From assembly GCA_965221905.1 (NCBI GenBank), contig OZ244922.1, forward strand, positions 64,001-128,000: a stretch of DNA of 64,000 bases, given 5' to 3'. Source of the DNA: Chloroflexota bacterium (GTDB lineage: Bacteria; Chloroflexota; UBA11872; VXOZ01). A program made the translations under genes and the position numbers. Shown here piece after piece: positions 1 through 64,000 of the stretch. Under the pieces are notes generated by a model. That model was not told where the DNA came from. It ran no database searches and saw only the letters and a list, made by a program, of their open reading frames with translations. How positions within the stretch are numbered: the first letter of the stretch is position 1; every line of letters begins with the position of its first letter.

Positions 1-591
1 CAGCATTGCCAGCAACGCATCGCGCGCGCCGTGACAGATCGAGTGGCCGTCGCCGAGTAGCAGCGCGTCGAGTTGCGGCACGGCCAGCAGCTTGCGGAGT
101 TGCAGCGCCGCCTGCGCCGGGTCCGCTACCGCCGGTTCGGCGCCAAGCACCAGCGATCCCACAGGATGGCCCCAAACATAATCGCCGATGAAGGCCACGC
201 TCCCGCCCCGCCACAGCAGCGCGATCTCGCCCGGACTCTTGCCGTGCGCCAGATGCAGCACCCGCAGATCGGGCACGATCTCCTCGCCGTCGGCTACGGT
301 GCGGTCTACCGCGAGCGCGAAGAGCGGCGCATCGGCCTCGTGCGCCACGATCTGCGCGCCGGTGCGCTCCTTGAACGCCACTGCGTCCCGCTCGTGGTCG
401 CGATTTGTCAGGACGATGAGGGCAGCGCCGCCGAGGGCGTCCAATTGCGCCGCGTCACCGGCGCTCATGGGTACCGGATCGATCAGGATATTGCCCTCTG
501 CCCGCACCCAGAGGAAGCCGTTGAAATCGAACTGCTTTTCCTCGTTGAATACCGACCAAGAATAGAGATCGTCGAACATCACCCGCTTCAT
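1..591 (-). CDS. MBL-fold metallo-hydrolase, 3' end runs off the window
   Basis: Not in the ORF track; translated manually from the ATG at 591: MKRVMFDDLYSWSVFNEEKQFDFNGFLWVRAEGNILIDP...IVLTNRDHERD...HGKSPGE...FIGD...LLGDGH; open to position 1. Confidence 0.75.
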   Translation of the reverse strand, partial: MKRVMFDDLYSWSVFNEEKQFDFNGFLWVRAEGNILIDPVPMSAGDAAQLDALGGAALIVLTNRDHERDAVAFKERTGAQIVAHEADAPLFALAVDRTVADGEEIVPDLRVLHLAHGKSPGEIALLWRGGSVAFIGDYVWGHPVGSLVLGAEPAVADPAQAALQLRKLLAVPQLDALLLGDGHSICHGARDALLAML

Positions 592-758
592 TTTAGTCAC
601 CCCTTACTCACGCTTAGACTGCCAGAGTACATGGTATACTGAAAAACCGTTGCGGTGAGCGCACCCGGAAGTGCACCATCTGGTTGGCCAGCCAGCATTA
701 AACTTGACATTAAGCCCCTGCACCTAGAAAAAGCATCTACGGCACCAAGGTGAGAAGC

Positions 759-791
759 CCGTTCATACTTCGACAGGCTCAGCACGAACGG
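759..791. repeat. Family F palindromic repeat (CCGTTC...CTTCGACAGGCTCAG.ACGAACGG)
   Basis: Related copies at 25912-25944, 38179-38216, 38230-38320, 46530-46554, 48134-48326 (three copies) and 57583-57638. Confidence 0.8.
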
Positions 792-842
792 ACTTCTCGC
801 AAAACTAGACCGACACATGGGTACTGCCATGGAAGCCCTCAC

Positions 843-1883
843 GTGAATTTGCTTACCCCCACTCCCCTCCCTTTACAGATTGCCGATGAAGACTCACTGG
901 AAGAGTTGCTGTCGCGGCCCAGCCGGGCGCTGATTGACGATCTGCAGCGACTCCATGGCGATATCCTCATTCTCGGTGTCGGCGGCAAAGTAGGCCCGAC
1001 TTTGGCGCGTCTGGCTAAGCGCGCGGCTCCCAAAAAACGGATCGTCGGCGTGGCGCGGTTTAGCGATCCGGCGATACGCGCGCGCCTCGAGGCATGGGGT
1101 GTCGAGACCATCGCGTGCGACCTCTTGGACCGCGCGGCAGTGGCCGCCCTACCGCAGTTTTCTAACGTCATCTTCATGGCGGGCAAGAAGTTCGGCACAG
1201 CGGCGGATCCGGCTTTCACTTGGGCTATGAACACGCATGTGCCGGCAATCGTGGCCGAAACCTTTGCCCAATCCCGCATCGTGGCATTCTCCACGCTCTG
1301 CGTCTATCCCTACGCGCCGGTTGATGGGGAAGGCTGGGATGAGTCGGTTGCGCCGGAGCCAGTGGGCGAATACGCCAACTCTTGCGTCGGACGCGAGCGT
1401 ATCTTCCAGTACTTTTCGCAGCAACACGCGACGCCGGGCCGCCTGCTCCGCCTCAATTACGCTATCGACATGCGCTACGGTGTGCTGTACGACGTGGCGC
1501 GCTGGGTACTGGCCGGTGAACCGGTGCCACTGACGATGGGTCACGTCAATATCATATGGCAAGGAGACGCCAGCGCTCAGGCACTGCGCGCGCTGCTGCA
1601 CTGCACCACGCCGACACGTCCGTTGAACATCGGCGGGCCTGAAGCTACCGGCATTCGCGCCCTGGCGCACGCCTTCGGCAAGCGGCTCAACCGGAATCCG
1701 CAGTTTGACGGTACAGAGGCCGAGACCGCCTGGATCAACAGCACGGCCCAAGCGCAGCAGCTCTTCGGCCGCCCCATCGTGCCTTTGGAGACAATGATCG
1801 ATTGGACTGCCGACTGGATCGAGCGCGCCATGCCGACCTATGCGAAACCGACCCACTATGAGGTCCGCGACGGTAAGTTCTAG
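843..1883 (+). CDS. NAD-dependent epimerase/dehydratase family protein
   Basis: GVGGKVG Rossmann motif, FMAGKKFG, GEYANSC, RLNYA; GTG at 843 preferred because the upstream extension is translated repeat DNA. Confidence 0.8.
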   Translation: MNLLTPTPLPLQIADEDSLEELLSRPSRALIDDLQRLHGDILILGVGGKVGPTLARLAKRAAPKKRIVGVARFSDPAIRARLEAWGVETIACDLLDRAAVAALPQFSNVIFMAGKKFGTAADPAFTWAMNTHVPAIVAETFAQSRIVAFSTLCVYPYAPVDGEGWDESVAPEPVGEYANSCVGRERIFQYFSQQHATPGRLLRLNYAIDMRYGVLYDVARWVLAGEPVPLTMGHVNIIWQGDASAQALRALLHCTTPTRPLNIGGPEATGIRALAHAFGKRLNRNPQFDGTEAETAWINSTAQAQQLFGRPIVPLETMIDWTADWIERAMPTYAKPTHYEVRDGKF

Positions 1884-2019
1884 GCTGTTCTCGTTGGTAC
1901 TACCAGTAAACTGTTTCGACGAGACACAATGCTTGCTGCGAGATGTCAAGCGCACCGCACGGCCCCGCCAAGCGCCCACCCAGAGAGTTTCGCAAATCCA
2001 AGACTATAAGCAAAGAACT

Positions 2020-2059
2020 CCCTCTCCCCGGTCTATACAAGAGGGCGGGGTGAGGGTGA
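2020..2059. repeat. Family E repeat, degenerate solo copy
   Basis: ccctctcc...gagggcggggtgagggtga matches the repeats flanking the DUF559 gene. Confidence 0.6.
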
Positions 2060-2085
2060 TCCATCTTTGTGCATGGGCACAGGAT

Positions 2086-2113
2086 GTAGGGGCACGACAT
2101 GTCGTGCCCCTAC
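2086..2113. repeat. Family A perfect 28-bp GTAG palindrome (REP-like)
   Basis: gtaggggcacgacatgtcgtgcccctac; identical at 2927 and 22847. Confidence 0.9.
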
Positions 2114-2311
2114 GGGAGATACATTACGGAGGGGGTTTGTCTGAGCAATATGATACGCAGGAGCTTCAGTAAGCTCTTTCGCGTAAGATAAATTGTAGAG
2201 GAGCTGCAGGTAGTCGGTGGATTCCGCAGCCCAGGCAGCAGTGAGCGACGGCACACCAAGACAAGCGCTAGCGACAAGTCACACCGCGCACACCAAGAAC
2301 GGAGAACATCG

Positions 2312-2782
2312 ATGGCAGACCAGAATCCCCCAAAACGAATCCTGGTGGTTGGCGGGCCTAACCTCAACCTCTTCGGACGCCGCCAGCCGGAAATCTACGG
2401 CACGGTGACGCTGAATCAGATTCACCAACAGGTGACGAAAGAGGCCGAAAAGCTGGGCTTCGAAGCGATTTGTTTCCAGTCCAACCACGAAGGCGCCGTG
2501 CTCGACTTCCTGCACGAGAACATCGACAACGCCCAAGGCGCTTTGTTGAACCCGGCCGGCTTAACCCAGTACAGCCCTTCGCTCTTCGATGCGCTGAAGG
2601 CCATGCCGTTTCCCGTGATCGAGGTGCACCTTTCCAACCTGTACGCGCGGGAAGCCTGGCGCGGCCACTCCATCATCTCGGCAGCGGCGCGCGGCGTGGT
2701 GCAGGGCTTTGGCTGGTACGGCTACATCGTGGCGCTTTACGGCCTGGTGGGCTTGATTAATGAGGTCCAGCCCGACGCCTGA
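2312..2782 (+). CDS. aroQ: type II 3-dehydroquinate dehydratase
   Basis: GPNLNLFGRRQPEIYG, FQSNHEG, EVHLSN..AREAWR.HS motifs. Confidence 0.9.
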   Translation: MADQNPPKRILVVGGPNLNLFGRRQPEIYGTVTLNQIHQQVTKEAEKLGFEAICFQSNHEGAVLDFLHENIDNAQGALLNPAGLTQYSPSLFDALKAMPFPVIEVHLSNLYAREAWRGHSIISAAARGVVQGFGWYGYIVALYGLVGLINEVQPDA

Positions 2783-2803
2783 ACGACGCCCCACTGTTCC
2801 AAT

Positions 2804-2899
2804 CGTCACTCCCCGGTAGCGCAGGTTTGTAACCTGCGTCCGTTGGCCGGAGCCTAGGTTTACACAGAGAAGCTGGATCCACGCTTGCGCGGGAATGAC
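2804..2899. repeat. Inverted pair of family D (CGTCAYTCC...GGARTCCA) repeats; left copy interrupted by a family H repeat
   Basis: cgtcactcc[ccggtagcgcaggtttgtaacctgcgtccgttg]gccggagccta ... tggatccacgcttgcgcgggaatgac. Confidence 0.7.
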
Positions 2900-2926
2900 A
2901 CCTTTACGAGGCTCTCGTTCCCAATG

Positions 2927-2954
2927 GTAGGGGCACGACATGTCGTGCCCCTAC
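2927..2954. repeat. Family A GTAG palindrome
   Basis: Identical to 2086-2113; between convergent aroQ and SDR genes. Confidence 0.9.
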
Positions 2955-2971
2955 GTAATTTCAAAAGAGAC

Positions 2972-3766
2972 TCACCGCCACACGGGGCCTTTCTCGAACA
3001 TGCCGGGTTGTTGCTGGGCGCCGTCTACGGAGACATTGGTGCCGTTGATCCAGCTTCCGGCGGGTGAAGCAACGAAGACAATCGCGCGCGCCACCTCCTC
3101 GGGTTTTCCCAAGCGGCCCAGCGGATACTCCTCGGTCTCGAATTTCCCAAAACCTTCCGGGTCGTCCTGTTGGCGCTTTCCCCAGCCGCCGCCGGGAAAG
3201 AGAATCGAACCGGGACTAACGGTATTCACGCGGATATTGTCCGGCCCTAGTTCCATGGCCAGTGCGCCGCTCACGAAGACTTCCGCCGCCTTCGCCGCGC
3301 CGTACTGGCTGCCGGGCGCCGGTTTCAGACCCGAGATGGAGGAAATCGTCACGATGGAGCCGCCGCCCCGCTGCCGCATGTGGGGCACCGCCGCCCGCGA
3401 GGTGCGCACGGCGTGAAAGAGATTGAGATCGAACGTATCGACCCACTCTTCGTCGGTAGAGCCCATCAGGCCTTTGCCCACAGAGCCGCCGACGTTATTG
3501 ATGAGAATGTCAATGCCACCCAAGGCGTCGGCGCTCGCAGCGACGAACGACTCTACCGCCTCACGTTGCGTCACGTCCACGGCCATGCCGAAGGCGTTAG
3601 CACCGTGCGCGCGAATCTCCGACAGTGTCTTTTCCAGTGTTTCGCTGCCGCGCGCGCAGATAGCAACGGCGGCCCCTTCTTCCGCAAACGTGAGCGCCGT
3701 CGACCGGCCGATACCACGACTGCCGCCGGTGACGACGGCGACTTTTCCGGCTAAACCAAGATCCAT
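2972..3766 (-). CDS. SDR family oxidoreductase (3-oxoacyl-ACP reductase-like)
   Basis: TGGSRGIG, INNVG, YGAAK, VNTVSPG; start MDLGLAGK at ATG 3766. Confidence 0.9.
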   Translation of the reverse strand: MDLGLAGKVAVVTGGSRGIGRSTALTFAEEGAAVAICARGSETLEKTLSEIRAHGANAFGMAVDVTQREAVESFVAASADALGGIDILINNVGGSVGKGLMGSTDEEWVDTFDLNLFHAVRTSRAAVPHMRQRGGGSIVTISSISGLKPAPGSQYGAAKAAEVFVSGALAMELGPDNIRVNTVSPGSILFPGGGWGKRQQDDPEGFGKFETEEYPLGRLGKPEEVARAIVFVASPAGSWINGTNVSVDGAQQQPGMFEKGPVWR

Positions 3767-3883
3767 GGGTGTGTGGTCCTTTCTGCAATTGCTACAAGTC
3801 CGCGCGGAATCCAAGGCTTCAATTCGCACACATCCTGCACCGATTCAGATACGTGGCAGGAATTTGAAATCTCCCCGACCTTC

Positions 3884-3972
3884 TGGACTCCGGCTTTCGC
3901 CGGAGTGACGGATTGGGCACCTGCGACCGCCTTCTTGGCTACCAGCCAGCGGGGGACAAGCCCCCGCGCTAC
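3884..3972. repeat. Family D copy (3884-3910) plus family B copy (3948-3972)
   Basis: tggactccggctttcgccggagtgacg; agcgggggacaagcccccgcgctac. Confidence 0.8.
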
Positions 3973-4036
3973 GGCGATTCGATGTCGCGGACTTCTCAGC
4001 GTGGGGCTGCCGCGCCGTGCCACCGCGAAAGCCACC

Positions 4037-5116
4037 CTAGCCGATCCGCTCCAGCACGGCTGCGCCCACTTCTTGTGTGCCCACTGCGCGTTCGCCGGCC
4101 GCGCCGCGCGCCAAGTCCGGCGTGCGGTAGCCCGCCGCCAGCACATCTTCCACGGCCTTTTCGACTGCCGCCGCTTCCTGCTCCAAACCCAGTGAATGGC
4201 GCAAGAGCATGCCCACGGAGAGGATCGCCGCCAAGGGGTTCGCCTTGTCCTGGCCGACGATATCGGGCGCGGTACCATGCACGGGCTCGTAGAGGCCGCG
4301 CCGTCCCCGACCCAGGCTGGCGCTCGGCAGCATGCCCAGACTGCCCGCCAGCACTGAGGCCTCATCGGAGAGAATGTCGCCAAACATGTTCTCGGTCACT
4401 AGCACGTCGAAGCGCCGCGGCACGTTGATCAGGTGCATGGCGCAGGCATCCACCAGGAGATGCTCGACCGTTACGTCGGGGTACTCCTCCGCTACCTGCA
4501 CGGCGATTTCGCGCCACAAGCCGCTGCTTGCCAGCACGTTTGCCTTATCCACCGAGGCGAGTTGCTTCCGCCGCTGCCGAGCGAGATCAAAGCCCAAGCG
4601 GATGATGCGCTCCATCTCGCCGCTCGTGTAGGTAAGCGTGTCTTTGACTCGAATGCCCTGCTTGTTGGCGGTCCGTCCGCGCGGACGGCCGAAATAGAGC
4701 CCGCCGGTGAGCTCTCGCAGCACCAGCAGATCGGTGCCTTCCACGATCTCTCGCTTCAACGGCGAGGAGTCCACCAGCGCGGGGAACAGTTTCACCGGAC
4801 GCAGGTTGGCGTAGAGGCGCAACTCCTTGCGCAAACGCAGCAGGCCGTATTCCGGCCGTGCTTCCGGCGGCCCTACGTCCCACTTGGGGCCGCCCACCGC
4901 GCCCACGAGGATGGCGTCGGCTTGCTTGCAGATTGCAAGCGATTCGTCAGGCAAGGGCGAGCCGGTCGCGTCGATGGCGTTGCCGCCGATACTCCCTTCG
5001 GTTATCTGAAAAGTGTGGCCGTTAGATGCCGCAACGTGCTGGAGCACCCGCGCCCCCCAGGCCACCACCTCCACACCAATTCCGTCACCGGGCAATACCG
5101 CGATTTTCGCTCTCAT
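4037..5116 (-). CDS. leuB: 3-isopropylmalate dehydrogenase
   Basis: [54 protein letters not shown]. Confidence 0.97.
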
Positions 5117-5222
5117 GAACTACTCCACACTGTGATTACTGCGGGACGACACACCCCACACTGCTTGTTGAACCTGCAACGGTTTTCTGTCTGTCTTCTC
5201 TGCTAAGTAGATATAATCTCCT

Positions 5223-5542
5223 GCGGGGGACGAGCCCTCGCGCTACGGTTCACTGTAGTGACATTTCAAGACCAGTCCGTCACTCCCGCGCACGCGGGAA
5301 TCCATCTTCACACCTGCCACGCTGTCGTCGCTTGCGGTGGTCATAATGCAATGCGACCCCAACAATTGCCGAGGAAGAGCAAGGGCAACTATCTCCGGTA
5401 GCGCAGGTTTGCAACCTGCGTCCACCCGGTGGAAGACGATCCCATTCACAGTTCAACTGCGATAGCGACTACAAACTTGGGAATCGCCCTCACCCCCGTA
5501 TCAAGTACGGGGCAGGCTCTAGCCCTCTCCTCCGGGAGAGGG
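5223..5542. repeat. Mixed repeat cluster: B (5223-5246), D (5278-5304), H (5398-5420), E with 24-bp insert (5484-5542)
   Basis: Four different hairpin families in one intergenic gap. Confidence 0.8.
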
Positions 5543-5626
5543 AATAACAATACCAGTCGGTGGTGGATAGGAGTAGTGCGTCACATCCACTTTGCGAAAG
5601 CCCCAAAGGACCGGCCCCGCGCAATG

Positions 5627-6115
5627 TCACTCCGCTTTGCCGTTCCCCAGAACCTTCACCATCATGCCACGTTCCTCATAGTACCGAGCGCGCAGAAAGA
5701 ACGCCAGAGCAGCGTGGTTACCCTCGGCAACGTTGGTCGCAAGCCTCATCATGCCCTGTTCCCGTGTCCATGCCTCTGCTTCCTGCAGCAGCCGCATAGC
5801 GATGCCCCGGCGGCGGTAGGGCGCGGACACTGCCAACGCGCGGACGTGGGCGTACGGTGGCTGGGTAGGACTCCCGGTACGCACCGAGAGCGCGATCATA
5901 CCGATAACGCACCCCTCTCGGTGCTCCACTTCGCCGTCCGCCACTGCCACGAGCCGCAGTGCATCCTTGACCGACGCGCCAACGGCATCTTTGGACGACA
6001 TGCGGGAGCGCAATTCACGCACAATCGGGAGCGATGCCTCCACGATCGTGCGCTCAAGATCGCGGATGAGCGGCGCATCTTCTGCGCGTGCCGGGCGAAT
6101 CGTCACTGCCGTCAT
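5627..6115 (-). CDS. GNAT family N-acetyltransferase
   Basis: LAVSAPYRRRGIA acetyl-CoA motif, N..AL.FF; N-terminal IRPA. Confidence 0.85.
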   Translation of the reverse strand: MTAVTIRPARAEDAPLIRDLERTIVEASLPIVRELRSRMSSKDAVGASVKDALRLVAVADGEVEHREGCVIGMIALSVRTGSPTQPPYAHVRALAVSAPYRRRGIAMRLLQEAEAWTREQGMMRLATNVAEGNHAALAFFLRARYYEERGMMVKVLGNGKAE

Positions 6116-6373
6116 GCGTGTGCGGGTCTCTTCCTGCGCGCTAGCAACGCGTTCTTCGCCACGCGAAGCTCCGCTATGCCATTGCCCGTACCGAGATTCT
6201 TCTTATCCACTCCAATAGTATATGAACGTCAGCGCCGCATTCAGGCGCTGCCCTTTCCTTGACGCCCTGCACGCGCAAGTCCATCATGATGGTAGGCTTC
6301 TAGCTAAGAGGCACAAGAGAATCTCGACCCTCAATCTCGCGGAAGAATCCGCAGCGGAAATACCCCCTACCCT

Positions 6374-8032
6374 ATGGCAGAAGAAAAAACGCTTCGCATT
6401 ATCCCCCTGGGCGGCTTAGGCGAAATCGCCAAGAACTGTATGGTGCTTGAATACGGCGACGATATCGTCCTCATCGACGCCGGTGTGATGTTTCCCGAAG
6501 ACGACATGCTGGGCATCGACCTGGTAATTCCCGATATCTCCTATCTAGAAGACAAGCGGGACCGGCTCCGCGGCATCATCATTACGCACGGGCACGAAGA
6601 CCACACCGGCTCGCTGCCCTATTTTCTACGCAAGATCAATGCTCCCATCTATGGCACGCGGCTCACCCTCGGATTGGTGGAGGTCAAGCTCAAAGAGCAC
6701 GGCCTGGAAGAGCGGGTTAAGATGCAGGAGATCGCCCCCGGCGATCAGATTACTCTGGGACCCTTCCGCTTCGAGTTCTTCCACATGTGCCACAGCATTC
6801 CCGACGGCGTGGGCATGGCAATCCATACCCCCGTCGGCCTGGTGGTGCACTCCGGTGACTTCAAGTTCGACTACACGCCCGTAGACGGCGAGCTCTCCGA
6901 TATCTGGCGGCTGGCGAAATACGCGCAGGAAGGCGTGCGGCTGCTGCTTTCCGATAGCACCCGGGCCGACAGACCCGGCTACACGCCGTCCGAACGTGTG
7001 ATCTACGACTGCTTTGCCGAGGTTTTCTCTGAAGCGCCCGGCCGCATCATCGTGACCACGTTCGCCTCTCTGATTTCCCGCGTCCAGCAGGTGGTAGATA
7101 CCGCCCATGAATTCGACCGTCACATCTGTGTGACCGGGCGCAACATGGTGCAGAACGTGAACATGGCGATGCAGCTAGGGTATTTGGACGTTCCGGCAAA
7201 CATGCTCGTACGCCCCGACCGCCTGCATGCGTACAAGAAGGAAGACGTTGTCATTATCACCACGGGCAGCCAGGGCGAGCCAACCTCTGCCTTGGGCCGC
7301 ATCGCGAACCGCGACCATCGCCAGATCAACGTAGAGACCGACGATACGGTCGTAATTTCCGCCAGCCCCATTCCCGGCAACGAGGCGCTCGTGGCAAAGA
7401 CGATCGATAAGCTCTTTCGCCAAGGAGCCAACGTGCTCTACGACAAAGTGGCCAACGTCCACGTATCCGGTCACGGCGCGCAGGAAGAGCTCAAGACTCT
7501 CATTAGCATCTTGCGTCCGGAAGCGTTCATTCCCATTCACGGCGGGTACCAGCACCTCATGCACCACGCGCGCTTGGCGGGCGAACTCGGGGTGGATACC
7601 GAGAATATAATAGTGGCGGAAGACGGCGACATCATCGAGCTGTCCGCAGACGAGATTCGCAAAGTAGACCGGGTGCAGGCCGGCTACGTGTTCGTTGACG
7701 GCTTGGGCGTGGGCGACGTAAGCCAAAGCGTCCTGCGCGACCGCCAGCACCTCTCCCAGGACGGTATCTTCATCGTAGTCGTAACCATTGACCGCGAAAC
7801 CGGCCATGTGCTTTCCGGCCCCGATATCATTTCGCGCGGGTTCACGCAGGTGGGTCTGGAGATGCTGATTGAAAAAGCCCGGCAACGCCTATATAATAGT
7901 TTGGAGGCAGATCTTGGCCCCCGCGCCGAGATTCGCCAGGTTCAGGAACGTATTCGCGATGTAGTGTCAAAGTTCCTCTTCGCTGAGACCCGCCGCAGAC
8001 CGATGATCCTCCCCGTGGTAACTGAAGTCTAA
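6374..8032 (+). CDS. rnj: ribonuclease J
   Basis: IIPLGGLGEIAKN, THGHEDH, HSIPD, TGSQGEP, HVSGH, TRRRPMILPV. Confidence 0.97.
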   Translation: MAEEKTLRIIPLGGLGEIAKNCMVLEYGDDIVLIDAGVMFPEDDMLGIDLVIPDISYLEDKRDRLRGIIITHGHEDHTGSLPYFLRKINAPIYGTRLTLGLVEVKLKEHGLEERVKMQEIAPGDQITLGPFRFEFFHMCHSIPDGVGMAIHTPVGLVVHSGDFKFDYTPVDGELSDIWRLAKYAQEGVRLLLSDSTRADRPGYTPSERVIYDCFAEVFSEAPGRIIVTTFASLISRVQQVVDTAHEFDRHICVTGRNMVQNVNMAMQLGYLDVPANMLVRPDRLHAYKKEDVVIITTGSQGEPTSALGRIANRDHRQINVETDDTVVISASPIPGNEALVAKTIDKLFRQGANVLYDKVANVHVSGHGAQEELKTLISILRPEAFIPIHGGYQHLMHHARLAGELGVDTENIIVAEDGDIIELSADEIRKVDRVQAGYVFVDGLGVGDVSQSVLRDRQHLSQDGIFIVVVTIDRETGHVLSGPDIISRGFTQVGLEMLIEKARQRLYNSLEADLGPRAEIRQVQERIRDVVSKFLFAETRRRPMILPVVTEV

Positions 8033-8182
8033 TACGGGCGTTAGCCCGTCCACCATTGGCCCGTCCGACATTCGACTGTCGCGCTATTCTCAATTGTCGA
8101 TACGGGCCTACACCCATGCTGATTCTCATCTTTCGTCTCTCACCGTACCCGCCTTCTTCTGCACGCTATGAGGAGTCTACCA

Positions 8183-10540
8183 ATGGCAACCCGTCGTAGC
8201 ACCGCAAGTCAAAAGCCGTCTTCGCGTCAGTCCGGCCTGCCTCTTCCCTCGCTGCGCCTGCCTTCGCCGCTGCGGCGCGAAGTGTTTGGGGTAATGAGTA
8301 TCGTCATCGGCTTGCTTTCGGTCATTGCGCTTCTCTCGCCCAGCGGCACGGTGAGCGGCTGGTGGAACGGTCTGCTCGTCGACCTCTTCGGCTGGATGGC
8401 GCCGCTGCCCGCGCTCGCCTTTATCGCGCTCGGCATTCAACTCATCCGCGACGGCATCACCCAGGAACGCTATGTCCGCTGGGAAACCCTGACCGCGCTG
8501 GCAGTACTCGTGCTCGCCTCCACGGCCTTTGCGCAGTCGGTAGCCGGTCGGCCGGAGATGGCAGAAGCGTATCCTGTCGGCGGCGCGATCGGCTTGCAAA
8601 TCCTAGAGCCGCTCACGACCGCACTGGGGTTTGCGGGAGCAGTGATCGTCCTCTTTGCCATGATGCTTATAACGACAATCATCACCTTTTCGATCTCTCT
8701 CGGCCGCATACGCAGCGTGTTGGGCGGATGCTGGACGTTGCTGCGGCTGGCGGGTAAGGGTGTGGCTGCGCTCTTCGGGGCGGCCAGCGGCGCGTATCGC
8801 TCCATTGGGGAGCGCGCGGCGGAGCCCGAGCAGGAAGAGGCGCCGCAGCCGCGTACGCTCAACGTACGCGTCGCCACCAACGTCAACGCTACCAATGGCA
8901 GCGCAGCGCCTGCATTGTCCCCAATGGAGGCCATTGTACCGAGTCCGGCCGATGCCGCCGACTCCACAGAAACGCTAGACGATGACGTGGACGCGGATTC
9001 TGAATTGGCTATGGGAATGGAAGCGAATGAGCCCAACGCGCCGCCGCGCTGGCAATTGCCGCCGCCTGAATTGCTCACACCTGCCAATCCCACGCACGAT
9101 GCGGAAGAAGCAACCCAGGAGATCGAGCAGCGGGCGCTCATCATCGAGGAAGCCTTGCGCAGTTTTAAGGTCGTGGCAGAAGTTGCCGAAGCCATCCGAG
9201 GCCCGGCCGTTACCCAATACCGCCTGACTCTCGGTCAGGGCATCAAGGTGAGCCGGGTGGTGAACCTCGCCAATGACCTGGCGCTCGCCCTCGCCGCGAC
9301 GAGTGTGCGCATCGAAGCGCCGGTGCCCGGCTTCCCGTACGTCGGCATCGAGATTCCCAACCAGAACACCACCATCGTCACGATGCGGGAATTCATGACC
9401 GATCCCGCCTTCGCGGAGCACAAGGGCGAGCTGCTGCTGGCGCTGGGGCGCGACGTCGCTAACGACGTCCGGGTCACGGACCTCTCCTCCATGCCGCACC
9501 TGCTGATTGCCGGTGCCACAGGTTCGGGCAAGTCGGCGTGCGTGAACGCTATAATCTGCTCGCTGCTCATGCAGCACACGCCGGAGATGCTGCGCTTCCT
9601 GGTGGTCGACCCCAAGATGGTGGAGATGATCGGCTATAGCGACATTCCGCACCTACTGCGCCCCGTTATCACAGACCTGGACGAGGTGGTGCCGACGCTC
9701 ATGTGGGCCGCCGACGAGATGACGCGGCGCTACAAAGTGTTAGCCCAGGAAGGCTTCCGCAACATTCAGACCTACAACACCGCCAAGCGCGAGGCCGGCG
9801 AAGAGCCCATGTACTACCTCGTCATTCTGATTGACGAGCTCGCCGACCTCATGATGACGGCGGCCGGTGACGTGGAGAAGTACCTCTGCCGCCTGGCGCA
9901 GATGGCGCGCGCCGTGGGCATCCACCTGGTGGTTTCGACACAGCGCCCGTCGGTGGACGTGCTTACCGGTCTCATCAAGGCCAACTTCCCCTGCCGCATC
10001 GCTTTTGCCGTCAGTTCACAGGCCGATTCGCGCACTATTCTCGACCGCGCGGGCGCGGAAAAGCTCATCGGCCAGGGCGACATGCTCTTTGCGCCGAAAG
10101 AAGCCACCCGCCTCACCCGCATTCAGGGCACCTTCCTCGCCGACGACGAGATTAACCGCATTGTGGCATTCTGGCGCGAGCAGGGAGCGCCGGAGTACAT
10201 TCCGGAGAAGACCTTCGAGGAAGCCGTGGCCAACCACGCTGACAATAAGGACGACGATCTGGTGCGGCAGGCCATCCGGCTGGTCTCCCAATACGATAAC
10301 GCTTCGGCATCCTTCCTCCAACGGCAGCTTGGCATCGGCGCCACCAAGGCAAACCGCATCCTGGATACGCTCGAGGAACGCGGTGTCGTCACCCCACCGG
10401 AAGGCTTGGGCCGTGTGCGCCATGTGCTCGTTACCGCCGGCGACTTGCTGGAAGACGACAGCGAACCTCCACCCTTCGACTTGGACGACGAAGAGACCGC
10501 CGACGAGAAGGACGAGGAGTTCTCCCGCTTCCCGGCGTAG
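8183..10540 (+). CDS. ftsK: DNA translocase FtsK/SpoIIIE
   Basis: N-terminal TM domain, MPHLLIAGATGSGKS, DPKMVE, IDELADLM, TQRPSVDV, C-terminal gamma domain (SASFLQRQL); start 8168 or 8183. Confidence 0.95.
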   Translation: MATRRSTASQKPSSRQSGLPLPSLRLPSPLRREVFGVMSIVIGLLSVIALLSPSGTVSGWWNGLLVDLFGWMAPLPALAFIALGIQLIRDGITQERYVRWETLTALAVLVLASTAFAQSVAGRPEMAEAYPVGGAIGLQILEPLTTALGFAGAVIVLFAMMLITTIITFSISLGRIRSVLGGCWTLLRLAGKGVAALFGAASGAYRSIGERAAEPEQEEAPQPRTLNVRVATNVNATNGSAAPALSPMEAIVPSPADAADSTETLDDDVDADSELAMGMEANEPNAPPRWQLPPPELLTPANPTHDAEEATQEIEQRALIIEEALRSFKVVAEVAEAIRGPAVTQYRLTLGQGIKVSRVVNLANDLALALAATSVRIEAPVPGFPYVGIEIPNQNTTIVTMREFMTDPAFAEHKGELLLALGRDVANDVRVTDLSSMPHLLIAGATGSGKSACVNAIICSLLMQHTPEMLRFLVVDPKMVEMIGYSDIPHLLRPVITDLDEVVPTLMWAADEMTRRYKVLAQEGFRNIQTYNTAKREAGEEPMYYLVILIDELADLMMTAAGDVEKYLCRLAQMARAVGIHLVVSTQRPSVDVLTGLIKANFPCRIAFAVSSQADSRTILDRAGAEKLIGQGDMLFAPKEATRLTRIQGTFLADDEINRIVAFWREQGAPEYIPEKTFEEAVANHADNKDDDLVRQAIRLVSQYDNASASFLQRQLGIGATKANRILDTLEERGVVTPPEGLGRVRHVLVTAGDLLEDDSEPPPFDLDDEETADEKDEEFSRFPA

Positions 10541-10690
10541 GAAGAATCTCTGCGCGAGCGGAGCGCAGGGAAGTTATAATCTAGGTAGCATTCAATTAGC
10601 TGGACGTGCTTGATTGTCGGCACGTGATGAATTTTCGCTGCCAAGGGTGTTTAGCAGTTCTTGGCTGCGGAACCTACGGGTGAGAATCCG

Positions 10691-11947
10691 GTGAAGTACT
10701 CACGCATTGCGGTGACAGGATTTGGGGCGGTGACCCCGTTGGGGACGAGCGTCGCGGAGTCGTGGGACAACCTCTGCGCGGGAGTTTCCGGCGCCGGTCA
10801 CACTAAAACCTACGATGCGACGGACTTCCCGGTAAAGATATCCTGCGAGTTAGACGGGTTTGATCCGAATGTGGTCTTCAAAGGCCTGCCGCGCCGTATC
10901 TACAACGACGCGCGCCGCCAGGACCGGACGCACCAGTATGCGTTAGCTGCTTCCCTGGAAGCAATCTCGGATTCCGGTTTGCCGCTGCCCTTGCCCGAAG
11001 AGTTGCAATTCCGCTGCGGCGTAGTCTCCGGTAATTGCCTTGGCGGCGCTCGCACAGTGGAGCAGGCCTCCCAGCGTACTGGTCGCGGCGAATTCGCGTC
11101 GTTCCTGCCCAGCGAGGTGCTGCGCATCATGCCCAACGCCGCCACCGCGCTCATCGCGGCGGCTTTTCGCGCGCGCGGCCCAAACTTCACGCCCGCCGTC
11201 GCCTGCGCCACCGGCACAATCGCCGTGGGCGAGGCCATGTGGATGCTGCAAACCGAACGCGCCGACATCATGGTGGCCTGCGGTTCCGATGGCGTAATTG
11301 TGCCCACGATTACGGCGATTTTTGCGGCACGCGGCGGGCCCATCAGCCGCCGGAACGACGATCCCCAGCACGCCAGCCGCCCGGCCGACGTGGACCGGGA
11401 CGGTTTTGTGATGGGTGAAGGGGGCGCCGCGTTGATTTTGGAGCGGGAAGCCGATGCCAAGGCCCGCGGCGCGCACATCCTTGCGTACATTGTTGGCTAC
11501 GGCTGCACGAACGGCACCGGCGGACGCACAGAGCCGGACGGCGACGCCCAGGTGCAGACCATGAAGATCGCGTTGGAAATGGCAGGCCTGGCGGCTGCAG
11601 ACATCGACGCCATCAACCCGCACATGACCTCAACCGTGGTCGGCGATCGCGTTGAAGCGGCCGCCCTGCAAGAGATGTTTGGCGATAAGCCGTACGTCTC
11701 GGCGACGAAGTCCAGCACCGGGCACATGCTCGCTGCCGCAGGCGCGTTCGAGGCGGTCGCCTGCGTTAAGATGCTGCAGGAGCAGAAGGTGCCCGCGGCT
11801 ATCAATACCGAGACCATCGACCCGGATTGCACCGGCATCAACTACGTGCTCGGCGAGACTATCGACGCCCCCCTGCAATTCGTGCTCTCCAACTCCTTCG
11901 GCTTCGGCGACCACAACGCCACGCTCATCTTCCAACGGGCAGGCTGA
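10691..11947 (+). CDS. fabF: beta-ketoacyl-ACP synthase II-like protein (divergent FabF family)
   Basis: TGFGAVTPLG, ACATG (Cys), DGFVMGEG, NPHMTST (His), KSSTGH (His), SNSFGFG; GTG start inferred. Confidence 0.8.
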   Translation: MKYSRIAVTGFGAVTPLGTSVAESWDNLCAGVSGAGHTKTYDATDFPVKISCELDGFDPNVVFKGLPRRIYNDARRQDRTHQYALAASLEAISDSGLPLPLPEELQFRCGVVSGNCLGGARTVEQASQRTGRGEFASFLPSEVLRIMPNAATALIAAAFRARGPNFTPAVACATGTIAVGEAMWMLQTERADIMVACGSDGVIVPTITAIFAARGGPISRRNDDPQHASRPADVDRDGFVMGEGGAALILEREADAKARGAHILAYIVGYGCTNGTGGRTEPDGDAQVQTMKIALEMAGLAAADIDAINPHMTSTVVGDRVEAAALQEMFGDKPYVSATKSSTGHMLAAAGAFEAVACVKMLQEQKVPAAINTETIDPDCTGINYVLGETIDAPLQFVLSNSFGFGDHNATLIFQRAG

Positions 11948-11990
11948 GGGGCATGAAGGGACCTCATGTCATTTGGATGTTGCTCCTGAT

Positions 11991-12017
11991 TGTCATTCCG
12001 AGCGAAGCGAGGAATCT
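11991..12017. repeat. Family C repeat (TGTCATTCCGAGCGMAGCGAGGAATCT)
   Basis: Other copies at 18452-18497, 18539-18575 (reverse), 21434-21460 and 55815-55841 (reverse). Confidence 0.85.
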
Positions 12018-12211
12018 AGAATGTCACGTTTAGTTGTCTACGCCGCTTCGCTCCCGATAATGGCAGAACTAGCAGCGCGACTTCTTTCCACCTTTCTCGT
12101 GACTCGAGCGCCAAGGCCGCCTAAGCTGGCCGGACTTCATGCTGCCAAGCAGATCACTGCGTCCCTCATGCCATTCCCCGCTCTATTTGACAACAAGCCC
12201 CACCAAGAATC

Positions 12212-13282
12212 ATGAAGGTCGTTCAAGTTTCACCGGCGTTCTTTGGCGCCGACGGCGTGGTGGGTGGCGGCGAGCGCTACCCGCTGGAGTTAGCCAAAGC
12301 GCTGGCGGCGCTGACGCCGACCACGCTGATCTCTTTCGCGCGGCAGCCCCGGCGTTTTCGCGACGGCGAACTCGACGTGCGGCTCTTTCGTCCATGGGGG
12401 TACGTGCGGGGCAAGGAGACCAATCCCTTCAGTCTCGCCTGGCTGCCGACGCTACTAAACGCTAACGTGGTGCACGTGCACCAGTACCGTACTGCCGCCG
12501 CCAATCTCGGCATCGGCGTGGGCAGCCTCCTCGGCAAGCGCAACTACGTGACCGATGAGGGTGGCGGCGGGCATCACTGGGGCAACCGTCTGCGCTTAGG
12601 CCGTCGGGTTGATGCACATCTGGCGATTTCGCAGTTTTCGGCCACTACCTTGCCCGAGGTGGGCCAAGAGAAGATCGTCATTTACGGCGGCGTGGACACA
12701 AGCCGCTACGTGCCTGCCGAAACCACCGTGGCGAATCGGGTAGTCTCCGTGGGGCGTATTCTGCCGCACAAGGGGTTCGACGTGCTTTTGCAGGCTGCGC
12801 GCCCGCATTGGAACGTCCACGTCGTGGGTACCGTATACCACGACGCCTACTTCGCCCATCTTCAGCAAATTGCGGCGGCACGGAACCTGGATGTAACGTT
12901 CCACACGAGTGCCAACGACGCCAGTGTGCTCAGCCTCTACCAGAGTGCAGCCGTGGTAGCAACGCCCTCTGTGTATAAAGACATGTACGGCAAGGAACAA
13001 CCCTACACCGAATTGCTCGGCCTCACCTCGCTGGAAGCAATGGCCTGCGGCGTCCCTGTCGTTGTCTCAAACGCGGGCAGCCTGCCTGAAATCGTGAGTG
13101 CCGGGGAAACCGGCTACATCGTCCCTCCCGGCGACACGGCGGCATTGAGGGAGATGATCGACCGGCTTCTCGCCGACCCGGCGGAGCGCAACCGGCTCGG
13201 TGCGAACGCGCGCGCCGTCGTTGAGGAGCGCTTTACCTGGCACAAAACCGCGCTCCGCTGCCTTGAAGTCTATTGTCGATAG
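12212..13282 (+). CDS. glycosyltransferase family 4 (GT-B)
   Basis: GGGERY, VGRILPHKG, ELLGLTSLEAMACGVPVV. Confidence 0.92.
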   Translation: MKVVQVSPAFFGADGVVGGGERYPLELAKALAALTPTTLISFARQPRRFRDGELDVRLFRPWGYVRGKETNPFSLAWLPTLLNANVVHVHQYRTAAANLGIGVGSLLGKRNYVTDEGGGGHHWGNRLRLGRRVDAHLAISQFSATTLPEVGQEKIVIYGGVDTSRYVPAETTVANRVVSVGRILPHKGFDVLLQAARPHWNVHVVGTVYHDAYFAHLQQIAAARNLDVTFHTSANDASVLSLYQSAAVVATPSVYKDMYGKEQPYTELLGLTSLEAMACGVPVVVSNAGSLPEIVSAGETGYIVPPGDTAALREMIDRLLADPAERNRLGANARAVVEERFTWHKTALRCLEVYCR

Positions 13283-13446
13283 GCACAAGGTCCAGTTACG
13301 AGGAAGACAGGTGCAGGTTGCAGTCCTGTCCCTGCGGGCAATCCGATCGGATAATCTGCCGTTGAATGGGCGTGGGCTATTGCGCCGAGACTGCCTCAAG
13401 CCTTTTCCCACATCAGGTCAAGATGCTTCCGTAGTATCGATGCAGT

Positions 13447-13872
13447 TCAAGAAAACGATACGCAGGCCGTGCGTACGACTCGCAGCACGGACTCTTGGCC
13501 GAAGCGCGTTTCGTATTCTTGTGAGATTTCGTCGGTCAGGCGCATCCCTTCCTCGCCGGGCGATGTCAGGATGATCAAGACCTTGGAGCGCTCGCGCAGG
13601 ATGGCTCCGGCAGAGTCCCGCCACTGTCCCGCGCCGTCAACTACGGTCAACCCGTCGGGGAATCTGGGTGTAACCGTATCCGCCAGGAAGGCGGCCCACG
13701 CTTCGTCACTTACCACCTCGCCGCCGGCGTTACTGCGGCCAAAGAAGAGCTGATATTCAGCAAAGGCGTCCGTGCCTTCCGGGCAGGACGACACGGCATA
13801 GCCACCGCAGCCTGCTAGGATGAAGCCCGCGACCAATAGGACAATAACAGCCGGCAATCGGCGCACCGGCAT
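13447..13872 (-). CDS. DUF3574-like lipoprotein
   Basis: Lipobox LAGC; LFFGR, F...VTPRFPDGLTV.DG.GQWR, RE.SK, F.QESVL. Confidence 0.8.
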   Translation of the reverse strand: MPVRRLPAVIVLLVAGFILAGCGGYAVSSCPEGTDAFAEYQLFFGRSNAGGEVVSDEAWAAFLADTVTPRFPDGLTVVDGAGQWRDSAGAILRERSKVLIILTSPGEEGMRLTDEISQEYETRFGQESVLRVVRTACVSFS

Positions 13873-14293
13873 TCCTCCAGTAGCTGCATTTCTCGCTCAA
13901 CCTGCACCCGCGCGAAACATTCTACGCCGCGGCAAACGCTGATTCCCTTGGATTCTTGTAGGACGATGGTGCAATTCACGCGGGGCGTGCCCTACGCATG
14001 CGAACCACAAAAGAATACGCCCATGGGCCGCGATTAGCGCTTGTATGGCGTGTGTGCGGATACACAGCGCTCATTTTGGACAGTATACTGCACGCAGGCA
14101 TGCCTAACATGGTCGGCAGCATGTTGATGGTATTAGGAAGGAAGGCCACGCCTAAACCACCGGCCATCGCCGCGGTAACCGCTTGTGCATTGTCTGCAAT
14201 CTATCAAGGCGATGCTCCGTGGAGACCTTCCACGTGATCGAGCACACGTTAACCGAGTGGAGCGAACGCACGAAGAGAGGAACGACTACGCTC

Positions 14294-16234
14294 ATGTCAC
14301 CCCAAACCAGTGAGAACACCGCAATGCCTACAGCGCGAATCTTCGAGGATTCCAGTGCCTGGATCAGGGGCATCACCCGCGCCTGGCAGCTCTTGCCGCC
14401 GGTTGACATGGAGGCCGTGATCACGCCGAACGAGGTCGAGGCGGCCAGCGGCCACACCTTTGTCATAACGCTCACGATGGGTGCCGGACTCCTCCTGCCC
14501 GCAGGCGCTCACATCACCGTCGAAGTGCCGGAATGCTGGGATTGCCACCTGGGCAACTGCTTTCGCCGGGGCGTTCACACCCTCGGCAACCGCGACCAAG
14601 TCCGCGCGGGCTACGGCGCATACGTGGACGTCGAGTGTTCGAACCCCGTTGTGCAACTCGCCCACGCTGCCTCCTGGGGCCGCCATCTGGACCTCTTGGA
14701 CATTGCGGTGCAGGCCGGCACGCTGCAGCCGGGAGACGAGGTGCGCGTAATCATCGGGCCGCCTGACGGCAATCTCTTGCAGGCGCAGAAGTTCGCTCAA
14801 ACGGCGGTCTTTAGTATCGGAGTAGATGCGGACGGCAGCGGGGAGTACCGCCAGATTGCTGCGTTCCCCACAGTGAACGTGGTGGGCGCGCATGAAGCCG
14901 ACCGTTTTCGCGTCTTTGCTCCTGCCGTGGTGCAGCCGGGCGAGGCGTTTAACGTGCGCGTGCTGCCGGTAGATATCTACAGCTTCAACCCCGCTACAAA
15001 CTACGCCGGTGAGGCGCAGGTGTTTGCATCGGACGGATTAGAGAGTGCAGAACGTCTACGGTTCGATGGCGCTGGTGAACAACCCGCCGGTGAGTGTCTG
15101 ACGGCCACCGCCAAAACTAGCGGCGTGCACACGCTCAGCGTCTTCGATCCCAAGACCGGGATTTCCGGTAAGAGCAATCCTATCGGCGTCGGCTTCCTGC
15201 CCGAAGGCGGTATCTACTTTGGCGAGATGCACAGTCAAATGTGGCTGAGCATGGGCACGGGCACCACGGCGGAGTTCTTTGCTTGGGGCCGCGACGTTGC
15301 CGGCCTCGACTTCTGCGCGCCTGCGAATCACTACAACTGGCGTTATGAGGTCACGCCGGAGATTTGGCAGGATCTCGTGGACGACTGCAACCGCTTCAAC
15401 GCGCCCGGTAGCTTTGTCGCTCTGGTCAGCTTCGAATGGGGCGGCAGCGGCGGCAGCGGACACAAGAATATCTACTACCGAGGCGATAGCGGTCCGTTCC
15501 ACTATTGGTACCGGGGCCAGCACCGAAATCCCACGGCGCTCTGGCAAGACATGGCCGACAGAGGTCTGGAGGCGCTCACCGTGCCCCACCACCCCAAGGC
15601 CGCCGGCGGCGTGGACTGGAGTTTTCGCAACGACCGCTACCAGCGCTTGGTGGAGATTTGCTCCAAGTGGGATATTGCGGAAGAGGCCGGACCGCTCAGC
15701 GTGCAAGCGGCGCTGGCGATGGGTCACCGTCTGGGGTTCGTCGGCGGCACGGACAGCCACTACGGCCTGGCAAACCAGGGCAGTTACCACGTGAACGACG
15801 GCAACGGCCTGGCCTGCGTGGTGGCGCCGGAACTGACGCGCGAGGCTATCTGGCAGGCGCTCTACGACCGCCGCTGTTACGCCACTACCGGCGACCGCAT
15901 CCTGCTCGACTTCACCATCGACGGCAAGCCCATGGGAAGCGACAACCCCGCCGACCTGCGTAGCGTGGGGCCGCGGCACGTGCGCATGCGCGCGGCGGGC
16001 ACGGCCTCCTTTACACGCGTCGAAGTAATCCGCAACAACCAGGTGGTCTTCAGCGCAGACCCGCAGCACGACGTCTGGGAGGACGAGTGGACCGACACCG
16101 CCAACCTAGCCGACGCGGCCTTTGCGCCCACGTACCCCGACGACCGACCGTTCGTCTACTACTACCTGCGCGTCATCCAAGCCAACCGCCAACGAGCATG
16201 GAGCAGCCCGATCTGGTTCACGCAAGCGGAGTGA
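14294..16234 (+). CDS. DUF3604/PHP-like metallo-hydrolase domain protein
   Basis: FGEMHSQ, GLDF...NH, FEW, GHKNIYY, VPHH, GFVGGTDSH, RRCYATTG.RI, YYLRV.Q...AWSSPIW; start uncertain (14294 or 14324). Confidence 0.75.
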   Translation: MSPQTSENTAMPTARIFEDSSAWIRGITRAWQLLPPVDMEAVITPNEVEAASGHTFVITLTMGAGLLLPAGAHITVEVPECWDCHLGNCFRRGVHTLGNRDQVRAGYGAYVDVECSNPVVQLAHAASWGRHLDLLDIAVQAGTLQPGDEVRVIIGPPDGNLLQAQKFAQTAVFSIGVDADGSGEYRQIAAFPTVNVVGAHEADRFRVFAPAVVQPGEAFNVRVLPVDIYSFNPATNYAGEAQVFASDGLESAERLRFDGAGEQPAGECLTATAKTSGVHTLSVFDPKTGISGKSNPIGVGFLPEGGIYFGEMHSQMWLSMGTGTTAEFFAWGRDVAGLDFCAPANHYNWRYEVTPEIWQDLVDDCNRFNAPGSFVALVSFEWGGSGGSGHKNIYYRGDSGPFHYWYRGQHRNPTALWQDMADRGLEALTVPHHPKAAGGVDWSFRNDRYQRLVEICSKWDIAEEAGPLSVQAALAMGHRLGFVGGTDSHYGLANQGSYHVNDGNGLACVVAPELTREAIWQALYDRRCYATTGDRILLDFTIDGKPMGSDNPADLRSVGPRHVRMRAAGTASFTRVEVIRNNQVVFSADPQHDVWEDEWTDTANLADAAFAPTYPDDRPFVYYYLRVIQANRQRAWSSPIWFTQAE

Positions 16235-16362
16235 GACCCATAGCAGGCTCGAAGGTGGAGTGACCTGAGGAAATCCAAAGAGACCCAGAGAGAACGTAGC
16301 AATTGTGCAAAGGTCACCAAAGTGAGCGGACTGTCAACAGATCCTTCCGCAAGGTCCACTGC

Positions 16363-17181
16363 TTATTCGGGTGTGCGCTGTAGTGCTTCTTCCACGCGGC
16401 GGAGGGATTGTTGGGTTGTGCGCAGTTCCTGGAGCAGTTCTTCCCTGGATGCGGGCATTTCCGGCGTGCGCAGGCGTTCTCGCTTGACTTCGTCAAAGCT
16501 GCCCATCACAACGGCAATGAACAGATTGGCCCCGATGAACGTGGAGATTATTACAAAGCTGACGAAATAGACCCAGGCGAACGGCGCAAACTTGAGGGCG
16601 GTTTGCATGATTTCGGACCAGCCATCCATCGTCAGCACCTGAAAGAGCGATAGGATGGCATTGCCCAGCGTTCCCCAGTGTTCCGGGTCGTGCTCCTTGA
16701 GGAGACTATGCCCGTAAACGGCATACAGATAGATTACGATGCACAACAAGATTAGAATGTGCGCCATTTCCGGAATGGCGCGAAACATAGTCGTGATAAT
16801 TAGGCGCATCGCCTTGATGGTCGTCAAGCCCTGGAGCAGCCGCAGCAGGCGCACGACGATGATGAGTAGCGCGAATTCGGCGGCAAACTCAAAGACTGCA
16901 ATACCGCCTATGATTGCAGTGATTACGAGGAAGTCAAAGACGTTCCAGGGCTCCCTAAAATACCGGTCTATCCTTGGCGCGACCGCGAGTATTTTGAGAA
17001 ACACTTCCAGCACGAGCACGAGCAGCATGAGAATGACGAACAGGCCTATCCAGACTTCATACTGTTCAAGTAGGACGTCAGAAGTAGCCACCCCGTGCAA
17101 AATCGAGGTGCCGACAATGAGCAAGACGAGGAAATATTCGAACTTCCGAGCGTGTACGATACGGTGCGCTAACTTTCGCAT
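16363..17181 (-). CDS. BacNav-like six-TM cation channel (ion transporter)
   Basis: WNVFDF in S3, short S4 RLLRLL, pore LFQVLTMDGWSEIM, S6 NLFIAVV, C-terminal coiled coil. Confidence 0.9.
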   Translation of the reverse strand: MRKLAHRIVHARKFEYFLVLLIVGTSILHGVATSDVLLEQYEVWIGLFVILMLLVLVLEVFLKILAVAPRIDRYFREPWNVFDFLVITAIIGGIAVFEFAAEFALLIIVVRLLRLLQGLTTIKAMRLIITTMFRAIPEMAHILILLCIVIYLYAVYGHSLLKEHDPEHWGTLGNAILSLFQVLTMDGWSEIMQTALKFAPFAWVYFVSFVIISTFIGANLFIAVVMGSFDEVKRERLRTPEMPASREELLQELRTTQQSLRRVEEALQRTPE

Positions 17182-17388
17182 GCCTTCGTTCCTCCTTGTG
17201 GCAAGATAAACGCTATCGGGCTAGTCGTTTGTCACCATTATAGTGATGACTACACCGATTTCAATTTGATGGGTGCGTCTTAGCAATAGAAGCGCCGGTC
17301 GGCTCGTTCGAGGAAATCCACCAGGGTCACCGTTGGTGTGGTGAAGAGCGTCAAGTAAACGCAAGATAAGGTAACGAGAGCGCATGGT

Positions 17389-18267
17389 ATGAGTCGACGA
17401 GCGTTGCGCAAGCAGCTTATCGAGGCGATCGAGCTGGGGGACATGACCCGCGTCGCCGAGATTGCGGCAACTGACTCTACGATTGTCAACGCGGCGAACT
17501 CGCACGGTCACGTGCCTCTTGGCGCTGCGATTGGCACCGGCTGCCTCGATCGCGTCAAGCTGCTGGTTGCCCTGGGCGCGGATCCGCATTACAGCCATCA
17601 TGGAAGGACCCTGCTGGATGCGGCGGCCTATGCCGGCCATGTGGGGATATTTCGCTATCTCGTTTCGTTCGACATGCAACCGACCGTACACCATGCCGCA
17701 GCCATCGGCGACATTCCCCTGCTGGAGCGGATGCTAGCGGTAAGTCCGGCCTTGCGCGGACCCACGGCGGCGGGAGGCCGCTGGCGCATTACGCCGCTGC
17801 ACGCGGCGGTAATTGCGGGCAACGGCAAATCCGTCGCCTTCCTGCTTGGGCAAGACGTGCCCGTGGACGCACAGAACCACAACGGCCACACCGCGCTGGC
17901 ACTGATCGCAGAGTATCCCGCAATGGAAGTCCGCGCACCTATTGCCAATCTGCTGCTGTCCCACGGTGCGAACGTCAATGCGGCCGCGGGGCATCATGGC
18001 GGTACCGTGCTCCACCGGGCCGTAATACACGGCGACATCGCATTGGCGGGATTGCTGCTGGAACATAGTGCTGATCCGGACCGTCAGGATTGGTCGGGCA
18101 AGACGCCCCTCCATCATGCGGTGACAAAGAATCGGAAGCTCGTCGAGTTACTGCTGGCGCATGCGCCAAATCTTGCAGCCACATCACGCGACGGAGAAAC
18201 CCCCTTGGAGTATGCCCGGCGCTTGAAGAAACGGACAATCGTACGCCTGCTTGAAGGAACGCCGTAA
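17389..18267 (+). CDS. ankyrin repeat protein
   Basis: Repeated TPLH/TAL/TVLH..A...G...V..LL..GAD/NVN motifs. Confidence 0.92.
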   Translation: MSRRALRKQLIEAIELGDMTRVAEIAATDSTIVNAANSHGHVPLGAAIGTGCLDRVKLLVALGADPHYSHHGRTLLDAAAYAGHVGIFRYLVSFDMQPTVHHAAAIGDIPLLERMLAVSPALRGPTAAGGRWRITPLHAAVIAGNGKSVAFLLGQDVPVDAQNHNGHTALALIAEYPAMEVRAPIANLLLSHGANVNAAAGHHGGTVLHRAVIHGDIALAGLLLEHSADPDRQDWSGKTPLHHAVTKNRKLVELLLAHAPNLAATSRDGETPLEYARRLKKRTIVRLLEGTP

Positions 18268-18451
18268 CTGCGCGGGCAACATATTCATCCTTGTTCCACC
18301 CGATTGGCAAGGTAGCCTACGCTGAGTCGACAAACTAGAGGAGTTGCCTGCAGTCGCTTTGAAAACAAGCATCACTCTAACCGTCATTCCATTAAGTGTT
18401 GAATAGTTCGTTGACAGAATTCGCTTTCCACTGGGCGGTGTTGACCGGTTA

Positions 18452-18671
18452 TGTCATTCCGAGCGAAGCGGCCCCGTGCGAAACACGGGGAGGAATCTGG
18501 AGTCCATGTCGCGCCTAGTCCAATAGGCTCACCATCTTAGATTCCTCTCTGCGCTGCGCTCCGATCGGAATGACATGTGCATAAGGCTTGCACACCATTA
18601 CGGAAAACGTGACATGTGTATAAGGTATGCACGCCGCTCCGCCTATCTTCTCTGCGTGCGCGGGAATGACG
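18452..18671. repeat. Inverted pair of family C repeats (18452-18575, left copy with hairpin insert) plus partial D copy
   Basis: tgtcattccgagcgaagc[ggccccgtgcgaaacacggg]gaggaatct ... agattcctc...cggaatgaca. Confidence 0.75.
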
Positions 18672-18902
18672 GCTACGGCTTCGCCACTCGTGGGGGATAA
18701 ACGCCCGCGCCATGGGCTACCGGGCAATCGCAGGATCGCCGAGGCGCCGAGTGGAGAATAGGCGCTTTAGAAACCTCTGCCGAGCAGGACCATCCCCGTG
18801 TTAGAGGTGGAGCCCCGGCTTTCGCCCCGTGGGATGGTATGGTAAAATGCTCATAGTTCTTTAGACACTAGTCCGCTTTGACTGATTCCCACTACCCCTG
18901 GA

Positions 18903-19610
18903 GTGCAGATTGGCGTGGAGATTTCCTGGTACGGCAACGGATGTTTCCGCTTGCGCAGCCAGCTTGGGACGGTAATCACCGACCCATACCCGCCCACCCC
19001 CGCACTTCGTTTGCCAAAGCTCAACGCCACCGTAGTCACCACAAGCGATCCGACTCTCTGCGACGAATCGGTCGTTGCGCGTGATGACCATAATCTGCTC
19101 GTAACCGGCGCGGGCGAGTATGAAATCGGCGGTATCTTCATCCAGGGTGTGCCCTTGCAAAGCCGCGGGCAACCCCCGGTGACGGCCTTTGTTTTCGAAA
19201 TGGAAGGATTGGCGGTCTGCCATCTTGGGCTGCCGTGGCAGGCGCCCTCCGCCGCCCAAGTCGAGAATCTAGGCAGTGTTGACGTACTGCTTTTGCCCGT
19301 AGGAGGACCGGGTCGCATCGGCGTGCAAGCGGTATCGGACCTGGCAAGCGAGCTCGAACCGAAAGTGCTGATACCCATGTACTACAGCATGCCGGACGCG
19401 CCCGATGACCGCTTCTACACCTTGGATCGATTGGCGCATGAGCTTGGCACCAAACTCCCGGAACCTGAAACAACACTCAACACACGGCGGAGAGGTGGCA
19501 TCGGCCAGAATACGTTCGCTGTCTTAGAATGCCGGGCGCAAAGCCGTGAGAGCGTCGCGCAAAGCAGCGAGAACGTCGCGCAAAGCAGCGAAAAAGTCTC
19601 TCAAAAGTGA
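18903..19610 (+). CDS. MBL-fold (Zn-hydrolase-like) protein with degenerate metal-binding motifs
   Basis: EISWYG..CFRL, ITDPY, GEYEIGG, CHLG, VDVLLLPVGG, LEPKVLIPM. Confidence 0.8.
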   Translation: MQIGVEISWYGNGCFRLRSQLGTVITDPYPPTPALRLPKLNATVVTTSDPTLCDESVVARDDHNLLVTGAGEYEIGGIFIQGVPLQSRGQPPVTAFVFEMEGLAVCHLGLPWQAPSAAQVENLGSVDVLLLPVGGPGRIGVQAVSDLASELEPKVLIPMYYSMPDAPDDRFYTLDRLAHELGTKLPEPETTLNTRRRGGIGQNTFAVLECRAQSRESVAQSSENVAQSSEKVSQK

Positions 19611-19618
19611 GTGCTTAG

Positions 19619-21349
19619 ATGTCAGATTCAAGGCGCATTGTCAAGCATATATTTGTTACCGGCGGGGTTGTTTCCTCTGTCGGCAAAGGAGTGACGGTAG
19701 CCGCAATCGGGCGGCTGCTCAAGAGCCGGGGAATTCGCGTCTCCATTCAAAAACTCGACCCCTACTTCAACGTAGACCCCGGCACCATGAGTCCCTACCA
19801 GCACGGCGAGGTGTTTGTGACGGAAGACGGCGCGGAGACGGACCTGGATCTCGGCCACTACGAGCGCTTCATCGACGAGCACCTCACGCGCGAGAGCAAC
19901 GTGACATCAGGCCAAGTGTTCGAGCACGTGATCGAGAAAGAGCGGCGCGGCGACTACCTGGGCGGCACGGTGCAGATGATCCCTCACGTTACGGATGAGA
20001 TTCGCGAGCGCATCCTGCGCGTGGGAGAGGCAGCTAATGCCGACGTGGTGATCGTTGAGGTGGGCGGCACGGTCGGCGACATCGAGGGCTTGCCCTTCAT
20101 CGAGAGCATTCGTCAGTTGCGGCGCAACCTGGGTCGAGAAAATGTCTTTTACATCCACGTGACGCTGCTCCCATACATTGGGTCGACCGGTGAGCTGAAG
20201 ACGAAACCCACGCAGCACAGCGTGCATGAATTGCGCCGGCTTGGCATCCAGCCGGAGATGATAATCTGTCGCTCCGACTTTGAAATGCCGCCGGAACTGC
20301 GGGAGAAGATCGCGCTTTTCTGCGACGTGGACGAACCGGCCGTAATCCCCCTGGTTACCTTTGCTTCTATCTACGAAGTGCCGATGTACCTCGAGAACAT
20401 CGGTCTCGGCAATTTGCTGGTAGAAGCACTCCGCTTGCCGGAACGGCAGCCGGACCTAGCCGTCTGGGAAGAGATTGTGGAGCAGGTCACGTATAGCCAT
20501 GCGCCGCTGGAGATTGCCATCGTCGGCAAGTATACGCAGTTACCGGACGCCTACCTGAGCGTGACTGAGTCGCTGCGGCATGCCTGTGCGGCCAATGAGG
20601 TTAGCCTTAACCTCAAGTGGGTGAATGCCGAGGATGTGGAAGCCGATGGGCCTGAAGCGCATCTCGCCGGCGTGCGCGGCATTGTGGTGCCGGGCGGCTT
20701 CGGCCCGCGCGGAATCGAGGGTAAGATCATGGCGGCGCGCTTTGCGCGCGAAAATAGGATACCCTATCTTGGGCTTTGCCTCGGCTTGCAGGTTGCCGTT
20801 ATAGAATTCGCGCGCGTCGTGCTGGGCGAGCAGGCCAACAGCACCGAATTCGATCCACAGACGCCCATACCGGTGATCGACCAAATGGAAAGTCAGCGGG
20901 GAGTAACGAACAAAGGCGGTACCATGCGGCTGGGCGCGTACCCGTGCGCGCTTGAACCGGGCACGATTGCTGCCGAGGCTTACGGGAAGTCTCTCGTGCA
21001 TGAGCGGCACCGCCACCGCTGGGAGGTCAACGATCGCTACAAGCACGTGCTGGCCGCCCACGGCTTCCGGGTGAGCGGCGTCTGGCCGGAGGGCGGCTTG
21101 GCGGAGATCATGGAGCGCACCGACCATCCGTTTTTCTTGGGCAGCCAGTTCCATCCGGAATTCAAGTCGCGCCCCAATCGCCCCCACCCACTCTTTGTGA
21201 AGTTTGTGCAGGCCGGCAAGCAGGTCCACCTGGAAGGCGACCAGGAATCACTGCCCATCGGCGGGGCTGACGTTGCGCTGCACGCGGCTCCAGTGCTTGA
21301 GCCCGAGAACGAGGAGTTTCCGGTACCGAGCGGCCAACTGCATCGTTAG
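19619..21349 (+). CDS. pyrG: CTP synthase
   Basis: IFVTGGVVSSVGKG, DPYFNVDPGTMSPYQHGEV, KTKPTQHSV, GLCLG, ERHRHRWE, QFHPEFKSRP. Confidence 0.98.
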   Translation: MSDSRRIVKHIFVTGGVVSSVGKGVTVAAIGRLLKSRGIRVSIQKLDPYFNVDPGTMSPYQHGEVFVTEDGAETDLDLGHYERFIDEHLTRESNVTSGQVFEHVIEKERRGDYLGGTVQMIPHVTDEIRERILRVGEAANADVVIVEVGGTVGDIEGLPFIESIRQLRRNLGRENVFYIHVTLLPYIGSTGELKTKPTQHSVHELRRLGIQPEMIICRSDFEMPPELREKIALFCDVDEPAVIPLVTFASIYEVPMYLENIGLGNLLVEALRLPERQPDLAVWEEIVEQVTYSHAPLEIAIVGKYTQLPDAYLSVTESLRHACAANEVSLNLKWVNAEDVEADGPEAHLAGVRGIVVPGGFGPRGIEGKIMAARFARENRIPYLGLCLGLQVAVIEFARVVLGEQANSTEFDPQTPIPVIDQMESQRGVTNKGGTMRLGAYPCALEPGTIAAEAYGKSLVHERHRHRWEVNDRYKHVLAAHGFRVSGVWPEGGLAEIMERTDHPFFLGSQFHPEFKSRPNRPHPLFVKFVQAGKQVHLEGDQESLPIGGADVALHAAPVLEPENEEFPVPSGQLHR

Positions 21350-21433
21350 GGCGGGGAGCATCCAATGAGCATTGGAGCCCATGGCAGGCTAGGTGGTATT
21401 GAGAGTTTGCGTCACTTTTGTGTTGCCCCTAGG

Positions 21434-21596
21434 TGTCATTCCGAGCGCAGCGAGGAATCTAAGGCGATTGGTCCAGCTCTTTCCCCAGGTTTCCTCTCAG
21501 AATCAGAGTGAAAGTGTAGCACCTGGGCTTGTTCCTGCACAGGGCGGCGAGCATTTCATCTAATATGGATGGATTCCCGCGCAAGCGGGAATGACG
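21434..21596. repeat. Family C copy (21434-21460) and reverse family D copy (21570-21596)
   Basis: tgtcattccgagcgcagcgaggaatct; tggattcccgcgcaagcgggaatgacg. Confidence 0.8.
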
Positions 21597-21733
21597 GACT
21601 GGGATGCTGTAATTCCCAGCGTATTGAATGACAAATTCCTGGAAACCCTGGCGGACCTCGTCGATGTGGGTCGGAAATAGAAGTCAGCAGATCCCCGTAT
21701 CCAGTCCTTGAAGTAGCCTTAGCGAGTGCAACA

Positions 21734-22759
21734 ATGAATGAACTTGGCGTAGCAGTAATTGGCTTTGGCGTGGGGCGCAGCCACTTGCGCGCGTACCGGG
21801 AGATACCCGGTGTGCGGCTTGTCATTCTCTGCGATACCGATGAGGAACGCTTGGCGCAGGCGCGGCAGGAGTTCGACGGCATTGCCACGACCCGCGATGT
21901 GGAGGAAGCCGTGAGCCGTGACGACGTGCACGTTGTTTCCGTGTGCACGCCTGATCACCTACACTACGAGCACTGTCTGGCCGCGCTCGCCCACGGCAAG
22001 CACATCCTGTGCGAGAAGCCGATGACTACCAGCGAGGCCCACGCGTGGGACTTGGTGCAGCGGGTACAGGCTGCCGACGTGCGGTTTGCCGTGGGTAATG
22101 TGAACCGCTTCGTGCCGCAGTTCGCGGCTTTGCACCAATTTGTGCAAGAGGGACGGCTGGGCGATCTCTTCTTCGTCGAAAGCGACTACATCCACGATAT
22201 GCGCGGGGTCTACCGGCGCACGCCCTGGCGCAAAGATCCGGCGCAGCCTCAGAATGCGTGGTTCGGGGGCGGCGTACACCCGATGGACCTCGTCCGCTGG
22301 GTGGCTGGCGACGTGGCGGAAATCACGCTTTATGCGAACAAGTGCGCCAGCGTGCCGGAGTTTCCCCTGCCGGATACCTACATCAGCATCCTCAAGTTCG
22401 CGAGCGGTTGCCTGGGCAAGGTGTGGGAGACGTCCGCCATCCGCCGCGTGCCGGGGCACGTGGTGAACTTCAACGCCTACGGCGCGGAAGGCACCATGCT
22501 CACGAACACGCTCGAAATGGAAGCAAAACTCTGGTTGAACTGGGGCGTAGAAGGCCTGGCCGGCGCGCAGACGTTACCCTTCAAGCGCACCATCGGTCAT
22601 CCGGTACTGGACGAGTTGACGCACCTGGTTGATTGCATCCGCACCGGCGCAACTCCGCTCGTTGACGCGACCGAAGGCGCAAAGACTATCGCTACCCTGG
22701 CGGCGGGCTTGCGCTCAGCGGAAAGCGGCAAACCGGAGCAGGTGAATTCAGGTCCGTGA
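21734..22759 (+). CDS. Gfo/Idh/MocA family oxidoreductase
   Basis: VIGFGVG, CTPDHLH, GKHILCEKPM, GVHPMD. Confidence 0.92.
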   Translation: MNELGVAVIGFGVGRSHLRAYREIPGVRLVILCDTDEERLAQARQEFDGIATTRDVEEAVSRDDVHVVSVCTPDHLHYEHCLAALAHGKHILCEKPMTTSEAHAWDLVQRVQAADVRFAVGNVNRFVPQFAALHQFVQEGRLGDLFFVESDYIHDMRGVYRRTPWRKDPAQPQNAWFGGGVHPMDLVRWVAGDVAEITLYANKCASVPEFPLPDTYISILKFASGCLGKVWETSAIRRVPGHVVNFNAYGAEGTMLTNTLEMEAKLWLNWGVEGLAGAQTLPFKRTIGHPVLDELTHLVDCIRTGATPLVDATEGAKTIATLAAGLRSAESGKPEQVNSGP

Positions 22760-22846
22760 GCGTGATCAGCGTTCAGTGACTGGTGGACGGTGATGAAACC
22801 TAGAGCAATTACTGTTATCCAGTCGTACAAGCGAAAACTCTGACCC

Positions 22847-22987
22847 GTAGGGGCACGACATGTCGTGCCCCTACACGTGTGTGGGGCTAGAAGAAGAGAT
22901 TTGACCCTCACCCTAACCCTCTCCCGCCGGGAGAGGAGACTTTCTCGCCTCGGCAAGGGTTTCGCAAAGGTCTCCAGCGGGAGAGGG
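22847..22987. repeat. Family A palindrome (22847-22874), family E copy (22905-22936) and partial E copy (22971-22987)
   Basis: ccctcaccctaaccctctcccgccgggagagg; between convergent genes. Confidence 0.85.
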
Positions 22988-23071
22988 AACTCTTGCGCGC
23001 GGTTTTGAACGCGCTAGGGACTGTTTGAACGCGATAAACCAGGGGCCGCGCAGACCGAATACGCGCTGATC

Positions 23072-24355
23072 TCAGGCGAGGACCTGTGTTGCAACCTTCC
23101 ACAGCCCTTGCACCACGTCGGCGCAATCGGCTTCGGTGTAACTCGGCGCGATGGCAATATTCACGGCGCGGGCCATGATCGCTTCCGTGCGCGGGCAAAG
23201 GCCGGGGGCGTAGTTTTGGGAGAGCGCGCCGACTGCCGGACGGTAGTTCTGCAGCGCCTCGATGTTGTAGACCGGCTTGCCGCCATAAACGTGCCGTGCG
23301 GGGATACCCTCCGCGCGGAGCGCCTTCACGAAGCGCGCCGTTTGCGCAGGATCTTCCACAAGCAGACCGAGCGATACACCGGCGATGCCGCTGGGATCGG
23401 GTAAATGGCGCGGGGTTACGCCGGGCAGGCCCTGTATCTCTTGCTTGATGGTGTCGTGGGCGTTTCTCATCCGGTTTATAATGCCAGGCAGTTTGCGGAT
23501 CTGCGCCAATGCCAGTGCACCCGCGAGTTCGCCCATGCGGTAGACCTCACCTGGGAAGGCATCGAGCTGTCCGGGCGGATACGTGGTCAAATCGCCCATG
23601 GTGTCGTCCGGCGCGCTGGTTTCCACAGACATGCGCCCAAAGCGGTAGTTGCCGTGGTCGTGATAGCGCACGGCGCGCTCGAACATCACCGGATCGCTGG
23701 TGGTAACGATGCCGCCCTCTCCCGCGGTAATAATCTTGTTCACCTGCAGGCTAAAGGCGCCCACGTCGCCCCACGCGCCGATGGACTTTCCCTTGTAGGC
23801 CGCGCCGGCCGACTGCGCGCAGTCCTCGATCACACGGAGGTCATGCCGCCGCGCGATGTCCATGATGGTATCCATATCCGCAGACACGCCGCTGGTGTGC
23901 ACCGGCATGATGGCGCGGGTGCGGGGCGTGATGCGGTTCTCAATGTCGTTGGGATCAAGCGTGAGCGACTCGTTGACGTCGGCAAATACCGGGATCGCGT
24001 GATGGGCGGCTACGGTACCGGGTGAGGCGATGAAGGTGAGCGCCGGGACGATGACTTCGTCGCCGGGCGCGATGTCCAGCGCCTTGAGGCCAACTTTTAA
24101 CGCAGCAGTACCGGACGTTACGCCCAGCGCGTACGACGTGCCCATCATCCGGGCCGCTTCGCGCTCCAACTGCGCGACTTTGTCCGGCTCATTGACGCCG
24201 TAGAAGCGGAACGGCGCTTGCCGGTCCAGCACTTCCAGGACGAGTTCTCTTTCCTCATCGCCAATCAGCCGCGCGCCGGGATAACCGGTCTCCAGGGGCG
24301 TTGCGCGTACCGGTTCACCGCCGTCCACTGCTAAACGCTCGATTTTCGTTGCCAT
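23072..24355 (-). CDS. DegT/DnrJ/EryC1/StrS family PLP-dependent aminotransferase
   Basis: SGTAAL, PGDEVIVP..TF.A, IEDCAQS, FSLQVNKIITAGEGG. Confidence 0.93.
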   Translation of the reverse strand: MATKIERLAVDGGEPVRATPLETGYPGARLIGDEERELVLEVLDRQAPFRFYGVNEPDKVAQLEREAARMMGTSYALGVTSGTAALKVGLKALDIAPGDEVIVPALTFIASPGTVAAHHAIPVFADVNESLTLDPNDIENRITPRTRAIMPVHTSGVSADMDTIMDIARRHDLRVIEDCAQSAGAAYKGKSIGAWGDVGAFSLQVNKIITAGEGGIVTTSDPVMFERAVRYHDHGNYRFGRMSVETSAPDDTMGDLTTYPPGQLDAFPGEVYRMGELAGALALAQIRKLPGIINRMRNAHDTIKQEIQGLPGVTPRHLPDPSGIAGVSLGLLVEDPAQTARFVKALRAEGIPARHVYGGKPVYNIEALQNYRPAVGALSQNYAPGLCPRTEAIMARAVNIAIAPSYTEADCADVVQGLWKVATQVLA

Positions 24356-24403
24356 GCTCTATTTCTCCTAATTGTCGGCTACCGGCGTCACTACGCGTTC
24401 ACT

Positions 24404-24430
24404 GTAGGGCACGACATGTCGTGCCCCTAC
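24404..24430. repeat. Family A palindrome (one G missing)
   Basis: gtagggcacgacatgtcgtgcccctac. Confidence 0.85.
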
Positions 24431-24525
24431 GCATCTTCAAATCGCTACTATGCAAGCCGCCAGTCCACTGTATCCACTGATGTCATCGCTCGAGAGTTTC
24501 CTGTGTTTATGAAGTCCCATTGCCC

Positions 24526-24672
24526 CGTCATTCCGGCGAAAAGCCTGCCCCGTACTTGATACGGGGCCGGAATCCATCTTGTCCGTGCGCACCGATTGTT
24601 GAGCCGTTTCAAGTCCAGCGCGAAACTTCATTCTTGCCCCCCACCTGGACTCCGGCCTCCGCCGGAGTGACG
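24526..24672. repeat. Inverted pair of family D repeats (REPIN-like); left copy carries the 24-bp module
   Basis: cgtcattccggcgaaa[24 bp]gccggaatcca ... tggactccggcctccgccggagtgacg. Confidence 0.85.
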
Positions 24673-24708
24673 GGCCTGAGTACCAAGTTGGTGGCTGTAG
24701 GGATAGAA

Positions 24709-25563
24709 TCACCGCTTCTTTGTATGCAGATGCTTATCCTTCAATATAACTTTCTCAGCAGTGCCGCCCATGATCGCCTCGCGTTGCTCGTCACTCATGG
24801 GAAAGTTGCGCAGAAACTCAACCTGCGGCAGCGGCTGCCAGGGATGAAGGTAGTCGGTCCCGAGCATGAGCTTCTGCCAGTTCCGCTCGATGAATCCGGG
24901 CGTAAAGTCGAGATCGCGCGAAATGGCGTTGAAGCCGGAGCCGGCCGAGAGATCGCCGTACATGTTGGGGTATTCCTGTAAGAGGCGCTCGGTGCTGCCG
25001 CCGGGCGTGACCTTGCCCGGGGGATAGCCGATCCTGCTGGCGCGCCGGAAGTCGGCGGATATCTCCGCCCACCACGCTGGGCCGTGTCCCATAAAGACCG
25101 TATTGGGGCACTCCTTGAGCACGCGCTCCATCCCGGGTTGGCCGTCCTCGTCAGTGCAGAGATTCAGGTCCAGGTGCAGCATTACGGGCAAGTCAAACTC
25201 ACCGGCGAGGGAAAAGAGCTCAATGGCGCGGGGATCATCAATCGCCAGGCCGTTCTTGTGCTCGCCGAAGCCCATGATGCCCCTGGCGACCATTCTCTCC
25301 AGCAGCATGCGTTTGTTCACGGAGTTGCGCGGATCAATGACGCCAAACGGGATGAACCGCTCTGGATACCGCTTCCAGTCCTCCAGTGCCTCCGCCGTCA
25401 GAAAGTACTCCGGAAACGATTCCGGACTTTCCAACGGCAGCAGCACGGACATATCCACGCCCATCTTATCCATGCGGTTCACCATCTGGTCCGCCGACAT
25501 GGTGAGGGCGTTGCCCATACTCCACCGCCCACGACACGTGTGCGTGTGGACATCAATAACCAT
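24709..25563 (-). CDS. amidohydrolase family protein (Amidohydro_2-like)
   Basis: IDVHTH, RFIPF, GFGEHK, GHGP.WWAEIS, YGDLSAGSG, GTDY. Confidence 0.88.
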   Translation of the reverse strand: MVIDVHTHTCRGRWSMGNALTMSADQMVNRMDKMGVDMSVLLPLESPESFPEYFLTAEALEDWKRYPERFIPFGVIDPRNSVNKRMLLERMVARGIMGFGEHKNGLAIDDPRAIELFSLAGEFDLPVMLHLDLNLCTDEDGQPGMERVLKECPNTVFMGHGPAWWAEISADFRRASRIGYPPGKVTPGGSTERLLQEYPNMYGDLSAGSGFNAISRDLDFTPGFIERNWQKLMLGTDYLHPWQPLPQVEFLRNFPMSDEQREAIMGGTAEKVILKDKHLHTKKR

Positions 25564-26041
25564 GATTTACTCTTACCTCCGCGTAGTCTGACTGGAATTC
25601 TTGCGTCTGAGATAGATGACGTTGTTAGGAGTATACCCTATCCGGTAGACTCGCTTGGGAATTCGGTCCTTGTGGTAGATTCTCGTCCTAATCTCAGCCG
25701 ACGCGTTCAAATGAACGCCCCTGTTTCAATCGAACACGGGCGAATATATACTTGAAGCGTCGCATTGTAACGGTTAGGCAAGCAGTGGCGATTCCACGCT
25801 AGATACGCGTTGGCTTGCGCCAAGAGTCCGAATTTCAAGGTAGAGGTGAAGCATAGTTTGAGAAAGTGCTGCAGAGCTGTTAAGAGCAACTCGCGGCGAG
25901 CTTCCCTTCATCCGTCCACACTTCGACAAGCTCAGCACGAACGGATTTCATCACACTCTTCTTATTCCAATATGCAACCTTGGACGTACGCATGATTTAA
26001 CATTCGTATCGCAAGCATTACTAAGTTTTTTGGCCGCAGGT

Positions 26042-27136
26042 ATGGCTAGGAGTACGCACATCGTGAACAAATTCGATCTTCCGACCCCGGCGCTTTGTAT
26101 CGATATGGAGGCGGTCGGCCACAACTTGCGGACGATGCAGGACTTCGCCGATCGGGCCGGGGTGGACCTGCGCCCCCACGCCAAGACCCACAAGAATCCC
26201 TTCTTTGCGCACATGCAAATTGCCCTAGGAGCGGTGGGCGTCTGCGTGGCGAAACTCAGCGAAGCGGCGGTCATGGTGGAAGGCGGCGTAAAGGATATTC
26301 TCGTCACGAATGAGATCGCCGACCCGCGCAAACTGCGCCAACTGGCCGGACTGGCGCACTACGCCAAGATTACGCTCGCGGTGGACAATTTGCCCTGCGC
26401 CGCGGCGGCAGCGCGCGCGGCGATGGACATGGGCAGCACGCTGCAGCTTCTCATCGAGGTTGATAGCGGCTCGCTACGCTGCGGCACGGCCCCCGGCCAA
26501 CCGACGCTGGAACTGGCGCGCGGCGTCATGGAGTTGGAAAGCGTGGTGTTTGCGGGTGTGATGGGTTATGAGGGCCACTGTATGTTCATCGAGGATCCCG
26601 CTGAACGCAAGCAGAAGGCGCACGCCGCCCAAGAGAGCCTGGTGGGGACCGCCGAGCTACTCCGCGCCCACGGCATTCCCGTGCAAACGGTCTCTGCCGC
26701 TGGCACCGGCACCTACGACCTAACCGGCAGCTATCCCGGCATTACCGAGTTGCAACCGGGTTCTTACATCTTCATGGACGGTCGCTACCGACCCCTACGC
26801 CCTGAATTTCGCTGCGCGCTCACCGTGACTTGCACAGTGATCAGCCGCCCCGTACCGGAGCGCGTGGTGGTGGACGTGGGCATGAAGTCCCTTACCAACG
26901 AATTCGGCATGCCGCTGGTGCTCAGCATCCCTAACTGCGAATTCTACCGCGAAGGCGAGGAGAACGCCTGCATCCGCCTGGAAGACACCAGCCACCCCAT
27001 CCGTCCCGGCGACCCGGTGGAACTGCTGCCCATGCACGGCGATACGACAATCGCCGCCCACGACGTCTACCACCTCTGCCACGGCGAAGAGGTGGTGATG
27101 ACCATTCCGATCTTGGGACGCGGGAAGTTTCACTAA
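26042..27136 (+). CDS. DSD1/D-threonine aldolase-like PLP enzyme (alanine racemase fold)
   Basis: LPTPAL, LRPHAKTHK, GVMGYEGH, GTGTY, ELQPGSYIFMD; start approximate. Confidence 0.88.
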   Translation: MARSTHIVNKFDLPTPALCIDMEAVGHNLRTMQDFADRAGVDLRPHAKTHKNPFFAHMQIALGAVGVCVAKLSEAAVMVEGGVKDILVTNEIADPRKLRQLAGLAHYAKITLAVDNLPCAAAAARAAMDMGSTLQLLIEVDSGSLRCGTAPGQPTLELARGVMELESVVFAGVMGYEGHCMFIEDPAERKQKAHAAQESLVGTAELLRAHGIPVQTVSAAGTGTYDLTGSYPGITELQPGSYIFMDGRYRPLRPEFRCALTVTCTVISRPVPERVVVDVGMKSLTNEFGMPLVLSIPNCEFYREGEENACIRLEDTSHPIRPGDPVELLPMHGDTTIAAHDVYHLCHGEEVVMTIPILGRGKFH

Positions 27137-27269
27137 TGCCCACTAGACGTTTTCTCTCCCTTTGGAGACCCTTGCATGTCTTACGTGGGGCTATAGAAGC
27201 CACTCTCAATAGAAGCAGAATACCTCTATTTAAGGAAGTAGAGTCTCCCTCGCCAAGGAAGCAAAGTCC

Positions 27270-27306
27270 CCCTCTCCATTGAGGGAGAGGGTCGGGGTGA
27301 GGGTGA
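27270..27306. repeat. Family E solo copy
   Basis: ccctctccattgagggagagggtcggggtgagggtga. Confidence 0.8.
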
Positions 27307-27524
27307 TTCTTCGCAAGAATAGGGCAATCCTGCTCGCCTGATAGAGCTACGCAATGGTCGCCTTAAGAGAGTGCGTAGCCAGCCTTGCGTTCATCTGCGG
27401 AGAACACCTGCAAGCAACCAACCGTATGTGCTACGCTGCGTGCAACACACCTACGACTGCACCCAGTATTGTTTACGCGAGTACGACACGTAGACGGATC
27501 AAGCTGCGAAAGGGTACGTGAGCC

Positions 27525-28118
27525 ATGGGCCAAGATCGGCATCTGCCTGTCGTCGTAGGTATCACGGCAGCGAGCGGCGCGGCGTTGACGGAACGCTGCA
27601 TTACGTGGCTGGCAGCGCATGGTGTGCCGCTCTACGTGACGTGCAGCAGCAACGGCCGGCTGGTATGGCAGCAAGAGCTGGATGAGTCGCTTGAGGAAGC
27701 CGCTGCTCGCTGGTCGCAGGCGGGCGACGTAACGCTGGTAGACGTGGGCGACGAGGCCGCCCTGATTGCCAGCGGCAGTCTGCTCACGGCGGGGATGATC
27801 ATCGTTCCTTGCAGCACGGGCTCGGCGGCGGCCATCGCCAACGGTATCTGCACGAACGTGCTCCACCGCGCGGCGGAAGTGACCATAAAAGAGGGTCGGC
27901 CGCTCGTGCTCATGCCCCGCGAAACACCCCTTTCGGCCATTCACCTCGAATCGTGGCTCAAGCTCGCGCGGCTGGGGGTCACCATCGTGCCGCCAATGCT
28001 CACGTTCTACAACCATCCCAAGAACATTCAGGACATGGTGGACTTCAGCGTTGGCCGCGCGCTCACGCTGCTGGGATTCCCGGAAGCCCTTCCCGAACAC
28101 TTGCGCTACCACCGGTAA
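27525..28118 (+). CDS. ubiX: flavin prenyltransferase UbiX
   Basis: VGITAASG, IASGS, PCS, RAAEVTIKEGRPLVLMPRETP, FY.HP. Confidence 0.92.
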   Translation: MGQDRHLPVVVGITAASGAALTERCITWLAAHGVPLYVTCSSNGRLVWQQELDESLEEAAARWSQAGDVTLVDVGDEAALIASGSLLTAGMIIVPCSTGSAAAIANGICTNVLHRAAEVTIKEGRPLVLMPRETPLSAIHLESWLKLARLGVTIVPPMLTFYNHPKNIQDMVDFSVGRALTLLGFPEALPEHLRYHR

Positions 28119-28280
28119 GCCTGCGGCGTGAAGCTCTTGCGAACGAGGGTAAACTCATCGCATTTGCACTTCTTCTCCTCATAGCGACGTGACCTGCTCC
28201 GGCCGTTAGGGTATTTGTGCTTATATTCACAAATGCGGTATCCTGCACGCATATCAACGCAGTTAAGGAGGATAGAATAC

Positions 28281-29279
28281 TTGGCTCTCACACGACGGAC
28301 ATTACTCCGTGGCGCGGTCGCCGGCGCGCTGGCGCTTCCCATGCTTGCAGCTTGCGGTCAGGTGACGGTAACGACAAGCGAGACCGCAGGGCAAGAGGCT
28401 GCGGCGGAACCGACGAAGCTCCGCATCGGCGATCTGCCGCTCATCGACATGCTGCCGGTCTACGTGGCGGAACAGGAAGGCCTTTTCCCCGATAACCTGG
28501 AAGTTGAATTGGTGCCGTTTTCCAGTGCTTTGGAGCGCGATACCGCCTACACCTCGAAGCAGGTTGACGGCGTGCTCAACGATTTTGTCTCCGCGACGGC
28601 ATTGAACCGGGAGCAAGACTTCACCCGAAACGTGCGCGTAATTCTGCGCTCAACGCAGGAACTGTCGCTCTTTGCTCTTTTGGCGAGCAAGGATTCCGAC
28701 ATTGAGAAGATTGAGGATGTGAAGGGCAAGCAGATCGCAATCTCCCCGAATACCATTATCGAGTATGTGCTCGACCGGATGCTCGGAACGGTAGGACTGG
28801 GACACGACGATGTCGAGAAGGTGGCCGTGCCTAGCATTCCGCTGCGTTTGGAGATGCTCGGCCAGGGCAACGTGACCGCTGCCGTGCTGCCGGAACCGCT
28901 CGTCAGCCTTAGCATTACGACGGCTGGCTCGCGCCTTATCAGGGATGATGCCGAGACCCAATTCGGCGCCTCGCTCCTCTCGTTCCGTAGCGATGTCATT
29001 GCGAGCCAAGAAGATATCGTGCGCGGCTTTATGGATGGTTTCGAGGCCGGCGTAAACCGCATCAACAGCAATCCGGGAAGTTATCAGGACTTGATGGAAG
29101 CGCGCGGGCGCATTCCACCCCCTCTGTTTGGCAAGTTTTCCGTACCTCAGTTCCCCGCAGCCGCAGTGGTGCCGCAGGAGGAGTTTGAGGCGGTAGGCGA
29201 GTGGGCGGTCGAGCGTGGTCTGCTGCAAGAGGCGATCCCTTACGAAGACCTTATAGACACACGATTCTTGCCTGGGTAG
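28281..29279 (+). CDS. NitT/TauT-type ABC transporter substrate-binding lipoprotein
   Basis: AAGGAGG RBS then TTG; Tat motif TRRTLL and lipobox LAAC; LP.YVA...G.F, PEP. Confidence 0.85.
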   Translation: MALTRRTLLRGAVAGALALPMLAACGQVTVTTSETAGQEAAAEPTKLRIGDLPLIDMLPVYVAEQEGLFPDNLEVELVPFSSALERDTAYTSKQVDGVLNDFVSATALNREQDFTRNVRVILRSTQELSLFALLASKDSDIEKIEDVKGKQIAISPNTIIEYVLDRMLGTVGLGHDDVEKVAVPSIPLRLEMLGQGNVTAAVLPEPLVSLSITTAGSRLIRDDAETQFGASLLSFRSDVIASQEDIVRGFMDGFEAGVNRINSNPGSYQDLMEARGRIPPPLFGKFSVPQFPAAAVVPQEEFEAVGEWAVERGLLQEAIPYEDLIDTRFLPG

Positions 29280-29450
29280 GTCTAGGCCAACGCGCACGCT
29301 GCAGAGCGGGTCTCTTCAAATGCGGCAGAAGTCGCCTTGGCCGTTGGTGTGGCGAGTCTTGAAGCGTGTGGGGAGGGGCTCGTCCTCAACTGCGGCGTGT
29401 GCGTGCTGCAATGCCATGTCCGCGCAATGCGTTGTGACCGGAGCAGGTAA

Positions 29451-30263
29451 ATGAGTGTGCAACGCCAGGATTTGCTGCAGGGCACGGCTACTGCTGACGC
29501 CGTCACTGAATCGCTCCGCGCGGAACTTCGCGACGTTTCTTTTGGCTACCGCGAAGACCAACCGATCTTCAGCGGGTTTTCCTGGCAGATCACGCCCGGC
29601 GATGCTTGGGCGGTGATCGGCCCCTCAGGCTGCGGCAAGTCAACGCTGCTCTATCTCCTCACGGGGCTGCGCCAGCCCCAGGCAGGAAGTGTGCGTGTGG
29701 ACGGCGGGGCAGTGGGTAAACCGCACCCGGGCAGTATGACGGGACTGATCCTGCAGGACTACGGCCTGCTGCCGTGGGCGACGGTGTGGGACAATGTGCG
29801 CCTCGGCCTGCAGTTGCGCGGCGTGGCTCGCGCACAGCAGGAAGAGCAGGTCGCCTACTGGCTGGAGCGACTCGACATTGCCGCCCTCAGGGACCACTAC
29901 CCCGCGCAAATCTCCGGCGGCCAACGCCAGCGCGCGGCTATCGCCCGCACCCTTGTCTTCCAGCCGAATCTGCTGCTTATGGATGAACCGTTTAACTCGC
30001 TTGACGCCCTCACCCGCGAGCGCCTGCAGAACGTCGTCTTGGAATTGATCCAGGAACACGGCCTGACCACGGTGCTCGTGACGCACAATATCGAGGAAGC
30101 GGTCTTTCTGGGCCAGCGCGTGCTCGTGCTCGCGCAGCCGCCCACCGCCGCGACGGTGGTCTTCGAGAACCTCCACGACGAACCCCATGCCTATCGCTCC
30201 GCACCGGCTTTCTTAACCCAATGCACGGTGCTCCGCACGCAACTGGCCGGCTGGGATGAATGA
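29451..30263 (+). CDS. NitT/TauT-type ABC transporter ATP-binding protein
   Basis: GPSGCGKST, ISGGQRQR, LLMDEPF.SLDALTRE, VTH. Confidence 0.93.
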   Translation: MSVQRQDLLQGTATADAVTESLRAELRDVSFGYREDQPIFSGFSWQITPGDAWAVIGPSGCGKSTLLYLLTGLRQPQAGSVRVDGGAVGKPHPGSMTGLILQDYGLLPWATVWDNVRLGLQLRGVARAQQEEQVAYWLERLDIAALRDHYPAQISGGQRQRAAIARTLVFQPNLLLMDEPFNSLDALTRERLQNVVLELIQEHGLTTVLVTHNIEEAVFLGQRVLVLAQPPTAATVVFENLHDEPHAYRSAPAFLTQCTVLRTQLAGWDE

Positions 30264-30379
30264 GCTCTGCCCAGATTCCTCAAGGCAGTGCGCGGTATAC
30301 TAAGCTGGGTGAAGACGCATTTGTCGTCTCCGCACCATCGTCATTTTTCCCGCTCTGCACCTGACGCGTACTGATCTGG

Positions 30380-30555
30380 AGCGGGGGACAAGCCCCCATG
30401 CTACGCTTTGGCGGCAGTGGCTCCCAGGGGCGAGTAGTGAAATATCGCGGATACAAGCTTTGTCACTCCGGCGGATGCCGGAGCCTAGGCAGGCGGCGAG
30501 GATGGAATTCGTCCCCGCATTAAGTACGGGGTAGGCACTGCGCCAGACGTACGGA
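30380..30555. repeat. Cluster: B (30380-30404), D (30462-30487), degenerate reverse D with 24-bp module (30514-30537)
   Basis: agcgggggacaagcccccatgctac; gtcactccggcggatgccggagccta; cccgcattaagtacggggtaggca. Confidence 0.7.
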
Positions 30556-30754
30556 GCCGGGTGTACTCCGGTTCCAACCAAAATGACTGGATTGCATGAA
30601 CGTTCAACCTATACGCCGAAACTTACCAGAAAGTTGGTGCAGATCGATCACTCTCTTCCACGCCAATGACTGAACCTTCTAATTGGCCATGATATTTGCC
30701 GGCGCGTTAGAGCTTAGCCTATAGTCGCCAATCCCAGTTGCAATTGGATATACC

Positions 30755-31567
30755 ATGAAATCTATTCCGCACTACATAATGAGCAAGGACAACCCGCAGA
30801 TCAAGCGGGTGCGGGCGCTGCTGCAATCGTCGCGGCAGCGGCGGGAAGAGCGGGCGTTTGTCGTTGAGGGGGTGCGTCTGGTTGAGGAGGCGCTCGCTGC
30901 CGAACGGGTGTCCACGCTCTTCGTCTGCCCCGATTTGCTTGCCTCTCACGCGCGCAGCCGCGCATTCCTCGACAGTCTCCAAGACCATAGCAGCCGCCTC
31001 ACCATCCATGTTGAGCCAAGCGTTTTTGCGCCGCTGGCGGATACAGCCACGCCCCAGGGAGTGGTGGCGGTTTGCACAATGCCGCAGGAGACCACATTGG
31101 AGCCTCCGGTTGCGCTGGCGGTTTTGCTGGATGGTGTCCAGGATCCGGGAAATGCCGGGATGATTTTGCGCGCCGCCGCAGCCGCCAATGCCGACGCTGT
31201 GGTCTTTGGGCCCGGCAGCGTTGATCCGTATAATCCGAAGGTGCTGCGCGGGGCGATGGGCGGCCATTTTCGTACGGCGCTGCACGACGTTCGGGGCGAA
31301 GCCGCCGTACGCGCGTGCGCCGGCCTGTTTGCGCAACGCGTCGTGGCTTCGGCCCGGGACGGCGCGCGCTACGACACGATTGATTGGACCGAGCCGACCT
31401 TGCTGATCGTGGGCGCGGAGGCCCATGGAGCCAGCGAGCTGGGCAGCAGCCTGCAAACCGCCGCCGCATCGATTCCGCTGGCGAGGGGCATTGAGTCCCT
31501 CAACGTGGCGATGGCTGCGGGCGTCTTGCTCTTCGAGGCGGTGCGGCAAAGGCAGAGCGAATCATAG
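30755..31567 (+). CDS. TrmH/SpoU family RNA methyltransferase
   Basis: FVVEG, TPQGV, QDPGNAG.ILR, G.E.HG, ESLNVA.AA. Confidence 0.93.
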   Translation: MKSIPHYIMSKDNPQIKRVRALLQSSRQRREERAFVVEGVRLVEEALAAERVSTLFVCPDLLASHARSRAFLDSLQDHSSRLTIHVEPSVFAPLADTATPQGVVAVCTMPQETTLEPPVALAVLLDGVQDPGNAGMILRAAAAANADAVVFGPGSVDPYNPKVLRGAMGGHFRTALHDVRGEAAVRACAGLFAQRVVASARDGARYDTIDWTEPTLLIVGAEAHGASELGSSLQTAAASIPLARGIESLNVAMAAGVLLFEAVRQRQSES

Positions 31568-31684
31568 CCTAAAGGCGAACGCAGGCTAATTAGGAGTGAA
31601 GGCCGTGGTGGGGAGACAAGCGTTCGGACAGCAGAGTCGCGTGCCGCACGAAGCAATAGATGCTAGCAAAATGGATATTCGCGT

Positions 31685-32071
31685 ATGAACCAGGACTCTG
31701 TTTTCATCGAAGGCATGCGCTTAGCCGCGCACATTGGCGTATCGACAGAGGAGCGCGACACGCCGCAAGTGTTGCGCTTTGACATAACGCTCCTCTGCGA
31801 CCTGCGCCGCGCGGGCGCGAGCGACGACGTTAACGACTCAATCGACTACGGGGCAGTCTACCGGCAGGTTGTAGACGTGGTGGAGAGTACGCCATGTAAG
31901 CTCTTGGAATTCTTGGCTGCCCGCATCGCTGCCGCGCTGCTTGCGAAGTTTCCCGCGTGTAATGAGGTGCGCGTCCGCGTCGGCAAGCCAGCGCTCTTTC
32001 CTACCACGGGACGTTCGGGCATGCCGGGTGTGGAAATCGTCCGCCGCCGCGCCGAGATGAATTCCAGTTAG
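31685..32071 (+). CDS. folB: dihydroneopterin aldolase
   Basis: HIGV..EER..PQ, SDD...SIDY, LLE.LA, VRVGKP. Confidence 0.92.
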   Translation: MNQDSVFIEGMRLAAHIGVSTEERDTPQVLRFDITLLCDLRRAGASDDVNDSIDYGAVYRQVVDVVESTPCKLLEFLAARIAAALLAKFPACNEVRVRVGKPALFPTTGRSGMPGVEIVRRRAEMNSS

Positions 32072-32303
32072 CCAACTAAAGCGGGCGAGCGCAGACTTGT
32101 GCCCGTTGCAGGCGAAGTGCTCTGCCACGCCTTACGTATAGTAAGGTGCAATTGACTATGCCAACAAGGATAGACAGCGATAGCTTGACAGTTACAGATC
32201 AGCTATCTATGCTGGGAGTGGATCATGCTCGGCCACGCTGGCAAAAGGGAGCCTAGATACACGACAGGCTGACGGCAAGGCAATACCCAAGGGAGAGAAG
32301 GCA

Positions 32304-33275
32304 ATGACTCAACTACCATCTGAAGGCACACCTCCGTCGAGCGTCGGGGCGACGACACCATCCGACCAATTCTTCCACAACGCCACGCTTGGCCTGAACC
32401 ATTGGTGGCGGTGGGTTCTGGGCTTCATCGCCATCGTCCTCATATGGATAGGTGTTGGGAGTATTGTTCTGATTCTCGCAGGATGCGCATTCTTGGAAAG
32501 CGCCAACCCCTTTGGGCTGTCGTGTTCGGCCGAAACGGGAGTCACAGGTGAGGGATCGCTTCTAGCCCAGCTCGCCCTGGGTGGGACAGGGTTCGTAATA
32601 GGGCTCATCGGTCTTTGGGCCGTGGTTAAGCTGATCCACAAGAAAAACTTGATGCAGGTGGTCACCGGAAGAGCATCATTCGGCTACAGCCGCTACCTAA
32701 GCGGCATGTTAGCAGCGCTGTTCATTTCTATCGTGATACTCCTTGCCAATATATTCATCCTTCAAACGGAGGTCACGTTTCAGGCGCCCAACTGGGGGTA
32801 TCTGCACTTTCTGCTGTTCGCAGTCGTCTTCGTTCCTATTCAAACCGGCTTTGAGGAGTTATTCTTCCGCGGGTACATACTGCATGGCTTAATCCAGTTA
32901 GTGAAGAACAAGCTCGTGCTCGCCATCTTAACTGGGATTATCTTTGCGCTTCCCCACCTTACCAATCCGGAAGCGTCGGAGTTCGGGATTGCGACTTTCG
33001 TAATTGCGTTGACGTCTTCAGGCATATTCTTTGCGCTAATAACCATGCTCGATGGTGGCATAGAGTTAGCGATGGGCTACCATGCGATGAGCAATCTCTT
33101 CATGGGTCTGGTAGCGAACACTGAAGTCGCGGTGATTGAAACACCTTCGCTGTTGGTAATCCACACAGAGGGATACGCGCTGTTCCCCAATGTCTTCATG
33201 GAAGTCCTCGGTCTTGCGCTGGCAGTGGTAATCCTTAACTACAAGTACAAGTGGTTCAAGCTAGGGAATAGGTAA
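32304..33275 (+). CDS. CPBP family intramembrane metalloprotease (CAAX protease/Abi)
   Basis: EELFFRGY, FALPH..NPE, H...N; multiple TM helices; visibly lower GC than neighbours. Confidence 0.9.
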   Translation: MTQLPSEGTPPSSVGATTPSDQFFHNATLGLNHWWRWVLGFIAIVLIWIGVGSIVLILAGCAFLESANPFGLSCSAETGVTGEGSLLAQLALGGTGFVIGLIGLWAVVKLIHKKNLMQVVTGRASFGYSRYLSGMLAALFISIVILLANIFILQTEVTFQAPNWGYLHFLLFAVVFVPIQTGFEELFFRGYILHGLIQLVKNKLVLAILTGIIFALPHLTNPEASEFGIATFVIALTSSGIFFALITMLDGGIELAMGYHAMSNLFMGLVANTEVAVIETPSLLVIHTEGYALFPNVFMEVLGLALAVVILNYKYKWFKLGNR

Positions 33276-33600
33276 CTAACCCGAGGCTATATAGTTCGAG
33301 AACTGTCGTCGGCAGTCGCAGATGGCGCCTCGGGATGCAGAGCAGATGATTTGGGCGCCGGTCACAGAGCGTTGAGATCTGAAGCCTGCCGGAGACTCCT
33401 GACTTAATGTCCCTACTCCACTGACTTTGGAGCGGTGATCGCCTTGCGCGGTATTGTTTGTAAGTTTCTCAACCCGGCGGCTCGCCCTGCTAGCCTTGGG
33501 GTCTTGGAAGGCAAAGTACAAGAACTCGGTGCTCTGACTGCGCCTCCGCGCTGCAGCGCTTGCAGGGACAGCGAAGAGTTAAGGAGCGACAATGAGAGTG

Positions 33601-34284
33601 TTACTCTGCTCCAAGTATCCCATCCAGCACACGCTGGAACTCGGCCACCGGTTTCCCGCCTTCGAAGACCTCCACGATGCGGTGCTCTGCATCGAGCAGA
33701 TAGGTCGTGGGGAACGACCTAATCTGATAGGCAGTGCCGACCTGAATGCTGGGGTCGAAGAGCAGCGGGTAGGTGACGTTGTACTCCTCTTGGAACCACT
33801 TGAGGTCGTCCATGGTGATGCGGGGTTCCGGGACAAGTTTACTCTTGGCCGGATAATCCTTGCCGAATGGCGTCGCGCTAATTGAAACGATGTGCACCCG
33901 GTCGCCGTACTGGGCATGGATTTGATTGAGGCGCGGCGCTTCTTCCTGGCAGTGCGGGCACCACGGGGCAAAGAAAGACACGACCACCGGCTTGCCCTTC
34001 AAGGACTCGAGGCTTATCGTCTCACCCTCAGTGTCTTCCAGCGAAAAACCGGGAGCAGTCGCGCCGACTTCCAGGGCCTTAGGTTGTTGAGATTCGCCCA
34101 TGTCCTCCGTAGGCAGCGGGCTGCCGGCCGGCTGGGGCTGCCCAACCAAGCCGGGCAAGACCGTGGGTACCACAAGCGCCAGGACGCCAAGCACTACCAC
34201 CACCGGAATGATCCACTTCCGCCATGCGCGTGCTATAGGCCTTCGGCTCTGTGGATTGCGTTTCTTCCCCTTCGCTCGCGCCAT
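33601..34284 (-). CDS. membrane-anchored TlpA/redoxin family thiol-disulfide oxidoreductase
   Basis: N-terminal TM, APGFSL, FFAPWCPHC, FPTTYLLD. Confidence 0.9.
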   Translation of the reverse strand: MARAKGKKRNPQSRRPIARAWRKWIIPVVVVLGVLALVVPTVLPGLVGQPQPAGSPLPTEDMGESQQPKALEVGATAPGFSLEDTEGETISLESLKGKPVVVSFFAPWCPHCQEEAPRLNQIHAQYGDRVHIVSISATPFGKDYPAKSKLVPEPRITMDDLKWFQEEYNVTYPLLFDPSIQVGTAYQIRSFPTTYLLDAEHRIVEVFEGGKPVAEFQRVLDGILGAE

Positions 34285-34330
34285 AGTACTTTCCTCTCAA
34301 ACTGCGGCCTTTGAGAATTCCATTTGTGCG

Positions 34331-34735
34331 CTACGGGAACCACTTCAGGATTGCCACCACCACACCGCCTGCCGCGATCGCTAACCCTGCCAGTTGTATC
34401 GTCTGACGATTCAGCCGTTGTTCAAGCCGTAACTCCAGGTCTTTCAGCTCGGTCTTGAAGTCGGCACGCACGGCGGCGATGTCTGCCGCAGTCGCGCGTG
34501 CTAGCTCTTGAATATCGTCCTTGGTCGCGCGTGCCAGGTCTTGGATATCGGCTTTGATCGTGCGTGCTAAGTCTTGAATATCGGCCGAGGTCGTTTGTGC
34601 CAGTTCTTGAACGTCGGCTTTGGTTGCCAGCGCGTCACGCGAATCACCCATCGTCTCAATCAAGGCTTCTGCTTGGGTCTCGCTGAAACCTGCACCCGTG
34701 AGCGTCTTTACCGCCTTGTGGGTGTCTACACTCAT
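34331..34735 (-). CDS. DUF1640/CCDC90-like coiled-coil protein with C-terminal TM anchor
   Basis: DTH..VK.L..AGFSE.QAEA, LATKAD, five 11-aa repeats, hydrophobic C-terminus. Confidence 0.8.
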   Translation of the reverse strand: MSVDTHKAVKTLTGAGFSETQAEALIETMGDSRDALATKADVQELAQTTSADIQDLARTIKADIQDLARATKDDIQELARATAADIAAVRADFKTELKDLELRLEQRLNRQTIQLAGLAIAAGGVVVAILKWFP

Positions 34736-35002
34736 TTGCTTGCTCTCTCAGCTTGCAATGTAATTGGCTTCGTCGGCCAACTATCCGGATGTGTCCCACA
34801 CGCCCCTGGATACGTCTTCACGCGCTGCCGGCTTTCTTGCCAAAGGAAAATCCACCCTTATCCGCATACTGCCGCAGAAGGCGCGACTCTGTCAATCCAA
34901 ACGAGCGCAACTCGATACCTGGCGGCCCTAAGAGATAGTGGAAATGCAGCGGCAAATTGAATTGCCGCACGGCAGCCTTGGGGAACGGTATTGAGAATGG
35001 CG

Positions 35003-37501
35003 CTAAGTAAAGAGAGCGCGTTGCCGATTGCCGGGCTTGGGGATCAGGGTCACGCCGGCTACGGTGTCTTCCTCAGCGCGCATGCGCATGACGATAACGC
35101 CCCGGGCCGTCCGGCCGACCTTTTTTATCTCGGTCAGCGGCACGCGCGTAATCTGACCCTTGCGCGTAATCAGGCAGATTTCGTCGTCATCGGGCGTGAC
35201 AATGCGACCGCCAATCACCGGCCCGCTCTTCTCATCTACCTTCAGGGCGATGATGCCTTTGCCGCCCCGGGATTGCACGCGAAACTCCTCGATGTCCACC
35301 TGCTTACCGTACCCATGCTCGGTGATGAGGAGCGCGCGGCTCTCCGGATCGACCAGCGCCATGCCGACGACACGATCGCCATCGCGGAGCGAGATTCCGT
35401 TCACGCCGCCAGCGGTACGCGAATGGGCCGTAATGTTCGCTTCAGGGAAGCGGATACTTTGCCCTTGCGCTGTAAAGAGGATGACTTCTTGCTTGCCGTC
35501 TGTGAGAATTGCCGTGAACAACGCATCGTCGTCAGCCACGTTCATCGCGATCACGCCGTTTGTGCGGGCGTTCGCGAAGTCGCTGAGGCGCGTGCGCTTT
35601 ATTTGACCTTGCAGCGACACCATCGTAATGTAGGCGCCGTCGGCTGCTTCGAATGAAGGTACCGGCACAATGGCGGTGATGTGCTCTCCGCGCGTGATTC
35701 CTTGGAGGAGATTTACCATGTTCTGACCGCGCGAGGTGCGGCTGCCCTCGGGTATCCCATAGGCGCGCAGGGTGAAAGCGCGCCCGCGGTCGCTGACAAT
35801 GAGCATCCAATCGTGGGAATCGACCAATAGGAATTCTTGCACGGCATCGGACGCGCGGGTCGAAACGCCGATGATGCCCTTGCCGCCGCGCCGCTGGGCC
35901 TGAAAGTCGCCCGCGGGCTGGCGCTTCACGTAGCCGCGCTCGGTGAGGGTGATCAGCACGTCCTCTTTGGGCACCAAGTCTTCCTGCGAGAAGCTGGAAT
36001 CGGCATATTCGGAAATGACCGTGCGGCGCTTGTCGCCGAATTTGTCCTTGAGGGCGGCAAGTTCCTGCTTGATGATGATGAAGACTTCACCAACGTCGCC
36101 GAGGATGGTCTCCAGGCGCGCAATTGTTTGCTTGACTTGCTCATACTCGTCCAGGATAGCCTGGCGCTCCATGGCGGCCAGCCGGCGCAACTCCATTGCC
36201 AATACCGCATTGGCCTGTCTTTCACTGAGGTCGAAGCCCCGCTGCAAGTTGTTGCGTGCCGTCTGGGCGTTGCGGGACTTGCGGATGGTTGCGATGACCT
36301 CGTCCAGGTTATCCAGCGCAATGCGTAGGCCGATCAAGATGTGGGCGCGGTCGCGGGCGCGCTCAAGCTCGTATTGCGTGCGCCGCGTGACGACATTCTG
36401 ACGAAAGCGGATGTATTCGCGCAGCAGGGCCTTAAGGCTGAGCACGCGCGGTTGCTGGTCCACCAGTGCCAGCATGTTGCAGTAGAATGACGACTGCATT
36501 GCCGTGTGCTGGTAGAGGTGGTTGAGTACCTGTTGCGGGAAGGCGTCACGACGCAATTCGATTACCATGCGCATGCCGGAGCGGTCGGACTCATCCCGCA
36601 GTTCGCTAATGCCCTCGAGTTTCTTTTCACGCACTAACTGCGCCATGCGTTCCAGCAGGGTCGCTTTGTTGACCTGGTACGGCAGTTCTGTGACGATGAT
36701 CTGGAACCGGTTGCCGCGCATCTCCTCGATGCGCGCCTTCGCTCGCACGATGACGCGGCCGCGTCCCGTGGCGTAGGCTTCCCGTATGCCTTCGGTGCCG
36801 ATAATCGTGCCTGCGGTGGGGAAGTCCGGTCCGTGGACGAACTGCATCAGGTCTTCCACGCCAACGTCGTCCTCATGCCCCACGGCTATCTTGTCCGTGA
36901 GGAAAGTGAGCGCGTCTATCACCTCGACCAAGTTATGCGGCGGGATGTTGGTAGCCATGCCCACGGCGATGCCCGTTGCGCCGTTGACGAGCAGATTCGG
37001 CACTTTGCTGGGCAAAACCGTTGGTTCTTTCAGCGTATCGTCGAAGTTGCTGCTGAAGTCTACCGTTTCTTTATCGATGTCGGCCAGCATTTCCATCGCC
37101 AGGGAATGCAGGCGCGCCTCGGTGTAGCGCATGGCGGCGGGCGGATCGCCGTCCACGGACCCGTAGTTCCCCTGGCCGTCAATCAAGGGGTAGCGCATGC
37201 TAAACGTCTGCGCCATGCGCACCATGGCGTCGTAGATGGGCTCATTGCTGTGAGGATGGAAGCGCCCCATGGTGTCACCGACGATACGCGCGCTCTTCTT
37301 GTATGCCGTGCCCGGGCGGGCATTGAGCTCTTGCATGGAGTAGAGAATGCGCCGCTGCACGGGCTTAAGGCCGTCGCGCACGTCCGGCAACGCCCGGGAG
37401 ACGATGACACTCATGGCGTAGTCCAAGTACGCCGACTGCATCTGGTCTTCGATATTGACCGGACTTACAGCTTCGATGTTGGGGTCAAGGGCATCTGCCA
37501 T
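35003..37501 (-). CDS. gyrA: DNA gyrase subunit A
   Basis: [22 protein letters not shown] (catalytic Tyr), [14 protein letters not shown], GyrA-box QRRGGKG, CTD blades. Confidence 0.97.
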
Positions 37502-37594
37502 ACTCTCTCCTTGCGGTCAGGAAGGGCAATCGCGGTTCTACTTTCCTGTAGTCCTGAAACTGCTCTGACATTGCTGTGAAAGCAGGTATTTTCG

Positions 37595-37774
37595 GCTGCC
37601 TTCGTCAAAGGTCCGATGTCGCTCTGGTAGCGTAGGTTTGAAACCTGCGCCCGCTGCCTTCGTCAGAGGCCCGGTTTCGCTCCGGTAGCGTAGGTTTGAA
37701 ACCTGCGCCCGCTACCTTCGTCAGAGGCCCGGTTTCGTTCCGGTAGCGTAGGTTTGAAATCTGCGCCCGCTGCC
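37595..37774. repeat. Tandem array of a 58-bp unit (three copies plus partial), each containing a family H GTAG hairpin
   Basis: Units start at 37595, 37653, 37711, 37769; core gtagcgtaggtttgaaacctgcgc. Confidence 0.9.
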
Positions 37775-37829
37775 GTCTCTCCGGCGCAAGCGGGACTTCA
37801 CCTGCTCTGTGCCACTCGGCTCCGTCCCA

Positions 37830-37852
37830 AGCGGGGGACAAGCCCCGCGCTA
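37830..37852. repeat. Family B copy
   Basis: agcgggggacaagccccgcgcta. Confidence 0.7.
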
Positions 37853-38137
37853 TTCTGTCTATCTGAAATTGCACGTGGTCTGCGACCCACGACCTTAACC
37901 TCCGCACAAGCGAGCGCGGCGATTAGGAGATCGCCGATTTCATCTTTCGTATGCGGTCTGCCAAGACCAGGGGGTGCTTCCGGTACTTCTAGGAAACCAG
38001 GGTCCTCGTCTCTTCGCAGATTGCTCCGGTCGCAGCCACTGCCGGTATGCCTGCGCTGCGTTGTCCCAAGGCTGCACTGAATAAATAAAGGCCGGAAAGA
38101 CGGAGTCGGTACGCTACGTGTCGTGGTGCTTGCCAGA

Positions 38138-38361
38138 CTAGAAGCTATCTCATAAATCGGTTCGATAGCCAATTTGTGCTTCGACAAGGGCTTCGCGCAG
38201 CACTCAGCACGAACGGATTCTTGCCTTTTCCGTTCGCCCCCGTATCGTGTCGATACGCTGTATCGAGTACGGGGCAGGCTCTGAGCCTGCCTGTCCTGAG
38301 CTTGTCGAAGGGTCGAAGGGCAGGTCTACACCCAGCGATGTATTTGTGAGGCAAGTTCTAG
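38138..38361. mobile_element. MITE-like element with CTAG at both ends, containing inverted family F repeats
   Basis: ctagaagctatctcataaat ... atttgtgaggcaagttctag (15/20 inverted match). Confidence 0.55.
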
Positions 38362-38367
38362 AAACCC

Positions 38368-38895
38368 TTAGCCGCCGTTCGTGGCCCCAGCGGTATCCGC
38401 CGCAACGTAGTCGCCGGTCCGGCCGCCGCTCTTGTGCCGCAGATGCACGTTTTCAATGCGCATACCTTTGTCCACGGCTTTGCACATGTCGTAGATCGTT
38501 AGGGCGGCGACGCTGACGGCGGTCAGCGCTTCCATCTCCACGCCGGTCTTGCCGGTGGTGCGCACGGTGGCCTCAATTCGCACACAGCTCTGTTCGGCGT
38601 CCACGCTGAAGTCCATGTCCACGCCGCTCAGCGGCAAGGGATGGCACATTGGCACCAGTTGCCAGGTGGACTTGGCTGCCATGATGCCCGCCACTTGCGC
38701 GACCGCCAGCACGTTGCCCTTCTTGAGCGGGCCGGTCTCGTCTGCCGGCGCTGCTTGCTGTTGCCGGATCAACCCCAGTGTCTCCGGCAGCATAGCTACC
38801 GTACCCTGTGCCGTTGCCTCGCGTGCTGTGTCCGGCTTCTGCCCCACGTCTACCATGCGGGGTAAACCGGACTTATTGAAATGCGTAAATGCCAC
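38368..38895 (-). CDS. moaC: cyclic pyranopterin monophosphate synthase MoaC
   Basis: MVDVG.K..T.R.A.A, KKGNVL.VA..AGIMAAK, PMCHPL, TGVEMEALTAVS.AALTIYDMCKA. Confidence 0.97.
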   Translation of the reverse strand: MAFTHFNKSGLPRMVDVGQKPDTAREATAQGTVAMLPETLGLIRQQQAAPADETGPLKKGNVLAVAQVAGIMAAKSTWQLVPMCHPLPLSGVDMDFSVDAEQSCVRIEATVRTTGKTGVEMEALTAVSVAALTIYDMCKAVDKGMRIENVHLRHKSGGRTGDYVAADTAGATNGG

Positions 38896-39312
38896 GGCAA
38901 GAATCGCCTTGTTGCCTTATGTGGTGGGCTAATTCCATTATACCATTGCCTTGTGATTCCTGCCCTGACTCTTGATTCTGGAAGCGGCATACGGCGCGAG
39001 CTTTTTGCGCGTTGATCATTGTCTGTACGGCGCCGAATTGCATGGGCGGAAGTGATGCAGTGATTCAGAATTTCAGGCCGTGAGGATGGCATTACGCTTG
39101 TACGACAGCCGCGAAGGACGAGCGGCGACTTTCGCATTACTGCTCTCGTAACACAGCTCTTGCTCGTGTAGACGCGTATGCGGCAGGTGGGGCTATACTA
39201 GGCGTGAGAGCGGTATGGGATATCGCAACTGAGGGAATGGGAATCTGGGAGCGGCGAGTTGTGCGTGCCGGCTCCCAGTAGAAGCAATGCTAGCGCATAG
39301 AGGATAAGAACC

Positions 39313-40047
39313 ATGATCATCGACGCGCATGTCCATATCAAAGGCGGCGACACGTACCGCCGTGAACTGGACCCTGACGACACCATCCGGTACATGGACC
39401 AGGCCGGTGTGGATAAGTCGTGCGTGTTCAGCATCTGCCTGCCTAGCCGCGAATCGAACGAGATGACGCGCAAGGCCGTGAGCGGCCGCGAGGATCGGCT
39501 AATACCGTTTGCGCACATGGTGCCGGAAGAAAGGTCGGTGGGTCTGGACGCCGTGCGCCGTGCAGTGGAAGACTGGGGGTTTCCCGGCCTCAAGCTGCAC
39601 TTTGGCGAGGTGAAAGGCGAGATAACGGACAACCTCTTCCTGCCTATTCTGGAACTTGGCGCAAGCTACGATCTGCCGATCCTGCTCTGCTGCGCTCATC
39701 GGCCGGAGTTCCCGGACCGTTGGGCAGACGCCGTGCCGGAGGCCAAGATCATCATTCCTCACTTGGGCTCCAGCCGCGACCAGGACATGAACTGGCGCTT
39801 CTTCGACGTAGCGAAACGTCATGACAACATCTGGCTCGATACGTCGTTTACCAGCGGCCCGTGGATGATTCGCGAGGCCTACCACGCCCTTGGCCCAGAC
39901 AAGCTTATTTGGGGCTCGGACGGCGGCGGCGACTACAATCCGCCCCTGCCCGAAATGGCCAAGGTAAAGGTCTGGGAGTTTCCGGAGCAGGATTACGCGA
40001 GAATTATGGGCGGCAATATCCTGGAACTGCTGGGTGGAAAGGCGTAG
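39313..40047 (+). CDS. amidohydrolase family protein (Amidohydro_2-like)
   Basis: IIDAHVH, GLKLH, IIPHLG, WLDTS, WGSD. Confidence 0.88.
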   Translation: MIIDAHVHIKGGDTYRRELDPDDTIRYMDQAGVDKSCVFSICLPSRESNEMTRKAVSGREDRLIPFAHMVPEERSVGLDAVRRAVEDWGFPGLKLHFGEVKGEITDNLFLPILELGASYDLPILLCCAHRPEFPDRWADAVPEAKIIIPHLGSSRDQDMNWRFFDVAKRHDNIWLDTSFTSGPWMIREAYHALGPDKLIWGSDGGGDYNPPLPEMAKVKVWEFPEQDYARIMGGNILELLGGKA

Positions 40048-40079
40048 TAACGGGGGGCATTGCCGCTGCAATGAACGAC

Positions 40080-40121
40080 AGATACTTTGCATCTCGAAGT
40101 CGTTGATATAGGAAATGTCGG
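40080..40121 (+). repeat. 42-bp direct repeat, copy 1 (copy 2 at 44039-44080)
   Basis: agatactttgcatctcgaagtcgttgatataggaaatgtcgg vs agatactttaaatctcgaactcgttgctatgggaaatgtcgg; 37/42 identical. Confidence 0.8.
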
Positions 40122-40143
40122 TTAGAACTGGTGAGGGATAATC

Positions 40144-41475
40144 ATGAATGTTGATACGGCAGACTCCAATCAACCAACCGATTCACCGCCGATAGCAAGA
40201 GCTCGCAGTTTTCGCGTGCGGCATGAAACGTTGGCACGCATCCGGGCGGGACACAGGGTAATACTCGACGAACTCAAACCCACCAGGGCGCAAATCAACC
40301 GAGGCTTGGAACTGCATTACAACAGCTTCGTCGCTGACGTCCAGGGGTCGGTTCAGATGAGCTCAACGCATGGCATTAGTGGAGACCGGCTGCAGGCAGA
40401 CCTTGAACCATATCGCAAAGAACTTTCCAAGCAAGACCTGTACCCCGATGAGTTCCGGCGCAGCCTGGGCGCAATCCATTTCAAACGGAAGACCTTCGAA
40501 TCGGCTTTCGATCAGCAGTGGCTCGTGGAGTCGAAAGCGCTCTACAAGATCGCCGGGGTGCACCTGGGCACCTCAGATGTTGCCGGTCCCGAAGAGAATA
40601 CCTTTGCAGCGGCCTTGGATCGCGTGAGTCGAATCAACTTCGTCTATGATCGGCGTGACGACCTCATGCGTGTCTCCGGGGTCGAAGACATCGAAAAGGG
40701 ACTTCGCTGCGGGAAGCCGAGTGTGATGTTTCACCTGGCCGGCGTCGGCTGCTTCGCGGAAGCAGAAGATCCCCTGACAAACCTCGACCTATTCTACGCT
40801 CTCGGCGTGCGCATGTCCCAATTGACCTACATCCAAAACAATGCCCTCTGCTGTTCGTACTTGCAGGAGCACGATACCGGCCTGACGCCGCTTGGTAAGA
40901 AGGTTGTCCGGCGCATGAACGAATTGGGCATCATGGTGGACCTCGCCCATAGTGGCGACCAATCGTCATTCGACATCATAGAAGCCTCGACCGAACCGGT
41001 AATGATCAGCCACACCGGGTCCCGGACTGTGTACGACGACGCTTCGAACAGAGGGTATCTTGAAAGAGTGTTTGCGCAGCCCTATGCCCGTGGTCTGACC
41101 GCTCCTGAGAGATGGTGCAGCCGCAACGCGAGCGACGAGACTCTCCAGGCTGTGGCCGGGAAAGGCGGGCTTGTCGCGCTGTATTCTATCGACTACATGC
41201 TCGGTACAGGCCCGGAATCCTTTCACACCTGGTATCGCCATCTGGAGCACGCGATCAGTGTTGCCGGCATCGATCACGTTGCCATCGGCACGGATAGGAC
41301 ATTCTTTCCCGGCTGGCAACCCGGACCGCTGGACTGGACGAACTGGCCCTATTGGACCGTCGGCTTAGTCTGCAAGGGGCATTCGGACGCAGAAATCCAA
41401 AAGATAATCGGCGGCAACTACCTGCGCTACGCCCGTAAGGTTCTCAACAAACGCCCTTGGGGAGCGTTCATGTAA
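40144..41475 (+). CDS. membrane dipeptidase (peptidase M19)-like protein
   Basis: LGVR..QLTY..N, GLT.LG..VV.RMNELGI.VDLAH, ISHT, RN.SDE, GIDHV.IGTD, IIGGN. Confidence 0.85.
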   Translation: MNVDTADSNQPTDSPPIARARSFRVRHETLARIRAGHRVILDELKPTRAQINRGLELHYNSFVADVQGSVQMSSTHGISGDRLQADLEPYRKELSKQDLYPDEFRRSLGAIHFKRKTFESAFDQQWLVESKALYKIAGVHLGTSDVAGPEENTFAAALDRVSRINFVYDRRDDLMRVSGVEDIEKGLRCGKPSVMFHLAGVGCFAEAEDPLTNLDLFYALGVRMSQLTYIQNNALCCSYLQEHDTGLTPLGKKVVRRMNELGIMVDLAHSGDQSSFDIIEASTEPVMISHTGSRTVYDDASNRGYLERVFAQPYARGLTAPERWCSRNASDETLQAVAGKGGLVALYSIDYMLGTGPESFHTWYRHLEHAISVAGIDHVAIGTDRTFFPGWQPGPLDWTNWPYWTVGLVCKGHSDAEIQKIIGGNYLRYARKVLNKRPWGAFM

Positions 41476-41568
41476 GTCTCATCAATGGAGAGGATTTGCA
41501 ATTGCGTGGGATAATAGACCCACAGTTGACATCGATGTGTAGACGGAGGCCACCCGACAGGAGAAGGC

Positions 41569-42090
41569 ATGGCAGACGTAGAATTACAGGTCAAGACGCG
41601 AGGTGGCGCGACTATACACAAGGCCGCAGTGCTGGCAGCGTATCCTGATGGAAGATACCTTACAGGCCAGACTGACGCCGACGGCAAGTGCCGACTAAAC
41701 CTGTACCGCGTCGATCAGGAAATGAAGATACTTATAGCCGCAGACGGCCACCTTCCTTTCCATGAAGCCCTCGTCCCGGGGAATTCAGAAACCGTCTCCT
41801 TGGAGTTAGAGCCGTCCAAGGATGACAGAAGGGCGCTCCTATTCACCCGGAGCACAGGATACATCCCAGGGATTACGGGACGCCTCAATCCACACAAAGA
41901 TGGCTATGTTTACGGTGACAATATTGCCATAAACGGGCAACTTGCAACGCCTGCCGCACATTTCGAGATAGAGGAGTACCTCCATCTGATCGACGTGTAC
42001 GGCGTCGAGACAACAATCCGATTCTTAGTGGTTGAAGGACAGTTTTCGCTTATTGAGTACACTGAGCCCAAGGCTTATGCAGGGGAATGA
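41569..42090 (+). CDS. hypothetical protein (probable all-beta; N-terminal carboxypeptidase-regulatory-like strands)
   Basis: AGGAG RBS, 173 aa, TDADG motif, GYIPG..GRLNP; stop overlaps the next start. Confidence 0.65.
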   Translation: MADVELQVKTRGGATIHKAAVLAAYPDGRYLTGQTDADGKCRLNLYRVDQEMKILIAADGHLPFHEALVPGNSETVSLELEPSKDDRRALLFTRSTGYIPGITGRLNPHKDGYVYGDNIAINGQLATPAAHFEIEEYLHLIDVYGVETTIRFLVVEGQFSLIEYTEPKAYAGE

Positions 42091-42461
42091 ATATGGCCAC
42101 GGCGGAGCAGCATCGAGAGATTAGCATTCAATTCTTGGATCATGCGGAGGACGAATTACGTAAGGGTGATTTCCTTCAGGCCTCCGAGAAAGCAGGGGGA
42201 GCGGTTTCCCATTATGTGAACTCTGTTGCCCGCCAGCGGCCAGTTCCGCTGGGGTCGCACAAGCGACTGATCGAAAATGCCAACAAGCTGATCGAGAAGG
42301 GCCCTGCTAATGCGAGCCATAAGCGGAGGTTGCTACTATCAATCGAGGTGCTTCATGCCAACTTCTATCATGCGCATTTGGACGAAGTTTTGGTTGGGGA
42401 GGGTATTGAGGACGCCAAGGAACTTATCAAAACCTTTGATGACCTTAACTCAGACATATAG
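42087..42461 (+). CDS. PaREP1-like (HEPN-related) protein
   Basis: A..EL..GD.LQASEKA.GA, SH..L, LHANFY. Confidence 0.75.
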   Translation: MNMATAEQHREISIQFLDHAEDELRKGDFLQASEKAGGAVSHYVNSVARQRPVPLGSHKRLIENANKLIEKGPANASHKRRLLLSIEVLHANFYHAHLDEVLVGEGIEDAKELIKTFDDLNSDI

Positions 42462-42633
42462 AAGGTGACCGGGACGGCTAAAGAGGGCACTCGCTTTCTC
42501 GATCCGCTTGGCCTAGCCGGTAGAGTCCAAGTCGGTCAACTTATCGCAGACGCCCTGCATGTGCTCCGCTGAGAATATCGGTTGGAACACGAAGGATCGT
42601 GTACTGCATCAGTGGGGAATTCGAGGAGGAATC

Positions 42634-43140
42634 ATGGCTAACAGAATCCAACTTCCACATGAGGGCGAGGTTATAGACCGCCTAATACGTCAAATCAAGG
42701 AAGCCGTCCGAGAGACACGAACGACAGTGGTCACCGGTGTTGAGATCACGTATTCGATCTGCGCTCCATGGCCTCGTGGCATGGATCCTGCGATGTACGA
42801 TCATGATGGCAATATATACCTGCCAGTGGAGCATGTCCGGTCAAACCCTATCCATGCCGACCTGGCGGCCTTCCACGAACACACCGAAATCCGCCACAAG
42901 CTGGCCGGCAAGTCACACGGGTACGCACACCACAGGGCACTGCTTGAGGAGTTGCTGGCGGCCAAGCAGATATTCGATAACGACGCGCTGACAGCGTTCG
43001 TGCATCAGAGAGTATTCGGCTATCCGGACTGGAAGTTGCCTGACAAGGAATCCATTGAGAAGAGACTTTGCGAATTTCTCTCAGTCGATCGCCCGTTGAG
43101 AGGTAAGCTCCTAGAAGTATTCAAAGAGGCGCGGATGTAG
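42634..43140 (+). CDS. hypothetical protein with zincin-like HExxE...H motif
   Basis: GAGGAGG RBS before ATG 42634; NIYLP...FHEHTE...YAHHRAL. Confidence 0.65.
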   Translation: MANRIQLPHEGEVIDRLIRQIKEAVRETRTTVVTGVEITYSICAPWPRGMDPAMYDHDGNIYLPVEHVRSNPIHADLAAFHEHTEIRHKLAGKSHGYAHHRALLEELLAAKQIFDNDALTAFVHQRVFGYPDWKLPDKESIEKRLCEFLSVDRPLRGKLLEVFKEARM

Positions 43141-43775
43141 GATGATGGACATGGTGTTACTGTCGGCACTGTTGATTTTGCCGCTCCTAAGTTCAGAATC
43201 CGCCGAATCTGTCTTGGCTGGTCAGTGTTGCCGGCTTGGCCCCAGTTGTATTTCCCCGCCAAGAATCGCGTGATTTCGGGAGGATAGCCGCTTTTCGGCA
43301 TCTGTTACCCGCCGTGCTCGCAGCTGTAGACGGCTACCTGGACGTTGCTCCATCGGACCGGTCGCTCAGGCGGGGATTCTAACATTGTTTCTCCAAGTTT
43401 AGTGCAGTACCGCCCGGCACCGAGCGCTCCTCGCCGTGAAAGTGGTTGCAACAGCGGGCGCCGACCTCCCATGACCGCCTCGCTCTGTCCGAAGTACCCT
43501 CAGTCCGCCGTTATCTTGAAGCCGTTGCCAGCCATACTGCCTCCACCGCGCTGAACTTGAACCCGTCTTACTTTCCGCCTTGTGGGCCTCGTGCGCTTGG
43601 CAGAGCGCGCTGAAGCCGGGGGTGCTGGCGAGTGCGCCGCGTAGCATACACCGGTCGGTTTGCTCTTCTGTCCCAGCCAGACGAGCGCGAGCTTGCTGGC
43701 GTACGGCCGGATTCTCTATGAGGTCGATGGCTTGGCGCAGGCGACGCTCGCGGTTGCTTGCCTTCAAGGCGTTTT

Positions 43776-43817
43776 TCACCCCCATCCCGCGACCTTCCCC
43801 GTCAAGGGGGGAAGGGG
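43776..43817. repeat. Family E variant
   Basis: tcacccccatcccgcgaccttccccgtcaaggggggaagggg; same architecture with a varied stem. Confidence 0.55.
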
Positions 43818-43990
43818 TATCGCAGAGGTCTCCCACGGGAAGCAAGCGTCCAGGCATGGGGAACCGGTGAGCGTACCCTGGCGCCGGAGCGATACAGCCG
43901 CGCGGCGTGAGGTCCGCTCCAGGAGCAAGGAGAAGACGAGCGCATCTGTCGATAGGCAGGTGAATTGGTGGAGAACCGGTGTCCACATTC

Positions 43991-44019
43991 TTGACATAGC
44001 GCGTAGAGGGAATTAAACT
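43991..44019 (+). promoter_or_regulatory. sigma70-type promoter for the downstream solute-binding protein
   Basis: TTGACA-17 nt-TAAACT. Confidence 0.6.
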
Positions 44020-44038
44020 TCTAACATTGACGAGCAAG

Positions 44039-44080
44039 AGATACTTTAAATCTCGAACTCGTTGCTATGGGAAATGTCGG
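44039..44080 (+). repeat. 42-bp direct repeat, copy 2
   Basis: See 40080-40121; lies just downstream of the predicted promoter. Confidence 0.8.
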
Positions 44081-44191
44081 GTGGAGTCGCTGCCGGTTTG
44101 CGGGAAGCTTACGGCTTGCAGCATGTTTCCGGCTTGCAACAATAGGTAGCGTACGCCCGGTAGAGTAATGTCACACATAGGAGATTGCAAC

Positions 44192-45496
44192 ATGTTGCGG
44201 ATGAGTAGACGGCAGATGCTGGCGGGAGTTGGTGTAGGCATTGGCGCAAGCGTGCTTGCCGCCTGTGGGCAGGTACAGACGGTGGCAGCACCGGAGGCGC
44301 CGGAGGGTGATGCGGCTGCGGCGCCAAAGGAACCGGAAGGGATCACCGGAGTCTTTCACGTGTGGGGCTATCGCTCCCAATACCTGCCGGGAGCGGTGCT
44401 CAACGAGTTTGAACAGATGCATCCAGGAGCCGTGGTCGTGCAATCCCAGCCGGCCGGCAATTTCCGTGGTGAGAAATTCCCGGCTGCGGTGGCGGCCGGC
44501 GCGCCGCCGGCGCTCATGCAAGGCTTTCTCGACTTTGTCGCCATGTACGTTGACCGTGGTTTCCTAGCGGATCTTGGCCCCGCAGCCAAAGCGGGTGACT
44601 TTGGCGATCTGGGCGCTTACCTCCCCGGTATCGTCGAGGCCGGCACGTTTAGCGGCGTCCTGCACTTCCTCCCCCACCGGCAGAGCGTCAATATTCCCCT
44701 CTACAACATGGATATGTTCGAGAACGCCGGCATCAACGAACCGCCCACCCAGTGGGATGACGTGGCGGAGATCGCGCGACAATTGACCAAGAAGAATGCG
44801 GACGGCTCCGACCAGTTCGGCCTAACCGTTACGACCAGTAAGAACACCCTCAACTCGTGGTTCAATCCGGTGCTCTGGCAGGCCGGCGGCGAGTTCTTTG
44901 CGGAAGACGGTCGCAGTGTCACGTTTGATTCAGATGCCGGTCTGGAGGCGCTGCTCTTTTTGACTGATCTCTTCAACAAAAAGATCGCCTCTGAGGGCAC
45001 AAAGCCGTACTTCGAAGGATACGGCGCCATGATCAATGCCCGTACGCCCACCCACGTGAAGCGCCCCTTTGACAACGGCAACATCCCCTGGCTCGCGGCC
45101 AGTCCCGCCTGGCAGAAGGAAAAGCAACTCGGCTTTGGCTCGCTCTCAGGCTGGGTGGTGCCGGAAAGCCCGCAGTCCGATGCGGCGATACAACTGCTGG
45201 CGCATACCCTAAAGCCCGAGAACGTGAAGGCCTTCCTCAAGCTCGTGTTCCTGCTGCCGGTGCGCAGCGACATTGAAGTGGACTTCGTTGACGAGAAGTA
45301 CAACGGCTGGATGCCGACGTTCATCGAGCAGAGCCAGAATATGCACTATGACATCCCGCACCCGCACATCCGGGCTATCATGCCGCTCGTCTCAGGAGAG
45401 ATGTATAAGGCGATTGCGGGGGAGGTTACGCCGCAGGAAGCTATTAGGACTGCAGGTCAGATAGCAAACCAATTCCTGGCAGACAACATGGGCTAG
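44192..45496 (+). CDS. sugar-type ABC transporter extracellular solute-binding lipoprotein
   Basis: AGGAG RBS; Tat motif SRRQML, lipobox LAAC; LYNMDMF..AGI..PP.QWD. Confidence 0.88.
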   Translation: MLRMSRRQMLAGVGVGIGASVLAACGQVQTVAAPEAPEGDAAAAPKEPEGITGVFHVWGYRSQYLPGAVLNEFEQMHPGAVVVQSQPAGNFRGEKFPAAVAAGAPPALMQGFLDFVAMYVDRGFLADLGPAAKAGDFGDLGAYLPGIVEAGTFSGVLHFLPHRQSVNIPLYNMDMFENAGINEPPTQWDDVAEIARQLTKKNADGSDQFGLTVTTSKNTLNSWFNPVLWQAGGEFFAEDGRSVTFDSDAGLEALLFLTDLFNKKIASEGTKPYFEGYGAMINARTPTHVKRPFDNGNIPWLAASPAWQKEKQLGFGSLSGWVVPESPQSDAAIQLLAHTLKPENVKAFLKLVFLLPVRSDIEVDFVDEKYNGWMPTFIEQSQNMHYDIPHPHIRAIMPLVSGEMYKAIAGEVTPQEAIRTAGQIANQFLADNMG

Positions 45497-45678
45497 TAGC
45501 TGGCTCTCGTCTCCGGCCAACCGGACAAGAGCGAGAACCTTCACGCTGAGGATCGTTCTGTACCTGTCACGGGGCCGCGATCCCCCGTTGTACGGAAGCG
45601 TACAACGGGGGATCGATGGGTCGACAATGTATGCCGCAGCCATAGGGCCTCTGATATACTCCGACTGAGGGACAGTCA

Positions 45679-46491
45679 TTGGCTATCCCAAAGCCTAAGC
45701 ATCTTGGCACGGAATACGCCGATCAATTCAAGGATCGGAGCGTGGCTGACGCTTACGTCAACTATCCGCCATACGCTGCCGAGGTCTTCCAGGTGCTCGA
45801 CGGGCTGATACAGGATGAACCGGGCATTGTGCTGGACGTTGGGTGCGGGACCGGGGACGTGGCGCGGCCTCTGGCAACCTTTGTGGAGCGAGTCGACGCC
45901 GTGGATCCTTCGGCGGCCATGATCGAGGTGGGCCGCTCTCGCGACGGCGGCGACCGACCGAGCATCAGGTGGGTCTGCCAAAGCGCGGAGGAATTCGACT
46001 ACGATAGCCGCTACAGCCTCATTGTGGCCGGCGCAAGCCTCCATTGGATGGACTGGTACACGGTCATCCCTCGCATGGCCGGTGCCCTATCCGGACGTGG
46101 CTACCTGGCGATTGTTGGCGGTCGTGGGATTGATACCGCCCCTTGGGTAAACGATCTCAACACAATCATCCCGAAATACTCGACGAACAAGGACTTCGCG
46201 CCATACAACCTGCTCGACGAGCTTGAACGCCGGCAGCTCTTTGCGGTCGTCGGCAGGAATCGTACAGCGCCTCAGGAGTATTGTATGAACGTCGATCAGT
46301 ATGTGGAGCTGTTTCACGCGCGCAACGGCTTTTCGAGACAGCGTATGGACGCGCATGCCGCCAAGGCGTTCGATGCTGCCGTCCGAGAACTCGTGACGCC
46401 CTTTGCGGACGAGCATTTCCTCACTTTCAACGTGACGACCGACATCGCTTGGGGACACCCATTGGCCGGCACTCGCATGGACCGTCACTAG
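45679..46491 (+). CDS. class I SAM-dependent methyltransferase
   Basis: VLDVGCGTG, AVDPS..MI, SLHWMD. Confidence 0.9.
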   Translation: MAIPKPKHLGTEYADQFKDRSVADAYVNYPPYAAEVFQVLDGLIQDEPGIVLDVGCGTGDVARPLATFVERVDAVDPSAAMIEVGRSRDGGDRPSIRWVCQSAEEFDYDSRYSLIVAGASLHWMDWYTVIPRMAGALSGRGYLAIVGGRGIDTAPWVNDLNTIIPKYSTNKDFAPYNLLDELERRQLFAVVGRNRTAPQEYCMNVDQYVELFHARNGFSRQRMDAHAAKAFDAAVRELVTPFADEHFLTFNVTTDIAWGHPLAGTRMDRH

Positions 46492-46638
46492 AACTCATTT
46501 CATAAATACATTGCTCCGCGCATGTCTGCCCCTCGACAGGCTCAGGGCGAACGGAAGAGCCAAGAAATCCGTACTTGCTGAGCACTTCGGCAAGCAGAGC
46601 ACGGACGGTTTTTGGGGGCTTCTCAAACAACCGCTAAG
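46488..46638. repeat. MITE-end-like sequences around a family F copy (46530-46554)
   Basis: Left ctagaactcatttcataaat resembles the 38138-38361 ends; right cttctcaaacaaccgc-taa resembles the 48343-48361 end. Confidence 0.45.
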
Positions 46639-46682
46639 AAGATCATGAATAGGCTGTAAGGTGCTGCAAGGAGATATATACC

Positions 46683-47936
46683 GTGGTAGCAACAGCGCTT
46701 ATTAACGGCAGGATCATTGACGGTAATGGCGGACCGCCGGTTGAGGACGGCGCCATTCTCATTGTGGATAACCTCATCGAGGCTGTGGGTACTGATGTGG
46801 ATATCCCGCCGGATGCCCAGGTCATCGACGTTAAGGGTAAGAGTCTCCTGCCCGGCATGATGGACCTGCACGTGCACCTTAGAGGTCCGTACCATTCACT
46901 GCAGAAGTTGAGAAAGTCGCTGCTGGCGGGTTTCACTACTATCGCTCACGTTGCCGGTACTATGCCGCCCGCATCGACAGATTGTCGTCAGGCTATTGAA
47001 GACGGCTGGTTCCCGGAATGTGCCCGACTGCTTGTGGGCGCCGTGGTGGACTGCACCAACGGGCACGTCCGCGGTCGGATAGCGGATGGACCGTGGGAAG
47101 TGCGGAAGGCCGTGCGCGAGATGGTGCAGGCCAAGGCAGACTTCATCAAGACGGCCGCCAGCGGCGGATTCTGGGCGGAGGACGAAGAAACCTGGTGGCG
47201 GGACTACACCCAAGAAGAGCTTGATGCCCTGGCTGACGAAGCCCACAGTGTCGGGAGGCTCGTGGTGGTGCATTGCCACACACAACCGGGTCTCGACATG
47301 GCCATTCAGGCCGGCTGCGATCAGATTCACCACGGCGCGCTCATCGACGAGAAAGCCTTGAAAGGAATTCTAGAGAATGACCTTTTCTTTGTGCCGACTC
47401 TCCGTGTCACTTCCCGGCAGAACATGGCGATAAAGTTCGGTGCGGGACGCCCGTGGGAAACGCGCAAGATGGGTGAGGCTCACTACGTCCACCGGGAAGG
47501 TGTGCGCTTGGCCCACAAGATGGGCGTGAAGATGGGTCTTGGCACGGACTGTCCGAGCACACCGCCCTGGGATATCTGGGATAGCGGCTTTGAACTCCAG
47601 GAATTCGTGGGCTGCGGTCTCAGCCCGTTGGAAGCAATCGGCGTGGCCACCAAGGGTTCTGCTGAAGCAATGAAGATCGACGACAGGCTCGGCACGTTAG
47701 AAAAGGGGAAGATTGCCGATGTGGTAGTGGTGGATGGCGATCCTGCCGGCGACATTCAGGTGGTTGTGAACTATGCGAACATCCGCTACGTCTTCAAGGA
47801 TGGCAGGCTCGCGGTGAGTAGAGACCCGGAAAGGCCGGCAACCGCCCATCTGGAAACGTATCCGCCTGACTTTACCCCAATTGACGAGCGCTTTACGGCA
47901 GACCCGGCATGGGAAGCTGCGGCCGGCCTGGCATAG
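46683..47936 (+). CDS. amidohydrolase family protein (prolidase/imidazolonepropionase-like)
   Basis: LLPGMMDLHVH, ADFIK, VVHCH, IHHG, GTD, GTLEKGKIADVVVVDGDP. Confidence 0.9.
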   Translation: MVATALINGRIIDGNGGPPVEDGAILIVDNLIEAVGTDVDIPPDAQVIDVKGKSLLPGMMDLHVHLRGPYHSLQKLRKSLLAGFTTIAHVAGTMPPASTDCRQAIEDGWFPECARLLVGAVVDCTNGHVRGRIADGPWEVRKAVREMVQAKADFIKTAASGGFWAEDEETWWRDYTQEELDALADEAHSVGRLVVVHCHTQPGLDMAIQAGCDQIHHGALIDEKALKGILENDLFFVPTLRVTSRQNMAIKFGAGRPWETRKMGEAHYVHREGVRLAHKMGVKMGLGTDCPSTPPWDIWDSGFELQEFVGCGLSPLEAIGVATKGSAEAMKIDDRLGTLEKGKIADVVVVDGDPAGDIQVVVNYANIRYVFKDGRLAVSRDPERPATAHLETYPPDFTPIDERFTADPAWEAAAGLA

Positions 47937-47939
47937 GTC

Positions 47940-47990
47940 GTCTTCGACGCAGTCGCAGTCCTCGACGCAGTCGCAGTCTTCGACGCAGTC
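47940..47990. repeat. 18-bp tandem repeat, about 2.8 copies
   Basis: gtcttcgacgcagtcgca / gtcctcgacgcagtcgca / gtcttcgacgcagtc. Confidence 0.85.
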
Positions 47991-48111
47991 AGCGAGCACG
48001 CCGCCGCCTTACTCTTACCCCGTATGCTCCCATTCCTCTTGACTATCTAGCGGCTGCTGTGTGCGCGTAACGTGATCGTCTGCTTTGTAGAGAGCGAGCG
48101 ATCCTCTGTAA

Positions 48112-48358
48112 GAGGGTGTGTGAAAAGGGCGTCCCTTCATCCTTCGACAGGCTCAGGACGAACGGATCAGAAACTAAACCCATTGGATAATCAGTAGCCG
48201 TTCGTGGTGAGCACATCGACAGGCTCAGGACGAACGGGGTAGAAACTAAATTCGTCGGAAAAGCCACTATCCGTTCGTGGTGAGCACATCGACAAGCTCA
48301 GCACAGGCTTGTCGAACCATGAACGGATACTGTTGCTGCGAGCTTCTCACACACCCTC
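48112..48358. mobile_element. MITE (247 bp) with 16-bp TIRs and TAA target duplication, filled with family F repeats
   Basis: taa|gagggtgtgtgaaaag ... cttctcacacaccctc|taa; 15/16 inverted identity. Confidence 0.75.
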
Positions 48359-48400
48359 TAAGATATTGAGATCACAAACAGGGGTAGTAAAGGAGACGGA

Positions 48401-49846
48401 ATGTCGATCTCAGTGCAGAAAACCGGTCTGCACGTGCTCAATATGAAGACGCGCATGCCATTTCGCTACGGCATTGCGTCCCTGGTCTCTGTTCCCCATC
48501 TCTTTGTGCGCTTGGAGGCGGACATTAACGGCTCACGGGAAGTGGGCATTTCCGCGGAAGGCCTGCCCCCCAAGTGGTTCACCAAGTATGCCGATACCTC
48601 CTTCAGCGACGACCTGTACGAGATGCTAGCGGTAATACGACAGGCCTGCGCCCTGGCGGAGGAGGCTCCACCTGCCAACAGCGCCTTCGCTTTTTGGGTC
48701 TGGCTTCACGATCAACAATTGGCATGGGCGGCTGAGACCAGCTATCCCCCTTTGCTCTGGGGTTTCGGTGTGAGTTTGGTGGAAAGAGCGCTGATCGATG
48801 CCTTCTGCCGGAGCACCGGCACGCCCTTCGCCCGTGCTCTACGTGACAATACGCTTGGCATTCAGTTAGGTGCGATTCACAGTGAGCTTGATGGGTTCAG
48901 TCCGGCAGAGTTGCTGCCTGTGGAGCCACAGCGCAGTGTCATCGTGCGCCACACGGTCGGACTGACCGATCCCTTGAGTGACGAGGAGATACCGGCAGAG
49001 GAGCGTCTCGACGATGGGTTGCCGCAGTCGCTCGCGGCCAGCATTCGCTTCTATGGGCTGACCCACTTCAAAATCCTGCTCAGTGGCGATGCTGCTGCGG
49101 ATCTCAGACGGCTCCGGCAAGTTGCCGACTTGTTGGAAGAGCACGTAGCCGGCGACTACGCCTTTACACTGGATGGCAGCGAGCACTACACAGAGTTGGA
49201 GCCCTTTCGGCGAGACTGGAATGCAATTCTCGCGGAGCCATCACTTCATGAATTCTTGGGGCATCTGCTCTTTGTAGAGCAGCCGCTGCGGCGTGACGTG
49301 GCTTTGAGCCCGCAGGCCAAGTCTGAGTTGCTCGCCTGGTCTGACCGTCCGCCTCTGATCATCGATGAGTCCGATGGCGCCCTGTCCAGCGTGGTGGAGG
49401 CGTTGGACTGTGGCTACGTGGGAGCCAGCTTCAAGAATTGTAAGGGCGTATTTGGCGGCATTGCGAACGCTTGTCTGCTGGCACAGCGCCGCCGCAGAGA
49501 TCCGGGCGGATACTATGTGCAGAGCAGTGAAGACCTGGCCAGTGTCGGGCCGGTGGCAATGTTGCAAGACCTGGCGGTGCTGGCAAGTCTCGGGATCGGG
49601 CATTCCCAGCGCAACGGCCACCACTACTTCGCCGGTTTGAGCATGTTCCCAGCAGACGTGCAAGAGGACGTGCTTGCCAAGCACGCTACGCTCTACCGGC
49701 GCCATGCCCGGGGCTATCCGGTCTTGGACGTCCGTCAGGGCCGGCTGGATACCAGCAGTGTCGTGGCCGCCCCTCTTGGCTATGGTGTCGAACTGGATAC
49801 GCGGCGTTTTACGCCGCTGGAGCAGTGGTCAGTCGATTCGCTATGA
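48401..49846 (+). CDS. enolase-superfamily (mandelate racemase-like) protein of unknown specificity
   Basis: RMPFRYG, THFK, TLDG.E, FVEQP, IIDESDG, S.K.CKG, S.EDL, NGHHYF. Confidence 0.7.
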   Translation: MSISVQKTGLHVLNMKTRMPFRYGIASLVSVPHLFVRLEADINGSREVGISAEGLPPKWFTKYADTSFSDDLYEMLAVIRQACALAEEAPPANSAFAFWVWLHDQQLAWAAETSYPPLLWGFGVSLVERALIDAFCRSTGTPFARALRDNTLGIQLGAIHSELDGFSPAELLPVEPQRSVIVRHTVGLTDPLSDEEIPAEERLDDGLPQSLAASIRFYGLTHFKILLSGDAAADLRRLRQVADLLEEHVAGDYAFTLDGSEHYTELEPFRRDWNAILAEPSLHEFLGHLLFVEQPLRRDVALSPQAKSELLAWSDRPPLIIDESDGALSSVVEALDCGYVGASFKNCKGVFGGIANACLLAQRRRRDPGGYYVQSSEDLASVGPVAMLQDLAVLASLGIGHSQRNGHHYFAGLSMFPADVQEDVLAKHATLYRRHARGYPVLDVRQGRLDTSSVVAAPLGYGVELDTRRFTPLEQWSVDSL

Positions 49847-49922
49847 ATGATTGAAAGATATCCATGTCCCACTTATAATTCGACTGTACGAGGGTTGGTA
49901 TGCATGTCTTAGGAGGATTAGC

Positions 49923-51311
49923 ATGCGAAAGCTAGTATCTCGACGAACGTTCCTTGGTGGCAGCGCCGTTGCCGGCGCGGGCATATTGCTGGCAGCCTGC
50001 GGCACTGCTGCGCCCGCTGCTATGGAAGAGGCGCCCGCGGCTCCGGAGAAGAAGGAGGCAGCAGCGCCCAAGATGGAGGAGGCAACGGAGATCAAGTATC
50101 TCCACTTCTCAACGCAGAGCGATGTGTGGGACAACGCCTACGACGGTATGTTCGCAGCGTTCGAGGAGATGCACCCCGGCCTCAAGCTCAAGGTTGATAT
50201 TGCGGCCGGCAGTTTTCCTACTTCGCTGACCGAGAAGGCGGTAGCGGCGTTTGCCAGCGGTGTTCCCTATGATGTCTACTACGGCTGGTTTGGTTATCTC
50301 AGTCAGTTTTACACTGCGGAGATGCTGGTGCCGCTCGACCCGTTCCTGGCCGCGGACCCGGACGTCAACCTGGATGACTTCCATGAATATGCCCTCGAGC
50401 GTATCGGCGGGCAGGCCTACGGCATTGCCTGGTTCACGAATGGCAAGGAATACTGGTACAATGCCGATCTCATTGCGGAAGCGGGCCTGAAGTCTCCGCG
50501 CGAGCTGGAGGCGGAAGGCAATTGGACTTGGGATGCGGTGCTGGAGATGGCGACGAAGCTGACGAAGACCGAGGGGAATCGAATCACCCGCTTTGGCACG
50601 CAGCCATATCGCTTCAATCGTACCGGCTGGTTCTGGATTCATCTCTTTGCCTGGGGTGGGGCGTGGTGGAACGATGACTTCTCGGCGCCCACGATCGATA
50701 CGCAGCAGGCGGCCGAAGCCGCTCAAGATGCGCTGGATATGGTGATAAAGCATCGGGTGGCGTATGGCCTGACCCTGGGGAAAGAGCCGAATGTGGAGCC
50801 GGACTTCACGCAACAGACGGTTGCGGGTGTCATTACCGGCTCTTACTTTACCCGCACCATCAAAGCAAGGATCGAGACCCAGGAGGAGCCCTTCAAGGTA
50901 GAGCACACGCTGCTGCCGAAGGGCCCGGCAGGCCGCATGGCGGCGCAGTCCATCAACGCCAAGTGGATCAGCTCGTCAGCCACCGAGCCGGATGCCGGCT
51001 GGGAGTTCTATAAATTCGCCATCGGGGAGGATGCCATACCGTTCATCGCACAGCTCGGTGGCAGCCGCTATGCGGCCAACAAGTCCATTCCGCCGTTCAC
51101 CCAATACGAGTATGAAGACCCCGAGGTCTATGCGCAGACGGCGGCGATGAGCGTGGCCCACCGGCAAATGGTCCGCCAGTCTGAGCTGGACAAGCAGTGG
51201 GCGGAAGGCTGGATCAGTCTGGAAGAAGGTAAGACCACCATTCAAGAACTGCTGGAAGAAACGCAGAAAGTGGCGGAGGTCCACCTGGAGGAAGGTGGCT
51301 GCGTCTGCTAA
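49923..51311 (+). CDS. sugar-type ABC transporter extracellular solute-binding lipoprotein
   Basis: AGGAGG RBS; Tat motif SRRTFL, lipobox LAAC; WYN.DL..EAGL..P, WTWD. Confidence 0.88.
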   Translation: MRKLVSRRTFLGGSAVAGAGILLAACGTAAPAAMEEAPAAPEKKEAAAPKMEEATEIKYLHFSTQSDVWDNAYDGMFAAFEEMHPGLKLKVDIAAGSFPTSLTEKAVAAFASGVPYDVYYGWFGYLSQFYTAEMLVPLDPFLAADPDVNLDDFHEYALERIGGQAYGIAWFTNGKEYWYNADLIAEAGLKSPRELEAEGNWTWDAVLEMATKLTKTEGNRITRFGTQPYRFNRTGWFWIHLFAWGGAWWNDDFSAPTIDTQQAAEAAQDALDMVIKHRVAYGLTLGKEPNVEPDFTQQTVAGVITGSYFTRTIKARIETQEEPFKVEHTLLPKGPAGRMAAQSINAKWISSSATEPDAGWEFYKFAIGEDAIPFIAQLGGSRYAANKSIPPFTQYEYEDPEVYAQTAAMSVAHRQMVRQSELDKQWAEGWISLEEGKTTIQELLEETQKVAEVHLEEGGCVC

Positions 51312-51332
51312 ATACCTCTAGACCGTAATCGT

Positions 51333-51366
51333 TGGGGCCGGACATGCCAGTCCGGCCCCACTTTTA
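51333..51366 (+). terminator. Rho-independent terminator
   Basis: tggggccggac-atgcca-gtccggcccca followed by ctttta, just after the SBP stop. Confidence 0.7.
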
Positions 51367-51537
51367 TATGTAATCTCCCCTGACCTGCGGACTCTACCGC
51401 CTCTGACGAGGAGCTTGCCGACCGCTTGGCCGGGGTCTCAGCATGACCACTGCTCTGCGCCCATTCACACCGGCGAGTCGAACGCCGGTATAATGACGTT
51501 TTAGTGGTGAATCCGAGCACAGATTGAGGAGTGATGG

Positions 51538-52851
51538 ATGGCGAACACATTAATGGCCGGCGCGGCAAAGGTGGCGATCACGCCGCCGCTGGGGAGCGCC
51601 TTTCAATCGAGCCGAGCGGATCTGCGTGTTGAGAGCGTCCTGCACGATCTCTACGCTACCGCCGTGGTACTCAGCGACGGCGAGCGGAAGGTGGCGATTG
51701 TTGGGCTTGACGTGCTCGGCTTGGATGCGCCGTTGGTCAATGCCGTGCGCGAGCGCGTGCAGCAGCAGACGTCCATTCCCGGGGCCAACGTGCTGATCAA
51801 TGCCGCGCACAACCACTTCGGCCCGGCCATTCTGCAGGCCCTTCCCGATGAAATCGACGAGGCGTACTGGCAGGGGTTGGTGCAGTCGCTTGCCGATGCC
51901 GTGACCCGCGCCGCTACGAGCCTGGAGCCGGTCGCGCTCCGCGTGGGCGCTGCCGAAGGGAACTTTGCCATTAACCGGCGAAGGCTGGAAAACGGCGAAG
52001 CCCAACTAGCGCCGAACTATGGCGGCATCGTAGACCAGCGCATCCGCGCATTGCGTTTCGAGCGGCTGGATGGTTCAATGGTCGCCGTGCTCTTCTCAGC
52101 AGCATTCCACCCGACCGGCTTTGCCTACCGGGCGCCGGTGGTAAACGGCGACTACGTGGCCGCTGCCCGGCAGGAAGTGGAGCGGCAGTTTGCGGACCAG
52201 GGAGCGCCCGTCGTCGGCTTCCTGCAGGGGTGTGCGGGCAATATGCGCGTGCGCGTCATCGCGCCGGGTGGCACCCGCTTTCATCCCTGCACGGTGGAAG
52301 AGATCGACACCCACGGGCGCGGCGTTGGCGCGCTCGCCGCCCGTGCCGCCCGGGAAGCAACCATGGTGGTTGGGTATCCCATTGGCGCGGCGGACGAGAT
52401 GGTGTCGCTGCCGTTGCAGGAGCCGCCCGATGAGGCAGAGCTTGAAAGCATGCGGCAAGGGGCCGCCGGCGACCACTTTTCGCGCCTCTGGACAGACTCA
52501 ATGCTTGCGCCCCTCCGGCGCGGCGAAGCACTGCCGACGAGCGTCGACTTTCCTGTGCAGGTATTCCGCATCGGCGGCCTGTGGATGGTGGGTATGGGCG
52601 CTGAGGTGTTTTTGGAAATCGGTCAACAGATCGAGGCGGCGCTCATGGCCGATCACGTGGGACAGGCAGCTTGGACGCTCGGCTACACGAACGCTACCCT
52701 CGGCTACGTCTGCACCGAGCAGTCATATGAAGATGGCGGCTACGAACCCACGCGTTCCCACAGGTTCTACCACCTGCCGGCGGCCTACCAGCCCCAGACC
52801 GAACACCTGCTCGTGGCCGAAGCCCTCCGCATTGCGCGCACGCTCGCATAG
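51538..52851 (+). CDS. neutral/alkaline ceramidase-like N-terminal domain protein
   Basis: AG.AKV.ITPP, HDLYA.A.VL, NA.HNH.GP, FHPT, FLQG.AGN, GY.N..GY, GGYE. Confidence 0.8.
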   Translation: MANTLMAGAAKVAITPPLGSAFQSSRADLRVESVLHDLYATAVVLSDGERKVAIVGLDVLGLDAPLVNAVRERVQQQTSIPGANVLINAAHNHFGPAILQALPDEIDEAYWQGLVQSLADAVTRAATSLEPVALRVGAAEGNFAINRRRLENGEAQLAPNYGGIVDQRIRALRFERLDGSMVAVLFSAAFHPTGFAYRAPVVNGDYVAAARQEVERQFADQGAPVVGFLQGCAGNMRVRVIAPGGTRFHPCTVEEIDTHGRGVGALAARAAREATMVVGYPIGAADEMVSLPLQEPPDEAELESMRQGAAGDHFSRLWTDSMLAPLRRGEALPTSVDFPVQVFRIGGLWMVGMGAEVFLEIGQQIEAALMADHVGQAAWTLGYTNATLGYVCTEQSYEDGGYEPTRSHRFYHLPAAYQPQTEHLLVAEALRIARTLA

Positions 52852-52896
52852 TACAGACCAAGAGACGTATACTCCACTGAGCAAACTCAATTAAAA

Positions 52897-53313
52897 CCCT
52901 CTCCTGGGGGAGAGGGTTTGGGTGAGGGCGAACAAAATGGCACCACAAGGCGCTGCAAGGGCCCGACATCTCCGGCAGAGTTCAACAGAAGCCGAGAAGA
53001 CCCTTTGGCGTCACTTGCGCAGCCGTCAGTTGGCGGGTTGCAAATTCCGCAGACAAGCACCTCTTGGCAGGTACATCGTTGACTTCTTGTGCTATGAGCG
53101 AAACCTGGTGATCGAAGTCGATGGTGGTCAGCACCAGCTACGTTCAGAAGAAGATTCAATACGCACGAACTGGCTGGAGGCCTGCGGCTTTCGCGTGGCT
53201 CGCTTCTGGAACAATCAGGTGTTAGAAGAGACTGAAGCAGTCTTGGATGCCATCCTACGGCAGTTGCAGGGCGAAGAGTCGCCCTCACCCTAGCCCTCTC
53301 CCCCAGGAGAGGG
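52897..53313 (+). mobile_element. 417-bp unit: DUF559 endonuclease gene between two inverted family E repeats
   Basis: Left 52897-52931 ccctctcctgggggagagggtttgggtgagggcga; right 53279-53313 reverse-complements to ccctctcctgggggagagggctagggtgagggcga (33/35). Confidence 0.7.
52937..53293 (+). CDS. DUF559 / Vsr-like endonuclease domain protein
   Basis: AR.LR..STEAE..LW..LR, KFRRQ.P.G.YIVDF.C, LVIEVDGGQH, D..R...L...GF.V.RFWN; alternative GTG 52922 lies inside the left repeat. Confidence 0.92.
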   Translation: MAPQGAARARHLRQSSTEAEKTLWRHLRSRQLAGCKFRRQAPLGRYIVDFLCYERNLVIEVDGGQHQLRSEEDSIRTNWLEACGFRVARFWNNQVLEETEAVLDAILRQLQGEESPSP

Positions 53314-53345
53314 AACTAGAGGGGCTCCGCGAGACGGATAGTGCC

Positions 53346-53442
53346 AGCGCAAGCGGGAATCCATCTACGAGAGTAGTCAAAGGGTATGGTAAAAGTGGCA
53401 AACATTGCCGCGCTCCTGGACTCCGGCGGAGGCCGGAGCGAC
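53346..53442. repeat. Degenerate inverted pair of family D repeats
   Basis: agcgcaagcgggaatcca ... tggactccggcggaggccggagcgac; a further D copy at 53894-53920. Confidence 0.65.
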
Positions 53443-53551
53443 TGACCCGGAACCAGGAAGCATTATAGCAGTTGCTAGGGCGCGGCGCACATTTGAAGGG
53501 CAAGCGAGGCGGCGTTACACTCTCGGGCAGCCCTAGAGGATTTGTGCCCCC

Positions 53552-53851
53552 TTAGCCTGCCTCTTGGAGCGGCATGGGGGAGGCGCCGCTGAAGTGGACG
53601 CCAATGTCGCTGGCCATGGTCTCGTGGTACTGCCATTCGGGGACCAGACAGCGGTAAGGCCGCCGGAGCAGCACACGCGGCTCGCCCTGCCACTGCGTGA
53701 CCGTCATGGAGCGTTGCAGGTTAACCTTCTGGTACTCCTCGGCATCTTCCAAAGACTTGTGCAGCGAATAGCCGTCTGGATAGTTCCGTCCCTCGGTGGC
53801 GCGCTTGCCCCACTCCACGCACCACAACGCCTGTTCATCCCGCATCGGCAT
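53552..53851 (-). CDS. hypothetical protein
   Basis: AGGAGA upstream of ATG 53851; the ORF-track ATG 53899 is supplied by a family D repeat; motif W.VEW...PDGYSLH. Confidence 0.55.
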   Translation of the reverse strand: MPMRDEQALWCVEWGKRATEGRNYPDGYSLHKSLEDAEEYQKVNLQRSMTVTQWQGEPRVLLRRPYRCLVPEWQYHETMASDIGVHFSGASPMPLQEAG

Positions 53852-54065
53852 GTGGAAGTAGTCTCCTAACTGCGAATAATCAGCCGGGTAGTCCGTCATT
53901 CCCGCTTGCGCGGGAATCCATCTTCATACGAGCACTGTCTCACGCATCACGCAGAGATTATACCGTCAAGAGGGAGCGTTTTCAACGTTGACAGGAGATG
54001 GATCGCTTCTCCTCTGAAACAAGCGCGCGGCGAACGCTTGCTGAATGCGCCCTTCATACTCCAGC

Positions 54066-55760
54066 CTATTTCCAAAACACAGCTGGTGACACCCTATCTC
54101 CAAGCCATGGTAAGACCGAATCTCTAAACCAATCTAGTACGTGCTCTGGCACCCCGGTTACGTCCACAGCAGTACCGTCACCCGTAACCGTTACCCACTC
54201 CCAAGCGCCCTTCGTTGTCTCCGTTGTTACCTGCACGGCAATTTGGGTAGCACTGCCTGCGCCCTGCCAGGCTCCCGCAGAGAAATCACCTATACCTTCT
54301 AAGGTGCCGTCAGGTAAGCCCTCTACTCCTTGCCAGGTTTGCACTGCGATACCTCGCGTACCTAGTATTGCGCTCCTGGGGGCACCTCCTAGTCCTTGCC
54401 AAGCACCGTCCGAGTAATTCCCAATTCCATGCAAGGCATCCTCAGAGAAACCCCCAATGCCCTGCCAGGCCCTTTCGGAGGCATCGCCTGCGCTCTTCAA
54501 GGCTTTTTCAGAAGCATATTCAACAGCTTTCTGAAAGCTCTCAAATGAACTGGCAGCTTGTGCCCAGGCCTGCTTTGGTATTTCCTTTGAGTTGTTCCAG
54601 GCTGTCATTACCGGTTCAAAACCGATGCGTTCTACCCACTCACTACTAAGACTGTAGAATTCACGTCCGTAAAGCAAGAATGTCATCACCACCATTACCG
54701 GAGCTAAGGAAGTCAACAGTGATCCCAAAGCCGGCACTACCATAACCAAACCAAGCACGATGCCAAGGACACCCACAGCAAACAATGAATCTTTGCCAAC
54801 TCTCGCAGCCACACTCGAAAAGAGTTCAGATAGACTTATCTCGCCATCGTTATAACGTAGTCCTTCCTCCAAAGCTACAACTGCCACTTCGACCACCGCA
54901 ATGGCTGCAGCCCCAGGCAGGATAGGCCGAGCCGCCAGTCTTAATGCCTGATTGAATGCCGGCGAGCTCAACTCTCTACGAATCGAAGTGATCTGATTAG
55001 CCGCCAACTTCCTTTCGCCGCGGCTTAAATTTTGAAGTCGAATCTGCTCAGCTTCTTCAATTAACGCCCGCTGCGCTTGCTCAAACTCAATTTCCGTCAT
55101 GGGCCTGTCGCCACGTAAGAGGTTCTTTATTCTATCTTCGAAGATGCCATTGCTGGCGAGGTCGCTCCCTCCATGGCTTTTTGGGACTATGTGACTCCAA
55201 TGTTTATCGGAGCGAAACTTGCTCAATGCTTCCTCTTCGCCTAACACAATTCCCAAAGGAATGGTCTTGTACACCTTATACGCTTCCTGGAGGGTCCGAT
55301 ATGGGACACCACCCGCGGTATGGTAATACTGCCGGTGACTTGGAGGCAGTTTCTCCCAGACTTGCCTGTATATCCACTCTTCCACAATCTCATTCGGTCC
55401 AGCATGGAGTATCGGTTCAGGAAGCCGCCCCCATATGCTCTGGGTTCCGACCGTAGGGTTCCTACCGAAATCTGCAAAGAGGGAAGGAAGGTTGGGAATG
55501 CGGGACAAGCTTGCGGCAAAGGTGCTAGCGATCCAGAGGGACAAAGTACCAGTGCGAGCATATTGCTCTACGTCGGAGTCCTCGGTTCTTTCGATCAAGT
55601 CAGCAATCGTATATGAATCGGGACTTTCACCAGCGGGGTCGGTGATTTCAGCGTGAGCAGGCCGTTTAAGGGCAAAGTGTAGACCGCAAGCTGCGAGGCT
55701 TGCGCCTGAGAACTGCAAGAAGGCTCTCCGGTCAAGAACTATTCGCTGTCTCTTTCCCAC
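54066..55760 (-). CDS. Tat-signal protein with HNH-like motif, hydrophobic segments and C-terminal 11-aa repeats
   Basis: DRRAFL..., AHA cleavage site; HWSHIVPKSHGGSDLASN...N; AWQG repeats; visibly lower GC. Confidence 0.75.
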   Translation of the reverse strand: MGKRQRIVLDRRAFLQFSGASLAACGLHFALKRPAHAEITDPAGESPDSYTIADLIERTEDSDVEQYARTGTLSLWIASTFAASLSRIPNLPSLFADFGRNPTVGTQSIWGRLPEPILHAGPNEIVEEWIYRQVWEKLPPSHRQYYHTAGGVPYRTLQEAYKVYKTIPLGIVLGEEEALSKFRSDKHWSHIVPKSHGGSDLASNGIFEDRIKNLLRGDRPMTEIEFEQAQRALIEEAEQIRLQNLSRGERKLAANQITSIRRELSSPAFNQALRLAARPILPGAAAIAVVEVAVVALEEGLRYNDGEISLSELFSSVAARVGKDSLFAVGVLGIVLGLVMVVPALGSLLTSLAPVMVVMTFLLYGREFYSLSSEWVERIGFEPVMTAWNNSKEIPKQAWAQAASSFESFQKAVEYASEKALKSAGDASERAWQGIGGFSEDALHGIGNYSDGAWQGLGGAPRSAILGTRGIAVQTWQGVEGLPDGTLEGIGDFSAGAWQGAGSATQIAVQVTTETTKGAWEWVTVTGDGTAVDVTGVPEHVLDWFRDSVLPWLGDRVSPAVFWK

Positions 55761-55879
55761 TCGTTACTCCCCAGCCTCTTTTTCCAATCCCTTTGACATT
55801 CTACCGAGAACTCTAGATTCCTCGCTGCGCTCGGAATGACAATAATTGAAGGAACGAAGCCATAAGTAGATGCGAGGCC

Positions 55880-57376
55880 TCAGAACCACCTAGTTATCAC
55901 CACTTTCCGTTCGGTGAAGAAGTCTATGGCGTCGCGGCCTTGGCCGTGGAGGGTGCCGAAGAAGGACTCTTTAGCGCCGCTGAAGGGGAAGTAGGCCATG
56001 GGCGCGGCCACGCCTACGTTGATGCCGATATTGCCGGTGGGCGCGCGGTAGCGAAATTCGCGGGCCGCCGCGCCGTCTTGGGTAAAGATCGATGCGGCGT
56101 TGCCGTAGCGTTGGTTCTCGATCAGGGTGATGGCATCATCGAGCGTATCCACGTGGAGCATGCTGAGCACCGGGCCGAATATTTCGTCGGTGAAGAGCGC
56201 CATATCGGGCTGCACCCGGTCGAAGATGGTCGCGCCGACGAACGCGCCGTTTTCATTCTGCTCCGCCGCTGCCCCGCGGCCGTCCAGGAGCAGCGCCGCG
56301 CCTTCGTCCACGCCGCGCTCGATGCAGCCGAGAATGCGCTCCTTGGCGGTGTGGGAGATCACCGGGCCGAGCTCGACGCCGTCATCCGCGCCGTTGCCTA
56401 CAGTAAGCGATCCGGCAGCTTCCACAATGGCGTCGCGCACGCGGTCGTGTCCCTCGCCCACCGTCACCACCACCGAACCGGCCAGGCAGCGTTGTCCGGC
56501 GGAGCCAAATGCCGAGTTGATCACGTTGCTCACCGTCTCATTCAGCGCGGCGTCGGGCATGACCACGAGCACATTCTTCGCGCCGCCCTGGGCCTGCACG
56601 CGCTTGCCCTGCTCGCCCGCGCGGGCGTAAAGATACCGGGCCGTTGGCGTGGAGCCGACGAACGAGATGCCGCGCACCTGCGGATTATCGAGCAGGGCGT
56701 CCACGGCCTCCTTGGAACCGTTCACCACGTTAATGACGCCGGGCGGAAAGCCGCAGGCGTCCAGCTCCTCGAAAATGAGCTGCATGCTGGTCGGCACCTG
56801 CTCCGAGGGCTTGATGATGTAGGTATTGCCGCAGGCGACGGCGTAGGGCCAGAACCAGAACGGCACCATGAGCGGGAAGTTGAACGGACACACCGCCGCG
56901 AAGACTCCCAGCGGCTGGCGCACCACGTCTTCATCGATGCCTTTGGCGGCGCCGTCCTCCAGGCCGTAACCCATGAGCAGCGACGGAATACCGCACGCTA
57001 CTTCGACGTTTTCGATAGCGCGGCGCACGGAGCCGCGCGCGTCCTCCAGGGTCTTGCCGTGTTCCTGCGTGACGGCGTTGGCAAGGTCTTCGAAACGCTC
57101 TTCCATGCGCGCTTTGACCGCGAATAGCAGACGCGCACGCTCCAAAGGCGGCGTGGCGCGCCAGGCGGGAAAGGCCGCGTGCGCCGCTGCCACCGCCGCG
57201 TCGGTATCTTCTTTGGACGAGATGGGAACCTGAGCAATCACGTCACCGTTTGCCGGGTTCGTCACGTCCAGATACGTCTCTGTTTGCGGCGTCACCCAAC
57301 CGCCGTCCACGTAGTTGCGGAGCTTTGGAGGGGCGATCTCCGTGCCGGTGTCGGATTGCTTGATTTGGGTTTGCAT
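55880..57376 (-). CDS. mmsA: CoA-acylating methylmalonate-semialdehyde dehydrogenase
   Basis: CPFNFP.MVP.W, KPSE, ISFVGST, RVQAQGGAKN, GSAGQRCLA, EIFGPV, GINVGV.AP. Confidence 0.93.
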   Translation of the reverse strand: MQTQIKQSDTGTEIAPPKLRNYVDGGWVTPQTETYLDVTNPANGDVIAQVPISSKEDTDAAVAAAHAAFPAWRATPPLERARLLFAVKARMEERFEDLANAVTQEHGKTLEDARGSVRRAIENVEVACGIPSLLMGYGLEDGAAKGIDEDVVRQPLGVFAAVCPFNFPLMVPFWFWPYAVACGNTYIIKPSEQVPTSMQLIFEELDACGFPPGVINVVNGSKEAVDALLDNPQVRGISFVGSTPTARYLYARAGEQGKRVQAQGGAKNVLVVMPDAALNETVSNVINSAFGSAGQRCLAGSVVVTVGEGHDRVRDAIVEAAGSLTVGNGADDGVELGPVISHTAKERILGCIERGVDEGAALLLDGRGAAAEQNENGAFVGATIFDRVQPDMALFTDEIFGPVLSMLHVDTLDDAITLIENQRYGNAASIFTQDGAAAREFRYRAPTGNIGINVGVAAPMAYFPFSGAKESFFGTLHGQGRDAIDFFTERKVVITRWF

Positions 57377-57582
57377 GGGTCGATCCTTAAAGTACTCTAC
57401 GCTTTCACAAGTGTTGCTCATTCTGACTAAAGACTAGATGGTGGTCATTATAGTGTATGCGAGACACTTCGTACGGGGGCAAACCCAAGACTTTAGTGCA
57501 ACGGCCTATGCGCACTGGCTCATTCGCTGGGTTACTCAAGGAGGTAGTGATGCGACGCTCTTTTGGTGTCCAAGAGAAGAAG

Positions 57583-58049
57583 CCATTCATCCTTCGGCCC
57601 TTCGACATGCTCAGGACAGGCACGCTCAGGATGAACGGTACGAACATCTCCAACGGAAAGTCGCCGCTTGTGGCTGGCAAAGTGAGGTATAAACGGCAAT
57701 GAGGCAAGTGTTTCTGACTCACTCCCTCTATGGTGGGGGGGAATTAGTTACAGGAGTCTTGCACTAAAGAGCGGGGGACAAGCCCCCGCTCTACGGTTTC
57801 GGAGTCGCATTTAGGAGGATGGGGGGGGGGGGGGTGATCGTTGGGATGAAGACCGAATAATCCTGTACGTACGCCAAGACGGCAAGTGATGGGGCCGTCG
57901 GTTCCTTAACGACCGTAGGGGCACGGCATGCCGTGCCCCTACGGTCTCACGCTTATGCGCCCTCACCCTAACCCTCTCCCACGGGGAGAGGGAACAGTCG
58001 AGGAAGTTATCGCCCTCGCCTTAGCCCCCTTTACGCAGCGGGAGAGGGG
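57583..58049. repeat. Large mixed cluster: F (57583-57638), B (57770-57794), G14 tract (57821-57834), A variant (57915-57942), E (57958-57992, 58010-58049)
   Basis: Each element matches copies elsewhere in the window. Confidence 0.85.
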
Positions 58050-58128
58050 ACTTCAGGCTCAGTGAAAGACTTCTGTCTTGTCCAACGTGGTAGTGCACGT
58101 GTTTCTCACTTGCAGGGCGTTGTGCGGG

Positions 58129-59493
58129 CTACTGGTTACTCTCCCATTCGTCCACTGCGGCCTGCATCTGCTTGATTGCCAGTTCAATGGTCTCCTCGGC
58201 GGTGAGCGCCCCTTCCTCCACGAACGCGCGGATCGGGCCGGTTCCCGCAGAGGCGATAGCGCTCGAGGCCGGGTGCGGGAAGTAGCTGGTGGCGTAACCA
58301 ATGGCCTTGACGAACGCGCTCTGGTCGGCGGGTCGCGGATCGTCCGCCGGTGGTGCGAACGTGTCCGCCGCCGAATTTAGCGCAGGCACGGACCAGCCCT
58401 CGCTGCCCATCCAGCGCTGGTGCTTCTCCCCCATTGTCCAGATAGCGAACGCTTGCGCGTCCGGATTCTCGGCACCGCCCTCCAACAGGCCCATCTGCTC
58501 GTGCCCGTTGAACGCGCCGCGAATTCTGGTGCCAGAGATTTCAGTATAAGGCACTTCCACCGTGGAAAACTCGAACGGGTCCGCTTCGCGGAAGGGCTTC
58601 ATGATGAATGTGCCGCCCAGCACCATGGCGACCTTGCCGGTGGGAAAGACCCCGGTGCCGTAATAATCCTCTGCAGCGGCCAGGTCTTCCCGATTGGGCG
58701 AGGCGCGGAATTTCTCAACCGAATCCTTCAGTATTAACTGAGTGAGGTGCACGGCAATTTCGCGGTCCACCACGACGTTGCCGTCCGAATCCAACATACC
58801 CGAGTAGAGGAGCGGATAGTACGACCAGGCGTAGCTCAAGGCAGAGATACCCCAGCGCGTGCGCTCCTCGCCTTGGTTCAGGCGGCTGGCAATGTCGGCG
58901 GAAACCGCGATGGTCTCTTCCCACGACATGTCATTTGTCGGCGGATTCTGGCCCGCTTCATCGAACATGTCACCTCTGTAGAAGAGCGCGGTGGTATTCG
59001 AGCCGGTGGGCACGCCCATAGTCTTGCCGCGCCAGGTGACGGCTTCGAAGAGCCGCCCGGCGAAATCAGCCTGATTTATGCCGGCGGCGGCCATGATGGG
59101 ACCGGCATCCAGCCAATTGTCCGCCAGAATGTGGGGCGCTGATGAGGTATTTGCGATATCCGGGATTTCACCGGCAGCCAGCAACGGCGGCAGGCTGCGT
59201 TTCCAGTGCTCCCACGTGATCCTCCACGTGACCTCGGGATACTCTTCCCCGAAGAGTTCCATGGCGGTATTCCAGCGCAATTGGCTGGTCTCGTCGCCCA
59301 TCCACACGGCCCAAACCGGCGTGTGCTCCACCATGGGCGCTTCTTTGGCCTCGGCCTTCGGCGCCTCCTCTACTTTTTCCATTTCCGGAGCAGCCGTCGT
59401 CTGCACCTGACCGCACGCGGCGAGTAACGCGACGCCCGAAATGCCGAGCGTGCCGCCTAGTACCGTTCTTCTGGATAGATTCGTTGTAGACAT
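58129..59493 (-). CDS. sugar-type ABC transporter extracellular solute-binding lipoprotein
   Basis: AGGAG RBS; Tat motif SRRTVL, lipobox LAAC; LFYRGDMFDEAG..PP. Confidence 0.88.
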   Translation of the reverse strand: MSTTNLSRRTVLGGTLGISGVALLAACGQVQTTAAPEMEKVEEAPKAEAKEAPMVEHTPVWAVWMGDETSQLRWNTAMELFGEEYPEVTWRITWEHWKRSLPPLLAAGEIPDIANTSSAPHILADNWLDAGPIMAAAGINQADFAGRLFEAVTWRGKTMGVPTGSNTTALFYRGDMFDEAGQNPPTNDMSWEETIAVSADIASRLNQGEERTRWGISALSYAWSYYPLLYSGMLDSDGNVVVDREIAVHLTQLILKDSVEKFRASPNREDLAAAEDYYGTGVFPTGKVAMVLGGTFIMKPFREADPFEFSTVEVPYTEISGTRIRGAFNGHEQMGLLEGGAENPDAQAFAIWTMGEKHQRWMGSEGWSVPALNSAADTFAPPADDPRPADQSAFVKAIGYATSYFPHPASSAIASAGTGPIRAFVEEGALTAEETIELAIKQMQAAVDEWESNQ

Positions 59494-59668
59494 TAGAAGT
59501 GTCTCCTATTATGTTGCACCAGTGGAATCCTCGGTCTGCCACAGGCCGATGCTTTGCGCCCATTGCCACGTGCGCGTCGGATATCGAGGATTAGCGAAAT
59601 ATTAGCAAGCGGAGCATTGACCCGTAAGTGGGTTGCCACCTCCTTTTCTCCGCGTTGCACATGCTTAC

Positions 59669-59698
59669 ACAATACGCCTTACGGCATATAGTTGTCAA
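59669..59698 (-). promoter_or_regulatory. sigma70-type promoter for the solute-binding protein gene
   Basis: Minus strand TTGACA-18 nt-TATTGT. Confidence 0.5.
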
Positions 59699-59831
59699 GG
59701 TATATCCTGACCACCGGCTCGCGCCAGGAGCTCCGCTGATCGTCTCTGACAGGTGATTTCAACAGGCTCTACGCTGCCGGTAAAAGGAAGAAAGGCATGA
59801 TCTCTACCGAACGACCAGCCTTGTCGCCGGG

Positions 59832-60152
59832 TTAGCTCCCCTCTTCCTTTTGGGCGCTATGCAGCGCTATGGCATCCTCCAGCAACTTTGAGTTTGATTT
59901 CGCCAGTGTCTGAATGTCCGTCAGGAGGATGGTATCGGACTCACTGACCTTATTCTCAGCCCGCTGTTTCATCCTCCTCAGCAGGAAAAGCGACAACACC
60001 ACAATTACGACTGCTACTGCCGCGAGGCCATATGCGAGCCGGGCCGCTAGTTCGCTATCTGTGAGCGAAGCATCCGTGATGGAGGCCACAAATACCAGAG
60101 CGCATATCCAGGCCAGGCTAGATATTCCGCCATAAGAGCGCCAAAACTTCAT
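59832..60152 (-). CDS. small hypothetical membrane protein (2 TM)
   Basis: AAGGAGG RBS; two hydrophobic helices followed by a basic, coiled C-terminus. Confidence 0.7.
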   Translation of the reverse strand: MKFWRSYGGISSLAWICALVFVASITDASLTDSELAARLAYGLAAVAVVIVVLSLFLLRRMKQRAENKVSESDTILLTDIQTLAKSNSKLLEDAIALHSAQKEEGS

Positions 60153-60288
60153 TCTTGATCCTCCTTGTGGAAAACACTAGGTTTGTTTCGTCAGTCCTTG
60201 CACCGGCGAAACGCGGGATACTTCCTTTGTCAACCATTTCTTGACAATACGCCTATAGACTATCACATACAAACCGTCGTCAATACCG

Positions 60289-61122
60289 TTAAGTGCCAAA
60301 TAGCCGCTCTGCGTTGCCCCTGAAGAGCGCTTGCTTTGTGTCATCCGCTACGTCAGCGTATTCGATGCTGAGCTTGGCTGATTCGGCGTAGTTGATCGGC
60401 AGGTTCGTGCCGAAGAGCAAGTGGTCCGCGCCCATGAGCGCGCAGAGGTCGTCCACGTCGCCGATGGGTCCCTGCACCCGCGAGTTTTCGAAGTAGAGGT
60501 TGTCCTGGTGGTAGGCGGAGGACCAGAGGCTGCGCACCTCGGAAAAGGTAGCCCCGCAAACCAAGAAGCGCACACCCGGAAAGCCATTAATCGCCTCCGC
60601 CGCGTCGATCATCGTCACCGAGGGCACTTTCATCAGCCAGTGAGCAAAGCGGGGGTCCTCCACGCCGATTGAGATGAGCACGACCAGGCCATGCTCCTCG
60701 GCCTTGCCCAAGAGTGCCTGCGCCTGGTCGTCGAGAAAGTGGTACTGCTGGTAGTTGGGATAGCCTCGCGCTTCGACTATACGCGGCACGTTGCCTTTGA
60801 GGCGGCTGTATTGATGGTAATTCGGGTGTAGGCGCAGGTTCCGCATGCCGAAGTCGTTGAGGCATATCTCCAGGTCGTGTTCCCAGCCGGGAAAGCCGGG
60901 GTTAATGGTGTAGGCCGGGATAAAACGGTCGGGGTACCGCTGCGCGATGGCGTGCAGCTCTTCGTTCCCTACCAAGAGGTCCTTATAGAAGACGTTCTCC
61001 AAGCGCGAGACGACCGCCTTCTCGATGCCGAGGTCGTCCATCTTGCGTAGACGGTCTTCCGGCTGGGCGTAGGGCAAGCGGCGAAACGGCCACTCGCCGA
61101 GAAAGGCGTTCACATCGATCAT
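60289..61122 (-). CDS. amidohydrolase family protein
   Basis: IDVNAFLG.WPFR, RFIP...INP, LRLHPNYH, LLFGT..P, GNA.RL. Confidence 0.85.
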   Translation of the reverse strand: MIDVNAFLGEWPFRRLPYAQPEDRLRKMDDLGIEKAVVSRLENVFYKDLLVGNEELHAIAQRYPDRFIPAYTINPGFPGWEHDLEICLNDFGMRNLRLHPNYHQYSRLKGNVPRIVEARGYPNYQQYHFLDDQAQALLGKAEEHGLVVLISIGVEDPRFAHWLMKVPSVTMIDAAEAINGFPGVRFLVCGATFSEVRSLWSSAYHQDNLYFENSRVQGPIGDVDDLCALMGADHLLFGTNLPINYAESAKLSIEYADVADDTKQALFRGNAERLFGT

Positions 61123-61158
61123 GAGGCGACTATCCTATTGGAATTTATTGATATTTTC

Positions 61159-61290
61159 CGTCATTCCGGCGAAAGCCGGAATCTAGTCTCTTGATTAGAG
61201 ACGAGCGTCCTGGGTTATTCTCCGTATCACGTGCGGGGCCAGAAACCATCTTCGCTGCATCCCTGGACTCCGGCGGAAGCCGGAATGACG
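61159..61290. repeat. Inverted pair of family D repeats (REPIN-like)
   Basis: cgtcattccggcgaaagccggaatcta ... tggactccggcggaagccggaatgacg. Confidence 0.85.
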
Positions 61291-61478
61291 AGCCGACCGC
61301 CTCTCTTGTTACCGCCCTTGACCTGGAGCGTCCGATTTGGCTGCATTCTTTACGCATCGCTGATTTCATGCTGGGTTCTTGCAGCTTTTTCACACTAGAA
61401 CCAATTTGCCAACGATGTTTCTGACAGTTACAAGCGGGACAGGCACGAAAACTCGTTCATAGCAAACGGACTTGTATC

Positions 61479-62255
61479 TCAAAGATCAATACGTTCTAAC
61501 TCCTGCTGCCGGTCGAAGATGCGCTGCACGTTGGAGCAGAGGATCTTCTCTTTCTCCGCAGCAGTGAGGTCGGCGCCCCATATCTTAGACAGTTGCGACG
61601 TGAACGACCGGCCGGAAGCGTCGCTGCCGTAGACGACGTGATCGGCGCCGACGTGCCTGACGAGGATTTCTGTGTAGCCGTTGTTCGCCTCGTTGCCGCC
61701 CACGTCCATCAGGACGTTAGGGAGACCGAGAGCGCACTTAGCGCCGACTTCGATATCACCGGCGGCATGGCCGAAGAAGAACGTAACGTCCGGGTGGCGC
61801 AGCGCCATTTCGCGCATGTCCGGGCCGCTGGTCTCGGTAGGCAAGTTGCCCGTAACCTCCGCGAACGTGTGCTGCAGCACGGGCAGGCGATACTCGGCGC
61901 AGATCTGCATGATGCCGTCCACAATTGGGTTATTGCCCCGGACCGCTTCCCAAAGCTTGACCCCTTGGCGTCCCCGGAACCCTTTTACGCGGCGCTCCAA
62001 TTCGTCGCAGGCGAACTGCCCGTGCACGGGATTGAGGTACCAGAACGGTATCACCCGCTGTGGGTGCTGCCGGGCGAGGCCCAAGGTGCGGCCGTTGCAG
62101 GCAGTCACGAATTCGCGTGACGGGAAGTTAGGCGAAGCGCTGCCTTCCAGGTTGATGCTGTTCGTGCAGAGCACCATGTCGAGGCGCTCCGCTTGCGCGA
62201 GCGCTCTCTGCATCATTTGCACGCTGCGGAAGTGTACGTGCACGTCGTAGATCAT
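61479..62255 (-). CDS. amidohydrolase family protein (tandem paralog 2)
   Basis: YDVHVH, GVKLW, LPVLQHT, FGHA, YGSD. Confidence 0.88.
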   Translation of the reverse strand: MIYDVHVHFRSVQMMQRALAQAERLDMVLCTNSINLEGSASPNFPSREFVTACNGRTLGLARQHPQRVIPFWYLNPVHGQFACDELERRVKGFRGRQGVKLWEAVRGNNPIVDGIMQICAEYRLPVLQHTFAEVTGNLPTETSGPDMREMALRHPDVTFFFGHAAGDIEVGAKCALGLPNVLMDVGGNEANNGYTEILVRHVGADHVVYGSDASGRSFTSQLSKIWGADLTAAEKEKILCSNVQRIFDRQQELERIDL

Positions 62256-62346
62256 CGCTTGACCTCCGCAAGGGGCGCTTGGACTAAGCAGTCAGATTCG
62301 GCCAATGTATTCTGGTTCGCGGAAGAACGGGCTCTATCAACGCCCC

Positions 62347-62370
62347 GTAGCGCGGGGGCTTGTCCCCCGC
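62347..62370. repeat. Family B copy (reverse orientation)
   Basis: gtagcgcgggggcttgtcccccgc. Confidence 0.85.
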
Positions 62371-62465
62371 CTCTTAGTGCCAAGAGTCACCACCATCTCG
62401 TGCAAGGCGCCTCGCACCACGCCTCCTTTGGCGATACTCCCTCCCGCTGCCACTTCATGATACCT

Positions 62466-63215
62466 CTACCTGGCAAAGAGTGCCGCGGCATTCCCGTAAA
62501 GAATCTTGTCGCGCTCGATTTCTGCAATGTCCGCGCCGTAAACCTTTGCCAACTGCGACGTGAACGACCTGCCCGTCGCATCGCTCCCAAAAACAACACG
62601 CCCGGCTCCCAGGTAGCGGACGAGCATTTCAGTATAGCCGTTCGTCGCCTCGTTGCCGCCGATATCCATCAGCACGTTGTTAAGGCCGAGGGCGCACTTC
62701 ACGCCGTACTCGAGGTCGCTGCCCGCGTGACCCCAAAGAAACGTGACGTCAGGATGCCGCAACGCCATCTGCCGCATCTCTTGCGGCGTGGTCTCGGTGG
62801 GGAGGGTGCCTGCCACCTCGATATTGGTGTGCTGCAGCACCGGCAGGCAATGCTGCGCGCAGAGGTCTAGCACGGGATCGAGCCGCGAATCATCCCCCTT
62901 TACCGCCATCCAGAGCTTAACGCCCTGGGAACCCTCGTGGCGCGCGAGCCGCTGCCTCAGTTCCGCGCAAGCCGTTTCGCCGTGCGCCGGATTGAGGTAC
63001 CAGAAGGGAATGACGCGCTGCGGATTCGCCTGCGCCGCCGCCTGTGTGCGGTCGTTGCAGGCTGTCACGAACTTTGCCGACGGGAAATGCGGCGAGGCGG
63101 TGCCTTCAAGATTGATCGTGTTCAGGCAGAGTACCATGTCAAGCTGCTCAGCCTGGCGCAGCGCCTGCGCAAGTTGCGCTTCGGAGCGATAGTGCACGTG
63201 TACGTCAATGACCAT
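62466..63215 (-). CDS. amidohydrolase family protein (tandem paralog 1)
   Basis: IDVHVH, GVKLW, LPVLQHT, WGHAG, FGSD; colinear with 61479-62255. Confidence 0.88.
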   Translation of the reverse strand: MVIDVHVHYRSEAQLAQALRQAEQLDMVLCLNTINLEGTASPHFPSAKFVTACNDRTQAAAQANPQRVIPFWYLNPAHGETACAELRQRLARHEGSQGVKLWMAVKGDDSRLDPVLDLCAQHCLPVLQHTNIEVAGTLPTETTPQEMRQMALRHPDVTFLWGHAGSDLEYGVKCALGLNNVLMDIGGNEATNGYTEMLVRYLGAGRVVFGSDATGRSFTSQLAKVYGADIAEIERDKILYGNAAALFAR

Positions 63216-63380
63216 GGGCAAGAATTTATCTAGATCCAGTGACCCGAACGGCCCTGTGGCTCATAATCTATGGTAGCGGCAATTGCCGAACGTTGCGGGT
63301 AGAGTGCGCCGCAGGATATTACAATAGAAATTAGACGGATGTGCTGTGCCGTTGCGAGAGATTACGTGAAGGAGATGCCG

Positions 63381-63821
63381 GTGGCTGATTCGCTCGACGA
63401 CATCAAGGAACGCTATGAGGCGCTCGACTTGCGGCTGGAAGCTGCCGATCCGGACGACATAGACCCCGCGTGCCTACTAACTTTTCCGTACGACTATGCC
63501 GACAATCCCGCCGAGGTGATGATCGAGACCAACGAGTTTACGGCGGTCTGTCCGTGGACCGGCTTGCCGGACACCGGCAACTTGACCGTTACGTACGTAC
63601 CGCGCGGGCAATGCATCGAGCTCAAGTCGCTCAAATACTATCTGCTGTCCTACCGGCAGGTCGGCATTGTGCAGGAACATGCCGCCAGCCGCATTCTCAA
63701 TGATCTCGTGCAGGCGTGCGGTCCGCGCGCAATGACCGTGTGCTTGGATTATACGCCCCGGGGCGGACTGCACACGGTGGTGACGGTGCGGTATCCGCCT
63801 GAGACCTCTGGCGCGGATTAG
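63381..63821 (+). CDS. queF: NADPH-dependent 7-cyano-7-deazaguanine reductase (preQ1 synthase)
   Basis: EFTAVCPWTGLPD, IELKSLKYYL.SYR, .QE, PRGG; AAGGAG RBS before GTG 63381. Confidence 0.93.
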   Translation: MADSLDDIKERYEALDLRLEAADPDDIDPACLLTFPYDYADNPAEVMIETNEFTAVCPWTGLPDTGNLTVTYVPRGQCIELKSLKYYLLSYRQVGIVQEHAASRILNDLVQACGPRAMTVCLDYTPRGGLHTVVTVRYPPETSGAD

Positions 63822-63878
63822 TCTTCGAGGGACTTCTCGCTTGGCGTACTCGCCACCCTCCGCAACCAAACTATGTGA

Positions 63879-64000
63879 TCAGGCGTCTGCAGTTTCAGCC
63901 GCGTTGACGCTTGTCTCCGGGTCGCCGCCGAAGATGCCAAACGGATTCATAGAGCGTGGCACATCGTATACGTCCATGCGTTCGGTGCGCTTGAGCCAGC
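63879..64000 (-). CDS. C-terminal fragment of a probable queuosine precursor transporter (VUT/YhhQ family)
   Basis: Manual translation WLKRTERMDVYDVPRSMNPFGIF...ADA*; resembles the LKR.E..D.YD....NPF tail of VUT proteins; convergent with queF. Confidence 0.6.
   Translation of the reverse strand, partial: WLKRTERMDVYDVPRSMNPFGIFGGDPETSVNAAETADA

Follow-up and report, generated by a model that had tools for sequence, protein, structure and literature searches.

A 24-nucleotide hairpin module that splits other repeats and transposase genes under at least eight bacterial phylum labels is very probably a mobile element

Can a hairpin of 24 nt be a mobile unit in its own right, and if so, what places it inside other repeats? 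The question is raised by a short module at 5495..5518 of the window, by which we mean the whole 64,000-nucleotide stretch of Chloroflexota DNA analysed here. The window is ordinary chromosome, with gyrA, ftsK, RNase J, pyrG, leuB and many amidohydrolase and solute-binding genes. An earlier note on this DNA had described the module as an ultra-short unit that splits unrelated repeats cleanly, such that its removal restores the host without a duplication. We found a total of five module copies or relatives in the 64 kb, which are listed here with one further possible relative, the interrupted hosts, and intact copies that serve as references.

5495..5518, + strand: canonical 24-nt module with loop TCAAG, an exact match to CCCGTATCAAGTACGGGGCAGGCT
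5484..5543, + strand: interrupted E-family repeat (tcgccctcacc ^ ctagccctctcc..gggagaggga, from reading the sequence), host of the module above
53279..53315, + strand: intact (empty) E-family copy, reference
24542..24565, − strand: canonical 24-nt module as the exact reverse complement, an exact match to CCCGTATCAAGTACGGGGCAGGCT
24526..24574, + strand: interrupted D-family hairpin of the CGTC-tagged REP type, CGTCATTCCGGC GAAA GCCGGAATC
61158..61183, + strand: intact (empty) D-family CGTC-type hairpin, reference
38239..38280, + strand: module with the loop variant TCGAG and 18 extra nt in the loop, inside an F-family copy
38248..38265, + strand: the 18-nt internal addition in that copy, from sequence reading and fold
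30514..30537, + strand: degenerate module with four substitutions in a decayed D-like hairpin (ggaattcgtc ^ ctgcgccagacgtacgg)
18471..18490, no strand assigned: 20-nt relative CCCCGTG CGAAA CACGGGG, without the CAGGCT tail, splitting a C-family hairpin
11993..12017, + strand: intact (empty) C-family hairpin, reference
61222..61243, + strand: possible decayed relative TCCGTATCACGTGCGGGGCCAG, with no clearly intact host

The module at 5495..5518 consists of CCC and a GTA stem arm, a 5-nt loop, TACGGGG, and the tail CAGGCT. When up to three mismatches to the 24-mer were allowed in the 64-kb window, 38257-38280 (+) was gained, and with up to six substitutions the sole further match was 30514-30537. 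No match at up to three mismatches was obtained in 100 dinucleotide shuffles of the window.

The hosts can be read with and without their guests. For the E family, the sequence is tcgccctcacc[24]ctagccctctcc with the module in place and tcgccctcacc|ctagccctctcc in the intact copy. The D-family copy at 24526-24574 carries the module between the loop and one arm of the hairpin, giving cgtcattccggcgaaa[24, reverse strand]gccggaatc. The filled F-family copy reads ccgttcgcc[42]ctgagcctg, while the intact half at 48144-48165 reads, as its reverse complement, ccgttcgtc|ctgagcctgtcga. In the C family the guest is the 20-nt relative (gtcattccgagcgaagcg[20]aggaatc), whose boundary is ambiguous by 1 nt, 18470-18489 being equally valid, and a second intact C-family copy lies at 21436-21460. 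From reading the sequences, target duplication was absent at all E, D, F, and C sites, with boundary ambiguity of at most 1 nt. The D and C hosts match the design of CGTC-tagged REPs (CGTC ATTCCGGC GAAA GCCGGAAT), and GTAG-plus-hairpin REP families are also present in the window. The intact E, D, F, and C copies therefore bear out clean splitting with restoration of the host, and the 20-nt relative with its compensatory stem change, which had also been pointed out, does split a C-family hairpin. That no copy stands free is true of the five window copies, all of which split hosts, but less clearly of the decayed relative at 61222-61243.

The F-family copy was likewise described correctly as a module with an extra 18 nt, but the addition is not a separate insert. 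In it, the 5' arm of the module itself is copied in inverted form (CGATACG) and GTATCG is repeated, and the fold of 38239-38280 shows an additional CGTATCG/CGATACG hairpin. The 18 nt at 38248-38265 read as a local template-switch duplication, and a second mobile insert was ruled out there because they copy the module's own arm.

To place the window copies in a wider setting, species-representative genomes were scanned with the pattern GYATYRAGTACGGGGYAGGC; all resulting counts are lower bounds. The module was found at no fewer than 133 loci, in at least about 88 assemblies and under at least eight phylum labels (NCBI labels). Chloroflexota, mostly Dehalococcoidia MAGs, account for at least 91 loci, Pseudomonadota for at least 19, and Thermodesulfobacteriota for at least 15. 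At least two loci each were found in Myxococcota-labelled and Bacteroidota genomes, and at least one each in Tectimicrobiota, Planctomycetota, Nitrospirota, and an unlabelled assembly. At least seven of the Pseudomonadota loci come from cultured Pseudoxanthomonas isolates. A single 3.3-Mb contig among the scanned genomes carries at least 16 copies.

Flank composition matches that of the copy's own genome, for example in the AT-rich flanks in Flavobacteriaceae and Methyloprofundus. Given this match and the variety of assemblers, mis-binning or a sequencing artefact is insufficient as an explanation. A sequencing adapter or assembly artefact was rejected on the contig names of differing assemblers, the cultured isolates, and the diverged copies. 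BLAST searches in distant mode with a 37-nt query gave no match in the phage collection or in E. coli genomes and only two weak matches in plasmids, one of which led to the S. meliloti stem variant described below. A search of the accessible literature returned no paper containing the module 15-mers, with either loop or on either strand, or the heptapeptides that the module encodes.

When the host C at 5494 is included, the fold is a 7-bp stem closed by a loop of 5 nt, with an energy of -6.8 kcal/mol for DNA (z = -3.5). The unpaired tail CAGGCT follows the stem. Seen from the opposite strand, an AGCCTG tag precedes the hairpin, an arrangement also known from GTAG- and CGTC-tagged REPs (PMC3733652). 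Conservation was counted over 137 distinct instances among the matches listed, at positions outside the fixed search pattern. Among these instances from the matches listed, the leading three C are 97-99% conserved, the host base preceding the module is C in 96%, the terminal T of the module is 96% conserved, and the next two host bases are C in 78% and T in 76%; the loop is TCAAG in 72 and TCGAG in 65. The CAGGCT tail, which lies within the searched pattern, is present in 137/137.

The canonical module is not the only hairpin with this layout. In 403 kb examined, we observed 28 non-canonical hairpins with a CCCC/GGGG foot and a CAGGCT tail, and their variant stems covary (GA/TC, GC/GC, GG/CC, GT/AC, TG/CA, TT/AA). 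The stems seen in these 403 kb were CCCCCGA..TCGGGGG, CCCCCGC..GCGGGGG, CCCCCGG..CCGGGGG, CCCCCGT..ACGGGGG, CCCCGTG..CACGGGG, CCCCGTT..AACGGGG, and CCCCGGAC..GTCCGGGG. A CCCCGGA..TCCGGGG variant is the host of the canonical module at two loci (L018 and L025) and also occurs in Sinorhizobium meliloti Ak57, within a fragment annotated as a transposase. Since foot and tail stay constant while the upper stems covary, the constrained unit is the foot, any stem-loop, and the tail. Hairpins of this family accordingly share a CCCC...GGGG foot and, on the 3' side, the single-stranded tail CAGGCT, with the upper stem and the loop free to vary. We read the 24-mer as belonging to this family, whose members would be tiny REP-like mobile hairpins that are non-autonomous; this reading, taken together with the mode of insertion and the enzyme proposed below, is given an even chance. 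Tandem arrays are few (L012, L015, and L084).

The module had been thought to be confined to repeats. Most copies do lie in repeated DNA, but outside the window it was also found within protein-coding genes, among them IS630, IS5, IS701, and ISAs1 transposases, and these gene insertions were defined by Pfam searches on the ORFs that read through the module.

L016, L038, L116: DDE_3 (IS630 for L016 and L038)
L039, L099: DDE_Tnp_1
L037: DUF4096
L057: DDE_5 (IS701)
L074: ISAs1-type gene, with the module across a frame break
L060: DnaG-like primase adjoining a Rad52 gene
L017, Saprospiraceae: hybrid sensor kinase, receiver domain
L019, Syntrophaceae: UvrD-type helicase, together with other hairpin repeats

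Three more loci (L056, L064, and L041) are candidate further IS cases, with flanks in common with verified cases or a neighbouring transposase ORF. A 24-nt insert keeps the reading frame. By sequence reading, no stop codon interrupts the G-loop variant in any of the six frames, and the A-loop variant contains a single TGA.

A comparison of filled and empty alleles had been suggested as a check on mobility, and such alleles were found in two IS families. In the IS701 transposase at L057, the residues PYQVRGRL stand between ETRT and WAGW and are missing from 8/8 aligned homologues, one of which is 97% identical. The same 8-aa insert occupies the same position in 8/121 IS701 family members. On a FastTree phylogeny built with the insert columns left out, the filled state needs seven changes, and well-supported branches force at least six. 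Filled members cluster no more tightly than shuffled labels (mean 7.9, with 60/500 shuffles as low). Filled P0006 and empty P0029 are 99% identical, and filled P0012 and empty P0102 are 98% identical. Filled (the L064 fragment) and empty IS701 copies probably occur together in one genome, since the longest contig of four empty members, at 4,352,608 bp, has the same length as the contig of the filled L064. The target motif described below is too short to explain repeated use of one IS701 site. The recurrent hits call for a stricter local specificity, for gene conversion among IS copies, or for a precise loss of the insert, and either of the last two could mimic recurrent insertion.

The second case is a pair of IS630 copies in one MAG (L016 and L038), which share 76% identity and can be aligned over their whole length, with clean gaps as the differences. 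Two sites separate them with respect to the canonical 24-nt insert: one at ...ATGGATAAC^TTGAAC... is filled in L016 only, and one at ...GGCTGAAC^ATGGC... in L038 only. At the latter the empty copy reads GAAT|ATGG, which implies a difference of one base or a one-base register shift. Each copy also has one private opposite-strand CCCCCGG variant of ~25 nt, and two variant hairpins are common to both.

What is observed is thus constant ends, insertion after C without target duplication, and gain or loss between near-identical sequences. The view of the module as a discrete ultra-short insertion unit is upheld by its constant ends and by the lack of target duplication, and we regard it as very probable that it is a discrete mobile insertion element. 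It is among the smallest mobile DNA units seen.

To describe the target site, 117 distinct instances from the matches listed were collapsed into 59 flank (target) classes. Among the matches listed, position -1 is C in 56/59 classes, +1 is C in 40/59, and +2 is T in 43/59, while -2 is C in 28 and A in 17 of the 59 and other positions are little conserved. The earlier note had read the junctions as CNNC^. The last C alone proved to be conserved, which reduces the rule to C^, usually C^CT. The E repeat, the commonest host, is used at three different CC^CT positions, its usual insertion point being ~5 nt upstream of the hairpin.

Targeting of extruded hairpins had also been proposed, and it held in part. 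Perfect inverted repeats of at least 6 bp span the insertion point in 15/66 target classes compared with 46/864 control C^CT sites (OR 5.2, p 7e-6), and repeats of at least 5 bp in 22/66 compared with 110/864 (OR 3.4, p 3e-5). Two thirds of the target classes, however, have no spanning repeat of even 5 bp, so hairpin targeting is real but partial. In MFE folds, a noisy classification, the junction fell in a hairpin loop for 16/58 targets versus 72/575 controls (p = 0.004), and we gave more weight to the count of spanning inverted repeats.

A conservative regex sorted 126 instances among the matches listed by host. Of these, 25 were E-like, 23 D-like, and 6 F-like; 11 lay in IS genes and 3 in other genes, while 58 stayed unclassified. 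It is supported that most module copies lie inside other repeated DNA, namely REP-like hairpins, a MITE-like unit, and IS elements. Many of the instances left unclassified by the regex are visibly palindromic. The MITE-like unit, ~135 bp long and bounded by TATACCAAGT...AATTGGTATA, carries a D hairpin that contains the module and recurs in two MAGs; such composite hosts spread the module further. Copies persist where 24 extra bases are tolerated: in palindrome loops and flanks, the MITE-like unit, IS genes, and occasional ordinary genes. On the simplest reading, the bias towards repeats would come from common C^CT sites in C-rich arms, some loop preference, and survival at harmless sites (intergenic repeat clusters and dispensable IS genes), with amplification of composites then adding copies.

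How might such a unit move? The mechanism that we put forward, tentatively and at somewhat less than an even chance, is mobilisation by an HUH/Y1 enzyme, proposed by analogy with known systems. The element would be cut out or copied as single-stranded DNA and then rejoined. A trans-encoded nuclease-ligase, with an HUH/Y1 protein of the RAYT or IS200-like kind as the likeliest candidate, would recognise the folded hairpin with its tail and cleave at the 5' foot of the hairpin and after ...GGCT on the 3' side. What the sites show is that copies lie directly 3' of a C, usually at C^CT, and that the host C lengthens the stem to 7 bp.

The right end of the module, a hairpin with a 6-nt tail ending in CT, still fits an HUH substrate. 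In the accessible text of PMC3333891 and PMC8266576, E. coli TnpAREP has hardly any cleavage-site need beyond a CT dinucleotide and can cut on either side of the REP hairpin, and the accessible text of PMC3333891 describes the HUH-type right end as a hairpin separated by a few nucleotides from the point of cleavage. Because GTAG-plus-hairpin REP families occur in the window, a RAYT is plausibly present in the genome. A point against an HUH enzyme is that IS200/IS605 elements rely on distinct left and right ends, which one hairpin alone cannot provide.

The search for an enzyme gave negative results within its scope. The earlier note had suggested looking for a Y1/HUH gene beside the module, but none turned up: Pfam found no transposase or HUH gene among the 51 window ORFs scanned (Y1/HUH, 0/51), and 0/300 flanking ORFs had a Y1/HUH match in a greedy set of ORFs of at least 110 aa, made up of the longest among overlapping ORFs. 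The flanks covered 2 kb at 80 loci and 300 bp at the remainder. E. coli RayT, a single-sequence query of limited reach, had no phmmer match at E<=10 against 4,477 six-frame segments, and no recurring candidate gene of any kind was seen in the flanks. On one 3.3-Mb contig, where copies ride composite hosts, orientation alternates in local clusters with no two-replichore pattern. Orientation relative to neighbouring genes showed no bias (15 vs 15 and 12 vs 11), and the flank GC skew (50 vs 28, p = 0.017) is weak, with instances that are not independent.

The alternative that survives best is a mobile module with a mover other than HUH/Y1, either another dedicated enzyme (a recombinase, or a GIY-YIG/HNH-type nuclease whose cuts are then repaired) or a host enzyme that processes single-stranded DNA and is conserved widely. 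We consider this unlikely, though well worth weighing. A housekeeping enzyme for single-stranded DNA would account for activity in many phyla without a dedicated partner, and the finding of one 24-mer under so many phylum labels is in keeping with that, as are the lack of a Y1/HUH gene in the window ORFs and scanned flanks and the lack of replichore-level strand bias on the 3.3-Mb contig. CGTC-type REPs are likewise without a known dedicated transposase, as far as the accessible text of PMC3733652 goes. The flanks speak against it too, however, since no candidate gene of any kind recurs in them, and a hairpin with a short tail and cleavage after CT is the layout most typical of HUH substrates.

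A second alternative needs no dedicated enzyme: copies would arise by template switching or gene conversion with 1-3 nt of microhomology and would then be amplified passively with their host repeats. Flanks do mimic the module ends, with C before CCC and CT after GGCT; the duplication at 38248-38265 has the clear form of a template switch within a copy; composites such as the 135-bp unit do spread; and the scattered IS701 pattern could be gene conversion. Even so, identical 24-nt boundaries recur in at least 59 unrelated flank classes where microhomology is at most 1-3 nt, the sequence is near-identical across phyla, and the constant tail and foot with covarying stems point to sequence- and structure-specific recognition. 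We therefore judge an enzyme-free origin to be quite improbable.

It is very improbable that a larger element, able to insert into hairpins and IS elements and later to excise, left the 24-mer behind as its footprint or gave rise to it as a minimal derivative made of left and right ends. The loop can take extra DNA (18 nt in the window and ~22 nt in L100). In the 403 kb, however, no left half CCCCGTATY was followed by a shared internal sequence, and isolated right halves all adjoin a degenerate left half. None of the cargo-bearing or long-loop forms or orphan half-sites in those 403 kb, a sample biased to intact modules, was convincing. A selected functional motif that the host keeps, such as a protein-binding site, terminator, or RNA hairpin, would suit the very high conservation and the stable hairpin, but it too has very little probability given the lack of orientation bias relative to neighbouring genes, the copies in coding regions of transposases and other genes, the presence/absence polymorphism between near-identical IS copies, and the absence of any Rfam match at gathering thresholds across the whole window.

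Mobilisation in trans of a tagged hairpin invites comparison with known systems. The module resembles the GTAG REPs of REPIN-RAYT systems in being a short GC-rich hairpin in the 20-40 nt class with an unpaired tag beside the stem, non-autonomous and present in many copies, and in the CT at which its proposed cleavage would, like that of TnpAREP, fall beside the hairpin. It differs in its tag: where those REPs carry an unpaired GTAG on the 5' side of the stem, the module has CAGGCT on the 3' side, which becomes a 5' AGCCTG when the opposite strand is read. A REPIN is an inverted doublet, whereas the module comes as single 24-nt units gained and lost on their own, and empty alleles place its insertion to the exact nucleotide. 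No RAYT match was obtained near the module (RayT phmmer; 51 window and 300 flanking ORFs). REPIN-RAYT systems are described, in the accessible part of the sources, as vertically inherited, whereas the same 24-mer crosses phylum labels.

Classical MITEs, which have terminal inverted repeats matching an IS together with a target-site duplication, differ from the module in that no duplication was seen at the compared sites. IS200/IS605 elements have two subterminal hairpins with guide sequences, use a 4-5 nt target, and prefer the lagging-strand template. The module fits a single hairpin into 24 nt, its target spans 1-3 nt (~C^CT), and no replichore bias was seen for it on one 3.3-Mb contig. The two are alike in the lack of target duplication, in insertion 3' of a short motif, and in a right-end hairpin followed by cleavage, as laid out for IS200/IS605 in the accessible text of PMC3333891.

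In-frame palindromic insertions also have precedents. The length and host range of the module are short and wide, respectively, by comparison with the Rickettsia palindromic elements (RPE-1), which Ogata et al. in 2000 reportedly presented as selfish DNA lying in frame within genes and tolerated there. RPE-1 is about 100-150 bp long and limited to one genus. Set apart by description, the module shares the in-frame palindromic insertion and differs in being 24 nt long and cross-phylum. Rickettsia palindromic elements in protein-coding genes are also mentioned in the accessible text of PMC3733652.

That paper (Di Nocera et al. 2013, PMC3733652) is chiefly relevant for the CGTC-tagged REPs, which in its accessible text include Neisseria dRS3 and Rickettsia RPE-4/RPE-6, have a terminal CGTC (or TGTC/CCTC) tag, an 8-9 bp stem starting with AT pairs, and a 4-5 nt loop, and are given as having no known dedicated transposase and as inserting in frame inside genes. 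The module shares the hairpin-plus-tag design and the occurrence inside genes, but it lacks a CGTC tag and opens its stem with CCCC. Hairpins of the CGTC type (families D and C) act as hosts in the window, and the module is a guest with another tag and foot. REPs regularly lie within other palindromes in T. roseum, A. variabilis, and H. neapolitanus (PMC3733652); one hairpin family nested in several unrelated families and in IS genes is not described in the accessible text of the paper. The module lacks GTAG and CGTC tags, is not a doublet, and is not lineage-specific, so we file it in neither REP class. The CAGGCT hairpins work like REPs and appear to form a further tag class.

The spread of single REP-like hairpins has so far been argued mostly from copy distributions. 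Here insertion is legible base by base, through empty and filled alleles, fixed ends, and the C^CT target. What is unusual is the combination of a 24-nt size, alleles resolved at the nucleotide level, identity across phyla, and frequent hits in IS genes. For annotation there is a warning, in that the module adds PVSSTGQA, PYQVRGRL, or PRIKYGAG to predicted proteins. The hairpin with CAGGCT is a concrete substrate for finding the responsible enzyme, the carriage of the module by cultured Pseudoxanthomonas strains makes it testable at the bench, and the module is a marker for tracing IS exchange between phyla. Taken jointly, the observations allow a more speculative reading, possible though rather unlikely in our estimation: the CAGGCT hairpins would be a third REP-like tag class and the smallest self-contained mobile unit resolved to the nucleotide, moved in trans by a broadly distributed or co-transferred putative enzyme, crossing phyla inside IS elements, and preferring selfish DNA (REPs, MITEs, and IS genes). 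If that is true, the CAGGCT hairpins would be parasites of mobile elements.

Hairpins were observed to accumulate densely in two IS630-family transposase gene copies (L016 and L038), which lie on one contig of a Dehalococcoidia MAG, CBDANJ010000008.1. Six hairpin insertions were found over about 1.1 kb, two shared by the copies and four private, a density far above that of intergenic DNA in the window. One of the variants, about 25 nt long, throws the L038 copy out of frame.

Hairpins also interrupt other genes. In a Syntrophaceae UvrD-type helicase (L019), hairpin repeats of several kinds follow one another, break up the helicase domain and are translated in frame as WIPDQVRND, VIPARGGTQ, PRIKYGAGS and further peptides, resembling the REP clusters that Di Nocera et al. 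described inside replication and repair genes. In Sinorhizobium meliloti Ak57 (CP090106.1, a record labelled pSymB yet 3.7 Mb in size), a stem variant of the 24-nt module was located in an annotated transposase fragment of 78 aa, adjoining a HigA/RelE pair.

L134, 1501-1526: module stem variant, CCCCGGA TCAAG TCCGGGG CAGGCTC

The module takes part in larger structures as well. It is nested in a CGTC-type hairpin, itself within a MITE-like unit that recurs in two MAGs, and elsewhere it forms head-to-tail tandem arrays in which the repeat is the module plus a constant spacer. In one case a full module comes immediately after a partial one.

L004-L006, L046, L063, L076, L090, L111, L113: MITE-like unit, about 135 bp, ends TATACCAAGT...AATTGGTATA
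L012: tandem modules, period 57
L015: tandem modules, period 46
L084: two adjacent module copies
L121: tandem modules

Within the window, cumulative GC skew (1-64000) reaches its minimum at about 12-16 kb and rises thereafter; the minimum may mark a replication origin or terminus inside the window. ORF 34331-34735 (reverse strand), which matches a coiled-coil CCDC90-like family, contains three 33-bp tandem repeats at 34492-34622. ORF 42087-42461 has a match (E = 7e-9) to the archaeal PaREP1/PaREP8 family; the ORF upstream of it, 41569-42090, has no Pfam family, and its end overlaps ORF 42087-42461. Directly downstream of gyrA, 37595-37777 holds three 58-bp units in tandem, each with a GTAG-type hairpin, CCGGTAGCGTAGGTTTGAAACCTGCGCCC.

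Three more hairpin families were identified in the window, each consisting of GTAG followed by a perfect stem-loop.

2090-2113, 2931-2954, 22851-22874, 24407-24430, 57919-57942, reverse strand: family 1, GTAGGGGCACGAC AT GTCGTGCCC
3947-3977, 5221-5251, 30379-30409, 57769-57799, reverse strand: family 2, GTAGCGCGGGGGCTTGTCCCCCGC
2810-2841, 5392-5423, forward strand: family 3, GTAGCGCAGGTT TGTA AACCTGCG

Because these families match the classical design of RAYT-type REPs, a RAYT gene is probably present in the source genome.

Follow-up and report, generated by a model that had tools for sequence, protein, structure and literature searches.

A DUF559 nuclease gene enclosed by inverted repeats of the BoxC/PIT/TMECO type

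The nuclease gene and its flanks

In the window, by which we mean the whole 64-kb stretch of Chloroflexota DNA that was analysed, a small nuclease gene has a short structured repeat on either side, in inverted orientation, the whole element (gene plus both repeat units) measuring about 0.42 kb. The gene, at 52937..53293 on the forward strand, is assigned to the DUF559 nucleases (Vsr-like, PD-(D/E)XK / EDxHD-type) from its open reading frame, its Pfam match and its predicted fold. The reading frame opens with a GTG at 52922 and runs to 53293 (123 amino acids), and a start at the conserved ATG at 52937 gives a protein of 118 amino acids. The inverted arms, 52897-52931 and 53279-53313, are 35 nt long and 94% complementary (33/35), stand 347 nt apart and form the sole inverted pair detected in 52700-53500, and on this point the initial annotation, which had an intact 118-aa DUF559 gene between inverted 35-nt repeats, was right.

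Each arm is a triplex-motif (TM) unit, in which a hairpin (pyrimidine arm, loop and purine arm) is joined through a 3-nt linker to a mirror-image tail. In the left unit (52897..52931, forward strand), the parts are the pyrimidine arm CCCTCTCC (52897-52904), the loop TGGG, the purine arm GGAGAGGG (52909-52916), the linker TTT (52917-52919) and the third-strand tail GGGTGAGGG (52920-52928), and the right unit (53279..53313, reverse strand) comprises a hairpin at 53294-53313, a linker at 53291-53293 and a tail at 53282-53290, so that both third-strand tails are oriented inwards, to the DUF559 gene. The two copies have the loop TGGG in common when each is read in its own orientation, as had been noted. 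The gene also runs into its repeats: the right unit encodes the final codons (SPSP) and the TAG stop, with the TAG at 53291-53293 being the very linker that separates tail from hairpin, and the left tail holds the in-frame GTG at 52922 together with a GAGG Shine-Dalgarno-like stretch 8 nt upstream of the ATG. The earlier placing of stop codon and GTG within the two repeats is thus borne out.

The neighbours of the gene are a ceramidase-like gene and ORFs without an assigned family. Among the 51 ORFs of the window, Pfam found no transposase family, Y1_Tnp included, and there was no DNA cytosine methyltransferase; the 64 kb hold no second DUF559 copy. No target-site duplication was seen, the bases beyond the two arms being unrelated, which agrees with the annotation on both transposase and duplication. 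A scan of 52600-53600 returned no sigma-70-like promoter, although such a scan is uninformative for Chloroflexota. A search of the whole window with Rfam gave 0 matches at the gathering threshold, so the repeat is not accounted for by any known RNA family, and the PADLOC defence library gave marginal matches only (E=1e-3), to methyl-directed restriction enzymes and Hhe.

The protein matches Pfam DUF559 (PF04480) at E=5.6e-44, scoring 148.9 bits where the cut-off is 20.6 and covering profile positions 4-109 of 109, and DUF559 and MTES_1575 are the only Pfam families at E<=0.01, with no match to Vsr (PF03852) at that level. The family of DUF559 nucleases is very large, numbering 25,367 cluster representatives at E<=1e-3, and includes E. 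coli YcjD and the solved structure 3HRL. The YcjD-family model NF007294 (PRK09767) matches at E=2.4e-33, with 114.7 bits against an equivalog cut-off of 218, which makes the window protein a relative and rules it out as an equivalog; the sequence of 3HRL matches at E=6e-30. When an AF2 model of the protein (pLDDT 87) was submitted to Foldseek, it matched 3HRL with a TM of 0.90, 3R3P (the catalytic domain of I-Bth0305I) with 0.79 (E=4e-4), and 1VSR with E=4.5e-3. The model thus points to a Vsr-like fold, with the homodimeric homing endonuclease I-Bth0305I as the probable nearest characterised structural relative. Superfamily and predicted fold are shared with Vsr, E. coli YcjD, NGO0050 (PDB 3HRL) and Caulobacter VsrA, but unlike Vsr itself the window protein has neither the Vsr Pfam match nor a neighbouring cytosine methyltransferase. 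E20, W24, D49, F50, E60, D62, Q65, H66, D73, R89 and W91 are invariant in 81/81 proteins, and with them the putative active site E-x-D...H...D. We take D49, E60, D62, H66 and D73 to be the catalytic residues, an assumption that draws on Taylor 2011 (PMC3239194). In the literature searched, we found no published activity of DUF559 proteins on TM DNA, and no published substrate for YcjD or NGO0050.

The repeat and its predicted third strand

Known since the 1990s, the BoxC/PIT/TMECO repeats fold into a stable triplex in vitro, are found in their thousands in bacterial genomes and mark unstable loci. By its sequence, the window repeat ('family E' of the initial annotation) is this already described intrastrand-triplex motif, and the tail GGGTGAGGG is the third strand of a predicted purine-motif triplex; the annotated structure, a hairpin plus a tail, was correct, but the known identity of the motif and the third-strand nature of the tail had been overlooked. 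The TMECO consensus is CCCTCNCCC N3-6 GGGNGAGGG N3 GGGNGAGGG (Holder 2015, PMC4666352), to which 57960-57992 is an exact fit, and 22905-37, 27270-303 and the two gene-flanking copies fit with an 8-bp stem. Like the published elements, the window copies are dispersed, intergenic, single or in palindromic pairs, G/C-rich and of the same three-block architecture. The published motif, however, was reported from Proteobacteria and Cyanobacteria, and the parts of Holder 2015 (PMC4666352) drawn on here associate no gene with it, whereas the window motif lies in Chloroflexota, has several variants of the arm and encloses a nuclease gene, its gene-flanking copies having 8-bp and not 9-bp stems.

Among 237 hairpins, a fully triad-compatible tail was found on one side in 167 and on the other in 0; when the tails were permuted among the hairpins, 200 permutations gave a mean of 48 perfect tails and a maximum of 62. 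Of the 174 asymmetric arms, 115 are perfect under a mirror model and 33 under a direct one, arm and tail co-vary over 33 distinct asymmetric types, and the TM units obey the purine-motif triad rule (G.GC, A.AT, T.AT); under Watson-Crick folding the tail stays unpaired. Where the arms are asymmetric, the tail cannot form Watson-Crick pairs with the pyrimidine arm, since asymmetric tails are the mirror and not the complement. A G-quadruplex built from purine arm, linker and tail, which have four G-runs in the AGA and A types, is less likely than a triplex, because the 33 asymmetric types obey a mirror rule that a quadruplex does not need and because a triplex was seen by CD and NMR (Holder 2015, PMC4666352). 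According to the parts of that study used here, which also cites earlier work on the motif by Bachellier/Hofnung and Hoyne/Maher, the CD and NMR evidence concerns the E. coli sequence only, DMS footprinting in vivo saw no stable triplex, and TM motifs stall DNA polymerase in vitro and are tied to local genome instability. In the same parts, its authors 'never found ... transposases or integrases' near TMECOs, name no function, origin or mobility gene and leave the function open.

Within the window, CCCTCTCC-N3-12-GGAGAGGG occurs 5 times against 0 in each of 100 shuffles, and GGGTGAGGG is present 8 times, where shuffling gives 0.70 on average and never more than 3. Seven solo copies had been annotated, of which four are intact: one at 22905..22937 (reverse strand, one mismatch at the stem end) and one at 27270..27303 (forward), both between convergent genes; an 'AA' variant at 43776..43815 (reverse; CCTTCCCC ... 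GGGGAAGG, a 5-nt linker, GGATGGGG), whose tail follows the mirror rule relative to its own arm; and 57960..57992 (reverse; CCCTCTCCC cgt GGGAGAGGG tta GGGTGAGGG), the exact published TMECO pattern. The others are less complete, namely a degenerate unit at 58010..58056 (reverse), in the same orientation as the 57960-57992 unit and 17 nt from it; a decayed unit at 2017..2056 (forward), in which pyrimidine arm and tail are recognisable and the purine arm is degenerate; and a composite at 5487..5542 (reverse), in which a second small hairpin, CCCCGTA...TACGGGG, separates the linker from the tail, a type also found at two loci in our comparison set (L012, L076). On a crude gene map all solo copies fall between Pfam-supported ORFs, so that their description as intergenic holds to this extent, but two of them overlap ORFs without a Pfam match (43402-44037 and the start of 5429-6259).

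The same layout around related nucleases

We compared 80 homologous genome loci out of 117 confirmed, from 7 phyla, and inspected 12 of 44 matches in a plasmid collection. Inverted flanks scoring >=14 surround the gene at 56/80 loci and at 0/443 position-shifted controls (control maximum 13), and 75/80 loci have inverted flanks >=14 or, on one side or both, a strict unit. Near the gene ends there are 142 units in 30.6 kb (4.65/kb), with 116 tails pointing toward the gene and 26 away, and at more than 300 nt from the gene ends 30 units in 176.5 kb (0.17/kb), with 14 toward and 16 away. With a 27-fold local enrichment and no control above the threshold, the layout goes well beyond what the density of an intergenic repeat would give, so that the refuting condition set in the annotation, flanks no more frequent than random intergenic density would give, does not hold. 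The stop codon lies within the linker at 15/80 loci and in the window. In an independent sample of 150 representatives clustered at 50% identity, a TM-derived 6-mer peptide occurs in the N- or C-terminal extension of 109/150 proteins, against 1/150 in the core.

The same architecture is found in Chloroflexota, Pseudomonadota, Thermodesulfobacteriota, Nitrospirota, Verrucomicrobiota and Bdellovibrionota, with further loci in Deinococcota and Cyanobacteriota; inverted TM flanks score, for example, 43 in Sinorhizobium, 47 and 53 in two Deinococcus, 32 in Pseudanabaena and 23 in Sphingomonas, and in N. gonorrhoeae TM units adjoin the homologue of the solved protein 3HRL. Two further gene-sized TM pairs (L027, 628 nt; L021, 1216 nt) have no other Pfam family between them. 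An enzyme gene between inverted dispersed repeats is a specific, recurrent and cross-phylum property of this DUF559 clade. The link between DUF559 and TM repeats appears to be unreported so far. For CDSs that have inverted repeats of the predicted inversion type, Milman 2023 lists 'DUF559 domain-containing protein' among the enriched annotations, at an odds ratio of 14.3.

Gene-less tail-to-tail doublets at two loci (L074, L022) keep both element ends and lack the gene, and because these alignable doublets retain gene ends they are internal-deletion derivatives of the gene-bearing element and not virgin targets. They stand in tandem beside the parent element, so local duplication could account for them without transposition. 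At a further locus (L004), the left unit is present in three tandem copies together with 119 nt of the gene. Paralogues lying far apart in one genome (L020/L032, L025/L033) share about 70% nucleotide identity and can be aligned only over the stretch that runs from one hairpin to the other, to within 12 nt. DUF559 genes are frequently pseudogenes, with several diverged paralogues per genome, and even the closest orthologue of the window gene (L001) carries an in-frame stop. The window element itself stands at the same syntenic site and in the same orientation in four related Chloroflexota genomes, which means that it has not moved recently; the element of this lineage is old and vertically inherited. 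With all four syntenic genomes occupied, no pair of occupied and empty alleles was found. Purine arm, linker and tail are invariant in five orthologous loci, where the coding DNA is 74-82% identical.

A comparison of protein and repeat phylogenies, which had been put forward as a check, did not bring out a matching of enzyme to repeat. On a weakly resolved protein tree (116 columns, 40/77 inner branches unresolved) at least 13 changes of TM type (AGA / A / AA) are needed, as are at least 12 of phylum, and one and the same element may have left and right units that differ in type; a sequence-specific enzyme-repeat match is therefore not evident.

The other proposed correlation, of repeat number with DUF559 presence, can be followed in E. 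coli, where ycjD is present in 3378/5426 genomes. Among 59 sampled chromosomes, the 37 with ycjD have 8-22 TM places (median 13) and the 22 without have 1-17 (median 2), a difference with a Mann-Whitney p=9e-9 that is uncorrected for phylogeny. The expected trend is thus present, but ycjD-negative lineages are not emptied of the repeat, since O157:H7 rows without the gene keep about 10 places and one ycjD-negative genome has 17, which speaks against a strict dependence; ycjD-positive rows with a divergent allele have 8-10. The correlation is real and phylogroup-confounded, and because the counts follow phylogroups it is suggestive only.

What the nuclease may do with the repeats

Since the same layout surrounds relatives in many phyla, the nuclease may be the missing enzyme partner of the TM repeats. 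Our main reading, to which we give a probability of about one half, is that nuclease and repeats form one functional system, in which a nuclease akin to Vsr and the homing endonucleases would act on the repeats. It would recognise TM DNA, either as the folded hairpin plus third strand on transiently single-stranded DNA or as a palindromic doublet, and would cut at or beside it; the cut would prime repair or recombination, with the 35-50-nt repeats serving as homology, and in this way TM units, and now and then the gene between them, would be copied, deleted, duplicated or made uniform. The gene-bearing unit would then be the autonomous 'master' copy, and solo units and doublets its non-autonomous or decayed derivatives. 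A lone PD-(D/E)XK nuclease cannot join strands, so spread would need host recombination. A bolder version holds that the nucleases of this clade are dedicated intrastrand-triplex-repeat enzymes and that gene and repeats make up a new minimal selfish element of about 0.4 kb, driven by nuclease-triggered recombination with no transposase chemistry, and this we regard as possible but distinctly doubtful.

Known systems offer several partial models. RAYT with its REPs and REPINs, reportedly set out by Nunvar in 2010, Bertels and Rainey in 2011 and Ton-Hoang in 2012, is one, and the proposed system would work like it, with a PD-(D/E)XK nuclease and a triplex-forming repeat: in both, one enzyme gene lies between inverted short structured repeats that are also dispersed as singlets and inverted doublets, the doublets are related to the gene flanks and there is no target-site duplication. 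The differences are that the window enzyme is a Vsr-like PD-(D/E)XK nuclease and not an HUH/Y1 transposase, that the TM repeat is a hairpin with a predicted triplex-forming third strand, and that TM-flanked DUF559 has several diverged paralogues and pseudogenes per genome. Alternatively, the element could be likened to a free-standing homing endonuclease lodged mid-way in its own palindromic target. EDxHD homing endonucleases such as I-Bth0305I share the Vsr-like fold (3R3P being the second-best structural match), the conserved E, D, H and D, and a selfish-gene logic in which a nuclease gene sits amid (pseudo)palindromic DNA; I-Bth0305I, however, is described in the parts of Taylor 2011 (PMC3239194) used here as multidomain, placed in a group I intron and directed at a unique recA target, whereas the window protein is a bare 118-aa domain, free-standing and intergenic between multicopy repeats. 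MITEs and their parent insertion sequences resemble the element in having terminal inverted repeats and gene-less internal-deletion derivatives that keep both parental ends, but the window element lacks a transposase and a target-site duplication, and its ends are themselves a free-standing dispersed repeat.

The nuclease might instead be a host-side, structure-specific repair enzyme (an 'anti-triplex' flap or fork nuclease) that processes folded TMs, which would spread by other means and obstruct replication, the gene having been captured between TM units by rearrangements at TMs. We think this unlikely. In its favour are that TM motifs block polymerase in vitro and are linked to instability (Holder 2015, PMC4666352, in the parts used), that Caulobacter VsrA, which has a DUF559 domain, is SOS-induced and acts on chromosomal DNA (PMC12907096, in part), that the window copy is vertically inherited at its syntenic site, and that more TM copies in ycjD-positive E. 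coli would be expected if the nuclease makes them tolerable. It leaves unexplained the precise and oriented embedding, with 116/142 tails inward and stops within linkers, as well as the diverged repeat-bounded paralogues per genome, the frequent pseudogenes and the patchy presence of ycjD in E. coli. Somewhat harder to credit is a passenger gene, that is, an ordinary Vsr-like mismatch nickase of the very-short-patch type, in no special relation to the repeats and carried as cargo between TM units that some other machinery moves or recombines. DUF559 is indeed the sister family of Vsr, VsrA is functionally tied to a cytosine methyltransferase in the parts of the Caulobacter report used here (PMC12907096), and the tree gave no sign of enzyme-repeat sequence matching; but no other Pfam family was found in the two other gene-sized TM pairs, a spread over at least 7 phyla and 109/150 distant representatives is hard to sustain for arbitrary cargo, and the window has neither a cytosine methyltransferase among its 51 ORFs nor a PF03852 match at E<=0.01.

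Decidedly improbable, in our opinion, is an expression device, in which the repeats would serve the gene itself, by supplying a ribosome-binding stretch and a stop, by forming a terminator or a 5'-3' panhandle in the mRNA, or by acting as a switch at which RecA inverts the gene with respect to promoters lying outside. The GAGG of the tail and the stop in the linker would suit it, but units also stand alone or as gene-less doublets at many other intergenic sites, the gene has one orientation in the four syntenic genomes, and PIT elements showed neither promoter nor terminator activity in an earlier study cited by Holder 2015 (PMC4666352, in the parts used). Coincidence, in the sense of an abundant intergenic repeat (with about 8 other copies in the window) falling by chance on both sides of a short gene, is refuted by the control comparison and the local enrichment.

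If nuclease and repeats do form one system, two long-standing orphans would explain each other. It would be a second, mechanistically different enzyme-repeat system beside RAYT/REP and would provide a natural triplex-reading protein. On the bolder version, it would give us the first protein family with an intramolecular purine-motif DNA triplex (or palindromic doublet) as its natural substrate, and would account for the origin, the dispersal and the 'genomic instability' of BoxC/PIT/TMECO from E. coli to Chloroflexota, Deinococcus and cyanobacteria. The oriented, cross-phylum embedding turns both questions into a bench test of YcjD against TMECO DNA in E. coli K-12, a strain in which a degenerate hairpin lies over the ycjD stop and an intact TMECO stands 167 nt from the gene, where the chance expectation of a copy that near is about 0.004, taking 23 copies per genome (Holder 2015, PMC4666352, in the parts used).

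The gene and its flanking repeats

In the window, the DUF559 ORF runs from a GTG at 52922 or an ATG at 52937 to 53293 (full-profile Pfam match, E=5.6e-44), and it is indeed enclosed, as the initial annotation had it, by inverted arms at 52897-52931 and 53279-53313, 35 nt long and 33/35 complementary, which are the sole inverted repeat found in the region. Each flanking repeat reads pyrimidine arm CCCTCTCC, a 4-nt loop, purine arm GGAGAGGG, a 3-nt linker and a block, GGGTGAGGG, that faces the gene at both ends. Gene and repeats also overlap as described there, since the right-unit linker is the plus-strand TAG stop and the left block contains the in-frame GTG; a GAGG stretch lies 8 nt before the ATG at 52937, which is kept in 5/5 orthologous loci. 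The solo copies reported elsewhere in the window are real too, a mixture of intact and decayed units: none of 100 shuffles produced the hairpin pattern, of which the window has 5 instances, and GGGTGAGGG, present 8 times in the window, averaged 0.7 per shuffle. Just outside the hairpin, at 53314-53330 and upstream of each left unit in L003 (a syntenic relative), lies AGAGG(G)CTCC(G) or its reverse complement, which recurs beside several units of this lineage and is a candidate for the element's true outer boundary.

On one side the neighbour is a ceramidase-like gene (51538-52851, Pfam Ceramidase_alk match), and on the other a minus-strand 115-aa ORF (53552-53899), with a minus-strand 564-aa ORF (54066-55760) also downstream of the element; neither of these two has a Pfam family, and their DNA is 74-84% conserved in syntenic relatives. 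The setting is ordinary chromosome (GyrA, FtsK, RNase J, CTP synthase, isopropylmalate dehydrogenase and others), the window holds no second DUF559 copy, and none of its 51 ORFs is a transposase, in keeping with the initial annotation. An archaeal PaREP1/PaREP8-family ORF (E=6.7e-9) and an ankyrin-repeat protein, at 42087-42458 and 17389-18264, are both somewhat unusual on a bacterial chromosome.

In the units of the window and of 80 related loci, the block after the linker mirrors the purine arm instead of complementing it, and sometimes has T opposite an arm A. The third strand of a purine-motif triple helix lies antiparallel to the purine strand and forms G.GC, A.AT and T.AT triads, so that a block mirroring the arm, with an occasional T for A, obeys the rule for such a helix. 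Among 237 perfect all-pyrimidine/all-purine hairpins (stem at least 7), 167 have a block with 100% valid triads on one side and 0/237 on the other, and permuting tails among hairpins gave 48 on average and at most 62 over 200 permutations. For non-mirror-symmetric arms (n=174), the mirror model fits perfectly in 115 cases and the direct-repeat model in 33. The rule is obeyed by 33 distinct arm/tail types, for example GGGGGAAGG/GGATGGGGG and AGGGGAGGAA/AAGGTGGGGA, and the linker is 3 nt in 146/167 units.

Such a repeat has been described before, as BoxC, later PIT and then TMECO (Holder et al. 2015, PMC4666352), with the consensus CCCTCNCCC N3-6 GGGNGAGGG N3 GGGNGAGGG. Holder et al. report that the isolated TMECO strand forms a stable triplex by CD and NMR, no stable triplex was found in vivo, copies number 3610 in 262 proteobacterial genomes (23 in K-12), cyanobacteria are rich in related G/C-rich motifs, TMECO loci are unusually variable among E. 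coli strains, and transposase or integrase remnants were 'never' found with them. The window copy at 57960-57992 fits the consensus exactly, and E. coli genomes have a median of 19 matching places for a 43-nt window copy used as query; thus the 'family E' of the initial annotation stands as a dispersed hairpin repeat, though an already known one, and it is a member of the BoxC/PIT/TMECO family, whose range now extends to Chloroflexota. We call its copies TM (triplex motif) units.

These units vary. The copy at 5487-5542 is composite, with a second small hairpin (CCCCGTA...TACGGGG, preceded by GAGCCTG) between linker and third-strand tail; the insert recurs in two other Chloroflexota genomes (L012, ~1905-1947; L076, ~202-245) and so defines a conserved sub-family rather than a one-off. 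At 43776-43815 an AA-type variant with a 5-nt linker coexists with the gene-flanking AGA type in one genome, and within single elements of L022, L047, L056 and L074 the left and right units differ in type, each keeping its own arm/tail mirror match.

Association of DUF559 genes with TM units

Whether such flanks accompany DUF559 genes elsewhere was a question raised by the initial annotation, and the answer is clearly yes. One scan of a species-representative genome collection confirmed 117 relatives, of which the best 80 were analysed (33 Chloroflexota, 35 Pseudomonadota and 12 from five other phyla or unassigned). Scoring the flanks of the gene against each other by their best ungapped inverted match gave at least 14 at 56/80 loci, at least 18 at 48 and at least 25 at 26, against 0/443 at 14 or more, and never above 13, in controls shifted to six positions. 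A strict detector placed inward-facing units on both sides at 40 loci, on the left only at 12, on the right only at 19 and on neither at 9; with the inverted-repeat criterion added, the association is seen at 75/80 loci and is absent at L042, L047, L057, L066 and L070. Unit density is 4.65/kb within 150 nt of gene ends and 0.17/kb beyond 300 nt, a 27-fold difference, the latter being the window's own background level. Tails are biased in orientation near the gene only (116 toward it and 26 away; 14 and 16 far from it). At 15/80 loci the linker serves as the stop codon, just as it does in the window; at another 31 the ORF ends within the unit or past it, so the repeat there codes for the protein tail.

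The query held five repeat-coded residues per end, possibly favouring repeat-bearing loci slightly in this ranking, and two further samples are independent of it. Among the best 150 of 25,367 cluster representatives from a 1.84-billion-protein library, 109 carry a TM-translatable 6-mer in an N- or C-terminal extension and 1 in the core, typical C-termini being ...SPSPxPSPxxGEG...; reversed-sequence controls gave 12 and 28, counts inflated because TM-coded peptides are nearly palindromic. The other sample was thirteen named loci, K-12 and 12 of 44 plasmid-collection matches. Inverted TM flanks are present in Sinorhizobium, two Deinococcus, Pseudanabaena (a G-only variant) and Sphingomonas; single or arrayed units adjoin the gene in Azospirillum, Picosynechococcus, Klebsiella, N. 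gonorrhoeae (where the gene is a homologue of the solved protein 3HRL) and E. coli; Synechocystis has a degenerate unit and Methylobacterium a doubtful one, and the truncated P. aeruginosa copy has none. We consider the association of DUF559 genes with TM units established.

Two details deserve mention. On the Deinococcus plasmids (L087, L088; ~900-950 and 1310-1350) the inverted flanks of 47-53 nt have their third-strand tails outward, the reverse of the inward arrangement in the window's clade, and in N. gonorrhoeae (L084, 1487-2069) three identical GA-rich units, CTCTCTCCC tgt GGGAGAGAG cta GAGAGAGGG, spaced at 281 nt, lie just downstream of the 3HRL homologue.

Inheritance and derivatives of the element

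The window, L001, L003 and L004/L002 have both flanking genes in common at 74-84% nucleotide identity, so in this lineage the element is orthologous and has been passed on vertically; across these loci the purine arm, linker and tail do not vary, while the coding DNA falls to 74-82% identity. Distant paralogues on the same chromosome (L020/L032, L025/L033) align at ~70% from hairpin to hairpin only, +/-12 nt. Gene-less tail-to-tail doublets occur in flanks in 10 cases, with 46-114 nt between hairpins: that of L074 aligns with the neighbouring gene-bearing element over 80 left and 85 right columns, the gene being deleted, and the two in L022 retain 107 columns on the left together with the right unit. 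In L004 the left unit plus 119 nt of the gene is present in three tandem copies, and L001 and L057 have internal stops. This is how a selfish element and its defective offshoots behave; the alignable derivatives adjoin their parent, however, so gene-less forms may also arise through local duplication.

Tandem left-unit arrays with a period of ~144 or 122 nt, some including the gene's first ~119 nt and some lacking it (L004, 2086-2507; L003, 981-1400; L001, 1329-1372), are found on the upstream or the downstream side of the full element and vary in copy number among the four syntenic genomes. The closest orthologue, at the same syntenic site (L001, 1501-1857; 77% identity), has its in-frame stop in the conserved core after ...TWL and is either a pseudogene or an assembly error.

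What the enzyme might do

By sequence, the nearest solved structure is 3HRL (E=6e-30), and the AF2 model (pLDDT 87) matches 3HRL best (TM-score 0.90), then the I-Bth0305I catalytic domain (3R3P, 0.79) and then Vsr; the window protein scores below the YcjD equivalog cut-off. Invariant in 81/81 proteins are E20, W24, D49, F50, E60, D62, Q65, H66, D73, R89 and W91, including the E/D/H/D set that Taylor 2011 (PMC3239194) gives as the catalytic motif common to Vsr and EDxHD, and there I-Bth0305I is a homodimer cutting a pseudopalindromic site to leave 2-nt 5' overhangs. In some predicted proteins (P0001, 377 aa with 3 matched stretches; P0002, 1214 aa with 2; P0003, P0043, P0149) two or three DUF559 domains follow one another or are joined to a long N-terminal part; such proteins may be genuine fusions or the product of reading through tandem elements.

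The mechanism we infer, at a probability of about 0.5, is a nuclease-repeat system in which the DUF559 enzyme would act as a nuclease on TM DNA and host recombination would perform the copying step. The protein tree is too weak for a co-evolution test, and the repeat type changes often along it, so recognition of structure rather than sequence fits better. A distinctly less likely reading makes DUF559 a host repair nuclease for TM structures; the DUF559-containing VsrA of Caulobacter (PMC12907096) is SOS-induced and damages DNA in the absence of a solitary cytosine methylase. Slightly less likely again, the enzyme might be a passenger mismatch nickase with a Vsr-like fold; against this, no methyltransferase linked to the gene is found among the window ORFs. 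That the inverted repeats are an expression or inversion device seems improbable: the element keeps one orientation across the syntenic loci, and PMC4666352 records no promoter or terminator activity. Chance can hardly be entertained beside the shifted controls. In the literature open to us, we found nothing linking DUF559 to BoxC/PIT/TMECO repeats (subscription-only papers and supplements might hold more), the nearest hint being a table row in Milman 2023 with DUF559 CDSs enriched among predicted inversion targets; repeat family and protein family are each known, and their coupling would be a new form of the enzyme-plus-repeat theme.

For the nuclease-repeat reading, the initial annotation looked to repeat copy number as a correlate of DUF559 presence, and in E. 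coli this is borne out in part. A 559-nt K-12 stretch spanning ycjD and its TMECO was the query; ycjD is present in 3378/5426 complete genomes, and TM places were counted in 60 rows taken evenly down the ranking, less one plasmid row. The ycjD+ chromosomes (n=37) have 8-22 places, median 13, and the ycjD- chromosomes (n=22) 1-17, median 2 (CFT073 2, one ST131 strain 1), with a Mann-Whitney p=9e-9 for counts that track phylogroups and so reflect few independent events. Counter to a simple dependence, ycjD- O157:H7-type rows have 10 places and one ycjD- genome 17, and ycjD+ rows with the divergent allele 8-10. PMC12817139 places ycjD in phylogroups A, B1 and C plus two other sequence types, with the eefRABCD operon in its place elsewhere. 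In K-12 the ycjD end, ...SPSP*, overlies a decayed hairpin; beyond it come a second copy of ~50 nt from the gene's own 3' end and, 167 nt downstream of the gene, an intact TMECO. The start of ycjD (L081, NC_000913.3, 4300-4800) lies inside a perfect 16-bp palindrome, CACCTCATTCTGACAA...TTGTCAGAATGAGGTG.
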